Shown here: one piece after another, positions 1-64,000 of the stretch
How positions within the stretch are numbered: the first letter of the stretch is position 1
How the letters are laid out: every line of letters starts with the position of its first letter
Origin: Fimbriosthenelais zetlandica
Taxonomy: Eukaryota
Assembly (NCBI GenBank): GCA_977030845.1
Contig: OZ365110.1
Location: forward strand, 45,012,001 to 45,076,000
Reading direction: 5' to 3'
DNA length: 64,000 nt
The notes under the pieces: generated by a model
The model's input: the letters and a program-made list of their open reading frames with translations, nothing else
Told to the model about the DNA's origin: nothing
Database searches by the model: none
Program-made: the position numbers and the translations under genes

Positions 1-1099
1 CAACATCTCTCGCCTTTATAATATTCAGGCTCCAACGTTTCCACCAACGCCCCCATCTTCTCTCCTTAAACCACTCCCACTTCTTCTGACCATGGAACAA
101 ATGTGCTGACGAAGACAGGATCTTCATGAAACTCGCAGGATTGCTTCGTAAGATTCAGGCTTTATTTCTAAGTAATTGATTCTTTAGACTGGTAGGTGTT
201 GTCTCTTGGGGGACATTTTCATTATATATTATACCTTGCTTCAGAGCAAAATCTCTACACATCATTTTTCACCATCGTTCCGATTATTCCCCGAAGTGAA
301 TCTCTTCCGCACGTTCACTTATGATTATCCTGAACGGATTGTTAAATTTCCCATTAGGCCGATATTCGACAAGTCACATATATTATGTATAAACAAAATT
401 ATGTATCCGATTTTCCTTTTTATAATGGTTTGCTCATATAATAAGACATTATATGGACGAGAAGAGGAGGAGAAAAGAAAATCGCATATCATATTAAATA
501 GTTCTTATGTCTTGGTTGGCAGGGTGCAGACTAGCAATGGACGAAGGTAAATCCATCTAGACTCTTTACATGAATATGGATGAAATCATTCCTCAGCCAT
601 CAATTAACAACCGTGTTAGGTTATGTCCATTGACCATTTCCATGGCAACCGATACTCGCCATGCACGATGCATGGCGAGTGAGGAGAAATATTCTAATTC
701 ACTAATAGACCATTTGGTGCAAGCCTGACCGGGGGGTTTACAGGGGTGAAGGCGGGGGATGATAATTCAGCAAGAGGCATAGTGATCGGTCAACTGAGAT
801 GGAAGGACAAGGGGATCACTGGCCCCCGGCTTGAGGTTCATTCAGGCCAATTTAGCCAAGCTTGGGCCTCAAAATGGCGGCCCTGTAACAAGTTGGTGAA
901 TGAAGGGCAGGCTGACGAACGGTCTATCTGATGTGATCAGGCCTTGGCCGACACTAAATGAAAAGGGGCTGAAGCAGGCAGTCAATGCCAAGCTGGGCCG
1001 CACTAAGGCGGCTTCTATCGGCTACCAATAAGTAATGGTATCAGTTGACAAAGAGGATTTCACATCAAAGCTACGAATACTAGCGTCTTGATGATGAGA

Positions 1100-2700
1100 A
1101 AATCTACTCAAAGCCAGAGATGTGCAAGGCTTTCCCGCAGAGGGGAGAGCTTTGCTTCAGACAAGCATATGACAACACGTCGAACTATTTCTAGACTCTC
1201 CTCCTCTCTACACAGCCACCCTTTAAGGGATTGCCAAGCTCAGCTCCCACAAGATCTCTAAATATTTGCTGATATAGCAAAGTAAAGCCGCTCCAACCGG
1301 ACATTAATCTCCAAATTCTGATCTATTAGTAGCCCGTGGGAACCTTGCCCGCCCATTCAACACTATCTACAGATGATATACTCAACTTTCTGGCTTGAGC
1401 TTGAGCCAATTCAATGTGCGTCTCTTCCTTTTGGTGTGTTTGAAGTACTTTATGGCTAAAAATGATGCCTACATGCAGTTGGACAGCACCATGTGAATGC
1501 CAGAGTGGTGAATAAACTGGATTTACAGCCTAATCTGGCATCTCTAGCGCTCCTCTACTGGGATTACTCGATATTTAGACTGCCATATGGAACCTTCATG
1601 GCCCACTTTACATGATGCTAACTTAGACCTGTGGCACACCTGTATGCCTACTATATAAGATACGCTTCAGGCCTAAAACGCTCATTTCCTTTCTCTATTG
1701 AGAGATAATATAATAGATGTATATCGGTTCAGGTGTGTGAAGATATGATAACAGACAATGCCTATATAGAGCCTCGTACAACACAAATAATATGGAAGAG
1801 ATATACTTCTGAAACAGTCAGACCCATGGGTGTTTAGACTTCTGTCTTTCTAGCCTGTCTAGAATCCATCTCATGGAAAGCACCAGCGTTCATCAAGGCT
1901 GACAGGGCTAGCAGACATGTTTTCAATACTCGTGGAGATACAGAATTCATAAGCATGCCCCAATGAGCAGTCTTCTGAGTCCAAGCAGGATATGACCATC
2001 AGTCAGGCAGGATCACCATTCAGCCTCGATGTCATGATTGCCCATTCGCCTCTCTCATGTCGTGATTTGATGCTACTCATTCTTGTGCATCAATTCCACT
2101 GATGGCAAAGTATAGGGGTCACTCTTGAAAATTCCCTCAAAATCCTATAAAAGGGTCCTGTGATTGTTGGGTTGAGAATAAAGCCACTTTCTTCAAAATT
2201 GGTTCACGAATGATGAATCAATCATTTGGGATAAGCGGGCTGCTCTTAAAATGCTCACGGACACAAGTCCCTATGTCGATCATTAGGCACAAGGATCTAT
2301 AGGAGTTCGGAAATTTAGAAGTAGGCCCTATTAATCTAAACGAAGTCAGATCCAGATCTGAGATGACATATTACATTTTCTATTAAATCCATTCGGTAAT
2401 TCTGTCGTGTTTCTTGAAATACATCTGGGGAATGGGATGAGTGCGTTTAAAGTGTTATTATGCAGAACGCAAGGAAGGTAGACAAATAAAAGGATAGGAG
2501 AATAAGTCCTATATAGCCACATTTCGTATCTCACGTTCTCCTTGATTAAAATGCATTTATATTCAATGTAGAAGATTTAGACAATTCATCATGTCATTAT
2601 TGAGTGTCAGATAACAGACTGTTTCCAGTTTCCAAAGCACTTAGCTACATTGAAGCAGTAGCTATGCGTGGGGAATCGAAGCAAGCATCTGCACTTTTTA
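1100..2700 (-). pseudogene. Highly degenerate DIRS/Ngaro-like element remnant (tyrosine recombinase, possible RT upstream)
   Basis: Minus-strand fragments SLFTTLAF (about 1500-1530), KYFKHTKRK (about 1425-1450) and CPVGAALLCYISKY (1262-1303) are in the order of Ngaro-type YR motifs; many stops and shifts; boundaries approximate. Confidence 0.3.
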
Positions 2701-5700
2701 AAGTTATTAATCCGAAATCTCATACTTCAGTGTGCTGCATCTCCAGCCAACGGGTATAAAAAAACAGTTGGTCTAACTCACCTTGAAGACCAGGCAAAAA
2801 TCTGGATGTAATCTCAGGTTTTTTTGTCATGAATGGCCATCTCGGGATCCCATACTAGTTTTTAGTTATGTATAATCTTCCCCAGCTACACAATATTAGG
2901 TTTGTCATCGGTCCCACAGCTGGAGAATGAAATCATCCATCCGATCAAGAGATTATCTGTCTCAGCTTTCCATACTTCCTTAATCTAACACTAAAATTAC
3001 CAATTTCTCATATATATTGTAACCCAACCAGTCTCTTGGTGAAATAACAGCTCTAGGTGCTTCGGCTTTATGGTAATTTTTTCTGCAACTCATATATCCA
3101 TTACCGGATATGACTCAATTTCGATTTCAATATAAAAATTGCAAACGCGGCCCAACTATAAGGCATAGTTTGCATTCAAGTTGATATAATATACCCAACG
3201 ACACATGCATAGAAAAAGAAGATGGGCCTTTTCTTGAGCTGATTGATTTGGATGGGGGTTTATTCAAACTCAATATTGTTCTTTGTTAAAGGCAAAGGCT
3301 GAGGGCCGTCTGGGAGTTCGAAAGTGTCCCCCAGTGCATTCACTGGATCAGAAGGATTTATATTCGATGGCAGCACTTGAGAGGGCACTAATAAATAAAA
3401 AGTGGGGCGTGCGCGTCACCTCATTTTGTCCCCCCCGGCCTCCCAAGATGGTTTGTATGAAAATGCATGAAGGCAGGGCGTAACATTCAATAGCATCTTC
3501 AAGCAATGGAGATTGGGTGGAGGTGGGAAGCGAGGAGAGTTGGATGATCATGGCCCCAGGGTGTGCCTTGCTTCTATAGCATTTTAGAGGTCCTGTCTCA
3601 TTTATGTCAAGGACTGAGACCAATCCAAGTCCATGGTCAGCCCCGGCAATTCACGTGGCACTATTGTGGCCTCTTTGAGGCCCTGAGCGGAGAGGTACCA
3701 AGACCTAACTAAATTGCTGTCCACAGTCAGAGAGGGTCTAGATTAAAGACATTTTAGTATGCTTAACCTCTGAAATTCCCCAAGACCTTCCAAAGCTCAG
3801 ACATTTTGGGAGGCTGCTGCGATCGATAGATCAAATAGTATTATGGACGATTCATGGTGGTGCGAAGGTTCAAAGGGAGAAATGGTCAGAAGTGGCGGCG
3901 CTGCAGTAGGCTCCTCACGAACCTTAAAGAAATCTCCTGTCGACGGAGGTAAGAATACTATTTCCGGATCCTGTCAAGAGTTGATCAAAAAGGGGATGTC
4001 AGATGGGCATCGATTTGTTCAGGATTTTATCTCAGCTGCCCTCTAACTTGAGATTACCAAGGAGACGACCTATAACGCTTGGAATATTTGCCAATTGATA
4101 GTTGTAGCCCTCTCCAGGATTGCATTTCGAGCCTCTCAGTTCGGTCTTTCTGTCCTGAGAGGAGATGAATATAGCCCATAAATCTGGCTCTTTCGATTCC
4201 ATTGATCATAAAGCCTGATTTATGTTTGATCCGCGGAGAGTATAGCCGAAAGCAATCGTCTTTCTCGATCCAGTTATAAGACGAGAGTTGGTGAAATATC
4301 GCCAGGCTTGGGATATTCTATAATAGTATACGGTTCAGTCAAAGTATTAAGGCTGATCCATTCACAGTTAACATTTGAAATACATGTGGATTGGCATTTA
4401 CCTTGGTGCTTCTCAGTATGGCACAGTGAGACAATGAAGATTTCTTGTATCCAACTGAGCAATCATAAAATATAAGATTTCTTGACAAAAACGGCGAAAA
4501 CATCAGAGGCCTACTGTCTGAGAGTAGATATTGTTTTAAATACCTTTCGATCAGACTTATGTAAATGCGTCAACAGGGAATTGCTAGGCCTATTGTTATG
4601 TTTTTTAAATAAGTGATTCCTGAGTGATAACACCTTTTTAGGTCCCAGTAATTGCAAAACACCTTTGCTTGCATGTAATATTTGATGTCACTATAGATGA
4701 ATAAAGTACTCCCTCACTCTGAGCTGAAAGTGAACTGTAGGGTTTCCCTTGTCAAGACGACCTTTTTGCTGGCAGGCTATATGTGACAGTTCTTTGTACA
4801 TGATGCATACAAGCCCTCTGTACATACACAAATTTAGTGCAAGAGTTAAGATGAATGCTGGACAGCAACATATCTCTTTACCGGCATGTTGAATGCTGCA
4901 TTCAAAGGCTGCATTAGTATTTACATGTCACTTTCTGTATACTACTCATAGAAATGTGGTTTACTTGCAACCACAGAATCACAAAACTCACCACTTTGTT
5001 CTTGTGTGATGGAATCAATTGCTTTCATCATTTTACTTTCGATGTGAGAAACAAAGTCTGATGTGGCATTGAATGTATTCAGCGATTAAAGAAAAAGTGT
5101 CCCTAAACATGTGTCCAACACATTGTTCCGAACATTTTGTCGCGAAGCAATTCAGGTTTATAGGAGGCCTGTGACCGTGTATTGCATTTGCATGCGATAC
5201 AAAACAGGTAGGTAGGCCTATAGCATGAGGGGTTGGCATGTTTTTGACTTGCCGGTGTACTCTGACAAGCTGCGTGTCTGTCATACAGCTGTCAAGGGGC
5301 TTCCCCTTCCGGACATGCCATCTGCAATGAATTTTTGCAAAATATTGGCTTAGGTAATTATAAAAACGCATTGAAGGTGATGTAATGAATAACCAAAGCT
5401 GTTTTGGGTGAAACCACACACTATAAAACACGCCGTAATCGTGTTTAAAGTCAAGCAATAACTTTTAGGAGTCTTGACTCTGATGCTCCAGCGTACACTT
5501 TGTTTAAAGTTAGGTTTTAATTTCAGATTTAATTGATTTTCAGATATAGAGACCCGACTAAAACAAAGAGAACCTCGACAAATGCAAGGAAGGCATGGGA
5601 ACATTATACGGACTCTTATTGTTACCGTGTAGATTAAATGGGTTGGTGTTATAGGTTTGGGAAAAAAGTATAATTAGGTACATTTGATCAAATAGTTTTT

Positions 5701-8248
5701 TTGCAATGTGCATGTACAGAAGCTTACGGGATGTGCATTCGCAAAAAGGTCTGTTGAGACAAAAGACCCCAGCAGGGAGATGGTTCTGTTCAAACACGAA
5801 ATCAATGCGTTTATCAATGCGTGCTATGGTCCATCAGCTAGCTTGTATTAGTGGAGGTAATTAAACGAACGATGGTCGGGGGTCATTATGCATCAATTAA
5901 TTAGTGTCATCACTGGAAAAGCAAGCACACGTTTAGAGTAACTAAACCCCAACATCATAAATGCTTTAGGCTGAGCTTGCAAGAGATTATCTACACTTTT
6001 TGTCCAGAAATTTAACATTTTTGTAGCCATAAATAAAAACCCTTATTAGGATGCAATTTCAAATAGAACGCCGATATATAGATAAAGCCTAGTACTGAGT
6101 GACCTAAATTGAGCTGTCATGAGCATTTACTTTGAAAATAAATTCAAATTAGATCTTCTGTGGTAAATTAAATATCATGGGCATCCGACGCTGGAGCATC
6201 GGGAATCGTTTTCTTGAAAGAATCAAAGCAAATTCATCAGATCAAAATTTCCGTTAAAGTTACATGGGAGGACATGAACAGTGGCGCCCCCTATTTCAGA
6301 GGGTTTGAATTGGGGATGGGTTGCCAGTGGCGCACACTTCACCACGTGGCATAAATACAAACTAGAAATCATCCTCCAAATCCAGCATCCTCAGACTCAG
6401 CTGCAAATGATTCTGGCCAAACCACCATTTTCTATATTCACGTTAGGTGGCAGCACATTCTGTTCTCAATGTGTGTGAGGTGTTTCGGTATATTATAAAG
6501 GCCTTTATTTCACTTCTGGGAGATACTGAATACCAATGTAGCATTGAAAACTCATTGATAAAGAGCATATTGCCCACGGGCAATATGAGAATGGCGAGTA
6601 GAAAGTAGTGCCACTCATGCCCCGATAACGGGCTATTAAATGTGATTTTAAATTATTTTTTAGAAACAAATACAAAATGAACCTCGGGCGTCCCTGGGTT
6701 AATTTTGTCTATATATTATATGCCTTATATTATAAGCTGTTCAGACTGATGAGAACAGAATGATACCTTCATTTAGGCCTACTGTTTAATGGGTTACTTG
6801 CCCAAATAAAAAGTATTATTAAAAGCATTGCAACCATGCATAATTGCATGCAGTTGGTAATAAAAGAATCCGTCTTAAATAGGGTGAATTGAGCCTTATA
6901 AGTTATATACTCTGTGGGCGAATGCTAACTCTCACCTTTTAAACACACAACCATTTGTTTAGATCAAACACGTGAGAGAAACAAGTAGAGAGTTTATATT
7001 TAGCTAGCCAGTGGAGCATAACGTCCATAATATACTAGAATATATATATATGTGATATCGGGGGAAATATGTTGAAGAGGTACTGTTATTCTACCTAATA
7101 CTATAACAATACACCTACAATTAAGCGTGTTACGTCCTGAATATTATATCTAACTGATAAAATATTATCTCAATGTTAATTCTATCATTATCTATAAATC
7201 TATCTAGGCCAGGCCTATATCTAGTAATATATATTGATGACACAAATAGGCCTAAATATCTCTTCCTGCCGAGGGAACTTATAACATGTCGGGACCATGT
7301 TGGCTAAATCATTTCCAGATGAATAATCAAAGCATGCATTGACTAGGCCATAATTATAATGTATGGAAGGAGTGCATTTTATTTTTTAATGCAAATATCT
7401 TCCATGCATTTGGTGGTCTTTTATGCATTACGCATGCATGCCGCATTAGATGGTAGCTAAGATTTCCACTGACTAGGCAGAGAATGAGAAATTAAATACT
7501 ATATTTAAACCACATGATGTATCCGACCAGCGGTCATCTGTGACTTAAGGTTATGGGGTTAAGCTACTTACACTACAAAGGACTATTATTCCTACACTAC
7601 AAAGCTCTGCTCGTAATATAACATTGCACCTGTAGTTATTTACAGGCTCCTATGTCCAGCTGTTCACCTACACACCTGGGTATAGCCTATAAGTCAGTCA
7701 TGGAAAATATCATTCAATAACACACACAGGCCCCCACACACACTCCCAGACACACCCACATATATACACATACAATATATAGAAAGAATTCAATAACTCT
7801 ACAACAGGCATCCACACAGATAAAAATGCACCCATAGACAATCACATATACACATATAGAAAGAATTGAATAACACTGTTGGACGGGGACAACATCCTTG
7901 AAGGATGAGGGAAAGGGTGGTGTTTCAGCGATTGCTGAAGTGATTGTGGGCTTGGAATGACACCATTCTTGTGATAATTTGCGGTTCCATGAAGGAACCC
8001 ATTCAGTAAGATGACTAATTTAAATGTCCACCAAAAAGAAATCAATCGAGTCCACTCCTCTTCATGCCAGAATCGGCAAATAAAATAGTTCCAAATGTTC
8101 ACATGGTGAAGGCTCCTAATTGCAAACGATAAAAGAAAGACTACAGTGGGAGCCGTCAGTCTGTAGTCATTAAGCCAGTGGCTTCCCTGGGATCGATGTG
8201 GCTTCTTCCATGGAAAACCAAAGGAAATGAAAAGCGTTTTGATTGGCT

Positions 8249-8635
8249 TCATAATGTCTCGTCTTCATCATCGTCGTCCTCGGGAAGGATATCTTCATAA
8301 TCATTGTCGTCCATTCTCACTATAGCAGCCTCGGCTTCCTCCACCACCACCCTCTCCTGGAGCTCTTCCAACTCGTCTGCCATACGACTGGCGTACTCGT
8401 AGAACATGTTCCTGATCCCTTCCAGCGTTGCCAGGCGGAGGCGAATACTGTAGCGGAACGAGCGCCGATTGTTCTTCATAGTCCGATTATACCTCGATTG
8501 TAAAGCTTCAATTTCATTGTTCAGGAGCACGATCTGTGAACAGGCCTTCCTAAACTTACGGTCTATGCCTCCTATCCGTAAAACCAGTGAATTCTCTGTC
8601 TGTGTGGCGGCCACTGGTTGAAGAGAAGACTCCAT
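8249..8635 (-). CDS. Uncharacterised 128-aa helical/coiled-coil protein with acidic tail
   Basis: Uninterrupted ORF, GC-richer than its flanks, GCC-ATG-G Kozak context. The sequence is amphipathic-helix-like (IDRKFRKACSQIVLLNNEIEALQSRYNR...RSFRYSIRLRLATLEGIRNMFYEYA) and ends in DDNDYEDILPEDDDDEDETL. Family not identified. Confidence 0.7.
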   Translation of the reverse strand: MESSLQPVAATQTENSLVLRIGGIDRKFRKACSQIVLLNNEIEALQSRYNRTMKNNRRSFRYSIRLRLATLEGIRNMFYEYASRMADELEELQERVVVEEAEAAIVRMDDNDYEDILPEDDDDEDETL

Positions 8636-10072
8636 GGCAATGTAAGGGACCCGGGGCTCAAGTGGTTGAGTGGTGATGTAGTAGAGGGTTGTATGAGGAG
8701 AAAGAGGAGAAGGAGGAGGAGCAGCCTTCGTTCACTGCACGATTGCAGATGGTCTTTGTTCACAAGATCTGCCATGCAGTATACACACAGACGAGGCCTG
8801 TGAGTAGTAGGCCCAGTGATTCATCTAGGTCATGACAGTGTTTCCAGGTTACTGGGTTATTAGGTCATTTTAAGGGGCTGGTTGCCATGGAAATGCTTTA
8901 TATTTATGGCTAGGTGAAATTTCGAGCTGACCTGTCCATGTATTTGGACCACGAGGCATTTAAAGGTCCCGTCTCATTGAATCAGGAGCGCTCCTTCAGG
9001 TGTGAAAAATCCCAGGCCTCTCAAGAGGGTATACATATTGAAGTGCTCTAATACAATGTAAAATCAAGCTTGGTAAAATATAATATCGAAGAAATGCCTT
9101 TAAAAAGACAAATCAATAAAAAAAAAAAGATTTTGAGGAACTTACCTTATTTTTTTTTATTAGTGCGGGCTACTCTAAGGTCCGGGAAACTAACAGACTT
9201 AATTTTCCTGCTTGTGTTATGTAGCATTCTAATGTTTAAATGCACTTTGCTAAGCCTCATTCCTAATCCTTAGAGTATCCTTACCCTAAGCCCATTTTAA
9301 TATCTTGTTCATCAAACATTATAAAATTTGATCAAAGGGAAAATATCATAATATATTAATACTAAGTTGTTTTATACTGTGGCATAGGGCCTTTTTATAT
9401 AGTGCCCTTTCCAGCATCCAGGAGCATTAATAATGTAAAGTGAATTATTATTATGTGAACTAAAATATCAGCCGTCAGGGGCGCACATTATCCACATCAG
9501 CTGCCGCCTGGGTCATGAAGTGCTCTCCGCCAAGGAATAATGGGAGGACTGTTTGGTGAATTATCGATGATTTCTGGAAGGTTTCCTAATTTTCCTCTCT
9601 CGCCAGTGTAGAGAGCGCATTTATCTAGAAATATTGACTAGCCCCATGAATCAAAGTTTGAAGACGGATCTTACTTTCTCTCTAGAGTGAAGATGTATTA
9701 GGACAATTAAACGGCAAATGGTTTTTACACAAAATTAATTAGTAATCTTCGCAAATGACATTACGATAAAAGATGACAATGGGAACTCCCTTAAATTCAA
9801 TTTTAGCTTTTAAATATGAAAAAATATGCATGTATGCCTATGCATTATAGGCCTATTGTAAAAAAAAGAAAATAGCACATAGGCCTAGGGAATATTGAAG
9901 TAGAAGAGCTATGAGTCAAAATAACATACCAATAGACCAGAGAGCACAACTTCCGCTGTAATATTAAACCCCCAGAGAACAAACATCTAAAGAGAAATAT
10001 CACACTATAGAATATACCACCGGGTAGGCCTTGCCAAGTCTGGTTATCTATGGATGTCGTAACGCAAGCTCT

Positions 10073-10091
10073 TGCCGCCAGAGGGCAGCAG
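10073..10091 (+). promoter_or_regulatory. CTCF-like motif
   Basis: TGCCGCCAGAGGGCAGCAG fits the CTCF core CCRCYAGRKGGCRSYA; motif match only. Confidence 0.4.
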
Positions 10092-10932
10092 TGTGCCGTA
10101 TGATGCTACAATACTGCTTCAGACCAGCATTAAACGCCAGAGGGACTACAGGTGCCAGTACAGCATACCCCAACACGATTACCACCCTCATTTCAAGATG
10201 CGCCTTATGGTAGGTAGATTGGTTGGAGGAACAATCCAGTATCGAGAGCTGTATGGTTTGGAAATGACATTTTCAGCAGGTGTCAAGCACAATTATTATG
10301 TAGGCCTACCAATTGAAACACAGCCTACATGATTCATGCGGCACTGAATAAAAGAAAATGATGTAATATAAGCTGCTCATGTCAGCCCAGGAGCAGCTCA
10401 CTGCACATGCCTTGTTATGAAACATGTTATGAAGTATTACAATTGCCAGGTACCATACGCTTGAAATTACATGATGTTATGTAAGACTCAGCCCTGCCTC
10501 CTGCTCCTCTTACAAGATACAAATGATAGTGTTGTCTCACTTAACGCTCACTTCACTACAAAAGGCCATCTATACCTATGTGACCACTAAAATGGACCGA
10601 ATGTTTTTATTAAACCACAACGACATACCCATTAAAGTGACCACGCTAAGATCACAATTAGTTCAGACCCAAGGGTAGTCTCATTAGTGAAATACCAATG
10701 GACACCAATCCTCTAAGAATTAATGGTAATTCGATCCTAAACCAGGTAAATCAGGTAGAGGAGAATGATTGATTTCATGACAAAGTAGATCATGTAACGT
10801 AGAAGCGAATGAAAATTGCAGTGCTGGAATAATGAGGCAAATTACTGTGGAATAAAACTAAAGGCCAAATAGAGCGAGTAATTCCTCCATAGCGCACCCA
10901 TGCATTGTATGATTCTGCTGTTCGATACGCCC

Positions 10933-10961
10933 CCTCTCTGTCTCTCTCTCTCTCTCTCTCT
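10933..10961. repeat. (CT)n microsatellite
   Basis: CTCTCTGTCTCTCTCTCTCTCTCTCTCT. Confidence 0.85.
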
Positions 10962-11605
10962 ACTTGTATAAGGCCTGGGAGTCGGTACTATGGACTTCTC
11001 CACTGTTGGACATCCCAGTTACTACGTCCCCACTTCCACTCTGGCAGATCGAGGAGAACTGGGCTCCGCCCCTCACTTCTGTCATACCCAGTCTGTGAGA
11101 AGTTGGAGTAGGAGTTAGATAGCAAGGCCTGGAATGTTTAAACTAGATCCAATACAGAGGGATCCACAGTCACTATTATAACCTCCCTCTTTATACACTC
11201 CCCTCACTCATTGTGTCGAGCTGTAGTAGGGGATTGGATACTCTATCTATAGGTATCTCGAGGAGGATAAGGAGCCTGGACTTTGGATCCCTCTCTCTCG
11301 TTTTGCCTCGGCCATGGCCCGTATACTCAGCTGATAGGAGTGAGATCGAGCGGTAGGGTGGATCTTATTTCAAGGGGATCCGTGACCAGGGCAAAAACTT
11401 CCCCGCGGGCTGGTAAACCTATATCACAGGGGATACACAGGCAATTACACCGTGAGGCCAGGAACCGTCCAGGGATCCCAAGACAAGGAATTTTTTATTA
11501 TCAGTGGGCTTCTGTTTTTGTTGGTGCAGGGAGTGATCATTTTCTTTTGTGGATCGTGTACGGTTGGAAGAGGAGGAGTGTACCAAAAGAGGTAGTGCAT
11601 GAACC

Positions 11606-11647
11606 ATGTCTGCTTCAGCTATATACCTGTTGGACTCTAAGGGGAAG
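11606..11647 (+). CDS. AP1M1: AP1M1 coding exon 1 ([14 protein letters not shown])
   Basis: ATG at 11606; donor AAG|gtaag at 11648. Confidence 0.93.
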
Positions 11648-14600
11648 GTAAGTTGAGCCAGGGATCGTGGATCCTCGCATGGTCTATAGGACTAGATCGC
11701 TCCACGTCACACTATGCATGGAGTGAATTGACTTAGAGATAAACATCATAGCATTAAGTCCATATAGACACACTAACCTTTGCCTTCTCATGCAGTATTG
11801 ATCACAAAATAACTCGATATTCGACTGCATTGTATGGAAGGATCCCAAGGTTTTTGTTTCCTTTGCTCTTCACTATCCCAGCATATATTATAAGGTTTTT
11901 CTCTGTGAATGTGAGGTGCATAATACATTATAGTCCCAGGTCTGCCACGTGTGGTGGTGCAAACAGTATATAGGCCACATCATGGCCAAAACAGTAACAC
12001 ACGGTTTACGCCCACTAAATCACACCCCCTGTTTACTGTTTTATAAGAGTGCCATTATAAACAAGCATGACATCCCTTGATTGGTATATGCTCTGGTTTA
12101 TGTATTGATATTGGAATGGTTCCAAGAATATGCCGCTCGGGTTGAAATTATTGCATATTCTCATGCGCATGCATTCACGCAATGATATATTTTGATATAT
12201 TATGCAGTATGTTGAAGTGCATTTTTATATATTATACTTCGATAGATTAGTTTCCCAGGTCCTAATATATTTGCCATTCGAAAGTCAGAATAATTTTACT
12301 CAAATGGACATATTAATATAAATTGAAAGGAATGCATATTATCTCACAATAACTATGAGAAGATGATCATGCAACCTTTGAAATACCTCTATATTATAGG
12401 CTAACAGCTTGTATGTCGCCAAACATTAAGGATATACTCTGCTCCTATAAATGACAGATGCAATTCGTGTCTCAAATAATTATCATCTAACATGTCCCTC
12501 AGGCCTATACACTCGTTGAGCTGATGGGCAAAATTTCCAAATATATGGATTTAGGGCATCAGATGACCCGGGACTCATTCAAAGCCAAAGGTCAGCGAGT
12601 TGGATAAATGTTCAGGTACCTGGTTGGAAAAACATTGAGTTTGGTAAATATGTCACACCTCACGCGTCATATCATCAGGCATATTTACCTCGCCCTCTTT
12701 TGCCAGTCCCTTAAGTATATATGTCAATATACATGAGATCTAATCAGAGTCATGCATCCTGGAAATGTTTTAAGGAGATATTATTTCGGAGCAGACATAA
12801 TTATATAGGTGAAATTTGATCAGATCAGATCTGATACATTAATTTACTGAATCTCTATTCAACTTGGAGATCAATTGCATCGGATCATAATATTTCTTTC
12901 TGACATGTTGCTAAATTTACCTTGCCTCGTCACCAATCACAAGGTACATGAGTTGACCCACTAAGATTATTATCGTAATCTTATGAACATGTACGTATTA
13001 ATATATATGTACAGCAATGGCATCATATGACTGCAAATAGTATAAATTAATAACCATGCACTGTCTTCAGCAAAAATGCTTCATTAAAACTCTCATTAAT
13101 ACTCCGTCAAATTGATCTTGAGAAATTTCCAGAAAATCCCTTGACTACAACTTTAAAACAGTGCAATAATAAAGGCCCTGAAGTATTAATGCTCGCCATC
13201 CAAGTATTTTAAAGGCGCGTATAGATACATATAGAAGATGTTGGCAACCGAGCACTCGGATATTGTTGGTTTAACATTTTTAACTCAAGAATACGGAGGC
13301 AATGTTCTTCTGCCCTCTTTTTCCCCGACCTTCAGTTAAGAAGAACACTGTGGGCCGTTTATACAGAAGGAAACATTTCCCTGCTCGTAACTTTCTTAAT
13401 CTGGTCAGCCGTTTCTCACTGGGGGGAACATTATCGTATACCTACAGTGGCTAACGCTTCTATATATGTCTCCTTCTCCAATGGTTCATCAGGTGGAGAG
13501 TGAAAAAGAGAAATGATAATCATTTCCGATGGCGTCAGCGATGAAACATTATCCCATTTGCAAAATGCTGACATTTCAAGGGCCGTGCTTCAGACAGTAT
13601 CGACCTTTTTGTCAATAATATTGAAAAAAATATTCATTATGTTTGCCCTGAGAGGAAGGCAGTTCTAGGGTAGCTTTCATGGGCGGGTTATGGCCGGAGC
13701 AAGCTGCTCCCTCTGGAGCTCCTGATATGATCCCAAATTGTGGGAAAAGTGAAAGGTTGGATCAGGCTGTAAAATGCTAGAGCACAGATTCATGTAGAGA
13801 CGTATGTATGTTGGCCATACCTTGTGTAATATATCAGCTCTGCAGTTCCTTTTCACTTTTACATACAACTTTCCATCAGGGATATCTGACCCGAGTAAGC
13901 TGCAACTACAGAAAGCGCCATGGGAACTGGCAACATATGTATGTCCCAGAAATGTCCCAGAATATTACATAAAATCTACACCTGTAGCATGAAAATAATT
14001 AGACTTCCAATCCTATTATACATTCTATAGGACTGATAGATATATGAGTTTATCTCATTTCTCTCAGGGTAAGGTGCATGTGGGACTTAGAAAAACTAAT
14101 TCGTCCCAGTGGAAGGGGATTTAGCATTAGCAAGGAATCCCAGAAGGAATGCAGCTTTGGGAAGATTAATTATCTTGGATGCTAAGAGCATGCAGGGCCA
14201 TGTATTTATAAATCTATCGTTGTCAGAGGGAGCTGTGTTACTTTGGTAACTTAGCATAATAGAAAGCCGCGTGGAGGGTATAGTAACTAGGTTAGTAACA
14301 TCACCAGCTTCTCCTCAACAACATGGCTTGTGTGTAGATATTGGAAATTCCCTACATAAACTCCAGTCTTGTGGACAGGGAACATTCTGAATACATCCTA
14401 CCCGCATGCAAAACATCGATGATATTGTCTACCTGGCCATTCACCCTTAATGTATGATAGTTCCCGATCAATTCGTTTGGCAGTAGTAAATATTTAGTGC
14501 ATATAAACTATTCTAAACACTGATAAAAAGCCAAACATGATTCAATATGCAGGTGCATTTACAGCCCTCGCGAAATTGACTCAGCAGTTAAGCAATTCGA

Positions 14601-17600
14601 CAGCTGGCCTAACTTGGGAAAGTGAAGTAGCCAATATCTATAGTATAACTGTCTTCAGTGATACTCATGGACTTTTAGTCATTAATATAGGGCTATAAAT
14701 CCATTTACAAATGTTCCTACCAAAGCCTACAACTATAGCGCTTAACTGATGCATAAATTTGAGCAGTCATCTAATTAATCAAATAAATTTTCTGGAATTT
14801 TCTGAAAAAAAAACTTTCTGTATGAGGGAGAGCCTTCGGTAGCTCCTTTATTATGATGACATTGTGGTTTCAAGTGTGAACATGATCCAGCATCACAGAG
14901 AGCTGACTTTGTTTGTATCTACCTGTCAGTCAGAGTACATGTAGTTCACACTGTGGACAGTTACGTCCCAGGATAAAAGTACCATATCTAGGTTAACATG
15001 AATGTCATAACATGTGATGGAATGTCACATATTTCATGAGACTGGACCAGTTGGAATTATGCCTTTTGTTTTTTGTCTCTTATAGGGGTATCTCCCTCTC
15101 TCTTCCGTCACAAATTTTAAATGTTATGAACAGGCCCATTTCTTTTTTTACTATTTTGTAACCTAAATTACTAAATCTAGGTGCTGTTAAATACACGGGT
15201 CAGGAGGCAGGAGGAAGACCGGACATTGTCCGAGACTGTCTGGGGTTCTTTAATATTTTTGTGAACTTCTGTTATTTTTCAATATCCATGTAAAATATTT
15301 ATACCCATCCTGATATATATTGTTAAAAAAAGGGTACCTTTTATTGAAAAGAAAGAAAGGGGAAATGAACCATTAATCCTATGAATAATGGCAAATGAAA
15401 CGATATAACAGGCTTACATTATATAGAACAATATAGGTGCCATTCCATCAGATGTGAACGCATTTAAATATCCATTTTGCGCATGACCTTGCGGTATCCT
15501 CTGAATTATGGGATACCTGTCAGATGCAGCTGCGTGTGTCGTTGCTCATTGATCTCAAACAATGGTTCATGAAGCTTTTTAATGACCATCGATTAATAAT
15601 TAGTATTTGATGACCGGTGCTTGACCCCCAGCTGCACCAGGCTAGCGGTGATCAAAGTATCAATCATTAGAAGTAATATAAAGTGTTTAACCCGTGAATT
15701 CCAATTAATTTGCTATTAGGCTATGTGATTAGGACAGGGAATAATGTTTGTCCGGATGACATTTTGAAGTGAAAATGGGGACGCAGGTACAGTGCTGCTG
15801 TTTTTGTAAAGCCTATTGCATTAACATGCATTGTTTTAAGAATCATTTGTTTCACCAACAAAAGTAAATGTTACCGTAATAAAGGGCTCATTTTCATTTT
15901 AAAATTATTTAAATGAATTGGACTGTCTTGAGAAATCTGCATTTGTCGCAGAGCTGAAGTATCTCATTCAGGGAACAGATGGCAGCCACTCAAATGCCTT
16001 TGCTGTTTTTATAGGCTTTGTTTGTGAAGACTTGGAGATGATCCTTAGAGAGTTTGCCCAACTAAAGCATGACCTCTCTTGATAGTAGACATCGTCTGCC
16101 TTCTGGGACTCATGATTCGCACCTCCAACTGGGGGAGAGGTTTCCTGCATTCTCTACAGAAATACCTCCCCAGAGTGGTGTGTTTGTTTAGATAGCGTAG
16201 AAGGCCTCAATATAAACCTCACCTTGTATACTCCTCGACATACAATGAGAGAAGGAAACAAATCATCTGTATGCCAGCCACGTCCAGCAAGCCAACCGGA
16301 AGTGTTGAGCTCCAGCGCAGGCGCCTTAAAGAGTGTGTTTTATGACTCGAACGTTTGGGACCAGCACAATGCTAGGTTTAAAAGTCCCCTAGCTCTAAAT
16401 GCCCTTCTTGGCATAGTTAACTGCTCTCGCTATTTTCTTATGATTTCGCCTGGAAGAATTGTATTCCCTACGTGGAAGGTTTTGCTTTGATTGCTCCCGA
16501 TGTGGTTAAGCGTACGCTATCATGAACGGAAGAACAAAGCAGCCATGCAAACATAATGTCTCCTTGTTTGGCAGGGAATGTCACCAATATACCTTCCTCC
16601 TGTAGAGATTCAGATGCTTCCTCGGCAAAGCACCCAGAACTGTGGGAAAACTAGAAACAGGAAAAAGCTGTCTGATATTCATGCCAAGAAAATAGAGAGT
16701 ATACATGGAGTTGGGTCAATAGAACCTCAACCTTCCCCTACACACTCACAACGCAATCCAGATTTGGCCCTTTATCTACTACACAATAAAACAGTTTCAC
16801 TTGGAACCACCAGGACTTTCCTTCCCCTGGAGGGCTTGCCCTTCATGTCGCACCCTGGAGGGCACTCTATTGCCGGGTCTGCCCATCTAAAGACCTCAAC
16901 AAATACTGTGTTTGTATTTCCGCCAATTCTCTGCTCTGTTTAGCTTTTCGGTTCCCCAACGCAATTCAGTCAATCGAGCTCCAGACAGACCTCGATATTC
17001 CACGGCCCAGCTGGCAGAACCACCATGTTTCCCCTTTATGGTCAAAAGTCATTCTCATAAAGGTGTCAGTTTCTAGAATGAGTGGTATGTATTTCCTATA
17101 GGGGGAATCAACGTGGATTCATTTTATCAGAAAAGCCTGTGAAAAACAGCACACCCATTCAAACCCCTCTCAACCCAATTTTTCCAAAAGCAATAAACAA
17201 TGGGCTTGATTGCTGGACGTATGGGCTCAAATTTTGTGGCCTTCATTGTCCAACCCACTTTTTGCTCTTAATTTTCTTTCTGAAATGCGTTTTTTGGGAG
17301 GCCATGAGGGCCTGCTATATACGATTTATTTATACATATTCTCAATGGAAAAATATGTTCCCCGAACAATTCCTCTAGCAATGTGATTTGATACTGGTAT
17401 CTTTATGACATGCAACACAAATCAGACGGTTATTGAATGTATATGTCATATATAGGATGACCAGCAAATAGAGATATCAGAGTACATCCTCACTGGGGCA
17501 TACCTAGGCCCTATCTCCTTATTGAAAGAGCACACGATAGAGCCTAGCCATGAAATAACAACCTTGACATGAGCCCAAGCCTTTATCATCTCAATGACTA

Positions 17601-20600
17601 TATGTTGGGTTAACCTGGAAGAAGGAAAACAATGAGAAGTTGCTTGCCTATAGACAAGAATGACAGAGAAGCGTGTCATATAGCAGGGGGAAGATATTTA
17701 TAAAGCTCTCTGGGAATTCCAGGCCTGTTTTCTTCTTATGGCTAAATCAGGCCCTGTTTCCAGGAGGAGCCATATTTTGAACCTAGAAAATAGGATCTGA
17801 GCAAGCTCAGCTTTCACTGAGGCCTTTCTTGAGATAAATACTGTAGTTTAAAATTTCAAGCAATATTTTCATATCTGCTGCATACTCAGTTTAAGGTAGG
17901 TTATATACATTGTATTTCGATCACTTTCCGAACATCAAACAACTATTTTTCACGTCCTTTTAGATCAGCTCATTCCACAACCATGATAAATAGCTAACAG
18001 CATTAGATATTTCCCAGTACATGCATTATAAAGATTTCAAATGCATCTTTTAATCGACGGGAAATGTATGCACGTCAAATATAGACATGCAGGTCCACTT
18101 TGAAGTAGACGCAGGAACGCATGTTTTACGGGAGATCCTTGTGGCACTGACTTCAGCCTCTTTTTGCTGACATTAGCTGCGGAAGGACGTCCCAGGGAGG
18201 TCCCGTTTCCTTCCGTTCCTATCAGAAATGCAATTTGAAGCGAGCTTGAAACAAAGGTGCAGCTAATAATTCTTGCGAAATGAAATGCAGAGGCTCTGTT
18301 ATTAACATTCCGAATATTGCATATCTATATAGAACGATGTGCAGCATAATGCATACAAAATGAGGGTTCAGGTAAAATAATTTGATGGATAAAGTTCAGA
18401 TTATTGAAATTTCTTGCCATCATAAATGTATACATGTAGATATACAATCTAATGCAGTCATGAGGATTCCATACTTGAAGCTTTACAGATCATGGCGATC
18501 CTATAACCATATAACGTACCAATGTCATTAATCGTCAGCCCTCTCCATTTTCTGGAAGCATCATAGAGAAATTATACTCTGGACTTAGATGACATTAAGT
18601 AATACCCTCCAATATATGGAATGGTTATTCCGGGCAATGGCCCAGACTCGGCACATGAGAGGGAATTGTACATTACATCCTCCACCCCCACCCAGCCCCC
18701 TACATCATTTAGATGGACACCTTTATAGTTCGTGAATGAGGCATCAGGGGAACTGCTGACGCTCTGCCTGCAGCATGAGGACGGTTAAGAAGGCTCAGAA
18801 TGTTATAATAATTCACCTTCCACATTGGGTTCATGGCTGGCCTAGCCACCCTCCTACCATCAGTCTTTGACTTAATGTTTTTCTTGGTTTTCCCTGCCTG
18901 CTGTCGGCTGAAATCACAGCAGGTGAATGTCGAGGGTGGGTCAAAACTGAAGCTGAATGCACCTGTCAGTCTATCCCGCATTATTATCTTCAAATAAATA
19001 TCCTTCCTTGATGGGAGTACATTTCTGCTGCGCCCAGAAATAGGCATTAAACACTGCATGTTACATTTCGCACTGAAACGATTGCATATTCTATTTCCTT
19101 TTCATTCTGAATGTACATAACAATTATGTCGTTGAAGGAGGCTTGCTTTTGCGTGTATATGAAATAATTTCCATCCTGGTGCCTATTTATAAGTAGAGCT
19201 AATATCCCTGGGACACACCTTTTCATTCTTTAATCTCTCAATGGAAAGGTTCATGTACTTATCCACTCCCTCTAGATGCTTCCAAGTCAGAAGTGCCTTT
19301 GGTTATGAAAAGTGGCTTTTCGGGAGAAACATATTCATATAAAAGATTAATGGGATCTTTCTTCCAGTGGGTGGGCAAGCATTCACTCGGTCATAAGCCG
19401 ATCCCTTCTACATTAGCGACGTAAGTAGTATATAAGCAGTGCAGGGAAGTGGTCCATTGCCTCAGGATACTTCCTGTCTGCTTCGGTAAATTTCTCTTGG
19501 GAAATCGTTTCCCATAGCTCTCACTCACCTGATATGTGCGAATGCATTGTGTTTTGATCAGATAACATTTCAGATGGATATGGTTGTCTTAATGATACCA
19601 TAGATATTGATCACTAGATGTAAACATCCTCTATACCTCTCAGACTACTTATACATGCTCTTGAAGGTTGAAAGAAACAACAATGGCCTACGTTTAAGAA
19701 TCTTGAAAATCACCAAAAATGATAGATTTTCACTGAAGCTTCAAGTTATATTCTTAGGAAGCCAAAAGAGCGAAATGATCAGAAAGACCTCTCGAGGCGT
19801 TCAACTCTTTCACCGCTTTCCAATGGTTTCAAAGCCATTTTGCTGGGATTACTTTCACAGGTGACACACACTGACCCGACCGTGCAGCCATAAAGAATCG
19901 GAAATAGCTGTAATGGGCGATGAGAAAGTGTTGGAGGTGGATGGAAGGGGGAGCGAGGTGTGAGCCATGGGGAAATGCCCAGTAGCTCGGCCTCCTGGCC
20001 TCAATCGTTAAAGGTAGTTAATACGCATATGCTACAGTAATCCGGCCTAAGCTTTCCCGGGTCATTAAATGCCGCTCGTATTCCAGCCACGCTTGTTCAC
20101 CTGCCTCGAAAGCTTTAGTATCTGCATAATTATAGTTCCCTCATGTTTGGGGCTGACCGTGCAGATCTGGGCTAGCCTCATGAAACTCGTGTCCATATAT
20201 CAAGTCCACACCTAGTCATAACACCCCCAAAAGGGACTGGAAGCTAGAAAGCCATCCCCTCACTGTAAGATCTGCGAGATTTGGTTGAAGCCACAGGCTG
20301 TCTCTTTAAATAGTCAACATCTCTTCATCTCCTATGACATTTGTCGCACCAGGAACCTGTTAACTGCCCACTAACTGGTCCCCAGGCTACCATATATGAG
20401 ACCTGTCTATGTCTCTGAATGAGCCTTGTCCTGTATATGTATAGGCAAAAAGAGAAAGGCAGTGAATTCACACTGCTGCTTCTCCATGTCTTGTTTTGTG
20501 CCATTAGCTGGTATTGTATCACCCCAGGGTTAAGTTATCACCTAGGCTAATTTTGTCCTTCTTTGTAAATCTTTGTGAACGGCACATTGGGCTGATTTAC

Positions 20601-23600
20601 ACGACAAAGGTTAGTGATAGATTTGGCCTTGAATGTGGGTTACCTGCTATATTGGACTTGGAACAGCTTCCAGAATGATTCCTTATTCTGGATGCAGTCC
20701 AATACAATTATTATCCCACATCTCTAGGTAAATAAGTCGACAACCTATTTTAGAAAGATACATGTGGCCATATATAATCTCAGTTCTGAATCGAGACTGT
20801 TATCAAATAAATAAACTTGTGAAAATACATGTATGACGGACCAGCTTTTGCCAAAGAAACCTTTTGGTCAGGTCCATCTGAAAAACAAGCCTCAAAGCTG
20901 TCTTGTTATATGGAGGTTTGTGACCCTGTGACAGGTTTATCATGTTTTATGATTGCTTGGGCTGCTTATCTAAATAAACGTCTTTCTTCCGGGCCCCTTC
21001 CACATCCAAGACAATTACATAAACAAATATATCCAAGTGAGGATGCTGAAAAGTGTCCAAATGGTGCTGTATATGCATATTTGTATCGTTTGGATATTTT
21101 CCCTTTTCGCATTGCTCTTTGTTTTAGTTCCTAGCTTATTGCATATAGTGGAATCATTATGGTGGTTGATATTGGTGCTTGTGGACACACTTTATCTTAG
21201 CACTTCAATATTTCATTCAGAGGAAAAATGACTTCATGAATACTTCAATGCATGTCATGTCAATTGTCATTCTACTCAATATACTTTTTGAGTGATGTCT
21301 CAAGGATCATTTATTGGGACCGGAATATGTTCCTGGTTCCACTGCTATAGGTCTGCCTTTGACCTCAATGGTCCTTTACTGCCCTTGTCCCGGGCTATGT
21401 TGTCCCAATATATATAAGGAACCACGAGGACCAGACTCCCCCGGTGCTGTAGAGAGGAGGGGCACTTCTGCTCTGGTGCTAATCAATGAAGCTTAGTGCT
21501 TCCTCCTCGGTCACGGCCTAGATAATAATTGAATTGCTCATCCAGGGGAAGACCGAGGGCACCCCCACTTCCGGGCCCCATCGCAGGCCATCCCACGAAC
21601 CTCTATTACTCCTATTAAATGGAGGTCTCACTCTGCTTGACTCTTCAGGCTGAACGCACCTAGATTTATACCCCCGATGGTGATCCCTGATCCGGGACTG
21701 ATCAAAATGGGCAAAATTACAAAATTACTCAATGGACCGATATTCCATATAATGGTGTGGATTTGTAAAGAGCTTCTCACCAATGGTGAACTCTTGTATT
21801 GAGCAAGTGTGTAGATTGCCATCATGCTGCTTTGGAGGGTGTGACACCACTATATTGGGAAGTTAAGCTGGCCCTGTAATAGTGGGCGATAATGGGAGGC
21901 TTTTATGTGAGGGAAGTGTGTGATAGTCATCTATTGATTACCGGCATGGCACCTGGACTGATTGGCATGGGTTACTCTGTACAGAGCCTCAGCCAAGGCT
22001 TCATTCAAGACTAACGGACAGGTCTGCATCCGCTATGGCCTTTCCTATGGTGATGAATCTTCTTCACTGGTTCGTTATCATCTGTGCATGTGCACTTAAT
22101 TTGTAAGCATTCCCGGGAGTAGTATTGACGGCTGACTTGCATGACCAATGGCAACTTGACGATACCTGCCGATCTCAGAATGGGACGTTCATTTGTTAAA
22201 TGCATCTTAAAGGATGCAATAACCAATTCACCGTAGGACACGAGCTAGACTTGATAATATCATCACAAAAATCTACAGGTGCAAAAGATGCAGTAGGAAG
22301 GACATCATAGTTGATGGTAAACTATATTTACCTGGCTTTTTTGCCTGACATTTTCAGTAGAATGCATAAAATCATGAATTTTTTATTAGTCAAGAACCAT
22401 TTGCTCCTCTGACTAGCTTATCATACTCTTCTTTCATATACATGTACAATGATTCGGCCAAATCGCTCTCCTCTTTTTGCAGTGTTGTAGATTTCTTTCG
22501 ATTCCCATTATATTCAGACGCACTACATCCTGACGCCATTAGCATGTGCCCTTCATACAGGGAACCTTCCGAAAGGTCTTCCACATTGCAGCTGCCCTGA
22601 CCTGGTAAGCTTCCATTTGCTCCAGAACTGCTCTTAAAGGTCTCACTTAACCCCCAGCCCAGGTCCACCCTCTTCAGACTTGAATCATCTCCTAAGGGTC
22701 TTGCCTTACCCTCTTAGGGCATGGGGCAAACAATTATGCGACAAATGCCTCGAGGGTCTAGACTCTGAAGAATCGCAAAATTGTTCATTTCATATGTAGG
22801 CCTACTTCCTGATTTCTGATAGGGCAGATACAGAAAGCCAAAGTAACTGTGGTTCAGACAAATTGAAATTGTGTTCACAGTTTTATACCACGCAGTTCCT
22901 TACTAAAAGAAATCATTTATATCCATTTGTCACTGACAACTTGGTTTTACTCCAAACAATGAATTGGAATTCACATCAGGCATACGATGCCTTGAATAAG
23001 TCAGTGCATGAGCCTTAAGACAAAATGGACATTCCTCATCGTCCCCAACATCATAACAAATGAGATCCTTCTCCTCCCTCATTAATCCCTTCTTTCCGGT
23101 GATTCCATGATTAATGTTTTAGAATCGATTAAAAAAAGGTGGACTTGCTTGCATTCAATCAATCCCGCGTGAAATCCAGCCCTCTTTGGATCCCTCAATG
23201 AAAAGGGTTCATCCCAAGAAAGTTAATTTACACGCTGTGAAGCAGGCACTCAGTTATCAATCATTTCTTTCCGACACGTCTGTCTTGCCTGCCAACTACA
23301 GAACGCTACTTAAGTCTAGGTTCTGTTGATTTGCATCTTGCTATCTACATGTATAAGCCAACACACCAAGAGAGAGCTCCCCACCCTGACCATTCTCATA
23401 TGTGGTCAACATCCGCCTGCCCCATATGGAATTGTTGGCGTGAATGCCATCCATTGTTACAAACCAATTTTCCTGCCCCACATAAAAATTGTCCTGCATG
23501 GCGTATTCTCCTGCTATTTCTCTGTGATTGCCCTTGTGGTTATATGTTTCCAGTAGGTGAAAATAACCATATTTCATTTCACTGACCATCTTGGAGTACA

Positions 23601-26600
23601 CATGAATCATTTATAGCCTTGATTTTAATGCCATAAGTACACTGAGTGGAATGTATTTCTATATTGAAGGAAACTTGGTATAGCAGTTGCTCAAGTAATA
23701 GCACTTTTTAGCTGACAAATGAACGTCTCCCAGAGGCGTTGGAATGGCGGGGCTCCGATCCATCTGACAAATGTATAAAGCAAATGCCACCCTCTGCCTG
23801 GGCCACCCTTACATGAGGGGCTCCCTGAAGCAGCAAATAAATGTCATTTTAATGTGGGATTAGCAAGTGTAAGAAGACAGCTGAATCTCCAGCATTTAAG
23901 GTCAGGCGCCGAAGGGGGAGAGTAAATCAATTTCAGTGAGGAACCCCACTAAATCCAAGACAATGAATAAGAGATCAGGGTTACAACGATACAATCATAT
24001 TGAATCGCCCTTATCTGTCTTCGGCTTAGTGAAATATTGCTGGGATTGTCCAGGAGGAACCTTTATTGGAATTTTCCCTTGTTAATGGAGTTGTTGGGGG
24101 GAAAGTGTCTAAAAGCTAGCATTCCCTTATTGATTCTCTCTCTCCAATAAGCTAGCAATTGACCCGAAGAATTTCCCATAATCTGTTTTTTTTCTCCTTT
24201 TGATGTAATAGGTATTCTCATGCTGCGTGCACCAGTGGGATGCCTTTAGTGATGGCCTAGGGCTGATGATGCCAGTTCTATCTCATATCAGGCAGTCTAG
24301 CAAGACACCCTTCCGTGAAACACGGTTGGCACGCAGTGATGGCAAATGTGTACGAGTTTCCATATGGGGATCAGGAAAATGAGAGTTAGAGGTGCAGGCG
24401 TAGGTAAAATGGTTTGCCATTTCCAAGGTCAATGGACCTGGGAGGAACATCCTATCTGCTGATGAAGCTGTTGCTTCTTCTGAGAGGTTCCACTTCTTCC
24501 ACAGGCTTATCCCCTCTTTCGCTTCAGACTGCTCCCACTTTGTATATTTGTTATACATGCAACAGCCTCTGCCATGAGATTGGAACTTTATCAGATTGAG
24601 ATGTGCACATGGGAACTTGCAGGCAAGTAATTCCACTCAGACGGTTCGGTCATATCTCTGGAAATGGGAGAAGCCGATATTGGAATTAACTCCAGTGAAA
24701 GACCGTATCAATGAAAAACCAGATTTGTCATTAAAGAGTACAGGTTTCTATCCTGGAACCATGATTAGGTCTGTCCTACTTGGTTCTTGCTTTGGGATAA
24801 AAAGAAACAAAGCAACATAGGTCCTGATAGTGTCTGAAGCTAATTGCTGATCCATTCTGGCGATAGCCATGAGTCCTGAGTCTCGGAGAGTCATCAGGTG
24901 GTGTCCTTTGGCAGATTCCCCTTGCAAGGCATGCCGAGAGAAGCCAATGAAGAACATTACCATCAATCTAAGGTCAGCAGCAGCCGCCAAACCTGGCTTG
25001 GTCCTAACTAAGGCCTTCAGGAGCAACTGAAGGAAGCAGACAAGAGTAACTCGAGACTTGTTTGTGGCGATGAATCCACACGGCCAATTAAACAGGTGGC
25101 CTACACACTCAGACCAAAAAACATGAGGCCACAGTTAATTAGCTGGAAGAAATGGGCAAACCAGGAAAAGACCATCAAAGGGGAAGTCTCTAGTAGAAAG
25201 CAGCAAAGTGGTTTCGGTAAACAATTAAAGGACATTGTTGATCGAGTGTTTTTAGAAACCCCTTGATGTATATGTTCTCTACCACCATGGTATTGTCAGA
25301 GGATTCTCCTGTGCTGTGCCCTTAAATTGTTTAACTTTTCCTGTTGCTCTGTGAGAACAACAAATGTTGTAATTATGATTCGATGGCTTCTGTGAGGCTT
25401 TAGATTCCCAACCCCAGTGTTAATTGTGATGAATTGTTTTGTGAAAGTAATTTGCTGTAATCCGTCCCTCCGTGCGCATTGAATGAAGACAGGATGAGTG
25501 TTGACTCTCACAGGAACACTGCTCATCATAAGGCTATTATTTATTCCTCACACAATTTGCCCGTGTTCCTCTGCATACTTAAGTGCAGATCATGATGTAT
25601 TACTGCCAGACAACGACACGGTTCTGTAGGAATATAAAGGCTCGACTTAACACTATCATTTACGTCCCTGAAGCCTTGCATCACTGTGGTCCATTACCTT
25701 CCATTTCCTTTCCTTCGAGCATGATTCGGAAAAAAGAATAATGCATTATATTTATCAATCAGTTCAAGATCCAACAGCACAATGGGAATGATAACTCACT
25801 TTCTGTCTAGATGTTAAATGATGAGATATTTCCGGATAAGGGATTCATCTTCTGTCGTTGCATCTAACCACTTTAGAAAGGAATTAAAAGTACCGTTTCT
25901 CCACATTTTTCCAGCGAAGTAACTTTCTCTTGATGGCATGATCAGTTTGATGATCTTGAATGTCGATGATGGATGTTTCTACAAATATCTATCAACTCAG
26001 CAACAGGAGGCTATTCCATCCCTGCCTTGAGTATGATTAGATTCTAGAAAAGGGAAGTCCTTCAGTAGCAGGAGCTACGTGAAATATGTGTTTCGATTTA
26101 CATCTGACAGCCTCCAAAGCGATCGAGTTATAGCTATAGCATCTAATTTTTCCTTTCCTACATGTCTTATAACCCCCTTCTTTTTCCATTAAATTACCAT
26201 CTGCTTCTGGAATTGAGAAACGCATTATCCAATATAGTATCAAGAAACAAGATGTATTATTTAAAAGTATATTGCTTAGTAGGCTAGACACAGGTTCAAT
26301 AGTATCTCTGCTAGTGGGGTGTTGAATACAATCCCCAGTCTAGTCAAACATGACGACTCTGACTCACGGCTGTTATTTTCTGTTTTGTAGGTGTTGATAT
26401 GCCGCAACTACAGAGGCGATGTGGATATGAACATTATTGATAAGTTCCTGGGCCTGGTGACAGATCAGGAGGATACAGCTGACGTCACACCTACTATCAA
26501 CTATGGCACCTTTACATTCATCTACATCAAACACAGAGACCTCTACAGTATCCTTGTGGTCGTTAAAGATCAATGTTGAGTTGGGATTTTTTTTATCGCA

Positions 26601-29600
26601 ATTTTGTTTCGCTATGGATGGGACATCCAGACCACGGTCATGTATAGGACTGGCTTTTTTGCATACGTGACCGCTTTTCGAATGTTGCTTGGAGCTCTTA
26701 TTATGCCCACTGAATCTCATTTCCAAGGAGGGCAAGGTAGAAGGAAGCCAATTACAAAAGGGTCAGTGAATGTGTGTGAATGATTCTGAATGCCTCTAAA
26801 TATGTCGGGTGTCTGAGGCTGGTATATTATGTCGGTCATGGCATGTCATGCCTGTTAGAGGAAACGTAATAGCCTAGCAGTCCTTTTCATTCCACTTCCG
26901 ATGCCCCCTCAACAGCTAGACACTCTATTTAAATTAGGGAGAAGGCACATCAAGATTTCCCTCTGATTATATCTAACAGTAAGAAGTTGAACCATGAATA
27001 AAGTGGCGCTAAAATTTACGTGAATTGGGAGTGAATTTATGGAGATACACGTAGCTATATGTAGTTGAACCTGAATCATTAATATCGCTATGATTTTGGG
27101 CGTCAAATTCATCATTGCAAAATGAGACCAAGAACTTTGAAAGAAAGAGAAATTGGAAGAAAATAATGAAGGGGATTAGGCCTACTTTCCTCATCTCCTG
27201 GCATTATTTCCATTGAAAGTTTCAGCTGTTTCTCTCAAGGTGATGACTGGCAATTCCTTCTCTGCATTTCTTCAAGTCAAATTAACATGATAACTTTAAG
27301 GCATTTAGACAGGGATCAAAATTAGCTGAGCTAGAGCAATAGCTAATCCCATTCAAATGCTCTCCTTTATACACTCATGCTTTAACATGGAGGAAAAAAC
27401 CTCCCTTCACCTGTCTGTGTTGCCAATTGGCAGAGCAGCACCTAATTCAGCAGCAAACGACAATATTGCTCTGATATTTGAAACACCTCGAGTATATGAA
27501 ACACTGAGCCATGTGAGGCTTTGACCTTCAGCTTCCCATAAATGTAAGCAAATCAGGCATCACATTTGGCATTAAAAGCAGTCACTGAAACTATTGGCCC
27601 AAATCTCAGTCATTTCTTTCCCGCTTTTTCTTATGAAATATCCGGCTTGCACCTGCAGTCTGTCAAGAACATTAATTATAATTTCTGCGCTGTGCATGCT
27701 CTCCAACTCATATTGGAGTATATGGTAACCAGTAGTCTGGTAAAGGTAAAATCGTTTCTCCTATATAATTGATCACGATCTGTAAACGGAGCGGCTTTGT
27801 TGTGGATCCCTTTTTATGCATGAATATAATAATATGATGTATATGAGATATTATCTCCATATCATTCAATTGTATTATTATTGATTATCACACTTTCATG
27901 GAGACGCATTTACCCCAGCTTCATATAATTGTTTTTGAAATATAGGTCTATCATATCACAGACTTGGTATTATGCATACATGTCACAGACTTAATTTTCT
28001 GAATAATGCAAGTGAGTATAAATTATTATTTAGACCGCCATCCAATTGATGAATGATTAATGAAGGCTTTTATTAGTCGTTTCTTGGTGGTAAGTAGTCA
28101 ATCAAATAATATGTGGTCTGCAGGGCATCAATTACCCATTTAGCCCGAGTCACTTGTCTGGCATAAATGTAGCACCAATAGCTGGGCTTGGCATTATTCA
28201 GGCCTATAGCTATGTTATGGATGGTTATTTTCCCCTTAATATCTGCTGTGGCCTCTGTCACATTGCCTTCGCTCGGTCCCATTTATAAGGTCATGCAAGC
28301 AATAAAACAGAGAGTCCTATGCGCAACGGCACCCCCAACTTGCCCGTTATTGGCGCTACAATCTCAGACAATGCCCTTGAAGTTGGGCAAGCCTAGGTTG
28401 GTCCATCAGGCGATGTCGCTAGGACCAGCTAAAAATCGTTCTGTGGGGAGCAAAAGGGTCGCCCAAGTGGCGGCCCTTGTCAGATTTCATTCACTTGGGC
28501 CTTCCGGGGATCCGGCATGCTTTATAACTCCGATCAAGGCGATCAATAGTGGTAGAAATTCAAGCATTCCGAGAGGATGAACGACACATGCCATGTGGAT
28601 TTACAACAAAAAACTTAATAAAGTCCAAAAATTGTCAGCCCACTCCTCGGCCACTGCCTTCCGATATGGATGGTTTATCAGATTATGAAGAACTTTTATT
28701 GCAGAGAAGTATTGGAATGTTCTTATTTTTAGCCCCGAGGAGATATTCCAATAGGGAGAGATGGGCTTTTGAATTTATGTGATTTGACTGTCATGATTAG
28801 TTCCAGAATCCCCGGGGGCTTTTATGTAATTTTATGGCTTTCCATTTTCTTAGTCCTAGTAATACGTCAACTGAGTCAAATGTTTGTTGACCTGAATTAG
28901 ATGAGAGGTTCTTAGTCACTTTTCATGTATATGGTGTGTTTGTCAATATATCAATGTTTCTTCTCCACTTCTCGTTAAAGTCAGAGTATTAATCTCGTTC
29001 CTTTAAGCTCCCTTGGGTACAGATCTCGCCCTATCACCTTTGTAAACAGCCTCCGCTAATCATTTAACTAGTGATGCTTCAGCTGTGCAAATGTCCTTAA
29101 CCCAAATCCAGTCGTTGCAACAACGAGGAAGAACTCTAACTGCACGCTAGTCCTAGAATTTCTACACAAATTAATACAGGTAAGTACGAGAAAGAACATC
29201 GTAACAGATTACTCTCTTCCATGATGCTTCAATGGAATTATAATCCTAGATAGGTTTTTTTCAAGATGATCATCTAATGTGGATTCGTCTGGCACAAGGC
29301 TTGGGAAGGCATTGTGCGACCATCCTCTTGATTTGACACCTATTACTAGTGGGACCTATATTGCGTTATGCTAATCGCATCATTAATCCCATGTGTGACA
29401 TCGACGACCACTCCAACTGCTCAAGTTTCATGATTGGAGGTTAAAACCAACCCAGCCAATCCGTCTCACATTTTGTTTGCCTGAGTACTTCATTGCAGTT
29501 TTAGCACTGATGCATTTTATATGCCACTTAACAGAATAGAAGGATGTATGGTCCTCCTTCTGTCAGCCTCTCTGATGTGATTATAATTGCAAGGTGGAAG

Positions 29601-32600
29601 AAATTCCACTTTGGGTAGGGGATGCTTTTTCTACACTGGTCTGGGTAATGGAAAACATGCCATATTAAAGCCTACCTCATGAATCAAGTTCTCTGAGACA
29701 ATTGCCTTTCTTTAGGGAGACAGAAGCAATTATGTCAAGAATAATAGTGCAGTGAAAGACAGCTAGCAAATTCATATTGCATTGAGTAGGGTCTATCTAG
29801 GAAAATCATGCAGGTCCCTCTGATGCTGGCTATCAACAAGTTTTAAGCACAGATACTTTTTTTCAAACAGAAATTATAGTATCTTTTCTTGAACATGTAG
29901 CATGGACCCAATTATATCCCATCAGAAAGGATATTACTATAATGCATAGCATAAAACGGCAGAACATGCACGTTTGATGACATATAAATAATAATATGAC
30001 TAATAATCAATGAACAGCAGGTTATTAAGCAATCAGCAGTTAGCAACGAATAAACAGCATGTTCTTAACAACATAAGACATATGTTATACGATAAAACAA
30101 TAAACTACTAGACTTTCAAAAAAAAGCAGCTGAATGTAGCTTAGGATGCCTACTTGTTAATTACGTGTAGAGTTATTTGTAGTAAACCCGGTGGCATGTA
30201 ACCAGCCTCAGTAACTGGCCTGTCCTGACACATGGTCTTCCAGACATTAATTGAAAGGAATTACCATCGACTTGGCATGGCTTTCTGAGAGGCCTTGAAC
30301 CGGGAGCCAAAGGGACAATGATCGTCGGACGTACTCCTAACTTTAATTGTTTCCTTGGCCATTTATCCCAAGGACCCAATTCCTTCATTGGAATGCGATT
30401 CTTTACTACTAGTCCATGAGAAATGGAGTATTAGGAGAAAAAAACCTGAGCAAGTCTCTTACAGCAAAATGCCTTTACCCCACTCGAAAGCCCCTAGATT
30501 AATGTCGCGGGGGTGTCTCTATCCAATTAGAAGTAATTAAGCATCTTCATTAAATTCTAGCTATATCTTGTAAGAAGGGAGTTGAACTCCAATCCCCGAG
30601 AGTGCCCTCAGCCTCTGCCGTTTGTGTGTTGGGAAAAGAGGATTCTATTACGTGGTATTAGATTAGGGGTTACTAGGGGAAATCAGCAAATTATATGAAA
30701 TTGAATTATACTCGAATGGAAGTGCTTTCAGCTCTGTCAATTCAATTGAATACTGACTGTCATTTTGAAGGTTTTGCTCATACCGAAACTACATTGAGGA
30801 TTAGTGAGAGGTTTCGTCTAATACGTTGGACATCAGTGCTTCCACTTATATGTGTTATATGGCCTACACCAGACAGCAACATTGACCAGAGAGGAAATGA
30901 AGATCCATTTGATGGCTGTACTTAATTAGCAGACTTCTAACAGGGCCTTTCACTGTGAAGTGGATTTTACTTTAGTCTTCACAGGAATATAAACATAGAA
31001 GCACGCGGCTTTCAATGAAATGTTCTGTTAAAACTAACCTCTTTTGATGGACCTTCAAGGAAAACTGCTTCATATTTGGAACATATATCGAGCCTGTATC
31101 AGGCCCTGTATAGTTTTCTATGCACGAAGTTTGCACTGAAGCCTGCAGTAATTCTCTTTTCCTGAACTACTTATGAAATATGGCATTCTGACACACAACA
31201 TCCCAGGAGAGACTATGTGTCATGTTTTATTTCCTGTGATTTTTTCAAAGAAAAGGTTTATTGTGGACAAGAATGAGAAATGACGTGGCAGGTTCTTTTT
31301 TATCACAGCCAGGACTGTTTCATTTCCCTGGAACTTGTCTCATCGGGACTGCATGGTTAGCAATAGGTTCAGCTATCCACCAGGGCTCTATAGTTTGTAA
31401 GCATGCAGCACAAGTAAAAGAACAAACACCAAAGCGATGTAGTCTTTTCCATGGTGAAAGTATATCATATAGTCGCAACATATTCTTGTACAATTATAAA
31501 TAAATAGTACCTAATTATAAAAAAAATAAAAGGTGGTCACTTCAATGAAATGCCTCATGAGGGGGAAATGTCCTTCTAGAAGGCTTCAGATTTCTGTGAT
31601 CAGTCATGATCTTGATCCAATATATGCAGTTGTAGGCCTACTTGAAATAAACTCATGTACTCTATGTAGAATAATGGAATTATACCGACACAGATGCCTG
31701 TATATGAGCGATCCCGTTCCTTCTGATCACATCCTATATGGATCTAACCTGCTTTAAGCGGCTATCAAACGGTCCGTACTCAGCTATATGGACAGAATAC
31801 AGAGCAATCTCCTCATTTGATCTGACGGCTATGGTTCAGGAAGAGCATTGGCATCGATGTGCACTATTGGATTCTGACACGATCATGAGAAACCTGCTAT
31901 TTTGGCTGGGCCACCAAGACATGTGTAACCCCTTGATAATTTCCCTGACCTATGCTTTCTGAAATATGGGAGACCATCCTGCGCTGCAGATTGCATTTTC
32001 CAGGGCAAAAGGTCCTCAGCAACAGATGCACTGATACACTATCTAAAAGCAAGGTTTAACCAAAGCTTTTCAGTATATAAATGTATGCAGTGTCCCGTAT
32101 AACTGGGATTATTTCTAGATATGAATGGTAAAAAATGTGACATGACTGTTTTGGTCTTTATCTGTGATCATTTAGTGCTGTATGAAATCGATGCCAGACT
32201 ACATGCTATTCGTTCTGTAGAGGCAATTCAACATGCTATTGGAAACTTGTAGTATGCTTGAGAAGATGAGTTGCATCATTTATGTCGCCTCGGCGGATGG
32301 CTGGTACCTTTATAGCTGCACATAGTGACTGTCGATAAACAACAAGTTGTTTTGCTGGGAGAAGTTCGATAACCACAACCCAATCAATATACTTGAGTCA
32401 CGTTCGATATATATCTACCATCAATTACACCTTGAAAGCTTGGTTTCTATTGCCATTTGGCGACTTTAATAAAAAAGGGTTTGTTCCCAGTCCATTCCTA
32501 ATTACGCAGTGTTCTGCAAGCAGCAAACTCAGATAAAGCTGGTGCTTTGCACAACTCTCCTCTCATTGCTTATCGTTGGATGGCTCGTCCATCTATAGCC

Positions 32601-35600
32601 AATGTATAAAAAGACTGGAATGGTGCTGGGTATTGCGAGTCCCTTGATTGCCTGGGATATTACTGCCTTCGTGAGGAAAACGTTTTCGCTGCCTTGACAG
32701 GACAGTATGGTTGTAACAGCAATGTCCTAAAAACTAAGAGCCAACCGCGTTATTAAATAAATGCTGAAACACCATAGAATTGGCAATGCCTGTAATAGTA
32801 GGTCAACCATAAGTTGAATCCCTCTTTTGCCCCATGAGCAGTATCATGTGAGTAGAGGATCTGGCCAATAGGCCTGAAGATTTATTCATTAATCCTCGAT
32901 ATACAATGGGTCAACCCCGATAAAGCTCTTCTTCATTGTTGGCCAGGATAGGATGGATCTTCTGGGACACCAGCAGGGCATAAATCGAGCACAGCTAGGA
33001 CGCATTGGTTTATCAAAGCTGTCGCTTCGTCCAGTAATGGCTCCATCGCTTTTCTGGCTTGACCTTTCTTCTTAGGCTTCCTTTTGTGAAGAGGTTGGCA
33101 CCATTTTCTATTGTGCCTACATGGGAGGGGAGGTCCACCAGTCATAAATTGGTCACTTAGTTCCCGGCTGGCAGAGGGATGAACATTCATATCTCGGGCA
33201 CCTTTGCTTGTCTGATAGCATTCTATCTTGAGGAATGTATAGCCTCCCAGAGAGAAAACTTAATACCCATAATGAAAGGTAAGGAGACAAGAAAAAGCCG
33301 GAAAGATGTCTGTGGTGAGGCGCCTAGAATTGCCCTTTTAAACAAGTATAGCCATATGACCTAGCTGCTGGATTTTGACAAAAGCGACAGATTTGCTGGT
33401 TAAATTCCCGAATTTTATATATAGCCTTGGCTGCGATTGATTGCTAGGGTATGATTGCAGCTCCTTGATGATATGCTAGACGCTCTTTCATAAAAAAGAA
33501 TGGCATTAGGTGATAGACATAACATGCATTTTTCATGAAACAGCACCATAGATCTTCATCATCAGACAATAATGAGATTCTATATTGCCTCAAACTTCTA
33601 TAGGGTTAACATGTATACCTTCATTACATTGTAATCTCCAGATCCTAACCCCACTTCCATTTGTTCCCCTAATTGAACTGTAAAAGCAAATTGAATGAGT
33701 TATCATTCATTTTGAAAGGCAATAATTTCGTTGGTGTAGGCCTTTTAACGATACCGGTAAAAACATTGAAACGTTCATTTAATGCTAGACGTGGATGCAT
33801 AGGATTTTATGGCCTAACAGCTGTAATTCAAATTAATGCCACTTTGTTCCCATCAAAGGATAATGGTGAAAATAGCAGGGATAAAATCAGAAGTTCTCCT
33901 TGTTTAACAGTGATGTATTTGTAGTCACTAGAAAACTTTTTATCTGTCATTATTCATGAATGACAGATAAATCAAGCAGTAGAGAGAACTAGGGAAAACG
34001 GCATGTTAAAGTCCCATTATGAAGTCATGTGACAGGAGTGTAAATAATGGGGCTTCCTTCACTGTTGGCTTGTTATCTTTTTATCTGTGAAAAGCTTCAC
34101 ACGGTAAGCTTATGAGCTGGTTCCTAAAATTTAACCAGAACACTCATAACTAGCCATGATATCTATGTCGTAAAATATTCGATGATATTTAAATTGATCT
34201 AATTGATATGGGTGAAATTCTTTCAGGTCCTAGAGGAATACATCAAGGTGATTGAAGAAGAAAGTATCCGGGACAACTTTGTGATAATCTACGAGCTACT
34301 CGACGAGTTGATGGACTTTGGGTATCCACAAACAACAGACACGAGCATTCTACAAGAGTAAGTCCTTCTCTCCTTCTCCGCAATTACTTCCAGCAAGTGT
34401 TCCTTCCTCTAATTGCTCGTGTTCTACTCTAAGCAGCCGGATGCCGGTCCTCAATCTGTAGCGTTTATGTTGTGACAAATGAAAGGCAGCTACTATGGCC
34501 CTTGATAAATGACCCATGACATTTACGTGGGTTACCAATAGTATAGAATCCTCAAGGTTCATTTTGCAAGGTTTCCTCAGAGGAAATGCTAATTAATGGT
34601 AATAGTTTTGTCCGGAATAAATAAAGGTCTGAATGTCTTTGAGTGGCAGAGTTCTCTTCCAATAGGACCTACATTTTTTTTAAAGAATACTTCCCTGTTT
34701 TTGCGGAGCCTGTTAGAATTTATTTTCAAGAAGAAAATTACATTCAATGAACCCAAGGAGTTTGATTAAGTACCAAATCCCTTTCATTAGGCAAAGAACA
34801 GTGGAAAGAGCATCAAGGTGATTTCATAAGAAAATCATCGCCTTTTACTGGCGGCTTAGTCTTGGACAAAGTGCTGTCAATCGCTTCACAGACGATTTGC
34901 CTATTTGAGTCATTATCCTAGCTTCAGAATGGTTCGTACTGGCTGTAAATGGCCGTATTACCACTCATAGCTGGCTGTTTAAGACAACATTCACCCAATA
35001 TATATCTTCTACAGACTCCATTCCTCCGTCGCTGAATTAAATGAGCAGCTCCCAGTCCTAAAAATAATGTGAATCGATTTTGTGGCCTATACTCAAATCC
35101 ATTCACTTCAAGACGCCCAGTCGAAATATCCTATGTACAGAATGGAAGAATGTATCACATTTCTGCGTTACATCCAGGCAAGATTGGTCCTCGCAGATCG
35201 ACTCTTGGCACACGAAGCATTGGTTATTCCTAATGATCAATGTAATTAATGTTCCAATACTCGCTCCCCACTCTATAATTGTACCCCGAGACAACCGATT
35301 TTGTCCGGGAGATGTAGTATTGGACTGGTCTCCAATCCAGAATAAGTAGTGCCTATTGATACTTGTTGGCCATGGGATCACTTCTGGCTGGCAATTAATC
35401 TGTCCCGTAAAACAACCATTCAATGTGCCTGTCTTTCGTCTAATCCCAAGCCTCCTAGGCCTGCTGCAGTTATCTAGTTCATCTAGTATTAATCCAAAAG
35501 CTGATGTTCAATGCCTGGCTCTTGTATCACTTGTTGCCCAATATATTTGCAGGTATATCACTCAGGAGAGCCATCGAATGGAAGTTGGGGCTCCCAAGCC

Positions 35601-38600
35601 TCCGTCCACTCTTACAACAGCAGTTTCATGGAGGCCCGAAGGTATTGAATACAAGAAGAATGAAGTCTTCCTGGATGTTATAGAGTCCGTCAACCTACTG
35701 GTAAGTAAACCTCATTCATTTTCAATGCATGTCCAGATTCCTTCACGGCCTTCATTCTGTATCAGTCTTGAGCTTTTACATCTTCATTTTTTATACATTG
35801 AATGATCAAAAGCATTGGTCCCTCATTGCCAACAACTAAAACAATTTTGATCTGGCCATCTTTGAGAGATGAAAATACATGATGAGAAATGTACATGTCT
35901 GCTAAATTGCATATATGTACAAAAAAGAGGCGGACCTAAGCACATACATGCCATTACCCTCTCCATACTTTAATAGGGGAAATGCCTTTATAAATATAGC
36001 CTACATATATGAAGCAATGCATTTGCCTTCCCACAGAGAAGTTGTGCACGGACCCTATGTATGCTGCATTCGCTAAAAGGTTATGGAAGTATGAGTCAGC
36101 CAGTTAGGGCTTAATGTGTTCATACTCCCGCTTCTCCCTTCAGCTTTATGTAATATGCATTAGGTACATACTTGTAGGCCTACTAGCAGGATCGAGGTGT
36201 TCTTTCATGAGAAAAAAAGTTAGGAGATACGCACCTCCTAATGCTATATTTTCTATGGGAAAAATAGCTGTGCATCTTTAGTGAAAAAGGCCCTGAAAAG
36301 CAGGAGCTGCAACACAGGCAGCGTGATCATGGGTGATCCAAAACAGGGGTCTCAGACGTGTAGCAGAGTAGGAATTATAGTTAATGTAGGCTGGTAGATA
36401 TCACTAATGTAGGTGTCGCTGGTGTTCCGATATACAAGAACCCCACACTGTAATTGAATCATGTCAGCAGGGCAAGCTGCTATTGATGGATGAACACCAA
36501 GTCAAACGTGGGCACTGCCCGCATTGAGCGTTGGGTTTGTTTATAAACTAGCCAGCGTGCCCCAGGAAAAAAAACCCCTACAGCAAGGTCAAGAAAGCAT
36601 CTCAGCCAATGAGTTACTCAATTACAGCCTGTGAGAAACTCATTTCAGGCGGAGCCATTAGCGATGCATGGATTCTAGCGTTTTGGGGACTAGCCCTTTT
36701 AGGGGCATGTTAGGGAGATAACTTCTTCAGCCGCCTTGTGTATTTATTTTAGATCCATCAGGGAGGGGACCTGTCAGCAGGCCCTCCTGGTCAAACCATT
36801 CACTCCCCGCCTTCCTCTGTGAGACAGTAATTGATTCTGGACAGTTTAGAGAGGCTCGGGTTTGAATCTGAAAGCCTCTCTTGAAACTCAATTGTCTCCC
36901 TGCAAACACTGCTTAGCTTGTCATCCTTTATTGAATTGCTGAAAAGTGGAATTCTATCCAAATGTTTTACAGCACCCGAAGCAAAGATATATTTAGTCAT
37001 TTTCTATAGTCATTTTCTCCATATTTATGTTCTGAAAAAAAAACTGTTAGTCATATTCTAAAGGGCTCCTTCGCATTAAGCAATGAGGTCAAATTGACCG
37101 TGCATGAAACCTATAATCACCTATGTCCATCCAATTTAAATGAAATTACTCCCATCCAACATTGCTCGTTGGGATTGTGGCTATACATGTCCGCAAAACT
37201 GTTAATAATTCATGTGTCAACCAATATACTTATATCATGAATGTCAATAAGCCAACGGGCAGAGAGATCCATCTAGTGATAGAGTTTGTTGGAACATTGA
37301 ATATTTTATAATTATACCTGGAAATAGATCCGATCTCTCCGAAATATGGTTTGAATTATTTGCAATTCCTTGGGGAATGATCTTGCGTTTTTCTTTCTAT
37401 AATTTCCCTCACAATTGAAAATATATTTTTGGTCTGGAGCAGGGATTGCACCAAGTGGAAATTGAAATTAAAATTGTAGCTTATGTAACTTCGAACAGTG
37501 CGTATTGGGTTACAATGTCCAAAGTGTATACTAAGGTGGGCTATATGAATGCATGCTCTATCCTTTCTTATGGCATTTCCTGTGCCAATATATAGAACAG
37601 TAAGGGTGTCAATTCCCTGACGTATCCTTGTATTAAGCAAGCAATTGTTTCAGCACCCATTATTGATTTCCATTTAGTGATGAAGGCCAGTGATAACCTT
37701 ATATTATCTCCACACTCGCCAGGTGAGCTCGGCTGGGAACACGTTACGGAATGAAATCAATGGGACGGTTCAGATGCGGGTACAGCTAACAGGCATGCCG
37801 GAACTACGGCTCGGCCTCAATGACAAGGTGCTTTTCGAAAACACGGGACGTAAGTAAAGCTCCTTTAATATGACCTTATACAACAGCCATGCATTGACAA
37901 ATTATATTTACCTAATTCATCTCATTCAAAGGATCTTTTCAGATATAAAATAGCCGTAAATATAAAGTTCCTTCAATATGAGGACTCAATGGGAATGTAT
38001 GGTAATATGACTTGTAGGTATATATTGGATTTGTATGGGTATTGTTCTGCAGTTTTATAGTTATGCAGAAATGAAATTGAACACTATTTCAAAGTTTCAT
38101 TGAGCACAATATGATCTGACTTTTGAAACTTGTCATGTTCGTATAGAACTGTTACTAAAAGCAGAGGGCTGACTCTGCACTTTCATAATGCTGAACAGCT
38201 TCTATTTTTCATGAAATACTGAATGATGCATGGAGTTCTTGTAATAAATCTAGCAACAAAATATGCAAACCTGTCAAACTGGTCAGCAATTATACATGTA
38301 TAAGCCTATTTGAATAATTATCTCAGTCTAAGACTACCGGCATATTTTCTATATTCGGATACAAAAATCTAATGAAAAATGTATGTAAATGGGCAGCTAT
38401 AGGCATACGTAACAGGTCCAATAGGATTTCTGGAGTATACAATAGTACATAGTGCTTTCCACCCGAGCGGGCTGACTTTAAGTCTTCTAGCTTGTATAAT
38501 GTCTAATCTAATAGCACTCTAGCTACAGTAGTTCATCTCAATTGGATTGCGTTTGTCTTATAAAGATCGTCGCCTATAATGAAAACAAAAAACGACGCCA

Positions 38601-41600
38601 ACAAAGGCACCTAATATGAATTTCGCACAGGGGTGTTACATTTTGAACAGTCTTAAGAACGTAAACAAGCAAACAGATGAATGACTGTCATTTTTATCCA
38701 TATCTTTTAATGGGAAGCGTCTTATCCACATTACAAGCTCAGCCCCTCCAACTCCCCTTCCCTCGTGGCGGCTCTAAGCTGTGCTACTCAGATAACAGCG
38801 ACATTGATTTTCTCTCTTTTTGATCGATGCCAATTTTAGTGACACCCAGGAGAGACATGGGACCATCTCCGAGGCCAAGGTGATTTTGGGATCATCACTG
38901 GAACGACCTTCATTTCACCCCACCCATGATCTTGTGATCTCCCCATGGCCAAATGAACCAACAAGGAAATTGAGACTTGATAATGCATTCATTATTATAG
39001 ACAGTTCGTGGGGAATGAAAGATGAATGATTCAGAGCTTTCGAAGGATTTAATTTAATTCTAGAAGGCACATCAACACACCTGTGTCTCTCGAAGGCTTA
39101 CATTGCTACACAAACTGAAACCAACTAAGCAAAGTATTTCTTGAGATTCATTAGTGAACGAGGATTTGCTCTGCGAGTAAAGAGCCGGGAACACATTTAA
39201 TCCACATTAACATATCCACAGGGAGTTATACGGATTAAAAATAAACCCTGTCGTGCAGATCTAGAACACGGCCTTTTTATAGGAGACAAAAGGGGAAAAC
39301 AGATTAATTCTACGAGACTACGAGATGGGTTTTTGGTTGCACGGTCCATGGGCATATGCAAAGGAGGGATGTTCTTCTATACATACTCCACTTTTTATAG
39401 GGTAATCATATCATGACAGTAATGAAATATGGAAGTATGCATGCTGCTTTTATTTAAAAATCCATCGTTAGCTGTGATAGACTGGGTGTGGAGGTGTTTT
39501 ATTAGCCGTGTGCACTAGTCTTAAAACCCCATTAATCATCCCAAATCAGCGAGATTAAGCTTCACCGTTGGGTATGCTGGTCGGTGACTAGGGTGGAGTC
39601 TTTTCTGTGTGGTCTTGTTTTCCGACTGTAAGGGTCTGGTAAGAAGATCATTTTTCACAGCCAGGTAGGATCAGGTGCTTACTGGGGTATTCACTCCACA
39701 TCCCTTGAGGTGTCACCAAGGGCTTTGTGAATGATCACGAGCACAAAGCCAATGTGAACACTGGGCTACTTTATCAATACCTTACATTAACCGTTGGGGC
39801 GGGAACCCCCTCCTTAAAAATAGCCCATCTAGGGGAGTGAGGGCACTAGCAGTCGATGCCCTGGGAGGGCTGTGAGAAAAGGGCGACTACATGCAATCCA
39901 TGGGCTTTTAAGAAACCCCTTGCCCCTGGTCATATTCTCATTATTTATTTTGCCCCTCGGAGAAAAACAATTACTTGCTGGGTTCTTAAGGAAGTGCCAA
40001 TTAGGTGAGCGCACTGGGTTATTGATTAAATTTCCCACCTCTTTTTCATTTGTTTTCATGTTGCAGGTGGAAGAAGCAAGTCTGTTGATATGGAGGATGT
40101 AAAATTCCACCAATGTGTGAGGTTATCACGGTTTGATAACGATCGGACTATTTCCTTCATTCCCCCCGATGGCGAGTTTGAATTGATGTCCTATAGACTC
40201 CAATCACACGTAAGTTCTTGAGAAAATAACATTGATCACCGAGTAATATCATCCCCTGAAGCCAGACCTCAGTAAACATCCATCCCTTCTCGTCAGACGG
40301 AACTGATTTAATCCAGTTTCATGAACATAGCCCATCCGATAACGCATAAAGTTGTCAACGTCCTTACCATATAGCACTCTTGATTGAATAATCTTTGGCG
40401 ACAGGCCTTCGATAAATTCGAGTAAAATAGGTAATAAAGAAAACAGATAGTGTATATATTAGCAGAGTAATGATACTATGGTTATGGGGCCCTGGCATGA
40501 AAGGCTTGATTAAGTTGCACTTGTATGCTTCTGCCCTGCCTGCCTTTGGGATAGACTAATAATTCATACAATTAGCCCGGAGTAAAATAAGTACCCAAGT
40601 ATCCAAGTAATTGTATACATATACAGTCTACATACACCACGAGGTTTTAGCCTGTCCTGATTTATCTTCCCATTTTTTCATGTTCAATTAAAACCTTCAG
40701 GATGATAGGGTTTTAAACAAGGCATGTAGGAAATGCTACTGTCTGAAGTGTCAGCCTTTAATCGTTACACATTGGCATGTACGTTTTTGCCTTATCTTCC
40801 AGTCTAAACCGTTAATATGGGTGGAATCAGTAGTGGAGAAACACGCCCACAGTCGAGTTGAATACATGATAAAGGTGAGTATAAGGGTTGGTGGAGGTGA
40901 AATATCACCTGTAAGCTTCCCATTAGTGAGCCTTCACTGTCCGCCCTTCAAACTTTCATTCAGTCTTTGCTCGTTCCTCTTTCAGTCACTTTTTACCAAA
41001 GCCAGCTCAATGTTTCATCATTGATGCTGCTTACAAAGCTACTATATATACCCACGCGACTGCGCTGGTAAATTAAGGAATAGTACAGTTTAGGCTTGGA
41101 AGACAGGAGCGTTTTAATTCAGAAGAAACTTTACATTAATGATCATTCGCTAGATCATCCATAAAGACTATAACGCATGTCTTCAAAAGAATCTTCCTTT
41201 GGTGCCAGATTTAAAAAACCTAGTCTCCACTCGATCTGTTCGCTCAGGTTTAATATGGATTCAATGTTCATGTCTGTGGCCATTTTTACAGCTCAATCTG
41301 TCATGGGTTTTGGTGTGGGTGACTCCATTGCATGCTGTGGGTTTCATTTTGTGATCAATCTAGTTTTTCACCGACAACACCGCAGTGAATGTCCCCCTCC
41401 AGTCAGGGGTCGCAAGGCATGTGTTTAGTTGCCAACTTCGTTAACCCAAACTGTCTATACAAGATCACAGGTCAATGAGGAGAAAAGCCCAGTAACTCTT
41501 AGCAGCTACCTCATTTTCAGCTTCATTTTTAGGAGGGCATGCTCTGCTATTTCTCATTTGTTGCCAGTGTTAAATTGTCCGCTGGCATTTACTGAGTTTG

Positions 41601-44600
41601 AGAACTGTTCCATTATTATAGTGTTAAAAGTAAAACCACTGCGTCTTGATTTTAAATGCAAGCATGGCGTTACTGCTCATGAAATATTTCAAGGCAAAGA
41701 AATAATGTTGCCATCTTCTTAAAAAAATGATAGCTAAACAACTGAAGTGGAGCAAGCATCTAAATCAGTGTAATTAAAAATTGATTTATGAGGTAAAAGC
41801 TCCTTAAACAGGGATCACGTAATTGTTCTGGCTGGAAATTCCAACAACAGAAACTCACTTTTGAGTACTGCATGGACAGCACGAGCCTTCAGATAATTTT
41901 GTGCAGTGACCTGTTGCTGCCGCAAATCAATTGGATATATTCAGATTTTATGTGCTTAGATCTTTTATAATGCGCACAGAGACAGTTTTTTGCCTTTTAG
42001 GCTATCCAATATCGCGTCGCCACTGGAATTGGCTTTCAGGTTTGCAGCATGCTCACGATTCTCACATGTCATAATCGACTCACTGAGAATGTTGTAAAAT
42101 CCATTTAATCTTAATCGGCGTTTTGATTTACGTCAATTCATTATCAGGGGAGTCTCCATGAAGATGTGAAGACAATTATGCAAACTTGGGGATAAACTGT
42201 ACTCAGTCATTAGTGTAAATCGTTTCCCTTTGCCTATGGACTAATAGGATTTTCTGATGTGGGTGATCCTTCATGTTTTATCGATCCTACGTTAGATTTT
42301 ATAGGATGGGCGTTGTTTTCATAAATAGCTTTAGTTGGGTTGATAATTCCATTCAGTTTTATAAAACATAGCCGTCCACTAATGCTCCCTGTCATTCCTC
42401 TTTGCTTTTATAATGAAAACATTGTAAAGCTTATAGAAAAGCTGATAGAAAGGGCAGGAAGTGATGGAAAAACCATGAGAAATTATATAGAGTAGCCGAG
42501 ACCAACACGGCTTACAATTAAGATTCCATATTTATATACTTACTCCACAACTTTACATAACCCACGGCACAATGTCACACCTCTGACTGAGGATAAAATC
42601 AAACATCCAGATGCGGTATTTGCATCTATCGGGTTATTGTCAAGACGCTGGTGACAAGCAATATTCGCCCTCACAGTATTATCGATCAATTTGCCCTTTT
42701 CCACCACCGGTCGGGTAATAGATGTTCCAGTAACTCTCTTCTTATATACTTTCAGGCCAAGAGTCAATTCAAGAAGAGATCAACTGCCAACAACGTGGAG
42801 ATTGAGATTCCCGTGCCTACAGACGCCGACTCCCCCAAGTTTAAGGCTACCATCGGTTCAGCAAAGTGGTACCCAGAGAAGTCCTCGGTTATATGGACAA
42901 TAAAAGCCTTCTCAGTAAGGGACCTTTTATTCTTTCACTGGTGCCCATTATAGCAAGAATATAGTAAGCTATTATTGCATAGAATAGATCTATGATTATT
43001 CAATGCAGTAATTTCAATATTTCTTTCAATGACGAAAGAGGTCCGATGTCATATTCACCCAAAGGTTACCACAAATGTACACGTATACATTAAATGGGTT
43101 GTACAAATGATACTGGCAAACATGGGCCATTTTGAAGCAGCTGAGTGTATGAAGCTCAGGAGGCCTAAGAACAAGAGTTAACAGAATGGATCGGCCGGTC
43201 TAATTTATGAAAGGTGCCTTACTATAAGAGCAAATGCCAATAAACGGTACTAAAACATGTGCTGCTGACCCACCTCCTTTTATCCCACTGGTACTAAAAT
43301 ACGTCATCTGGAAGATTAGCTAGAAAAATAACTACTTGCTGGCCTTTGCCTAGACATGAGTTACGATGGAGTGAAATGACGGAGGTGACTACTTGAATGA
43401 AAAGATGGGTCAAAGGCAAAAATAAAGTCCTGATTAAGTTCTATAGGCAGCTTCTATAGAGAACTTCCATCTTTCAAAATTCAGAGTAGATATAGTCTTG
43501 CAAAATAAAGGACCAGATCCAACGGGGAGACATAGAGCAGACCATTGGTTACTCCAAGATATTTTCAACCAAGTATACCCAACATCAGTTACTCTCAGCA
43601 CATGGATGGCCCTCTCCAATTGTTTTGGGGCTTCCTCACTGAGCCTTTGTTGGATCTTGATACCATTACCATAGACTTCAATTGTAAGTCATATTTTTCC
43701 TTCGTAAAGGGACAAGCCATTGCATCCCTTCTGAGTGAAGAGCACTTCATGAAGTAAATGTAAACCAATTATACACAAGAGCCATTGGCTGCATTTACCT
43801 AGCTCAAACAGAGGTAACTTTATAAAGTCGCTGGGATCTCGGCTCAGACCAGTTATCGTCAACTTGTGAAGCCATAATACACTTTCCTAAGAGACTTCTT
43901 GGTCCTTCCCGGTAGAAGGGGAAATTGGGGAACTCAGTTTGGTCATAAAGTGTAGGTCGAATCACTTTACAATCTATAAGATCGACTTCGACAATTTTCA
44001 TGCTTTTCATTTGCAAGGAGTTCATGTACCAAAGAGCCATTCAACTCCCACTTTAAAACCAATGCAGGTCGGATTTCAAATTATTTTGTGTAAAGATTCT
44101 CGAGTGGGACTTATGGAGGCTAAATAAATCGTGAAGACTTTTAGATTAAATGTGGCTTAGGTGTTGTATTACGAAGTTTAATGAGGCTCATACTTTTAAT
44201 GATTTACATAGGCCTACACATTTCATCAGTGAAAATAGCAAGGATGTCCCCCATTCAGGACTCTGTAAATATTAGCCTGAAAAACTGCTCACAAAAGGGA
44301 GCACTTCAGGCGATTGTTATTGTAGCCCATTGCAAAATTATCAGCAATCTAGACATGAACCTAGATGCATCCAATGTATATGTTGTGCAGATGATTAATT
44401 TGTACATTTTCCCAGTAATCCATATAGATGATTTAGATTGATATCACTGAGGCTCATTCTCAGCTAATTACCGAGTTTTTAATCATGTTTTGGGTTATAG
44501 TACTAAATGCATAAATTTCCCCTACTTGGCAAAGGCAATATACTGTCATAATCAAGTATAGGCCTAAACACCAAAAGGGCTTCATTTAAGGCCATCTCCA

Positions 44601-47078
44601 TGTGACTGATATTCTTTTGTGGTAAAAGATCAGTTCTTCATTCATTTTCATAAATGAAGGTCTAGTGATCTTATCTGCCTATCCCAAATGTTTAGTAGCA
44701 GACCAGATTTGCTTTCCTGGTTGGGAGTACATACCTACCCGCGCAAGCAAACATTCTTGGTATTCTGGATTTTCCTTGGACAAAAACTATTGTCAGAGGA
44801 TTTGTCATGACTTCGTATCTGGCATACAAAACTTTCAGTCCCGACTTGGCATTCCATTCCCTCTTTTCAGAAATATTGATTCGCCTCTGGGGAGTTCTAA
44901 TTGCATTTGTGTGTACGTCAACTTGGGCGTTCACTCCAGCCACATGAAACTATTCCGGTAGACTTTCAGCCATCTCTTGATTCCCGACTAAAAAGTAGTC
45001 TCTTCCCTCTGCGCAGATTCCACTTTAGAATCGTGTTTTGCATGAAAGAAAGGCATTCACGGCGTGGCTGTAAGAATAGACTCTTCAAACAAAAGCCTAA
45101 TTTATTTTAATTTAGACTCCCTTTCACCCAAACACTTCTCCCTTAGTAAGATATTTTGGTCAAATGTCAAGTTCTGTGTGTAGTTCTGACAATAACTTTT
45201 GCCTTGTTTGCTGATAAATACGCAAACGAGGAACTTTAAGTTGACTGTTCCTTCAGTTCCTTTAATGTTGAATCCAATTTATTTGACAGGGCTGTAAGGA
45301 ACATTTGCTGCGAGCACATTTTAAACTACCGAGTGTGATAAGTGAGGAAAGTGAAGGGAAGGCGCCTATCTATGTACGATTTGAGATCCCATACTACACA
45401 GTATCAGGTTTACAGGTAAGGTTTTTTTTTAATTATACAGCAGACATATGACCGTTTTTTCATGTATGTTAGGAATATTTCAACACTTGCAAATGCCATT
45501 CATATGGTCACCACACTGATAATGTATAGAATTCGTATGGACTTTTGGGAATCGGAGTTGAATACTAGCTAGCTAAATACTGCAACTATATTGTTGTAGC
45601 CAGATTTAGAGCCCAATGTCTACATGATTAAGACAAAAAATAAATATGCATTACTTGCTGCATTTGGTGCCAGATAGAGGATAAGGTATCAATATTGTTA
45701 CCAATCGCTCACTCTGCAGGCTCGCTCCATAACATATACATACTTTCTGATAACAGAGATCTCAATGTTTGAATACAGAGGAATGTGTTAGGCAGAGCCA
45801 AATCATTTTTACCAACTCACTAATTTATTGCATCACTCCCAAACCTGATTAAAAACTGTCTATAATGGGAAGCTAGGGTCAGTGCCTTCTTGTTCATTTT
45901 ATCAATCATGTCTCATATAATGGATGTTTTCTGTACATGCTCATGGCATGTCCAAATTCAACCCATTGAAACACACGCAGTGAACCTAATCCAAGAGGCT
46001 TTCTAACCAGGCCCCAGAGATAGATAGCTGTGAAGCCCCAGATCTGTGGGGCATATCCAGGTTCCTACAACTGAAGTCGGAACCATGCATTATGATGCAT
46101 ATTACATACAGTGGGAATAAATGAAAGTTGGGGGAATCCCACATAAATTGCATCTCGATTTGGCATCTCGATTTGTTTGCCATGTTTCTCTGGTTATCCT
46201 GGATTGCATCTTGTATATATGTTGTAATGACTCTGTTCCTGCCATGTGTGCAGATCACCCCCGATCCCCTTCACAATAGCCTTTATAAGCAGTGTATGAG
46301 AAAAGATTCATTTCAGGTTTATGAGATTTAGCATTATCCACATTGTGCCCCCCTATGATGCGGCCACCGCTTTTGTCATTGGGAGGGATTGGATGTGGAC
46401 AAAAGGTGAAGAGGCGAGGGCACTAGTGTCAAATCAATACCACATTCAGGTCTTGCGCGCTGTGCTATGGGGTCAGCGGCTACAATACTGGAAATATAAT
46501 TGGTTTACTAGGGAGATATCAGGACTTAGCCAGTAATATCTCATACGCTCCGTCTCTGAGGGATAGGAACTGGAAGGGGCAAACGCTTCAGCCCATGTGG
46601 TGGTCTGAGAAGCTATATTGAGCAGATCGTTGATATTGCTCCTAAAAATGAACCTAGTCAGACTCAGAGACACATATTATCACCACTCCTCCATCCACGT
46701 GTGAGATGTAAATAGCCTCATAATACAGTATTTCTATGTTAGCCTTTCCTCACCCTAACCTCGTGTAAATAAAGGTTTCTTGTTGGGGAATTCAGTATTG
46801 TTTCGGTCCTGGCATATACCTAATGGGATTTGGGTTGTGGGAAGAGACTCCAATATGCATTCCTCATACAAAATTGGATGATAATGGTATGACAATGTTC
46901 ATTTACTTGTGTTTTTAGAGTGTGTGTGTTTTTTAAAGAATACATCAATAATGATCTCTACCTCTACCGCTACTTCCAGGTCCGGTATCTGAAGATCATT
47001 GAGAAGAGAGGCTACCAAGCCCTGCCATGGGTACGCTACATCACACAAAATGGAGATTACCAGATACGGATTAGCTAA
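11606..47078 (+). CDS. AP1M1: AP-1 clathrin adaptor complex subunit mu-1 (AP47), spliced gene, 11 coding exons, 1272 nt = 423 aa + stop
   Basis: Exons 11606-11647, 26391-26547, 29112-29179, 34227-34357, 35553-35700, 37723-37849, 40067-40209, 40803-40874, 42756-42914, 45290-45415, 46980-47078 all have GT-AG boundaries and join in frame. The product reads [24 protein letters not shown]...[26 protein letters not shown]...[10 protein letters not shown]...[12 protein letters not shown]...[15 protein letters not shown], hallmark mu1 motifs; length equals human AP1M1 (423 aa, from memory). Confidence 0.97.
25296..25700 (-). pseudogene. Degenerate Crypton-like tyrosine-recombinase (DUF3504-type) remnant
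   Basis: The minus strand gives MQGF..., TEPCRCLAV, then after a stop and 1-nt shift near 25540 SVPVRVNT...RDGL...PHRS...[10 protein letters not shown]. This order matches Crypton motifs QGG / NPERC / PVGxNT / GHRS / EQQ; the HSLR motif and catalytic Tyr are not visible. Confidence 0.4.
26391..26547 (+). CDS. AP1M1: AP1M1 coding exon 2
   Basis: ttttgtag|GTG; [13 protein letters not shown]...IKHRDLY; donor is U12-type GTATCCTT. Confidence 0.95.
26548..29111 (+). other. U12-type (minor spliceosome) GT-AG intron, AP1M1 intron 2
   Basis: 5' splice site GTATCCTT (26548-26555); branch site TCCTTAAC (29094-29101) 10 nt before the AG with no polypyrimidine tract. These match the U12 consensus RTATCCTT / TCCTTAAC. 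Confidence 0.92.
29112..29179 (+). CDS. AP1M1: AP1M1 coding exon 3
   Basis: TCCTTAAC branch site then ccag|TC; [22 protein letters not shown]; CAG|gtaag. Confidence 0.93.
34227..34357 (+). CDS. AP1M1: AP1M1 coding exon 4
   Basis: tttcag|GTC; [29 protein letters not shown]; GA|gtaag. Confidence 0.96.
35553..35700 (+). CDS. AP1M1: AP1M1 coding exon 5
   Basis: tttgcag|G; YITQESH...[27 protein letters not shown]; |gtaag. Confidence 0.96.
37723..37849 (+). CDS. AP1M1: AP1M1 coding exon 6
   Basis: ccag|GTG; [25 protein letters not shown]; C|gtaag. Confidence 0.96.
40067..40209 (+). CDS. AP1M1: AP1M1 coding exon 7
   Basis: ttgcag|GT; [36 protein letters not shown]; |gtaag. Confidence 0.96.
40803..40874 (+). 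CDS. AP1M1: AP1M1 coding exon 8
   Basis: cttccag|TCT; [23 protein letters not shown]; |gtgagt. Confidence 0.95.
42756..42914 (+). CDS. AP1M1: AP1M1 coding exon 9
   Basis: tttcag|GCC; [30 protein letters not shown]; |gtaag. Confidence 0.96.
45290..45415 (+). CDS. AP1M1: AP1M1 coding exon 10
   Basis: tttgacag|GGC; [14 protein letters not shown]...[12 protein letters not shown]; |gtaag. Confidence 0.95.
46980..47078 (+). CDS. AP1M1: AP1M1 coding exon 11 (terminal)
   Basis: cttccag|GTC; [32 protein letters not shown]; AATAAA at 47114-47119. Confidence 0.96.
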   Translation, partial: VRYLKIIEKRGYQALPWVRYITQNGDYQIRIS

Positions 47079-49462
47079 TCCAATAATCCTTAGGCCTTAG
47101 ATTAGACTGACCTAATAAACTATTGATCATCCCACCACAAATCATACTGCATGTCAGGATAGGATCATCCCAACACGCAAGTCATAAGTAAGACCTGGCA
47201 TGTGTTGAGTTGCATGTAATTTCTTGATTAGTTCCGTTCAATATATGGATATATTCACCCAATATTTTACCCTACCAGTCAAAGCCGGTCATTGCCATCA
47301 CATAGAAAGGTTATAACCACACCATTTTTCAGACCTAGTTTTTGGTTAAGGGGTACTTTTTCCCCATCAGAAACACAACTTTAAGTGATTGGTCCTTGCT
47401 TGTAGACCATATTGAGTGGTTTGATTTTCTTACACTAAAACAACTGAATCGGAACAGAACGACTTACGTCTAAAATTAGAACGTGCATTCAGCTAGTGTA
47501 CTTACGATTGTTTGCTCCCTCGGAATATTTGTTTGGTGTCCTAATAAGAACATGAATGTGAAATTATTACGAAATGAAATCAATGGGGATATCAAATTAT
47601 CAAAGAAATGAAAATTTTAATCAGGGAGAAAAAGTGATAAAGCGAATGACAATATTAAAGTGACAACGTCATTAAACAAATACAGAACATAGGGAAAGTG
47701 AAACGTAAAAGGTAAATGAGCGAAATCATCAATATATAATATAACAAAGACTGAAGCTACTATATAAGGCAATTCTCTGTGAGCCTCTGTTGCTGCTTGG
47801 CCTCGTTTGTTAATGCAGGTGTGAAAACAATAGCATTTGTACAATCAGTGATTCACTGGCTGCAGAAGGGAATCTTTGGTGCTAGATTAAAGCAAAGGAA
47901 TAGAAGTCCCCACAGAGACAAAGCAAGACAAAGCTATCTCCGCCTTGATAAACCAGCTGCAAGACAAGCAAGATTCTTCTACCTCAGCCTTTATGTGTCA
48001 ACGTTGGGGGAAGGCGTTGATTTTTTTAATTATAACAGCTGCATAAGTAAGAATAAAATTCATATGCGGGGTACTGAAAAATGTCTACAAGATCTTGTGA
48101 TGTACAGAAAAAAAAGCAGGAGTGATATTAAGAGAATGTGCCTGTGCCTAGCGTCTACACATCAGAGTTGGGATCTAACCATCGCAGGCTTACTCTGAAG
48201 AAGTGAAGCGTTTCGGCTTTCAATTACAAAAGAACACACTTGATTGCAGTGATCCGAATAGGATGATAATACCCCTGCCATTCCGACTAGGCTGTCCATC
48301 ATTGAATACTGGAATCAAGCATTGCATAAAATTGGATCCAGCAGGGCAGACGGGCTCCCCTTCACAAACAGAGAGAGGCGCAGTGGGCTGTGGTGATTAC
48401 TTGAAACAGAGACCTATCGAAGGATAATAATCTGAACGAAATGTGAAATGTCTGGGGAATATTAGGAGAAAGGAAGAAAAAAGTAATTCGATATCAAAGA
48501 TATAACTCCTCTGAGTATAAGTCAAAAAGCCTGTCTCAACTGAAAGCATGGCGGGTCAGTCTAAGTTATTTGCTTCACTGGGCACTTGGCCCACCAGCCC
48601 ATTATTGATATATATCAATATTACAAGAAATAGTAAACAATGCCACGTTAAGTCAGATCTTTGTAGTTTTATTGCACCTTCGACACCGGAGACAATTGAT
48701 TTATCACGTTTTTCATCATTGACGATTTGTTATTTTTTTTTCTATTTTCTCTGACACTGTCATTTAACACCAAACAAGGAGGTCACATCAAATGACAGAT
48801 TTAAATATTAGAGATAAGGATATATAATGAAAATGCAACTTGCATTTACTTAAATTACTTGTGTGTATATATATATATACATGCAATTTATCAACAGAAT
48901 TATAAAGATCATTATATAGGCCTAGTATATAATGCATCATAAGACATGATTTTTGTTATCTGAACAGTTGAATCATCATCATCGTTCAAGATTTAATGGG
49001 AGGACGGTAATTTATAACCAGGAAAAATTATATATTCAATATGTATTCCACACTGTACAATTCACATGCACCTGTGAAGGTTGTTCATGTTATGACGATG
49101 CACTCAAAAATGAATGGTGATATGGAGTTGTAGGCAAATTGACGATTCTGAGTTGATGGTGAATGATGATAATGTTAACACATGTAATCATATTATGTAA
49201 TGTTTATCAGAATAAATTATGTATATTTCAAATGAATTTCCTGCTTCCCATTGTCTGTATGTATCAGTATAGCCTCTGATAATCTAGTGAAAGAGTGAAT
49301 TGTATTGAGCCAACCTCTAGATTAAAATGCATTGTAACAGAGTTGGGTCATTGACCTTCTATACCCTAAAGGCCGCTTGCATGTCATATGCAAGTAATCA
49401 ACATTAAGTTATAACCCATCGTATGAATTGGGTATAGACCTTTGAGCACCTGAATAGATTTA

Positions 49463-49699
49463 TAGCCTGAACCCACTGAGCTACGATCTCCCTAAAATCT
49501 GCTTGAACATGCTCAAAATAAGAACGTAGATTTTACTGATCCATGAAGAAAAAAGCAAAGCACACAGAAACATCATCATGAGGTTCAATGCACATACTAT
49601 TTCAGTAGATTAATTCCACAATTTTTTTTTTTTTTTTAAATTTTTGTTAAAGCAGATTGTAGGGAGATCCTATCTCAGTGGGTTCAGGCGTTCAGGCTA
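49463..49699. mobile_element. MITE with TAGCCTG...CAGGCTA termini (Academ-like), about 40-bp TIRs, TTA target duplication
   Basis: GCCTGAACCCACTGAGCTACGATCTCCCTAAAATCTGCTT matches the reverse complement of 49650-49689 at 37/40. TTA lies on both flanks; GTTCAGGC is duplicated at the right end. The superfamily call is inference. Confidence 0.75.
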
Positions 49700-49781
49700 T
49701 TATGTGTTTTTGGAGATTCCTAGGAGATTTTTTGTCTAATTCCTGGCCTAATCCCTGTCAGGTATGGAATACTTGAACAAT

Positions 49782-50019
49782 GTATAATTCATTCATCTAT
49801 TGAATAGATGAAGAAATTGTTTCAACCTTAAACTTAATATATAGAAACTCAACATTAAAAGAACATGAAACGAACGACCTGAAACCGAACTGGAACATAA
49901 GTATAATTCATTCATCTATTGAATAGATGAAGAAATTGTTTCAACCTTAAACTTAATATATAGAAACTCAACATTAAAAGAACATGAAACGAACGAACTT
50001 AAACCGAACTGGAACATAA
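49782..50019. repeat. 119-bp tandem duplication in the XPF 3' UTR
   Basis: 49782-49900 and 49901-50019 differ at 2 positions by eye. Confidence 0.92.
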
Positions 50020-50037
50020 TATATTGTATTCGTCAGG

Positions 50038-50334
50038 TCACCTTTTCCGTTTCGCCGTCGGGAGGGGTAGGTTTTGCTGCCGTCGATTGGTATTCTTGGA
50101 GAAGTTGCCACCCGTTCTGTTTTGCTGTTTAGCCCCGCCCATCACACTGCTGCCGTCTTGTGGCTTCTGCTCTTTGTGGAGGAAGGAGTGGAGACTCCTG
50201 GCGTGGATTGAGCTACCCAGGACTTCCGTGAGTCGCTCCTCAGAGAGGCTCACTAACTCTGCCATATCAGTCACAGCGTTCATCACAGAGTATATATTTT
50301 TGGTGTTAATGCCTGGCATCTTCATCAGCATGGC
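50038..50334 (-). CDS. ERCC4: XPF coding exon 21 (terminal, HhH2 domain and basic tail)
   Basis: [53 protein letters not shown]...KRKR*. Confidence 0.94.
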   Translation of the reverse strand, partial: AMLMKMPGINTKNIYSVMNAVTDMAELVSLSEERLTEVLGSSIHARSLHSFLHKEQKPQDGSSVMGGAKQQNRTGGNFSKNTNRRQQNLPLPTAKRKR

Positions 50335-53300
50335 CTGTTATTGAATTAAAAAATAGACCAATCAGATTACCGTACTTGGTACCGGGTATACTGAATAGGA
50401 AATAGTGATAATCCTTAATAGAATAGAAAGATTAAAAGATCAGCTAGAGATCGTAATTATAAAAGCAAGCAACACTAATTTAGAGATCATAATTATAAAA
50501 GCAAGGAACACTTACCCGAGGTCCCTGGTTATATTTTTCTATGACCAATTCTGATTCTTCCTCCCCAGTTATTGCCATGGCTGCCACAGCATCCGGTTGT
50601 GGACGACCAGCCTGTTCACAGCAGAACAATAATATAATATTAACAAGAGTTAAAAGAAAGATGTACACAATGAAAAAAATCAAATTTATTACCAGAGTTG
50701 GTACACATAAAGTGTACACATAAATCAGAAAAAAAATCAACAAAACTTACCTTGATTTCTTCAAACAATTCAGCAGTAGCGTAGGGGCTCGGACACCACA
50801 GGATACGTAGTCGAGGGAAGTGCAAGGTTAGTAGGACAAGCCGAGATGTGACGTCATTGCTATTAATCTCGTTGGAGAGGTAATATTTACCCTGAAAAAG
50901 ATGCATCAATAAGTAGAATTTTTTAGAAGGCCAGCCATTAATAAAACTTTGTATAAAGGTGCATACTAATATACATTAAACGGAAAAGAACTAAATTTTT
51001 CAAAAAGAAATGTATTGATTCAATTTTCAAATACCAACCTGAAGGGTAAAAGGTTTGCTGGGATCAAACTCGATGAGGAGTATAGGTCTTTTGTAGTAGC
51101 GACACATGGCGGTGGCTTGGTTATACAGACGACCACTGTTCAACGATCCAATCAAATCACTCACACTTTTCCTCTCTACACAAATGTCAGGCGTCAGAAT
51201 ATAGTCACCAACCTAAACAGGACAAGTCAGTATGAGATTAAACTAAACAGGACAAGTCAGTATGAGATTAAACTAAACAGGACAAGTCAGTATGAGATTA
51301 AACTAAACAGGACAAGTCAGAATGAGATTAAACTAAACAGGACAAGTCAGAATGAGATTAAACTAAACAGGACAAGTCAGTATGAGATTAAAGTAAACAG
51401 GACAAGTCAGTATGAGATTAAAGTAAACAGGACAAGTCAGTATGAGATTAAACTAAACAGGACAAGTCAGTATGAGATTAAACTAAACAGGACAAGTCAG
51501 TATGAGATTAAACTAAACAGGACAAGTCAGTATGAGATTAAACTAAACAGGATAAGTCAGTATGAGATTAAACTAAACAGGACAAGTCGGAATGAGATTA
51601 AACTAAACAGGACAAGTCAGTATGAGATTAAACTAAACAGGACAAGTTAGTATGAGATTAAACTAAACAGGACAAATTAGCATATGTTTACAAAAACAGT
51701 TTAACGCCATAGACATTTTTCGCATCTAGTAACCTACCTCTATTGTCACTGGTTCAATATCAATACCTCGTGCGTGAAGCAAGGAAGGTAATCCACTACG
51801 AAACTCCCGCATGTCCACAATGACCTGTAAATAATCAAGATATTCAAATCTAGACATAACCCAAAATATCACTTAAAAAATACAATTATGTTCTCTACAT
51901 CTTCATATCATCTGGCTTCTTTTGAAAACAGAGCAACCTTTACCTTTTGTTGTTCCGGTTTCTGAGGAAGACCGCCCTTCCGTGTGTTCACAGTAGCATT
52001 GGCTGGAGTTGTGTCACGAGACAGGTTTGGATCATTGTCAAATCGACCTTCCCGCTCTTCAGGAATAACCATAGTCTAACAACAAAAATACAGGGTCTAA
52101 ATATTATCTTCCAGGAGAGGTGTTTACCAAATTTAAAATTGAGCAAAAAATCTTTTTAAGGAGATAATGAAAGCAACAGTTGCGACTATTCTTACCGCCT
52201 TTTCTCTTATTAAGAACTCGAATGCATCTTTCTCTTTCCGCAGCGTTGTTAGGTATCTTTGCTCCTCTGTGGATCCACTGTACATCAAAAAATAGACCCT
52301 CAGCGAATGATCAGGTCGTGTCGCCCGGAATACCTGACAGTAAATTTGTTTAATTAAGTTATTTTTTTTAAAGCCCATAACAGAAATTCAATGCAAGGAG
52401 GGGAGTTAGCTCAGTTGGTTAGAATGCCCGCTCACACATGGTGGTTGACCAATGATCGAAGGGTGGGCGGTTCAATCCCCTGAGCTATCCAAGGCTAGGG
52501 GTTGTACCGGTACATAATTATGTTCTAGAGCATATGAACCAAGAAATACCCAATATTCTAAGTAAAAAAATAATAATTTCAAAGGAATGATACAATGTTT
52601 GCCACTGACCTCCAGCTGCCTGACAAGACCCATATCAACATCATAGATGATGACATAACGTGGAGCCACCTCCTCCAGGGTCCGCCTGAAACCGTTGGGA
52701 TCCGAGGAGCCGTGGATGGGATGAAGGACAGTGAAGGGACACTGAAGGACGCCATAGAAGGCTTCCTCTGAGGGAATCCCGGACTCCCCCTCCCTCCCTT
52801 CCTATATAGTGGAAAAAATGGGTAAATTTGAGTATGGGAATGAGAGGAAGTTGTGAAATTGTATATTGAACTAGATTCGAGATTTATTTATACATTTACC
52901 TTATTTGGATCGTCCACCATTTGTGTCAGTGTTAAACCATTGTTGGATTGCATTGGTTTCGGTTTTGCATATTTCCCCCCAGGGAGTTTCGCCTAAAAAT
53001 CAAAAGACTTTGACTTTAGGTACCATATGATCAATTTTCAGCGATTTAAAGCTGATCGAATACAGAATTAAAGCAGACAATAAGTTTCCTTACCTGTACC
53101 TCTGGCAGAAGTCTTGCACCTGTTTTAAATCCAACAGTCTTGTTGAATAGTCGCCGCAGAAGGGCTTGTCCTCCATCACAAAGGAACTACAAATGCAAAG
53201 AAAAGTCATCAATACACAAATATATAAGGGTCAGATTTTTTTAACTAAAAGATATAATTTAAATAATAATTAAGCTGGAAACGGACCTCTTTTATTTGAT

Positions 53301-56104
53301 TACATGTACGATCGTCAGCTGCTGCTATGAGTACACGCCCGGGACCTAAATCTTTATCAGCCTTTTTATTTTCTTCCTCAATCTCATCCAGCAGTTCTCG
53401 GAGGGACTTCCATTTAGGGCATTCTTCTAGCAGTGTGGGGGTCGTGTCTGGAGGGATTAGTAAAACATTACATGTTTGCCTTAGACATGGAATTATAATT
53501 TGTTTACTGAAAATGAATCAGACTTCCCAGCCGATTTTTGGACAATAAAACATTTTTATCTACTTTTTCGGTCTCGTGATAATATAATTTGATGAAGTAA
53601 CCCCTGAAAGTGTAAACAAAATATTTCAAAAATCTATAAAATAAGCTGAACATACACAATATCCTACGGAAAGGAACCCTTGAACATACCTCTCTTCTCA
53701 GTGTCAGCTTTATCATCTGTTTTTGACTTTCTTGCCTTCGTCTCTAGATAGACTCTCTGTTTCGCAAACTGCAATATAAATCATTTATCACTTAAGAATT
53801 TAATTCAAGGGGGAAAAAGATCATTGAACTAAACCTGATTAATGAATTTCGATATTTAAATTCAAATAAACACCAAAAGCCATACCACAAATAAATTATC
53901 AGCAGCATCCAAGAACATCCATCCAGAATTAGATCCAAAGGCCTTTTCGCTATTTCTAGAAAGCAAAATAGAACTAGATACTTAAGTTTAGTTGATGGCA
54001 AATTATAGACGACAGTTACTGTTTCAAGAATTCAAATTTCAAACGGTGAAAGTGAACTTAATTCTGAATAAGTATTTTAATAACATAAAAACTTTGACTG
54101 ACCTAATTGAATACACCAAATTGTAGAAATTGACGCAGTCATATTGAGGAAGGTACCTATGGAGAGCAGAAGAATAAAATATCAATAAAGCTGGATATAA
54201 TTATTGAGATCTACTCATAACGCATAGATCTGTGGCTCGTCCCTGAACATTTATCCAATTGGATTTTGAATGCAGATATAATTCTTAGTAGTCACTTGAA
54301 AATTGAATATATACAGTGGCTATAACAATATGAAATGTACTCACTCTAGCAAGAGGCGTAGTGTTTTTATGTCTGAGACTAGTTGACGAGTTTTGGGACC
54401 TAGTTGATGCCACACAGGATCAAGCTGTAACCGTATGGTTTTCTCGAAGTTTCTTGTCAAGGTGTTTTCCACTGTCAGTTCGTCTGTATCTAGCTGTCAT
54501 GGAAAAAACTGTAATGTTCTAAGATCTACCAATCCTCCTGTGATATAACAGAATAACCTGTTTTAAAAATGAGACTATTTGACAATTGTGGCAGCTGGTC
54601 CCAGCATTAGACTATATACACGGAATCGGATCGATTGGTTATTTCTCAACTTTCTATTTAATCTTTTGAATGAGAAAATGAATTAAATCAAATAAATTCA
54701 TTGCGTCATTACCACTTGGTTTGTCCGCTTCATTTCCTTGATACAAGCATCGATGAGATCCAGTAAGGCGACCTGACAAGCTGTCATGGCGGGAGTCATT
54801 TTGAGATGTAGCTCTACCACTTCTATAGTGCGGTGGTCAAAACAGGAGGAGACAGAAGCGTGGAATCGCGGCCATAAGAACAGCTTCCTCACAAACAAAC
54901 TCTTCATCACTCGCTCCACCTGGCAGAAGCCAGCAGTGAATGACAGGGGGCTCTCAGAGAAAGCCTTCACAAAACCGGTCTGAAAAAAAATGGGAAAAGT
55001 ATACATGTATAAGAAATGTTTCCTTATTACAATACATTACAAATAGAATGAAAATTATGCTTTAAAAGTATGGAATATAGTACCTTGTTATTCTGTCTGT
55101 AGAGGCGAAGTATAAACGCCTCCTGACCAGATTCTATTACTCTGTAAACATAAAACTGAATTATAAGAAGTCTCAACATTTATGACAAAATTAAGAGACA
55201 TGATTTAATTTTAGTCAGGGACAATATCGAGAAGGCATCCTTACTTGTGAGCTTTATAAACAAGAATACCAGTGATGAGATCTTTCGGTACTCGGTCTGT
55301 CAAGAAGTCAACCACCAAAATTCTCGATGTGACAAATAGCACTCCTCCTTCCATGTATACATCACGCCTACAAAAATTGATTCAAAATATATTCCCAGAA
55401 AGTAAATAAAATAAGACCTCAATTAATTTATATGTCAAAATTATTAGAGTTAAAAAAACTACCCCTGGCCATAGAATGTTCACCTGTCGTTAACACTGAG
55501 ATCAGCTGTAATTTGTCTTGGTAGAGGCTTGGTGTGTTCTTTTTGAAGTTGAGATATAAAGTATTCCTTTAAAACAAATCAAACATACACATGGGTCAAT
55601 TTATAGACAAAAAGTCCATAGAAATTTACAGTAACTAAAGTAAAATGATTTGCCATTGGGATATTATATCAAAATTTATTGTTTGCCTTAAAAGTCTTAC
55701 CTCTTCTTGATGCGAAGTGTTCAAGACTAGCACAAGATTCTTCGAATCGGAATATATCTTCAGAAAGTTTAGAAATATCCGTTCAATTCCCAGGCCCCTA
55801 GTAATTGAATCAAAGCGCATAAATGAAGAAAAAAAGGTTCGTCGATACCGTAATGTATTCTAGAAAGTTGGCAAATTGGTATATCTTCGGAACAAATGTT
55901 CTATAAGAAATTTCCTCTAAGGCAGTCTAAGCAAATTTTACTACGGGTAACGGTACAGTAGGCCTACTGAATAATTATAGTTATCTGTTAATTAACTTAC
56001 CTAGCAGTAATTAACAACCCGTCTTCATGGAATGCATCCAGAATCATTTGATTCTCATATTCCAAGAGCTTCATGTCTGTCAACGTACCTACCATGCTAT
56101 CCAT
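50038..56104 (-). CDS. ERCC4: DNA repair endonuclease XPF, spliced gene, 21 coding exons, 2688 nt = 895 aa + stop
   Basis: Exons in minus order: 56104-56001, 55797-55701, 55566-55484, 55367-55245, 55141-55084, 54979-54713, 54493-54345, 54156-54103, 53955-53886, 53768-53690, 53447-53287, 53186-53094, 52992-52900, 52801-52610, 52333-52196, 52075-51944, 51824-51738, 51212-51039, 50891-50751, 50611-50516, 50334-50038. All are GT-AG and in frame. Motifs: LLEYENQM...[64 protein letters not shown], nuclease [47 protein letters not shown]-terminal HhH2 ([11 protein letters not shown]). Confidence 0.97.
50445..50516. repeat. 36-bp tandem duplication at the 5' end of XPF intron 20
   Basis: TAGAGATC(G/A)TAATTATAAAAGCAAG(C/G)AACAC at 50445 and 50481. 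Confidence 0.75.
50516..50611 (-). CDS. ERCC4: XPF coding exon 20
   Basis: [32 protein letters not shown]. Confidence 0.93.
50751..50891 (-). CDS. ERCC4: XPF coding exon 19
   Basis: [47 protein letters not shown]. Confidence 0.96.
51039..51212 (-). CDS. ERCC4: XPF coding exon 18 (nuclease active site GD...ERK...D)
   Basis: [58 protein letters not shown]. Confidence 0.96.
51211..51680. repeat. 30-bp minisatellite (15 units plus a partial) filling XPF intron 17
   Basis: Unit AACTAAACAGGACAAGTCAGTATGAGATTA in register from 51211 to 51660, with a partial copy at 51661. Confidence 0.98.
51738..51824 (-). CDS. ERCC4: XPF coding exon 17
   Basis: [29 protein letters not shown]. Confidence 0.96.
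51944..52075 (-). CDS. ERCC4: XPF coding exon 16
   Basis: [11 protein letters not shown]...NTRKGG. Confidence 0.94.
52196..52333 (-). CDS. ERCC4: XPF coding exon 15
   Basis: [46 protein letters not shown]. Confidence 0.96.
52400..52491 (+). pseudogene. tRNA-derived pseudogene or SINE head in XPF intron 14
   Basis: Pol III A box TAGCTCAGTTGG and B box GGTTCAATCC, D-arm-like GCTCAGTTGGTTAGAAT. The acceptor and T stems pair poorly and about 17 nt extra follows the anticodon region, so a functional tRNA is unlikely. Confidence 0.6.
52610..52801 (-). CDS. ERCC4: XPF coding exon 14
   Basis: [19 protein letters not shown]...[24 protein letters not shown]. Confidence 0.94.
52900..52992 (-). CDS. 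ERCC4: XPF coding exon 13
   Basis: [31 protein letters not shown] (LTLTQM motif of the variable linker). Confidence 0.88.
53094..53186 (-). CDS. ERCC4: XPF coding exon 12
   Basis: [31 protein letters not shown]. Confidence 0.9.
53287..53447 (-). CDS. ERCC4: XPF coding exon 11
   Basis: [22 protein letters not shown]...[18 protein letters not shown]. Confidence 0.93.
53690..53768 (-). CDS. ERCC4: XPF coding exon 10
   Basis: [26 protein letters not shown]. Confidence 0.9.
53886..53955 (-). CDS. ERCC4: XPF coding exon 9
   Basis: [23 protein letters not shown]. Confidence 0.93.
54103..54156 (-). CDS. ERCC4: XPF coding exon 8
   Basis: [17 protein letters not shown]. Confidence 0.92.
54345..54493 (-). 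CDS. ERCC4: XPF coding exon 7
   Basis: [49 protein letters not shown]. Confidence 0.95.
54713..54979 (-). CDS. ERCC4: XPF coding exon 6
   Basis: [11 protein letters not shown]...[16 protein letters not shown]...KEMKRTNQV. Confidence 0.94.
55084..55141 (-). CDS. ERCC4: XPF coding exon 5
   Basis: [19 protein letters not shown]. Confidence 0.94.
55245..55367 (-). CDS. ERCC4: XPF coding exon 4
   Basis: [40 protein letters not shown]. Confidence 0.95.
55484..55566 (-). CDS. ERCC4: XPF coding exon 3
   Basis: [27 protein letters not shown]. Confidence 0.92.
55701..55797 (-). CDS. ERCC4: XPF coding exon 2
   Basis: [32 protein letters not shown]. Confidence 0.93.
56001..56104 (-). CDS. ERCC4: XPF coding exon 1
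   Basis: [34 protein letters not shown]; AG|gtaag. The first in-frame ATG was taken as the start. Confidence 0.88.
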
Positions 56105-56214
56105 CACTGGCACTAGTGGCAGCAGTGGCGGTTTCCTAAAAGATTATTTAAAAACGTAAACACTTAGATCATGATGGTACGGTACAATATTTCACTATAG
56201 TACATTTATTAAGC

Positions 56215-57029
56215 CAGGGTGCGACAAGATCACCGTCTACACGCCTGAGGCGTGTTGATTTTAGCTTCTGGCGGGTTGATTTTCATTCTACCGTTTTTCA
56301 GGCGGGTAGATATATATGTACCAACTCTTGCAAGTTGCATATCATTTTCTCACTAGAAAGACTTTATTTGGACTCTGATTAGAGCTTGCTGATCTTAGGG
56401 GAAGGAAAACTTGGATTGTAATCAGTGTTGGCAAGACAGTTTTGCCAGTCGCAGTCTTAAACCCGGTTCAAACTAGGGATTTAAACCGGGCGGGGAAAAC
56501 CCCTCATTGGGCAAAACTGGGAAAACTCAATTCTTAATTGTACTGTTTTTGCCTTTCTAACTACAATTAGCAGCAAATAACTTCCTATATTTAGGTATAA
56601 AACTGCTAAAAGAATACTAAGTGGATAGAACCAAGAATAGTAGATAGAACCCTCTGAGCCCCACTTGGCCAAGGCCGAGCCTTTCTGGGTCTGGTAGAGA
56701 AGACCATAAAAAGGTGAGGCCATCAAAGTGAGGGTTCTATAAGGTTTGGTGACGAGGGTATGATAATCCTAGGGGTCGGAATAAAAACGACAACTGAAAG
56801 TCTTGAATCTCTACCTTTGGTTTTATACGGACTTGTAATGTCAAAAAGAAATTCCATTCTTGAGTACTATTTTACTCATAGTTCTAAGCAATCTAGGATA
56901 TATTATAATACATTATTTACCAGGCTTAAATCGGGTATCTAAAAGACAGTTAAATTTTCTGTCAGGCGTGTAGATTTCAAATCTACCCGCCCAGGGGCAA
57001 GTTGATTATTCTGATCTTGTCGCACCCTG
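56215..57029. mobile_element. Non-autonomous DNA transposon (815 bp), perfect 18-bp TIRs, 5-bp TSD
   Basis: CAGGGTGCGACAAGATCA (56215-56232) is inverted at 57012-57029; TAAGC on both flanks; subterminal GGCGGGTAGAT / TCTACACGCCTGA motifs at both ends. Confidence 0.88.
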
Positions 57030-57659
57030 TAAGCTAGGCATTACTTCAAATCTCAATCATCAAAAGTACAGTATAGGCCCATAGCCTAGGCATAGCCTGA
57101 TAGGTCATTCATTTCAATCATTTTGAGAAAGTCTAACACTGTTAATGACAACACCCTAAAATAGGCTACATGATGGGAATATGAAACAACCGTATACCCT
57201 ACCCATTCAATTTCATGCCATTTGTTTGTACAGGGAGTGAGTCAGTCCCCATTTTACTATTTTTTTTAGCGACACCTGTCACCAAACTGACAGACAGTCA
57301 CACCCATGGCCAAACAGCCTATTTCATTTGGCGACACCACTGGCGCTGAGGCGCTCGACGCTCGCCTCTATTTTGACTTTGGCGACACCTGTTATTAGCG
57401 ATACCCCTGAGGGCCTCGCTAAAAGCCTAAAATGCCAAATCTGTTGAAATCACGGCAAGCAAATGGCATGATAATCACTTGGCCTCACCATCAGGGTTGT
57501 CACCAAGATGGGCATATATACTGGCGAGGGTGTCGCCCAAATTTGGGCGACACCCTCACCCCTATATACCCGTGAATATGGCGCCAAACGCGTGTCACTG
57601 ACTGAGTCGGAGACTGAGTGAGTGAGTACACGCGGCAAGCATGACCATGACCATGCTTT

Positions 57660-57930
57660 TGTAGTATTTTTAGCAAGGGCATTCCCAGTGACGTCACTGG
57701 TCAAGCTCAGCCAGAGGGAATTCCCTTGATACGCTTGACCAGTTCCCAGAATTCCCTCCCTCCACCTTGCGTCCCTAGATACAGGGAGTTGACATTTGGA
57801 TTGAGAGACATAAGGACGCGCCTACACTAAGACGATTCCCCAGCCTCCCAGCCCGGTTCAACCACCATAGCCTTTATATTCATACATCGACAGTCAGCAT
57901 AGTAAGTACCCATAGCGTCCAAGTATTACA
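57660..57930 (+). repeat. 5' LTR (271 bp)
   Basis: Starts TGTAGTATTT and ends AAGTATTACA (8/10 terminal inverted repeat), followed after 1 nt by TGGTGTCAG. The 3' LTR is outside the window, so the left boundary cannot be confirmed by comparison. Confidence 0.8.
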
Positions 57931-57931
57931 T

Positions 57932-57945
57932 TGGTGTCAGCAGTG
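57932..57945 (+). other. Primer-binding site, tRNA-Leu-like
   Basis: TGGTGTCAGCAGTG is complementary, with one mismatch, to the 3' end of metazoan tRNA-Leu(CAA/CAG) (...CACT[T/C]CTGACACCA, from memory). Confidence 0.75.
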
Positions 57946-58449
57946 ATTTTACTTTGCTGACTTTTTTGTTGTTGATGTTTTGAATTGTTGGTAAAAATCC
58001 CGGCTTACCGGTAGTTTACTCACCTGGATTACATTGGTTTAAGAATCCCGTTGAAAACGGTGCCAAATAAGGATTACCAAAGTGGATTTATGTGCATTAT
58101 TTTCATTATTTTCTACATTGATATTTTGCTTGTGCATGCGGTACTTTCCATGTTTGATGCATGTCAGTGAGAGAACTATTGCATTGTTGCCATTGTTGGT
58201 GTGACCATTGCCATACCGGCCTGGTGCGGCCAGGGTCACTGCTGTAAACCCTTTACGGTAATGACCGCACCATATGATGCCACTGAATCCTATTGATATT
58301 TGTCCCACTGTAATTTTCTTTCTGTTATATTGCCCGGAGAACGCCGGTGCTCCTCAGTAGTAATTTATGTTTCAAGCCATCCTGCCATTGCGTGGGCCTT
58401 CACAATAGCGCCCCCACCTAACTCATGTGACAGGGAGGGGGATAGGGGT

Positions 58450-59505
58450 AATAGTCTAAAAAAAATCCTTAAGGTGCTTCAGGCCTTTTGCGATAGAAAA
58501 ATCTTATTTTCTTGAATATTCCCGGACAATACCGGAGATAGAAAATAGTCAAAAAAATCCTTAAGGTTCTTCAGGCCTTTTGCGATAGAAAAATCATATT
58601 TTCTTGAATATTCCCGGATAATACGGCAGATAGAAAATAGTCTAAAAAATCCTTAAGGTGCTTCAGGCCTTTTGCGATAGAAAAATCTTATTTTCTTGAA
58701 TATTCCCGGACAATACCGGAGATAGAAAATAGTCAAAAAAATCCTTAAGGTTCTTCAGGCCTTTTACGATAGAAAAATCTTATTTTCTTGAATATTCCCG
58801 GACAATAACGGAGATAGAAAATAGTCAAAAAAATCCTTAAGGTTCTTCAGGCCTTTTGCGATAGAAAAATCATATTTTCTTGAATATTCCCGGATAATAC
58901 GGCAGATAGAAAATAGTCTAAAAAATCCTTAAGGTGCTTCAGGCCTTTTGCGATAGAAAAATCTTATTTTCTTGAATATTCCCGGACAATACCGGAGATA
59001 GAAAATAGTCAAAAAAATCCTTAAGGTTCTTCAGGCCTTTTACGATAGAAAAATCATATTTTCTTGAATATTCCCGGACAATACCGGAGATAGAAAATAG
59101 TCAAAAAAATCCTTAAGGTGCTTCAGGCCTTTTGCGATAGAAAAATCTTATTTTCTTGAATATTCCCGGACAATACCGGAGATAGAAAATAGTCAAAAAA
59201 ATCCTTAAGGTTCTTCAGGCCTTTTGCGATAGAAAAATCATATTTTCTTGAATATTCCCGGATAATACGGCAGATAGAAAATAGTCTAAAAAATCCTTAA
59301 GGTGCTTCAGGCCTTTTGCGATAGAAAAATCTTATTTTCTTGAATATTCCCGGACAATACCGGAGATAGAAAATAGTCAAAAAAATCCCTAAGGTTCTTC
59401 AGGCCTTTTACGATAGAAAAATCATATTTTCTTGAATATTCCCGGATAATACGGCAGTTAGAAAATAGTCTAAGGAAAAAAATCCTTAAGGTCCTTCAGG
59501 CTTTC
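58450..59505 (+). repeat. 92-bp tandem array (11 full units plus a partial 12th) in the retrotransposon leader
   Basis: The unit anchor ATCC(T/C)TAAGG recurs at 58465, 58557, 58649, 58741, 58833, 58925, 59017, 59109, 59201, 59293, 59385 (period 92) and 59482; decayed fragments extend to about 59620. Confidence 0.97.
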
Positions 59506-59646
59506 TTCGAGATATAAATCATTATCCCGGCTAATACCGGTGAATAGGACACTTCAAACTTAATCCTGACATAAAGCTAGTTAAAAAATAAAATACAAAT
59601 ATTCCTGGCTAAATACTGGGGAGGAAAACATTTTCAGATTTCCATC

Positions 59647-61632
59647 ATGACCGACGAGGCGATCAACATCAACTCCGCCACCGAGGAGGCTCTACAGAAC
59701 TTAAAGGATATTGGCCTCTCCCGAGCCAAGACCATACGACACTTGGTGGCTGATCATGGACCATTCATCGGGATGGACGACATGACGCGGGCAATAACCT
59801 GTGGGGTGAAGCCCCCAGACAATCGGCAGCTTGCGCAGGTATTGCTGATGCACTTCCAGTCGAAGCATATACACTTTAGATACGTCGGGTGCCAATCGGG
59901 GAGTGACGGGACTCTGAAAGAGGACCGCGACGCTACAGAGATCCTTGCCCTGCGGGGGGAAGTGTCCCGGCTGCAGCAATTGCTGTCGGCGAGCGGAGTG
60001 GAGGCCATGATTGCGGCTAACCAGCGGAAGACCAATGAAAATGCGGAGCTGGCCAGGGAGTTGGAACTAACCCAGCTCCAGCTGGACCGATCACGAAGGC
60101 CGGCTACCACATGTAGGGAAGCAGAAACATCCCAGCCCCCATCATCCACTGGAGGAGCGGCTGCGAGGACTGCGCTAGCAGGAGAGGGGATGACAGAGGT
60201 CCTGGACATCTTGGATCGATGGAATAAGGGACCTGGTCAAGGGCAGCTGGGAGAAATGCCTAAGGCAAAGCAACAGCGAAGACGGGGGCGGTCGCCAGAT
60301 GTATCTCCGGTGTACTCGACAGAGGATGACGGCCAGAGCCGGCACACAAGGCAGAAACGGGACCAGCATAAGCACCCATCGTCGAGAGTCCAAGGCCGAC
60401 GTGAAATGACCCGAGCCCCGGATGACCATAGGCGGCAAGACAAGTACCTGCACAGCAAATCATCCTCCAGGCGACAACACCACAGCAGCTCCCAGGGGAG
60501 GACGAGAAGGGACAGGTCCAGCTCGGAAGACCGGACTCACTCAAGTCGTAAAGGGAGATCCTCGAGGCGCTATACAACACCAGAAGACCCGTACCGACGG
60601 AGGGATTGCAGCCAGGACAACTCGACGTCTAGCACCGAGTCGTCAAGCTCCCAGAGCTCTGACTCCCCAGACCGGAGGAGGAGGTCCGGGGCACCCGGGA
60701 AGATCCCCACCTATGACGGGTCGACAAGGTGGGACACATACGAGGAGCAATTCCGCAGGATCGCGAGGAGAAACCACTGGAGGGACCGGAGGAGGGTGGA
60801 CATGCTAGTCCAAAACCTCAGGGGCGAGGCCCTGACCTACTTCACGGCTCTCTCCAAGGCCACGAAACGCGACTGGGAGAGGACAAAGCGCCGGATGAGG
60901 GACCGGTTTGGACGGGCGAAACCTCCAACCACCGCAAGGCGGGAACTACAATCCCTGAAGCAGGAAGAGGGGGAGGACTTGGAAAAATTCGGCCAGCGAT
61001 GCCTGGATGTGGCTAGGGAAGGGTTCCCCAATGACGGGGACAGGGTCATCCAGAAGATGGCTGTGGACGCCATACTACGAGGCTGTTCTGATTCCCGGGC
61101 AGCACTAGTGGCAGGGGAACGGAACCTGCACACTGCACAAGAGGCCATCCGGAGTCTCAAACACTCCATCCATAATGCCCGCTTTGTCATGGGCGAGAAG
61201 AGGGTCCGAGCAGTGACGTTTGCGGAGGGGAAGGAAGAACAGCCAGACCGGGGACCTAACAGTCGGCGCCCAGGGGGGAGTAACCTTCGCGACTCCACCA
61301 CACGGTCATCCCGGAACACCGGAGGGGGGGCGCACCTCAATCAAAAGGAGGAAAAACCGTCCACAGAAATGGCCCAGTTGGTCAAGGAGATGGCGGCCAT
61401 GAGGGAGTTGCTGGCAGGACTCGTCATAAGCACCGCAGGAACTGGCGAGGCAAGGACAAGCACCTCCAGGGCCCGGCCCCGCTCTCCAAGCCCCGGGATG
61501 GGTGGTTCCAGGAGCAACTCCCCAAGTGGAGTTTGTTTTCAGTGTTGGCAACCGGGTCATTTCAAACGGGATTGCCCAGACTTGCCCCGCCGGTCTTCAG
61601 CAAGCTCAGCGGGATCAGCGACGGAAAACTAG
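59647..61632 (+). CDS. gag: Gag polyprotein (661 aa): N-terminal ComEA-like HhH, coiled coil, RS-rich tract, capsid-like domain, CCHC zinc knuckle
   Basis: Intact ORF. KIPTYDGSTRWDTYEEQF...LRGEALTYF...LKQEEGEDLEKF is retrotransposon Gag-like; CFQCWQPGHFKRDC at 61534-61575. Confidence 0.93.
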   Translation: MTDEAININSATEEALQNLKDIGLSRAKTIRHLVADHGPFIGMDDMTRAITCGVKPPDNRQLAQVLLMHFQSKHIHFRYVGCQSGSDGTLKEDRDATEILALRGEVSRLQQLLSASGVEAMIAANQRKTNENAELARELELTQLQLDRSRRPATTCREAETSQPPSSTGGAAARTALAGEGMTEVLDILDRWNKGPGQGQLGEMPKAKQQRRRGRSPDVSPVYSTEDDGQSRHTRQKRDQHKHPSSRVQGRREMTRAPDDHRRQDKYLHSKSSSRRQHHSSSQGRTRRDRSSSEDRTHSSRKGRSSRRYTTPEDPYRRRDCSQDNSTSSTESSSSQSSDSPDRRRRSGAPGKIPTYDGSTRWDTYEEQFRRIARRNHWRDRRRVDMLVQNLRGEALTYFTALSKATKRDWERTKRRMRDRFGRAKPPTTARRELQSLKQEEGEDLEKFGQRCLDVAREGFPNDGDRVIQKMAVDAILRGCSDSRAALVAGERNLHTAQEAIRSLKHSIHNARFVMGEKRVRAVTFAEGKEEQPDRGPNSRRPGGSNLRDSTTRSSRNTGGGAHLNQKEEKPSTEMAQLVKEMAAMRELLAGLVISTAGTGEARTSTSRARPRSPSPGMGGSRSNSPSGVCFQCWQPGHFKRDCPDLPRRSSASSAGSATEN

Positions 61633-61683
61633 ACAGGGGGGGCCCCAACGGCCAACGGCTTCCCCCGGTATTAAACAGCCGTT
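61623..61683 (+). promoter_or_regulatory. gag-pol -1 ribosomal frameshift signal (G GAA AAC, 6-nt spacer, H-type pseudoknot)
   Basis: The heptamer is in the gag frame directly before the TAG. Stem 1 pairs GGGGGG 61636-41 with TCCCCC 61661-66; stem 2 pairs AACGGCT 61654-60 with AGCCGTT 61677-83. Confidence 0.8.
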
Positions 61684-63359
61684 CGAACCAGGACCCTCCA
61701 CCACCTCTAGAAGAAGGGCCAACAACTCCATCCTCGCCCGTGGGACAGCCACACTCAAAAACATCCAGCGAGGATGCCACCATCCGGACCATAAACTTTC
61801 GTGAAAACCAGGATCCGTTGGAGAGTTTGATCATCCCCGTCACGATCAACGGGACACCGGTTGAAGCGCTCCTGGACCTCGGCGCACAAGTCACCATCCT
61901 GAGCACTGCCTTTGTCGAGACAATGCATGACCCCCCACAGGCAACCGAGACCATACACTTGAAAGGAGCGGCCATAAACAGCTATATGGAGGCGACTTCC
62001 ACAGGACCCATCGCCATCCGCATTGGAGGGCACCTCATCACCTGGCCTGTATACATCGCGCCCATAACAGACCCCGTAATCTTGGGACTGGACTTTTTAA
62101 GAAGCGTAGACGCAATTGTAAACTTAAGGGCAGCCACCGTCACTATCCAGGGGGAGGACATGCCCGTTCTATTCAAACGCAACGGAGGGGAAAACTACCT
62201 GGTCACCCGTGTCAAATGCGCCAGGAAGATGTCTGTCCCCCCACACTCGGTGGCCTGGGTACCCATCAGTTTGACTAGTCTGCCGGAAGTAGGGGTTCCC
62301 CTTGTGTTGTGTCCGTCCAGTTGTGTTCCGGGCCTCACATGCCCCTACGCCCTGATAAATAATGGGAACCGGTCCTGGGTGGAACTCATTAACCTGAGTG
62401 GCCAGTATGTGACATGCGAGAAGGACCAATGCCTAGGCTCCGCTGAGCCGGTAGAGGAGGTGCAAGGGGACAAAGGTAAGTCATTTCAGATTCGGCGCAT
62501 CCTGGAACCGGAGCTGCAGCCCAGAGGTGCACCGATGTCTGAAAAAGACCGGGACTGGATGGCAGCTGGCGTCCCTGAGCACTTGAATGATCTGTTCATA
62601 AGATCCTCCTCCTCATTGTCCTCCGGACAGGCCAGGGATCTGGTTTCGGTCCTCAAAGAGTATCAGGCAGTTTTCTCGAGGGAGGATACAGATCTTGGAT
62701 GCTTCACTGCCATCAAACATAGGATCAATACTGGAAATGCCACACCCAGACGGCAGAGGATGCGCCGGACGGCACTCGGGTTCCAGAACGAGGAAGAGAA
62801 GCATTTAGATAAGATGCTGAAGGCAGGTGTTATCAAACCCTCGTCTTCACCCTGGGCCTCTGTTCCCGTATTAATACGGAAGAAGGACGGCTCGGTACGC
62901 TGGTGTCTTGACTATAGGGCGTTGAACGACGTCACAGTCAAAGACGCATTTCCTCTGCCAAGGATAGAGGAATGCCTGGACTCGCTGGCAGGGAGCCAGT
63001 ACTACAGTACCCTGGATATGAATTCAGGGTACTGGCAAATCCAGGTCGAGGAGTCCGACCAGGCGAAGACTGCCTTCATCACAAAGTATGGCCTCTTCGA
63101 GTGGACCCGCATGGGATTTGGCCTATGTAATGCCCCAGCCACCTTCCAGAGGGCCGTGCAACTTGTGTTGCACGGGATGCAATGGAAGAAGGTCCTGTCC
63201 TACCTTGATGATGTGGTGGTCATAGGGAGGAGCTTCACCGAGGCACGAGAAAACCTGAGAGAAACCCTACAACGATTCCAAGACTTTAATATGAAACTCA
63301 AACCGCAGAAGTGCAGTTTGTTTCAGAAAAAGGGTTTCAGTTCTTGGGTAGACTGGTAA
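61630..63359 (+). CDS. pol: Pol part 1: aspartic protease (atypical DLG) and reverse transcriptase, -1 frame relative to gag
   Basis: ALLDLGAQVTILS...ILGLDFL; PSSSPWASVPVLIRKKDGSVRWCLDYRALN; TLDMNSGYWQI; MGFGLCNAPATFQR; YLDDVVV. The frame is lost at about 63335 and stops at 63359. Confidence 0.93.
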
Positions 63360-64000
63360 CACCAGAGGGGGTGACCTTGGACCCGGGAAGTGAAAACACA
63401 ATCCGGGACTGGCCGCCCCCCACCTGTGTCCGGGAGGTGGAATCCTTTTTAGGGTTCGCTAATTACCACCGGGATTTTGTTAAGGGATATGCAGAGATTT
63501 CTGCACCCCTATATAGGTTGACCGGTCCAAAGGTGAAGTTTCACTGGCCGGATGAGGCTAACCAAGCCTTCCTCCGCCTGAAGGAGTGTCTACTGGATGC
63601 ACCGGTGCTCCCCTACCCAGATCCGGACTGTCAGTTTATCCTGGACTGTGATGCCTCTGATGTTGCTGTCGCGGGGGAACTGTCCCAGTCCATCGACGGT
63701 CAACTGAGGGTCATCGCCTATGGGAGCTTTGTCCTTACCCCAGAACAGCGCAAATACTGTACCACCCGCAAGGAGCTGTTAGCTGTCATAAGGCTTACTC
63801 GACAATTCAGGCACTACTTGCTGGGGCGACCCATCCTGGTTCGAACAGACCACAACAGCTTGACGTGGCTGATGGGGTTCAAGAGTGTGCAGGGCCAGCT
63901 GGCACGCTGGCTGGAAGAGCTATCGCAGTACGACCTGACCATTGTCCACCGTCCAGGGAAAAAACACATAAACGCTGATTGTCTATCCCGGATTCCGGAT
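63338..64000 (+). CDS. pol: Pol part 2: RT thumb/connection and RNase H, frameshifted, open to the window end
   Basis: Stop-free for 221 codons: QFLGRLVTPEGV...FLGFANYHRDFV...DCDASDVAV...RKELLAV...RTDHNSLTWL...HRPGKKHINADCLSR. Confidence 0.92.

Follow-up and report, generated by a model that had tools for sequence, protein, structure and literature searches.

The DNA-binding (HhH)2 domain of bacterial ComEA (PDB 8dss and 8dfk; Pfam HHH_3; TIGR00426) belongs to a membrane-anchored or periplasmic DNA-uptake receptor, which also has an N-terminal anchor and oligomerization part. In animals, EEPD1 (PDB 9yi2) carries two such domains, which are flexibly tethered, together with an EEP nuclease-fold domain. 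Isolated EEPD1 (HhH)2 domains do not bind DNA stably, and several copies are needed (PMC12988330). The kinesin KIF22/Kid (PDB 2edu), a single host motor protein with no relation to retroelements, has an HhH domain at its C terminus that attaches a non-DNA machine to chromosome arms. Among retroelements, murine leukemia virus (MLV) p12 and the foamy-virus Gag chromatin-binding sequence are parts of Gag outside CA-NC that fasten the incoming complex to mitotic chromatin. They are short linear motifs binding nucleosomes or histones, not folded DNA-binding domains. The chromodomain of chromovirus integrases is a host-type chromatin-directed module that was captured by a Ty3/gypsy lineage and kept as a lineage hallmark. 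It sits at the C terminus of integrase, reads histone marks, and directs integration site choice.

Here, a Ty3/gypsy-type element was analyzed in a window of 64,000 nucleotides from Fimbriosthenelais zetlandica (contig OZ365110.1). Its Gag begins with a ComEA-type HhH domain, so that a module of this kind is fused to a retroelement capsid protein in an animal genome. Only the HhH part of ComEA aligns with the Gag. In contrast to EEPD1, the Gag contains one HhH domain and no EEP domain. No sequence or fold relationship exists with the MLV and foamy-virus tethers, which would be functional analogues only. Compared with the chromodomain, the module is on Gag and would bind DNA itself. No published description of an N-terminal HhH domain in Gag, or of the DNase gene associated with it in related elements, was found among 8.4 million papers and preprints. 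However, the domain is already visible in public protein records, since CAC5415563.1 is automatically named "comEA [Mytilus coruscus]" and a UniProt entry is named "Helix-hairpin-helix domain-containing protein."

Sequence and predicted structure of the Gag N terminus

The preliminary description, which placed a ComEA-type HhH domain at residues 4 to 46 of the Gag, is confirmed by the present analysis, and these residues read exactly as given there. Pfam HHH_3 aligned residues 4 to 47 with 28.3 bits (E value, 1.9e-6) when residues 1 to 75 were searched alone and with 28.1 bits for residues 1 to 80, against a gathering cutoff of 27. In the whole protein, the score was 25.1 bits (E value, 1.8e-5), just below the cutoff. 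The NCBIfam comE model and the ComEA HhH repeat region gave E values of 5e-8 and 4e-6, respectively, with scores far below their whole-protein cutoffs in both cases. The protein is not a ComEA, since it scored 32.9 bits with the full-length family model (TIGR01259; cutoff, 152.35), with only profile positions 58 to 107 of 120 aligned. A phmmer search against PDB found EEPD1, which was the best whole-protein hit (E value, 3.6e-4), and two ComEA structures. The alignment with Bacillus subtilis ComEA showed the 16 identities stated in the preliminary description. At the level of the Gag family, ComEA shares the N-x-N-x-A cap, the L-x-G-I-G-x-x-[KR]-A hairpin, and the G-P-F motif.

The domain is small and soluble-looking, and it is confidently modeled by AlphaFold as four helices. 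Its best PDB fold match in a Foldseek search was ComEA (8dss_B), with a root mean square deviation of 2.7 Å, followed by KIF22; TEFM-N, PsbU, and Tex were also among the top hits. The caveats raised beforehand also hold. The first hairpin reads K-D-I-G, in which the second glycine is kept and the first is replaced. The second hairpin of this copy is not matched by the Pfam profile, as the match ends at profile position 47 of 65, and it has lower model confidence, with residues 55 to 57 below 50 in the model of the whole Gag. The domain has a slightly negative net charge, with 6 K+R against 8 D+E. This was rejected as an argument about DNA binding, since by eye the aligned ComEA domains look similar.

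In order, the Gag consists of the (HhH)2 domain, a long helix, a disordered linker, CA, and a CCHC knuckle. The features of the element are listed in the table, in which the related loci used for comparison are designated L001 and L003 and a related Gag is designated P0001. The Retrotrans_gag and zf-CCHC matches are above their cutoffs, and the ORF is followed by PR-RT, which identifies it as a Gag. The window ends at position 64000, after PR, RT, and the start of RNase H, and relatives that are 56% to 75% identical in pol show the order PR-RT-RH-IN. No canonical X-XXY-YYZ slippery heptamer was found in the gag-pol overlap (positions 61520 to 61640), and Rfam and tRNA scans of the window returned nothing and gave no indication of the primer tRNA.

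Features of the retroelement in the analyzed window (all on the forward strand)
Position	Feature	Gag residues	Basis
57660..57930	5' LTR (TG...CA, about 271 bp), inferred		Ends align with the 100%-identical LTR pairs of L001 and L003 (start TGT.GTA.T, end TTACA); the 3' LTR and target-site duplication lie outside the window, so there is no internal confirmation
57932..57946	Primer-binding-site-like sequence directly after the LTR, inferred		TGGTGTCAGCAGTG aligns with TGGTGCCAGGAGTC in L001 and TGGTGCCAGGCGTG in L003 at the same position
58367..59586	92-nt tandem array (about 13 units) in the 1.7-kb 5' leader		Repeat search; relatives have arrays of other unit lengths at the same place
59647..61632	gag ORF, intact	1-661	ORF translation; Pfam HHH_3, Retrotrans_gag, and zf-CCHC
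59647..59862	(HhH)2 domain (residues 4-46 at 59656-59784)	1-72	HHH_3; AF2 pLDDT 90.3, helices 13-17, 24-37, 43-53, and 58-71; Foldseek top hit 8dss_B, prob 1.00, TM 0.64
59917..60096	Long single helix (coiled-coil-like), predicted	91-150	AF2 model of the whole Gag, pLDDT 65-88; weak Kinesin_assoc hit at residues 91-146; relatives automatically named after coiled-coil proteins
60097..60681	Disordered Arg/Ser-rich linker, predicted	151-345	pLDDT below 50 over most of it; 42 K+R and 49 S+T in 195 residues; does not align with P0001
60682..61206	Capsid (CA) domain	346-520	Retrotrans_gag (residues 386-456); pLDDT 94-98; 43% identity to P0001
61531..61578	CCHC zinc knuckle (nucleocapsid)	629-644	zf-CCHC, E 3.6e-4, 20.9 bits, cutoff 20.8
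61533..64000	pol (PR, RT, start of RNase H), -1 frame relative to gag, cut off by the window end; one frame break between 63332 and 63341		Pfam aspartyl protease and RVT_1; tblastn with L001 pol gives two pieces in different frames, 56% and 75% identical

Distribution of the domain and of an associated TatD-family DNase

To investigate whether the domain is private to this copy, the 150 closest Gag clusters, which were the best of 5193 Gag relatives, were examined. In total, 63 of the 150 clusters carry the domain at the extreme N terminus, and among clusters that start with Met and have at least 200 residues before CA, the count is 61 of 82. Of 64 N-terminal pieces, 56 matched HHH_3, with a best E value of 1.2e-11. 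Across the 64 pieces, A11 is kept in 59, L16 in 62, G23 in 54, R/K26 in 49, and A27 in 51, while the first hairpin glycine is kept in 35 and missing in 29. In many relatives, the second hairpin reads G-[IV]-P...W instead of G-I-G. The carriers are spread over the whole capsid tree and lie on both sides of its midpoint root, which indicates that the domain is ancestral to a large, apparently undescribed Ty3/gypsy-type lineage. The interpretation in the preliminary description was therefore only partly supported: the module is of the ComEA/EEPD1/KIF22/Tex type and heads a Gypsy-type Gag, and its lack of a published description holds for the literature searched, but it is not a peculiarity or a recent capture of this copy.

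An artifact, either a chance similarity or a chimeric reading frame made by insertion next to a host exon or by misassembly, could be suggested by the whole-protein Pfam score below the gathering cutoff. However, this explanation is refuted by the presence of the same domain at the same position in 63 other Gag clusters from many samples, each in a single ORF with CA, in independent loci that also have LTRs and pol. Three close relatives have the full LTR-gag-pol-ORF3 structure, and the structure model is confident.

The named members of the lineage are all from Mytilus. Of 30 clusters looked up, the records other than those of Mytilus come from ENA, Logan, or JGI assemblies, including hydrothermal-vent and TARA samples. 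A word-index search with residues 1 to 90 alone returned no hit, and one with an alignment of 40 Gag sequences returned only P0001. A scan of JGI metagenome contigs gave 137 pattern matches, none of which was confirmed.

When the profile of the family was searched against PDB, ComEA scored 62.0 and 57.0 bits per domain, EEPD1 46.5 and 48.4 bits (E value, 2.7e-27 over two domains), and KIF22 32.2 bits, with the alignments spanning both hairpins. EEPD1 was also the best whole-protein hit of the family profile, and it is an animal protein and thus a possible host donor. However, the per-domain scores are too close, and the domain too short, to decide between a bacterial and a host source.

In addition, eight related loci (L001, L002, L003, L005, L006, L007, L008, and L009), which represent both major clades, encode a TatD-family DNase as ORF3 together with an HhH-containing Gag. 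The D-x-H-x-H, GE-x-GLD, and ETD-x-P motifs are intact in this ORF.

Inferred roles of the domain in the retroelement

The analysis establishes the domain's identity as a ComEA/EEPD1/KIF22-type (HhH)2 module, with its fold resting on a model, and its inheritance at the head of Gag in a large lineage of LTR retrotransposons that usually also encodes a TatD-family DNase, whereas DNA binding and every role proposed below are inferred. The explanation favored here, with moderate confidence, is that each domain is a weak, sequence-independent binder of double-stranded DNA (dsDNA), acting through the hairpin backbone and the conserved Arg/Lys-Ala that follows the hairpin glycine. The long helix behind the domain and the Gag lattice would bring many copies together and give avidity, consistent with the requirement for several copies in EEPD1. 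In Ty3, Arc, and retroviral capsids, whatever lies N-terminal to CA projects from the outer face. By analogy with these capsids, the domain, if it stays attached to CA after protease cleavage, would be displayed outward on a flexible linker of about 195 residues. From there, it would tether particles or preintegration complexes to chromosomal DNA, most plausibly when the nuclear envelope is open, as MLV p12 and the foamy-virus sequence do by other means and as the KIF22 HhH does for a kinesin. The missing first glycine and the poorly modeled second hairpin of this copy argue against this view, as does the fact that some proteins with this fold do not bind DNA, including PsbU and TEFM-N, a dimerization or interaction module.

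The fold may instead have been kept for Gag-Gag or Gag-host protein contacts or for RNA binding, for which XPF-ERCC1 HhH dimerization, PsbU in photosystem II, and the TEFM N-terminal domain are precedents. The relaxed hairpin signature, the altered second hairpin in many relatives, these fold neighbors, and the failure of isolated EEPD1 domains to bind DNA are consistent with such a role. However, it is considered unlikely, because the best-kept positions (G23, R/K26, and A27) are those of the DNA-contacting first hairpin and the residue after it, and because the closest sequence relatives, ComEA, EEPD1, and KIF22, are all DNA or chromosome binders.

The preliminary description proposed chromatin tethering, holding of cDNA, or shielding from DNA sensors, all of which remain hypotheses. 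In a further view, also considered unlikely, the domain holds the element's own reverse-transcribed double-stranded cDNA and works with the ORF3 DNase, for example, to protect the full-length product while surplus or abortive DNA is trimmed, which would keep DNA away from cytosolic sensors. The co-occurrence of the TatD-family ORF3 with HhH-containing Gag is consistent with this possibility, and since HhH binding does not depend on sequence, cDNA would be as good a ligand as chromatin. However, by analogy with Ty3 and retroviral capsids, the Gag N terminus lies outside the shell, while cDNA is made inside next to NC, which already supplies nucleic acid binding. An interaction between ORF3 and Gag is likewise only supposed.

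Speculatively, the HhH-containing Gag and the TatD-family DNase may together form a two-part DNA-handling kit that defines a previously undescribed, ancient lineage of Ty3/gypsy elements in marine invertebrates. In this tentative scenario, Gag displays dozens to hundreds of nonspecific dsDNA-binding heads on the particle surface, and the nuclease degrades either surplus cDNA, as TREX1 does for retroelements, blunting cGAS-STING-type sensing, or host or extracellular DNA met during entry. If true, this would be a retroelement strategy with no known counterpart in retroviruses or retrotransposons.

Mussel genome records currently name these Gag proteins "comEA," "interaptin-like," "CAST/ERC2," or "CFAP45-like," and such names could be misread as host genes or as bacterial gene transfers. 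Textbook Ty3/gypsy Gag is capsid plus nucleocapsid, and the known chromatin-directed modules of LTR elements sit on integrase or are short peptide motifs in retroviral Gag. A predicted folded domain of the bacterial competence type, kept at the tip of Gag across a large lineage, is different. Paired with an element-encoded TatD nuclease, it points to an unstudied way for retroelements to deal with DNA, whether by finding chromosomes, guarding their cDNA, or evading DNA sensing.

The N-terminal region of Gag and its similarity to ComEA-type domains

The 661-aa ORF of the window contains, in addition to its N-terminal region, a Retrotrans_gag capsid (CA) match (aa 386 to 456) and a CCHC zinc knuckle, and an overlapping ORF in the -1 frame carries an aspartyl protease and a reverse transcriptase, which identifies the protein as the Gag of an LTR retrotransposon whose 3' part is cut off by the window end. 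Residues 4 to 46 read exactly as they had been given in the preliminary description, and the observation made there, that Gag starts with a ComEA-type helix-hairpin-helix (HhH) domain, is confirmed. Pfam HHH_3 (PF12836) aligns with aa 4 to 47, with 25.1 bits (E value, 1.8e-5) in the whole protein and 28.3 bits (E value, 1.9e-6) for aa 1 to 75 alone, against a gathering cutoff of 27. The NCBIfam models comE (TIGR01259) and ComEA HhH repeat region (TIGR00426) match at E values of 5e-8 and 4e-6, respectively, although only their HhH part aligns and the scores are far below the cutoffs for full ComEA proteins. A phmmer search against all PDB sequences found EEPD1 (9yi2; E value, 3.6e-4) and two ComEA structures (8dss and 8dfk), and the alignment with Bacillus subtilis ComEA has the 16 identities given in the preliminary description.

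An AlphaFold2 model of aa 1 to 80, built with an alignment of 64 related N termini, has a mean pLDDT of 90.3 and four helices (residues 13 to 17, 24 to 37, 43 to 53, and 58 to 71). Its best fold matches among solved structures are ComEA (8dss_B; probability, 1.00; TM, 0.64; rmsd, 2.7 Å), followed by the KIF22 C-terminal domain, TEFM-N, PsbU, and Tex. Among predicted viral structures, only ComEA-like proteins of giant viruses were found, and no Gag. Two reservations in the preliminary description are correct for this copy, since the first hairpin is K-D-I-G and the second HhH is not covered by the Pfam alignment, with its hairpin being modeled with lower confidence.

Distribution of the domain among related Gag proteins

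A profile search of 1.84 billion representative proteins, using the window Gag plus its one close relative as the query, gave 5,193 hits at E values of ≤1e-3, of which the best 150 were analyzed. A locally iterated HMM of the N-terminal domain detected the domain in 63 of these 150 proteins, in every case at the extreme N terminus, starting at residues 1 to 40. Many of the other proteins are fragments that begin inside CA; among those that start with Met and have at least 200 residues before CA, 61 of 82 carry the domain, and several of the negatives look like decayed versions of it. When scanned one by one against Pfam, 56 of the 64 N-terminal pieces hit HHH_3, with a best E value of 1.2e-11. 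A profile of the 64 pieces matches ComEA with 62.0 and 57.0 bits per domain, the two domains of EEPD1 with 46.5 and 48.4 bits, and KIF22 with 32.2 bits in PDB, and the ComEA and EEPD1 matches run over profile positions 3 to 59, that is, over both hairpins. These family data exclude a chance similarity or a chimera.

The best-kept columns are A11 (59 of 64), L16 (62 of 64), G23 (54 of 64), R/K26 (49 of 64), and A27 (51 of 64). The first hairpin glycine is kept in only 35 of 64, so the K-D-I-G of the window is a common variant rather than a defect. Together with fold neighbors such as PsbU and TEFM-N, the relaxed hairpins suggest an alternative in which the domain has a role other than DNA binding, in assembly, protein contacts, or RNA binding. 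On a maximum-likelihood tree of the CA domain (140 rows), carriers lie on both sides of the midpoint root and in almost every subclade, and the window groups with the related Gag proteins P0001 to P0003 with an SH-aLRT of 98. The simplest reading is that the domain was present in the common ancestor of the whole set and has been lost, or mispredicted, here and there.

Organization of the elements and of Gag

The three closest relatives (loci L001, L002, and L003) lie on large contigs of one ENA assembly. L001 has 100%-identical LTRs of about 235 bp, 9.9 kb apart, enclosing a leader with a tandem array, gag (HhH-CA-NC), pol (PR-RT-RH-IN), and a 623-aa ORF3 with a TatD_DNase domain (E value, 7.5e-37). 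L003 has the same plan, again with 100%-identical LTRs, while L002 has the same gene order, although no LTR pair was detected there. The TatD ORF3, located between pol and the 3' LTR, recurs in further relatives, namely, L005, L006 (from a hydrothermal-vent metagenome), L007 (from the other major clade of the tree), L009, and L008 (from a TARA ocean sample, where it is cut by the contig end). Only one locus, for which no DNA was available, showed no TatD hit, and the window itself ends inside pol, ahead of this region. The ORF3 proteins keep the metal-binding motifs D-x-H-x-H, GE-x-GLD, and ETD-x-P and align with solved TatD-family nucleases. Ahead of the TatD domain, the two distant elements L005 and L006 share a C-x2-C ... 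H-x4-H zinc-finger-like motif followed by H-L-P-W-Y, whereas the N-terminal halves of the ORF3 proteins otherwise have no Pfam match. The association with ORF3 raises the alternative that the HhH domain holds or guards the element's own cDNA in cooperation with the TatD nuclease.

The 5' LTR of the window was inferred by alignment with L001 and L003, and a conserved primer-binding-site-like TGGTG(C/T)CAG follows it directly. The splice donor-like sequence within the LTR occurs at the same LTR position in L001 and L003, about 25 nt before the LTR end in all three elements, and together with the acceptor-like site of the window, it could mean a leader intron or a spliced mRNA for ORF3. The leaders between LTR and gag are 1 to 2 kb long (1.7 kb in the window), and their tandem arrays differ in unit length between elements. 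In the window, gag is intact, whereas pol has one frame break, beyond which the match to L001 pol continues in another frame. No canonical X-XXY-YYZ slippery heptamer was found in the gag-pol overlap, the only near-candidate being GGAAAAC just before the gag stop codon.

Coordinates of features in the window, in a model of the whole window Gag, and in related loci
Sequence	Position	Strand	Feature
Window	35356-35805	+	ORF whose residues 90-118 match the start of the adaptor-complex medium (mu) subunit family (32.5 bits; cutoff, 31.6); probably an exon of a host gene about 22 kb upstream of the element
Window	49782-50019		119-nt tandem duplicate
Window	51015-51650		Spurious 211-aa ORF overlapping the minisatellite
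Window	51090-51809		30-nt minisatellite, about 24 units
Window	57660-57930		5' LTR (TG...CA), inferred
Window	57902-57909		Conserved GTAAGTAC, splice donor-like
Window	58367-59586		92-nt tandem array (about 13 units) in the leader
Window	59631-59637		TTTTCAG, acceptor-like, 10 nt before the gag ATG
Window	59647-61632	+	gag ORF
Window	59656-59784	+	Gag residues 4-46
Window	61520-61640		gag-pol overlap (-1 arrangement)
Window	63332-63341		Frame break in pol, within RT
Window	64000		Window end, inside pol
Window Gag	aa 1-55		HhH domain, pLDDT about 80-93
Window Gag	aa 60-81		Helix, less certain
Window Gag	aa 91-150		Long single helix, pLDDT 65-88
Window Gag	aa 151-345		Disordered stretch, pLDDT below 50; 42 K+R and 49 S+T in 195 aa
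Window Gag	aa 350-515		CA, pLDDT 94-98
Window Gag	aa 571-597		Helix
Window Gag	aa 629-644		CCHC zinc knuckle
L001	9504-9812		Leader tandem array, 80-nt unit
L001	16575-18446		TatD ORF3
L002	8966-9583		Leader tandem array, 127-nt unit
L002	17738-19249		TatD ORF3
L003	9114-9918		Leader tandem array, unit of about 130-260 nt
L003	16232-17818		TatD ORF3
L005	7282-8778		TatD ORF3
L006	6977-8458		TatD ORF3
L007	9427-12018		TatD ORF3
L008	1754-8054 and 9303-15603		Two head-to-tail copies of an HhH-Gag element on one contig, each with an extra 143-aa ORF between gag and pol
L008	15715-16782		TatD ORF3
L009	2110-3837		TatD ORF3

The closest relative, P0001, has the same order of Gag parts as the window, with a canonical H-G-V-G hairpin and a Glu-rich, coiled-coil-like middle. 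Public annotation pipelines have named mussel members after coiled-coil proteins (interaptin-like, CAST/ERC2, and CFAP45-like), while one is named "comEA [Mytilus coruscus]" and one UniProt entry is named "Helix-hairpin-helix domain-containing protein."

Comparison with described proteins and inferred function

The domain is a member of Pfam HHH_3. However, the protein is not a ComEA, since it scores 32.9 against a cutoff of 152 and has no anchor part, and it is not an EEPD1, since it has no EEP domain. As far as the window allows, the element fits the criteria for a Ty3/gypsy-type LTR retrotransposon. Full-text literature searches found no paper that describes an HhH or ComEA domain in a retroelement Gag or a TatD nuclease in an LTR retrotransposon, although most subscription-journal papers and the Repbase and GyDB entries lay outside these searches and prior description elsewhere cannot be excluded. 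The only hit joining the terms concerns the unrelated helical hairpin of Caenorhabditis elegans Cer1 CERV. 

The analysis establishes the identity of the predicted fold, its position in Gag, its conservation across the lineage, and its linkage with TatD, whereas the function of the domain, including DNA binding, is inferred. (HhH)2 domains of this type bind the phosphate backbone of double-stranded DNA without sequence preference. In EEPD1, the isolated domains do not bind stably, and binding rises with the number of domains per assembly (PMC12988330); a Gag lattice, helped by the long helix, would supply exactly such multivalency. In Ty3, Arc, and retroviral capsids, sequences N-terminal to CA project from the outer surface. 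By analogy, the domain would sit outside the shell on a long flexible linker, from which it could reach host DNA but not the genome packaged with NC. We therefore favor, over the two alternatives raised above, a tether of particles or preintegration complexes to chromosomal DNA, analogous to MLV p12, to the foamy virus Gag chromatin-binding sequence, and to the use of the same fold by the kinesin KIF22. The interpretation in the preliminary description, of a captured module that tethers Gag or particles to chromatin, holds cDNA, or shields it from DNA sensors, is supported only in part, with its functional proposals remaining inferences. The domain is a captured, putatively DNA-binding module, but an ancient one that marks a whole lineage of elements together with a TatD ORF3.
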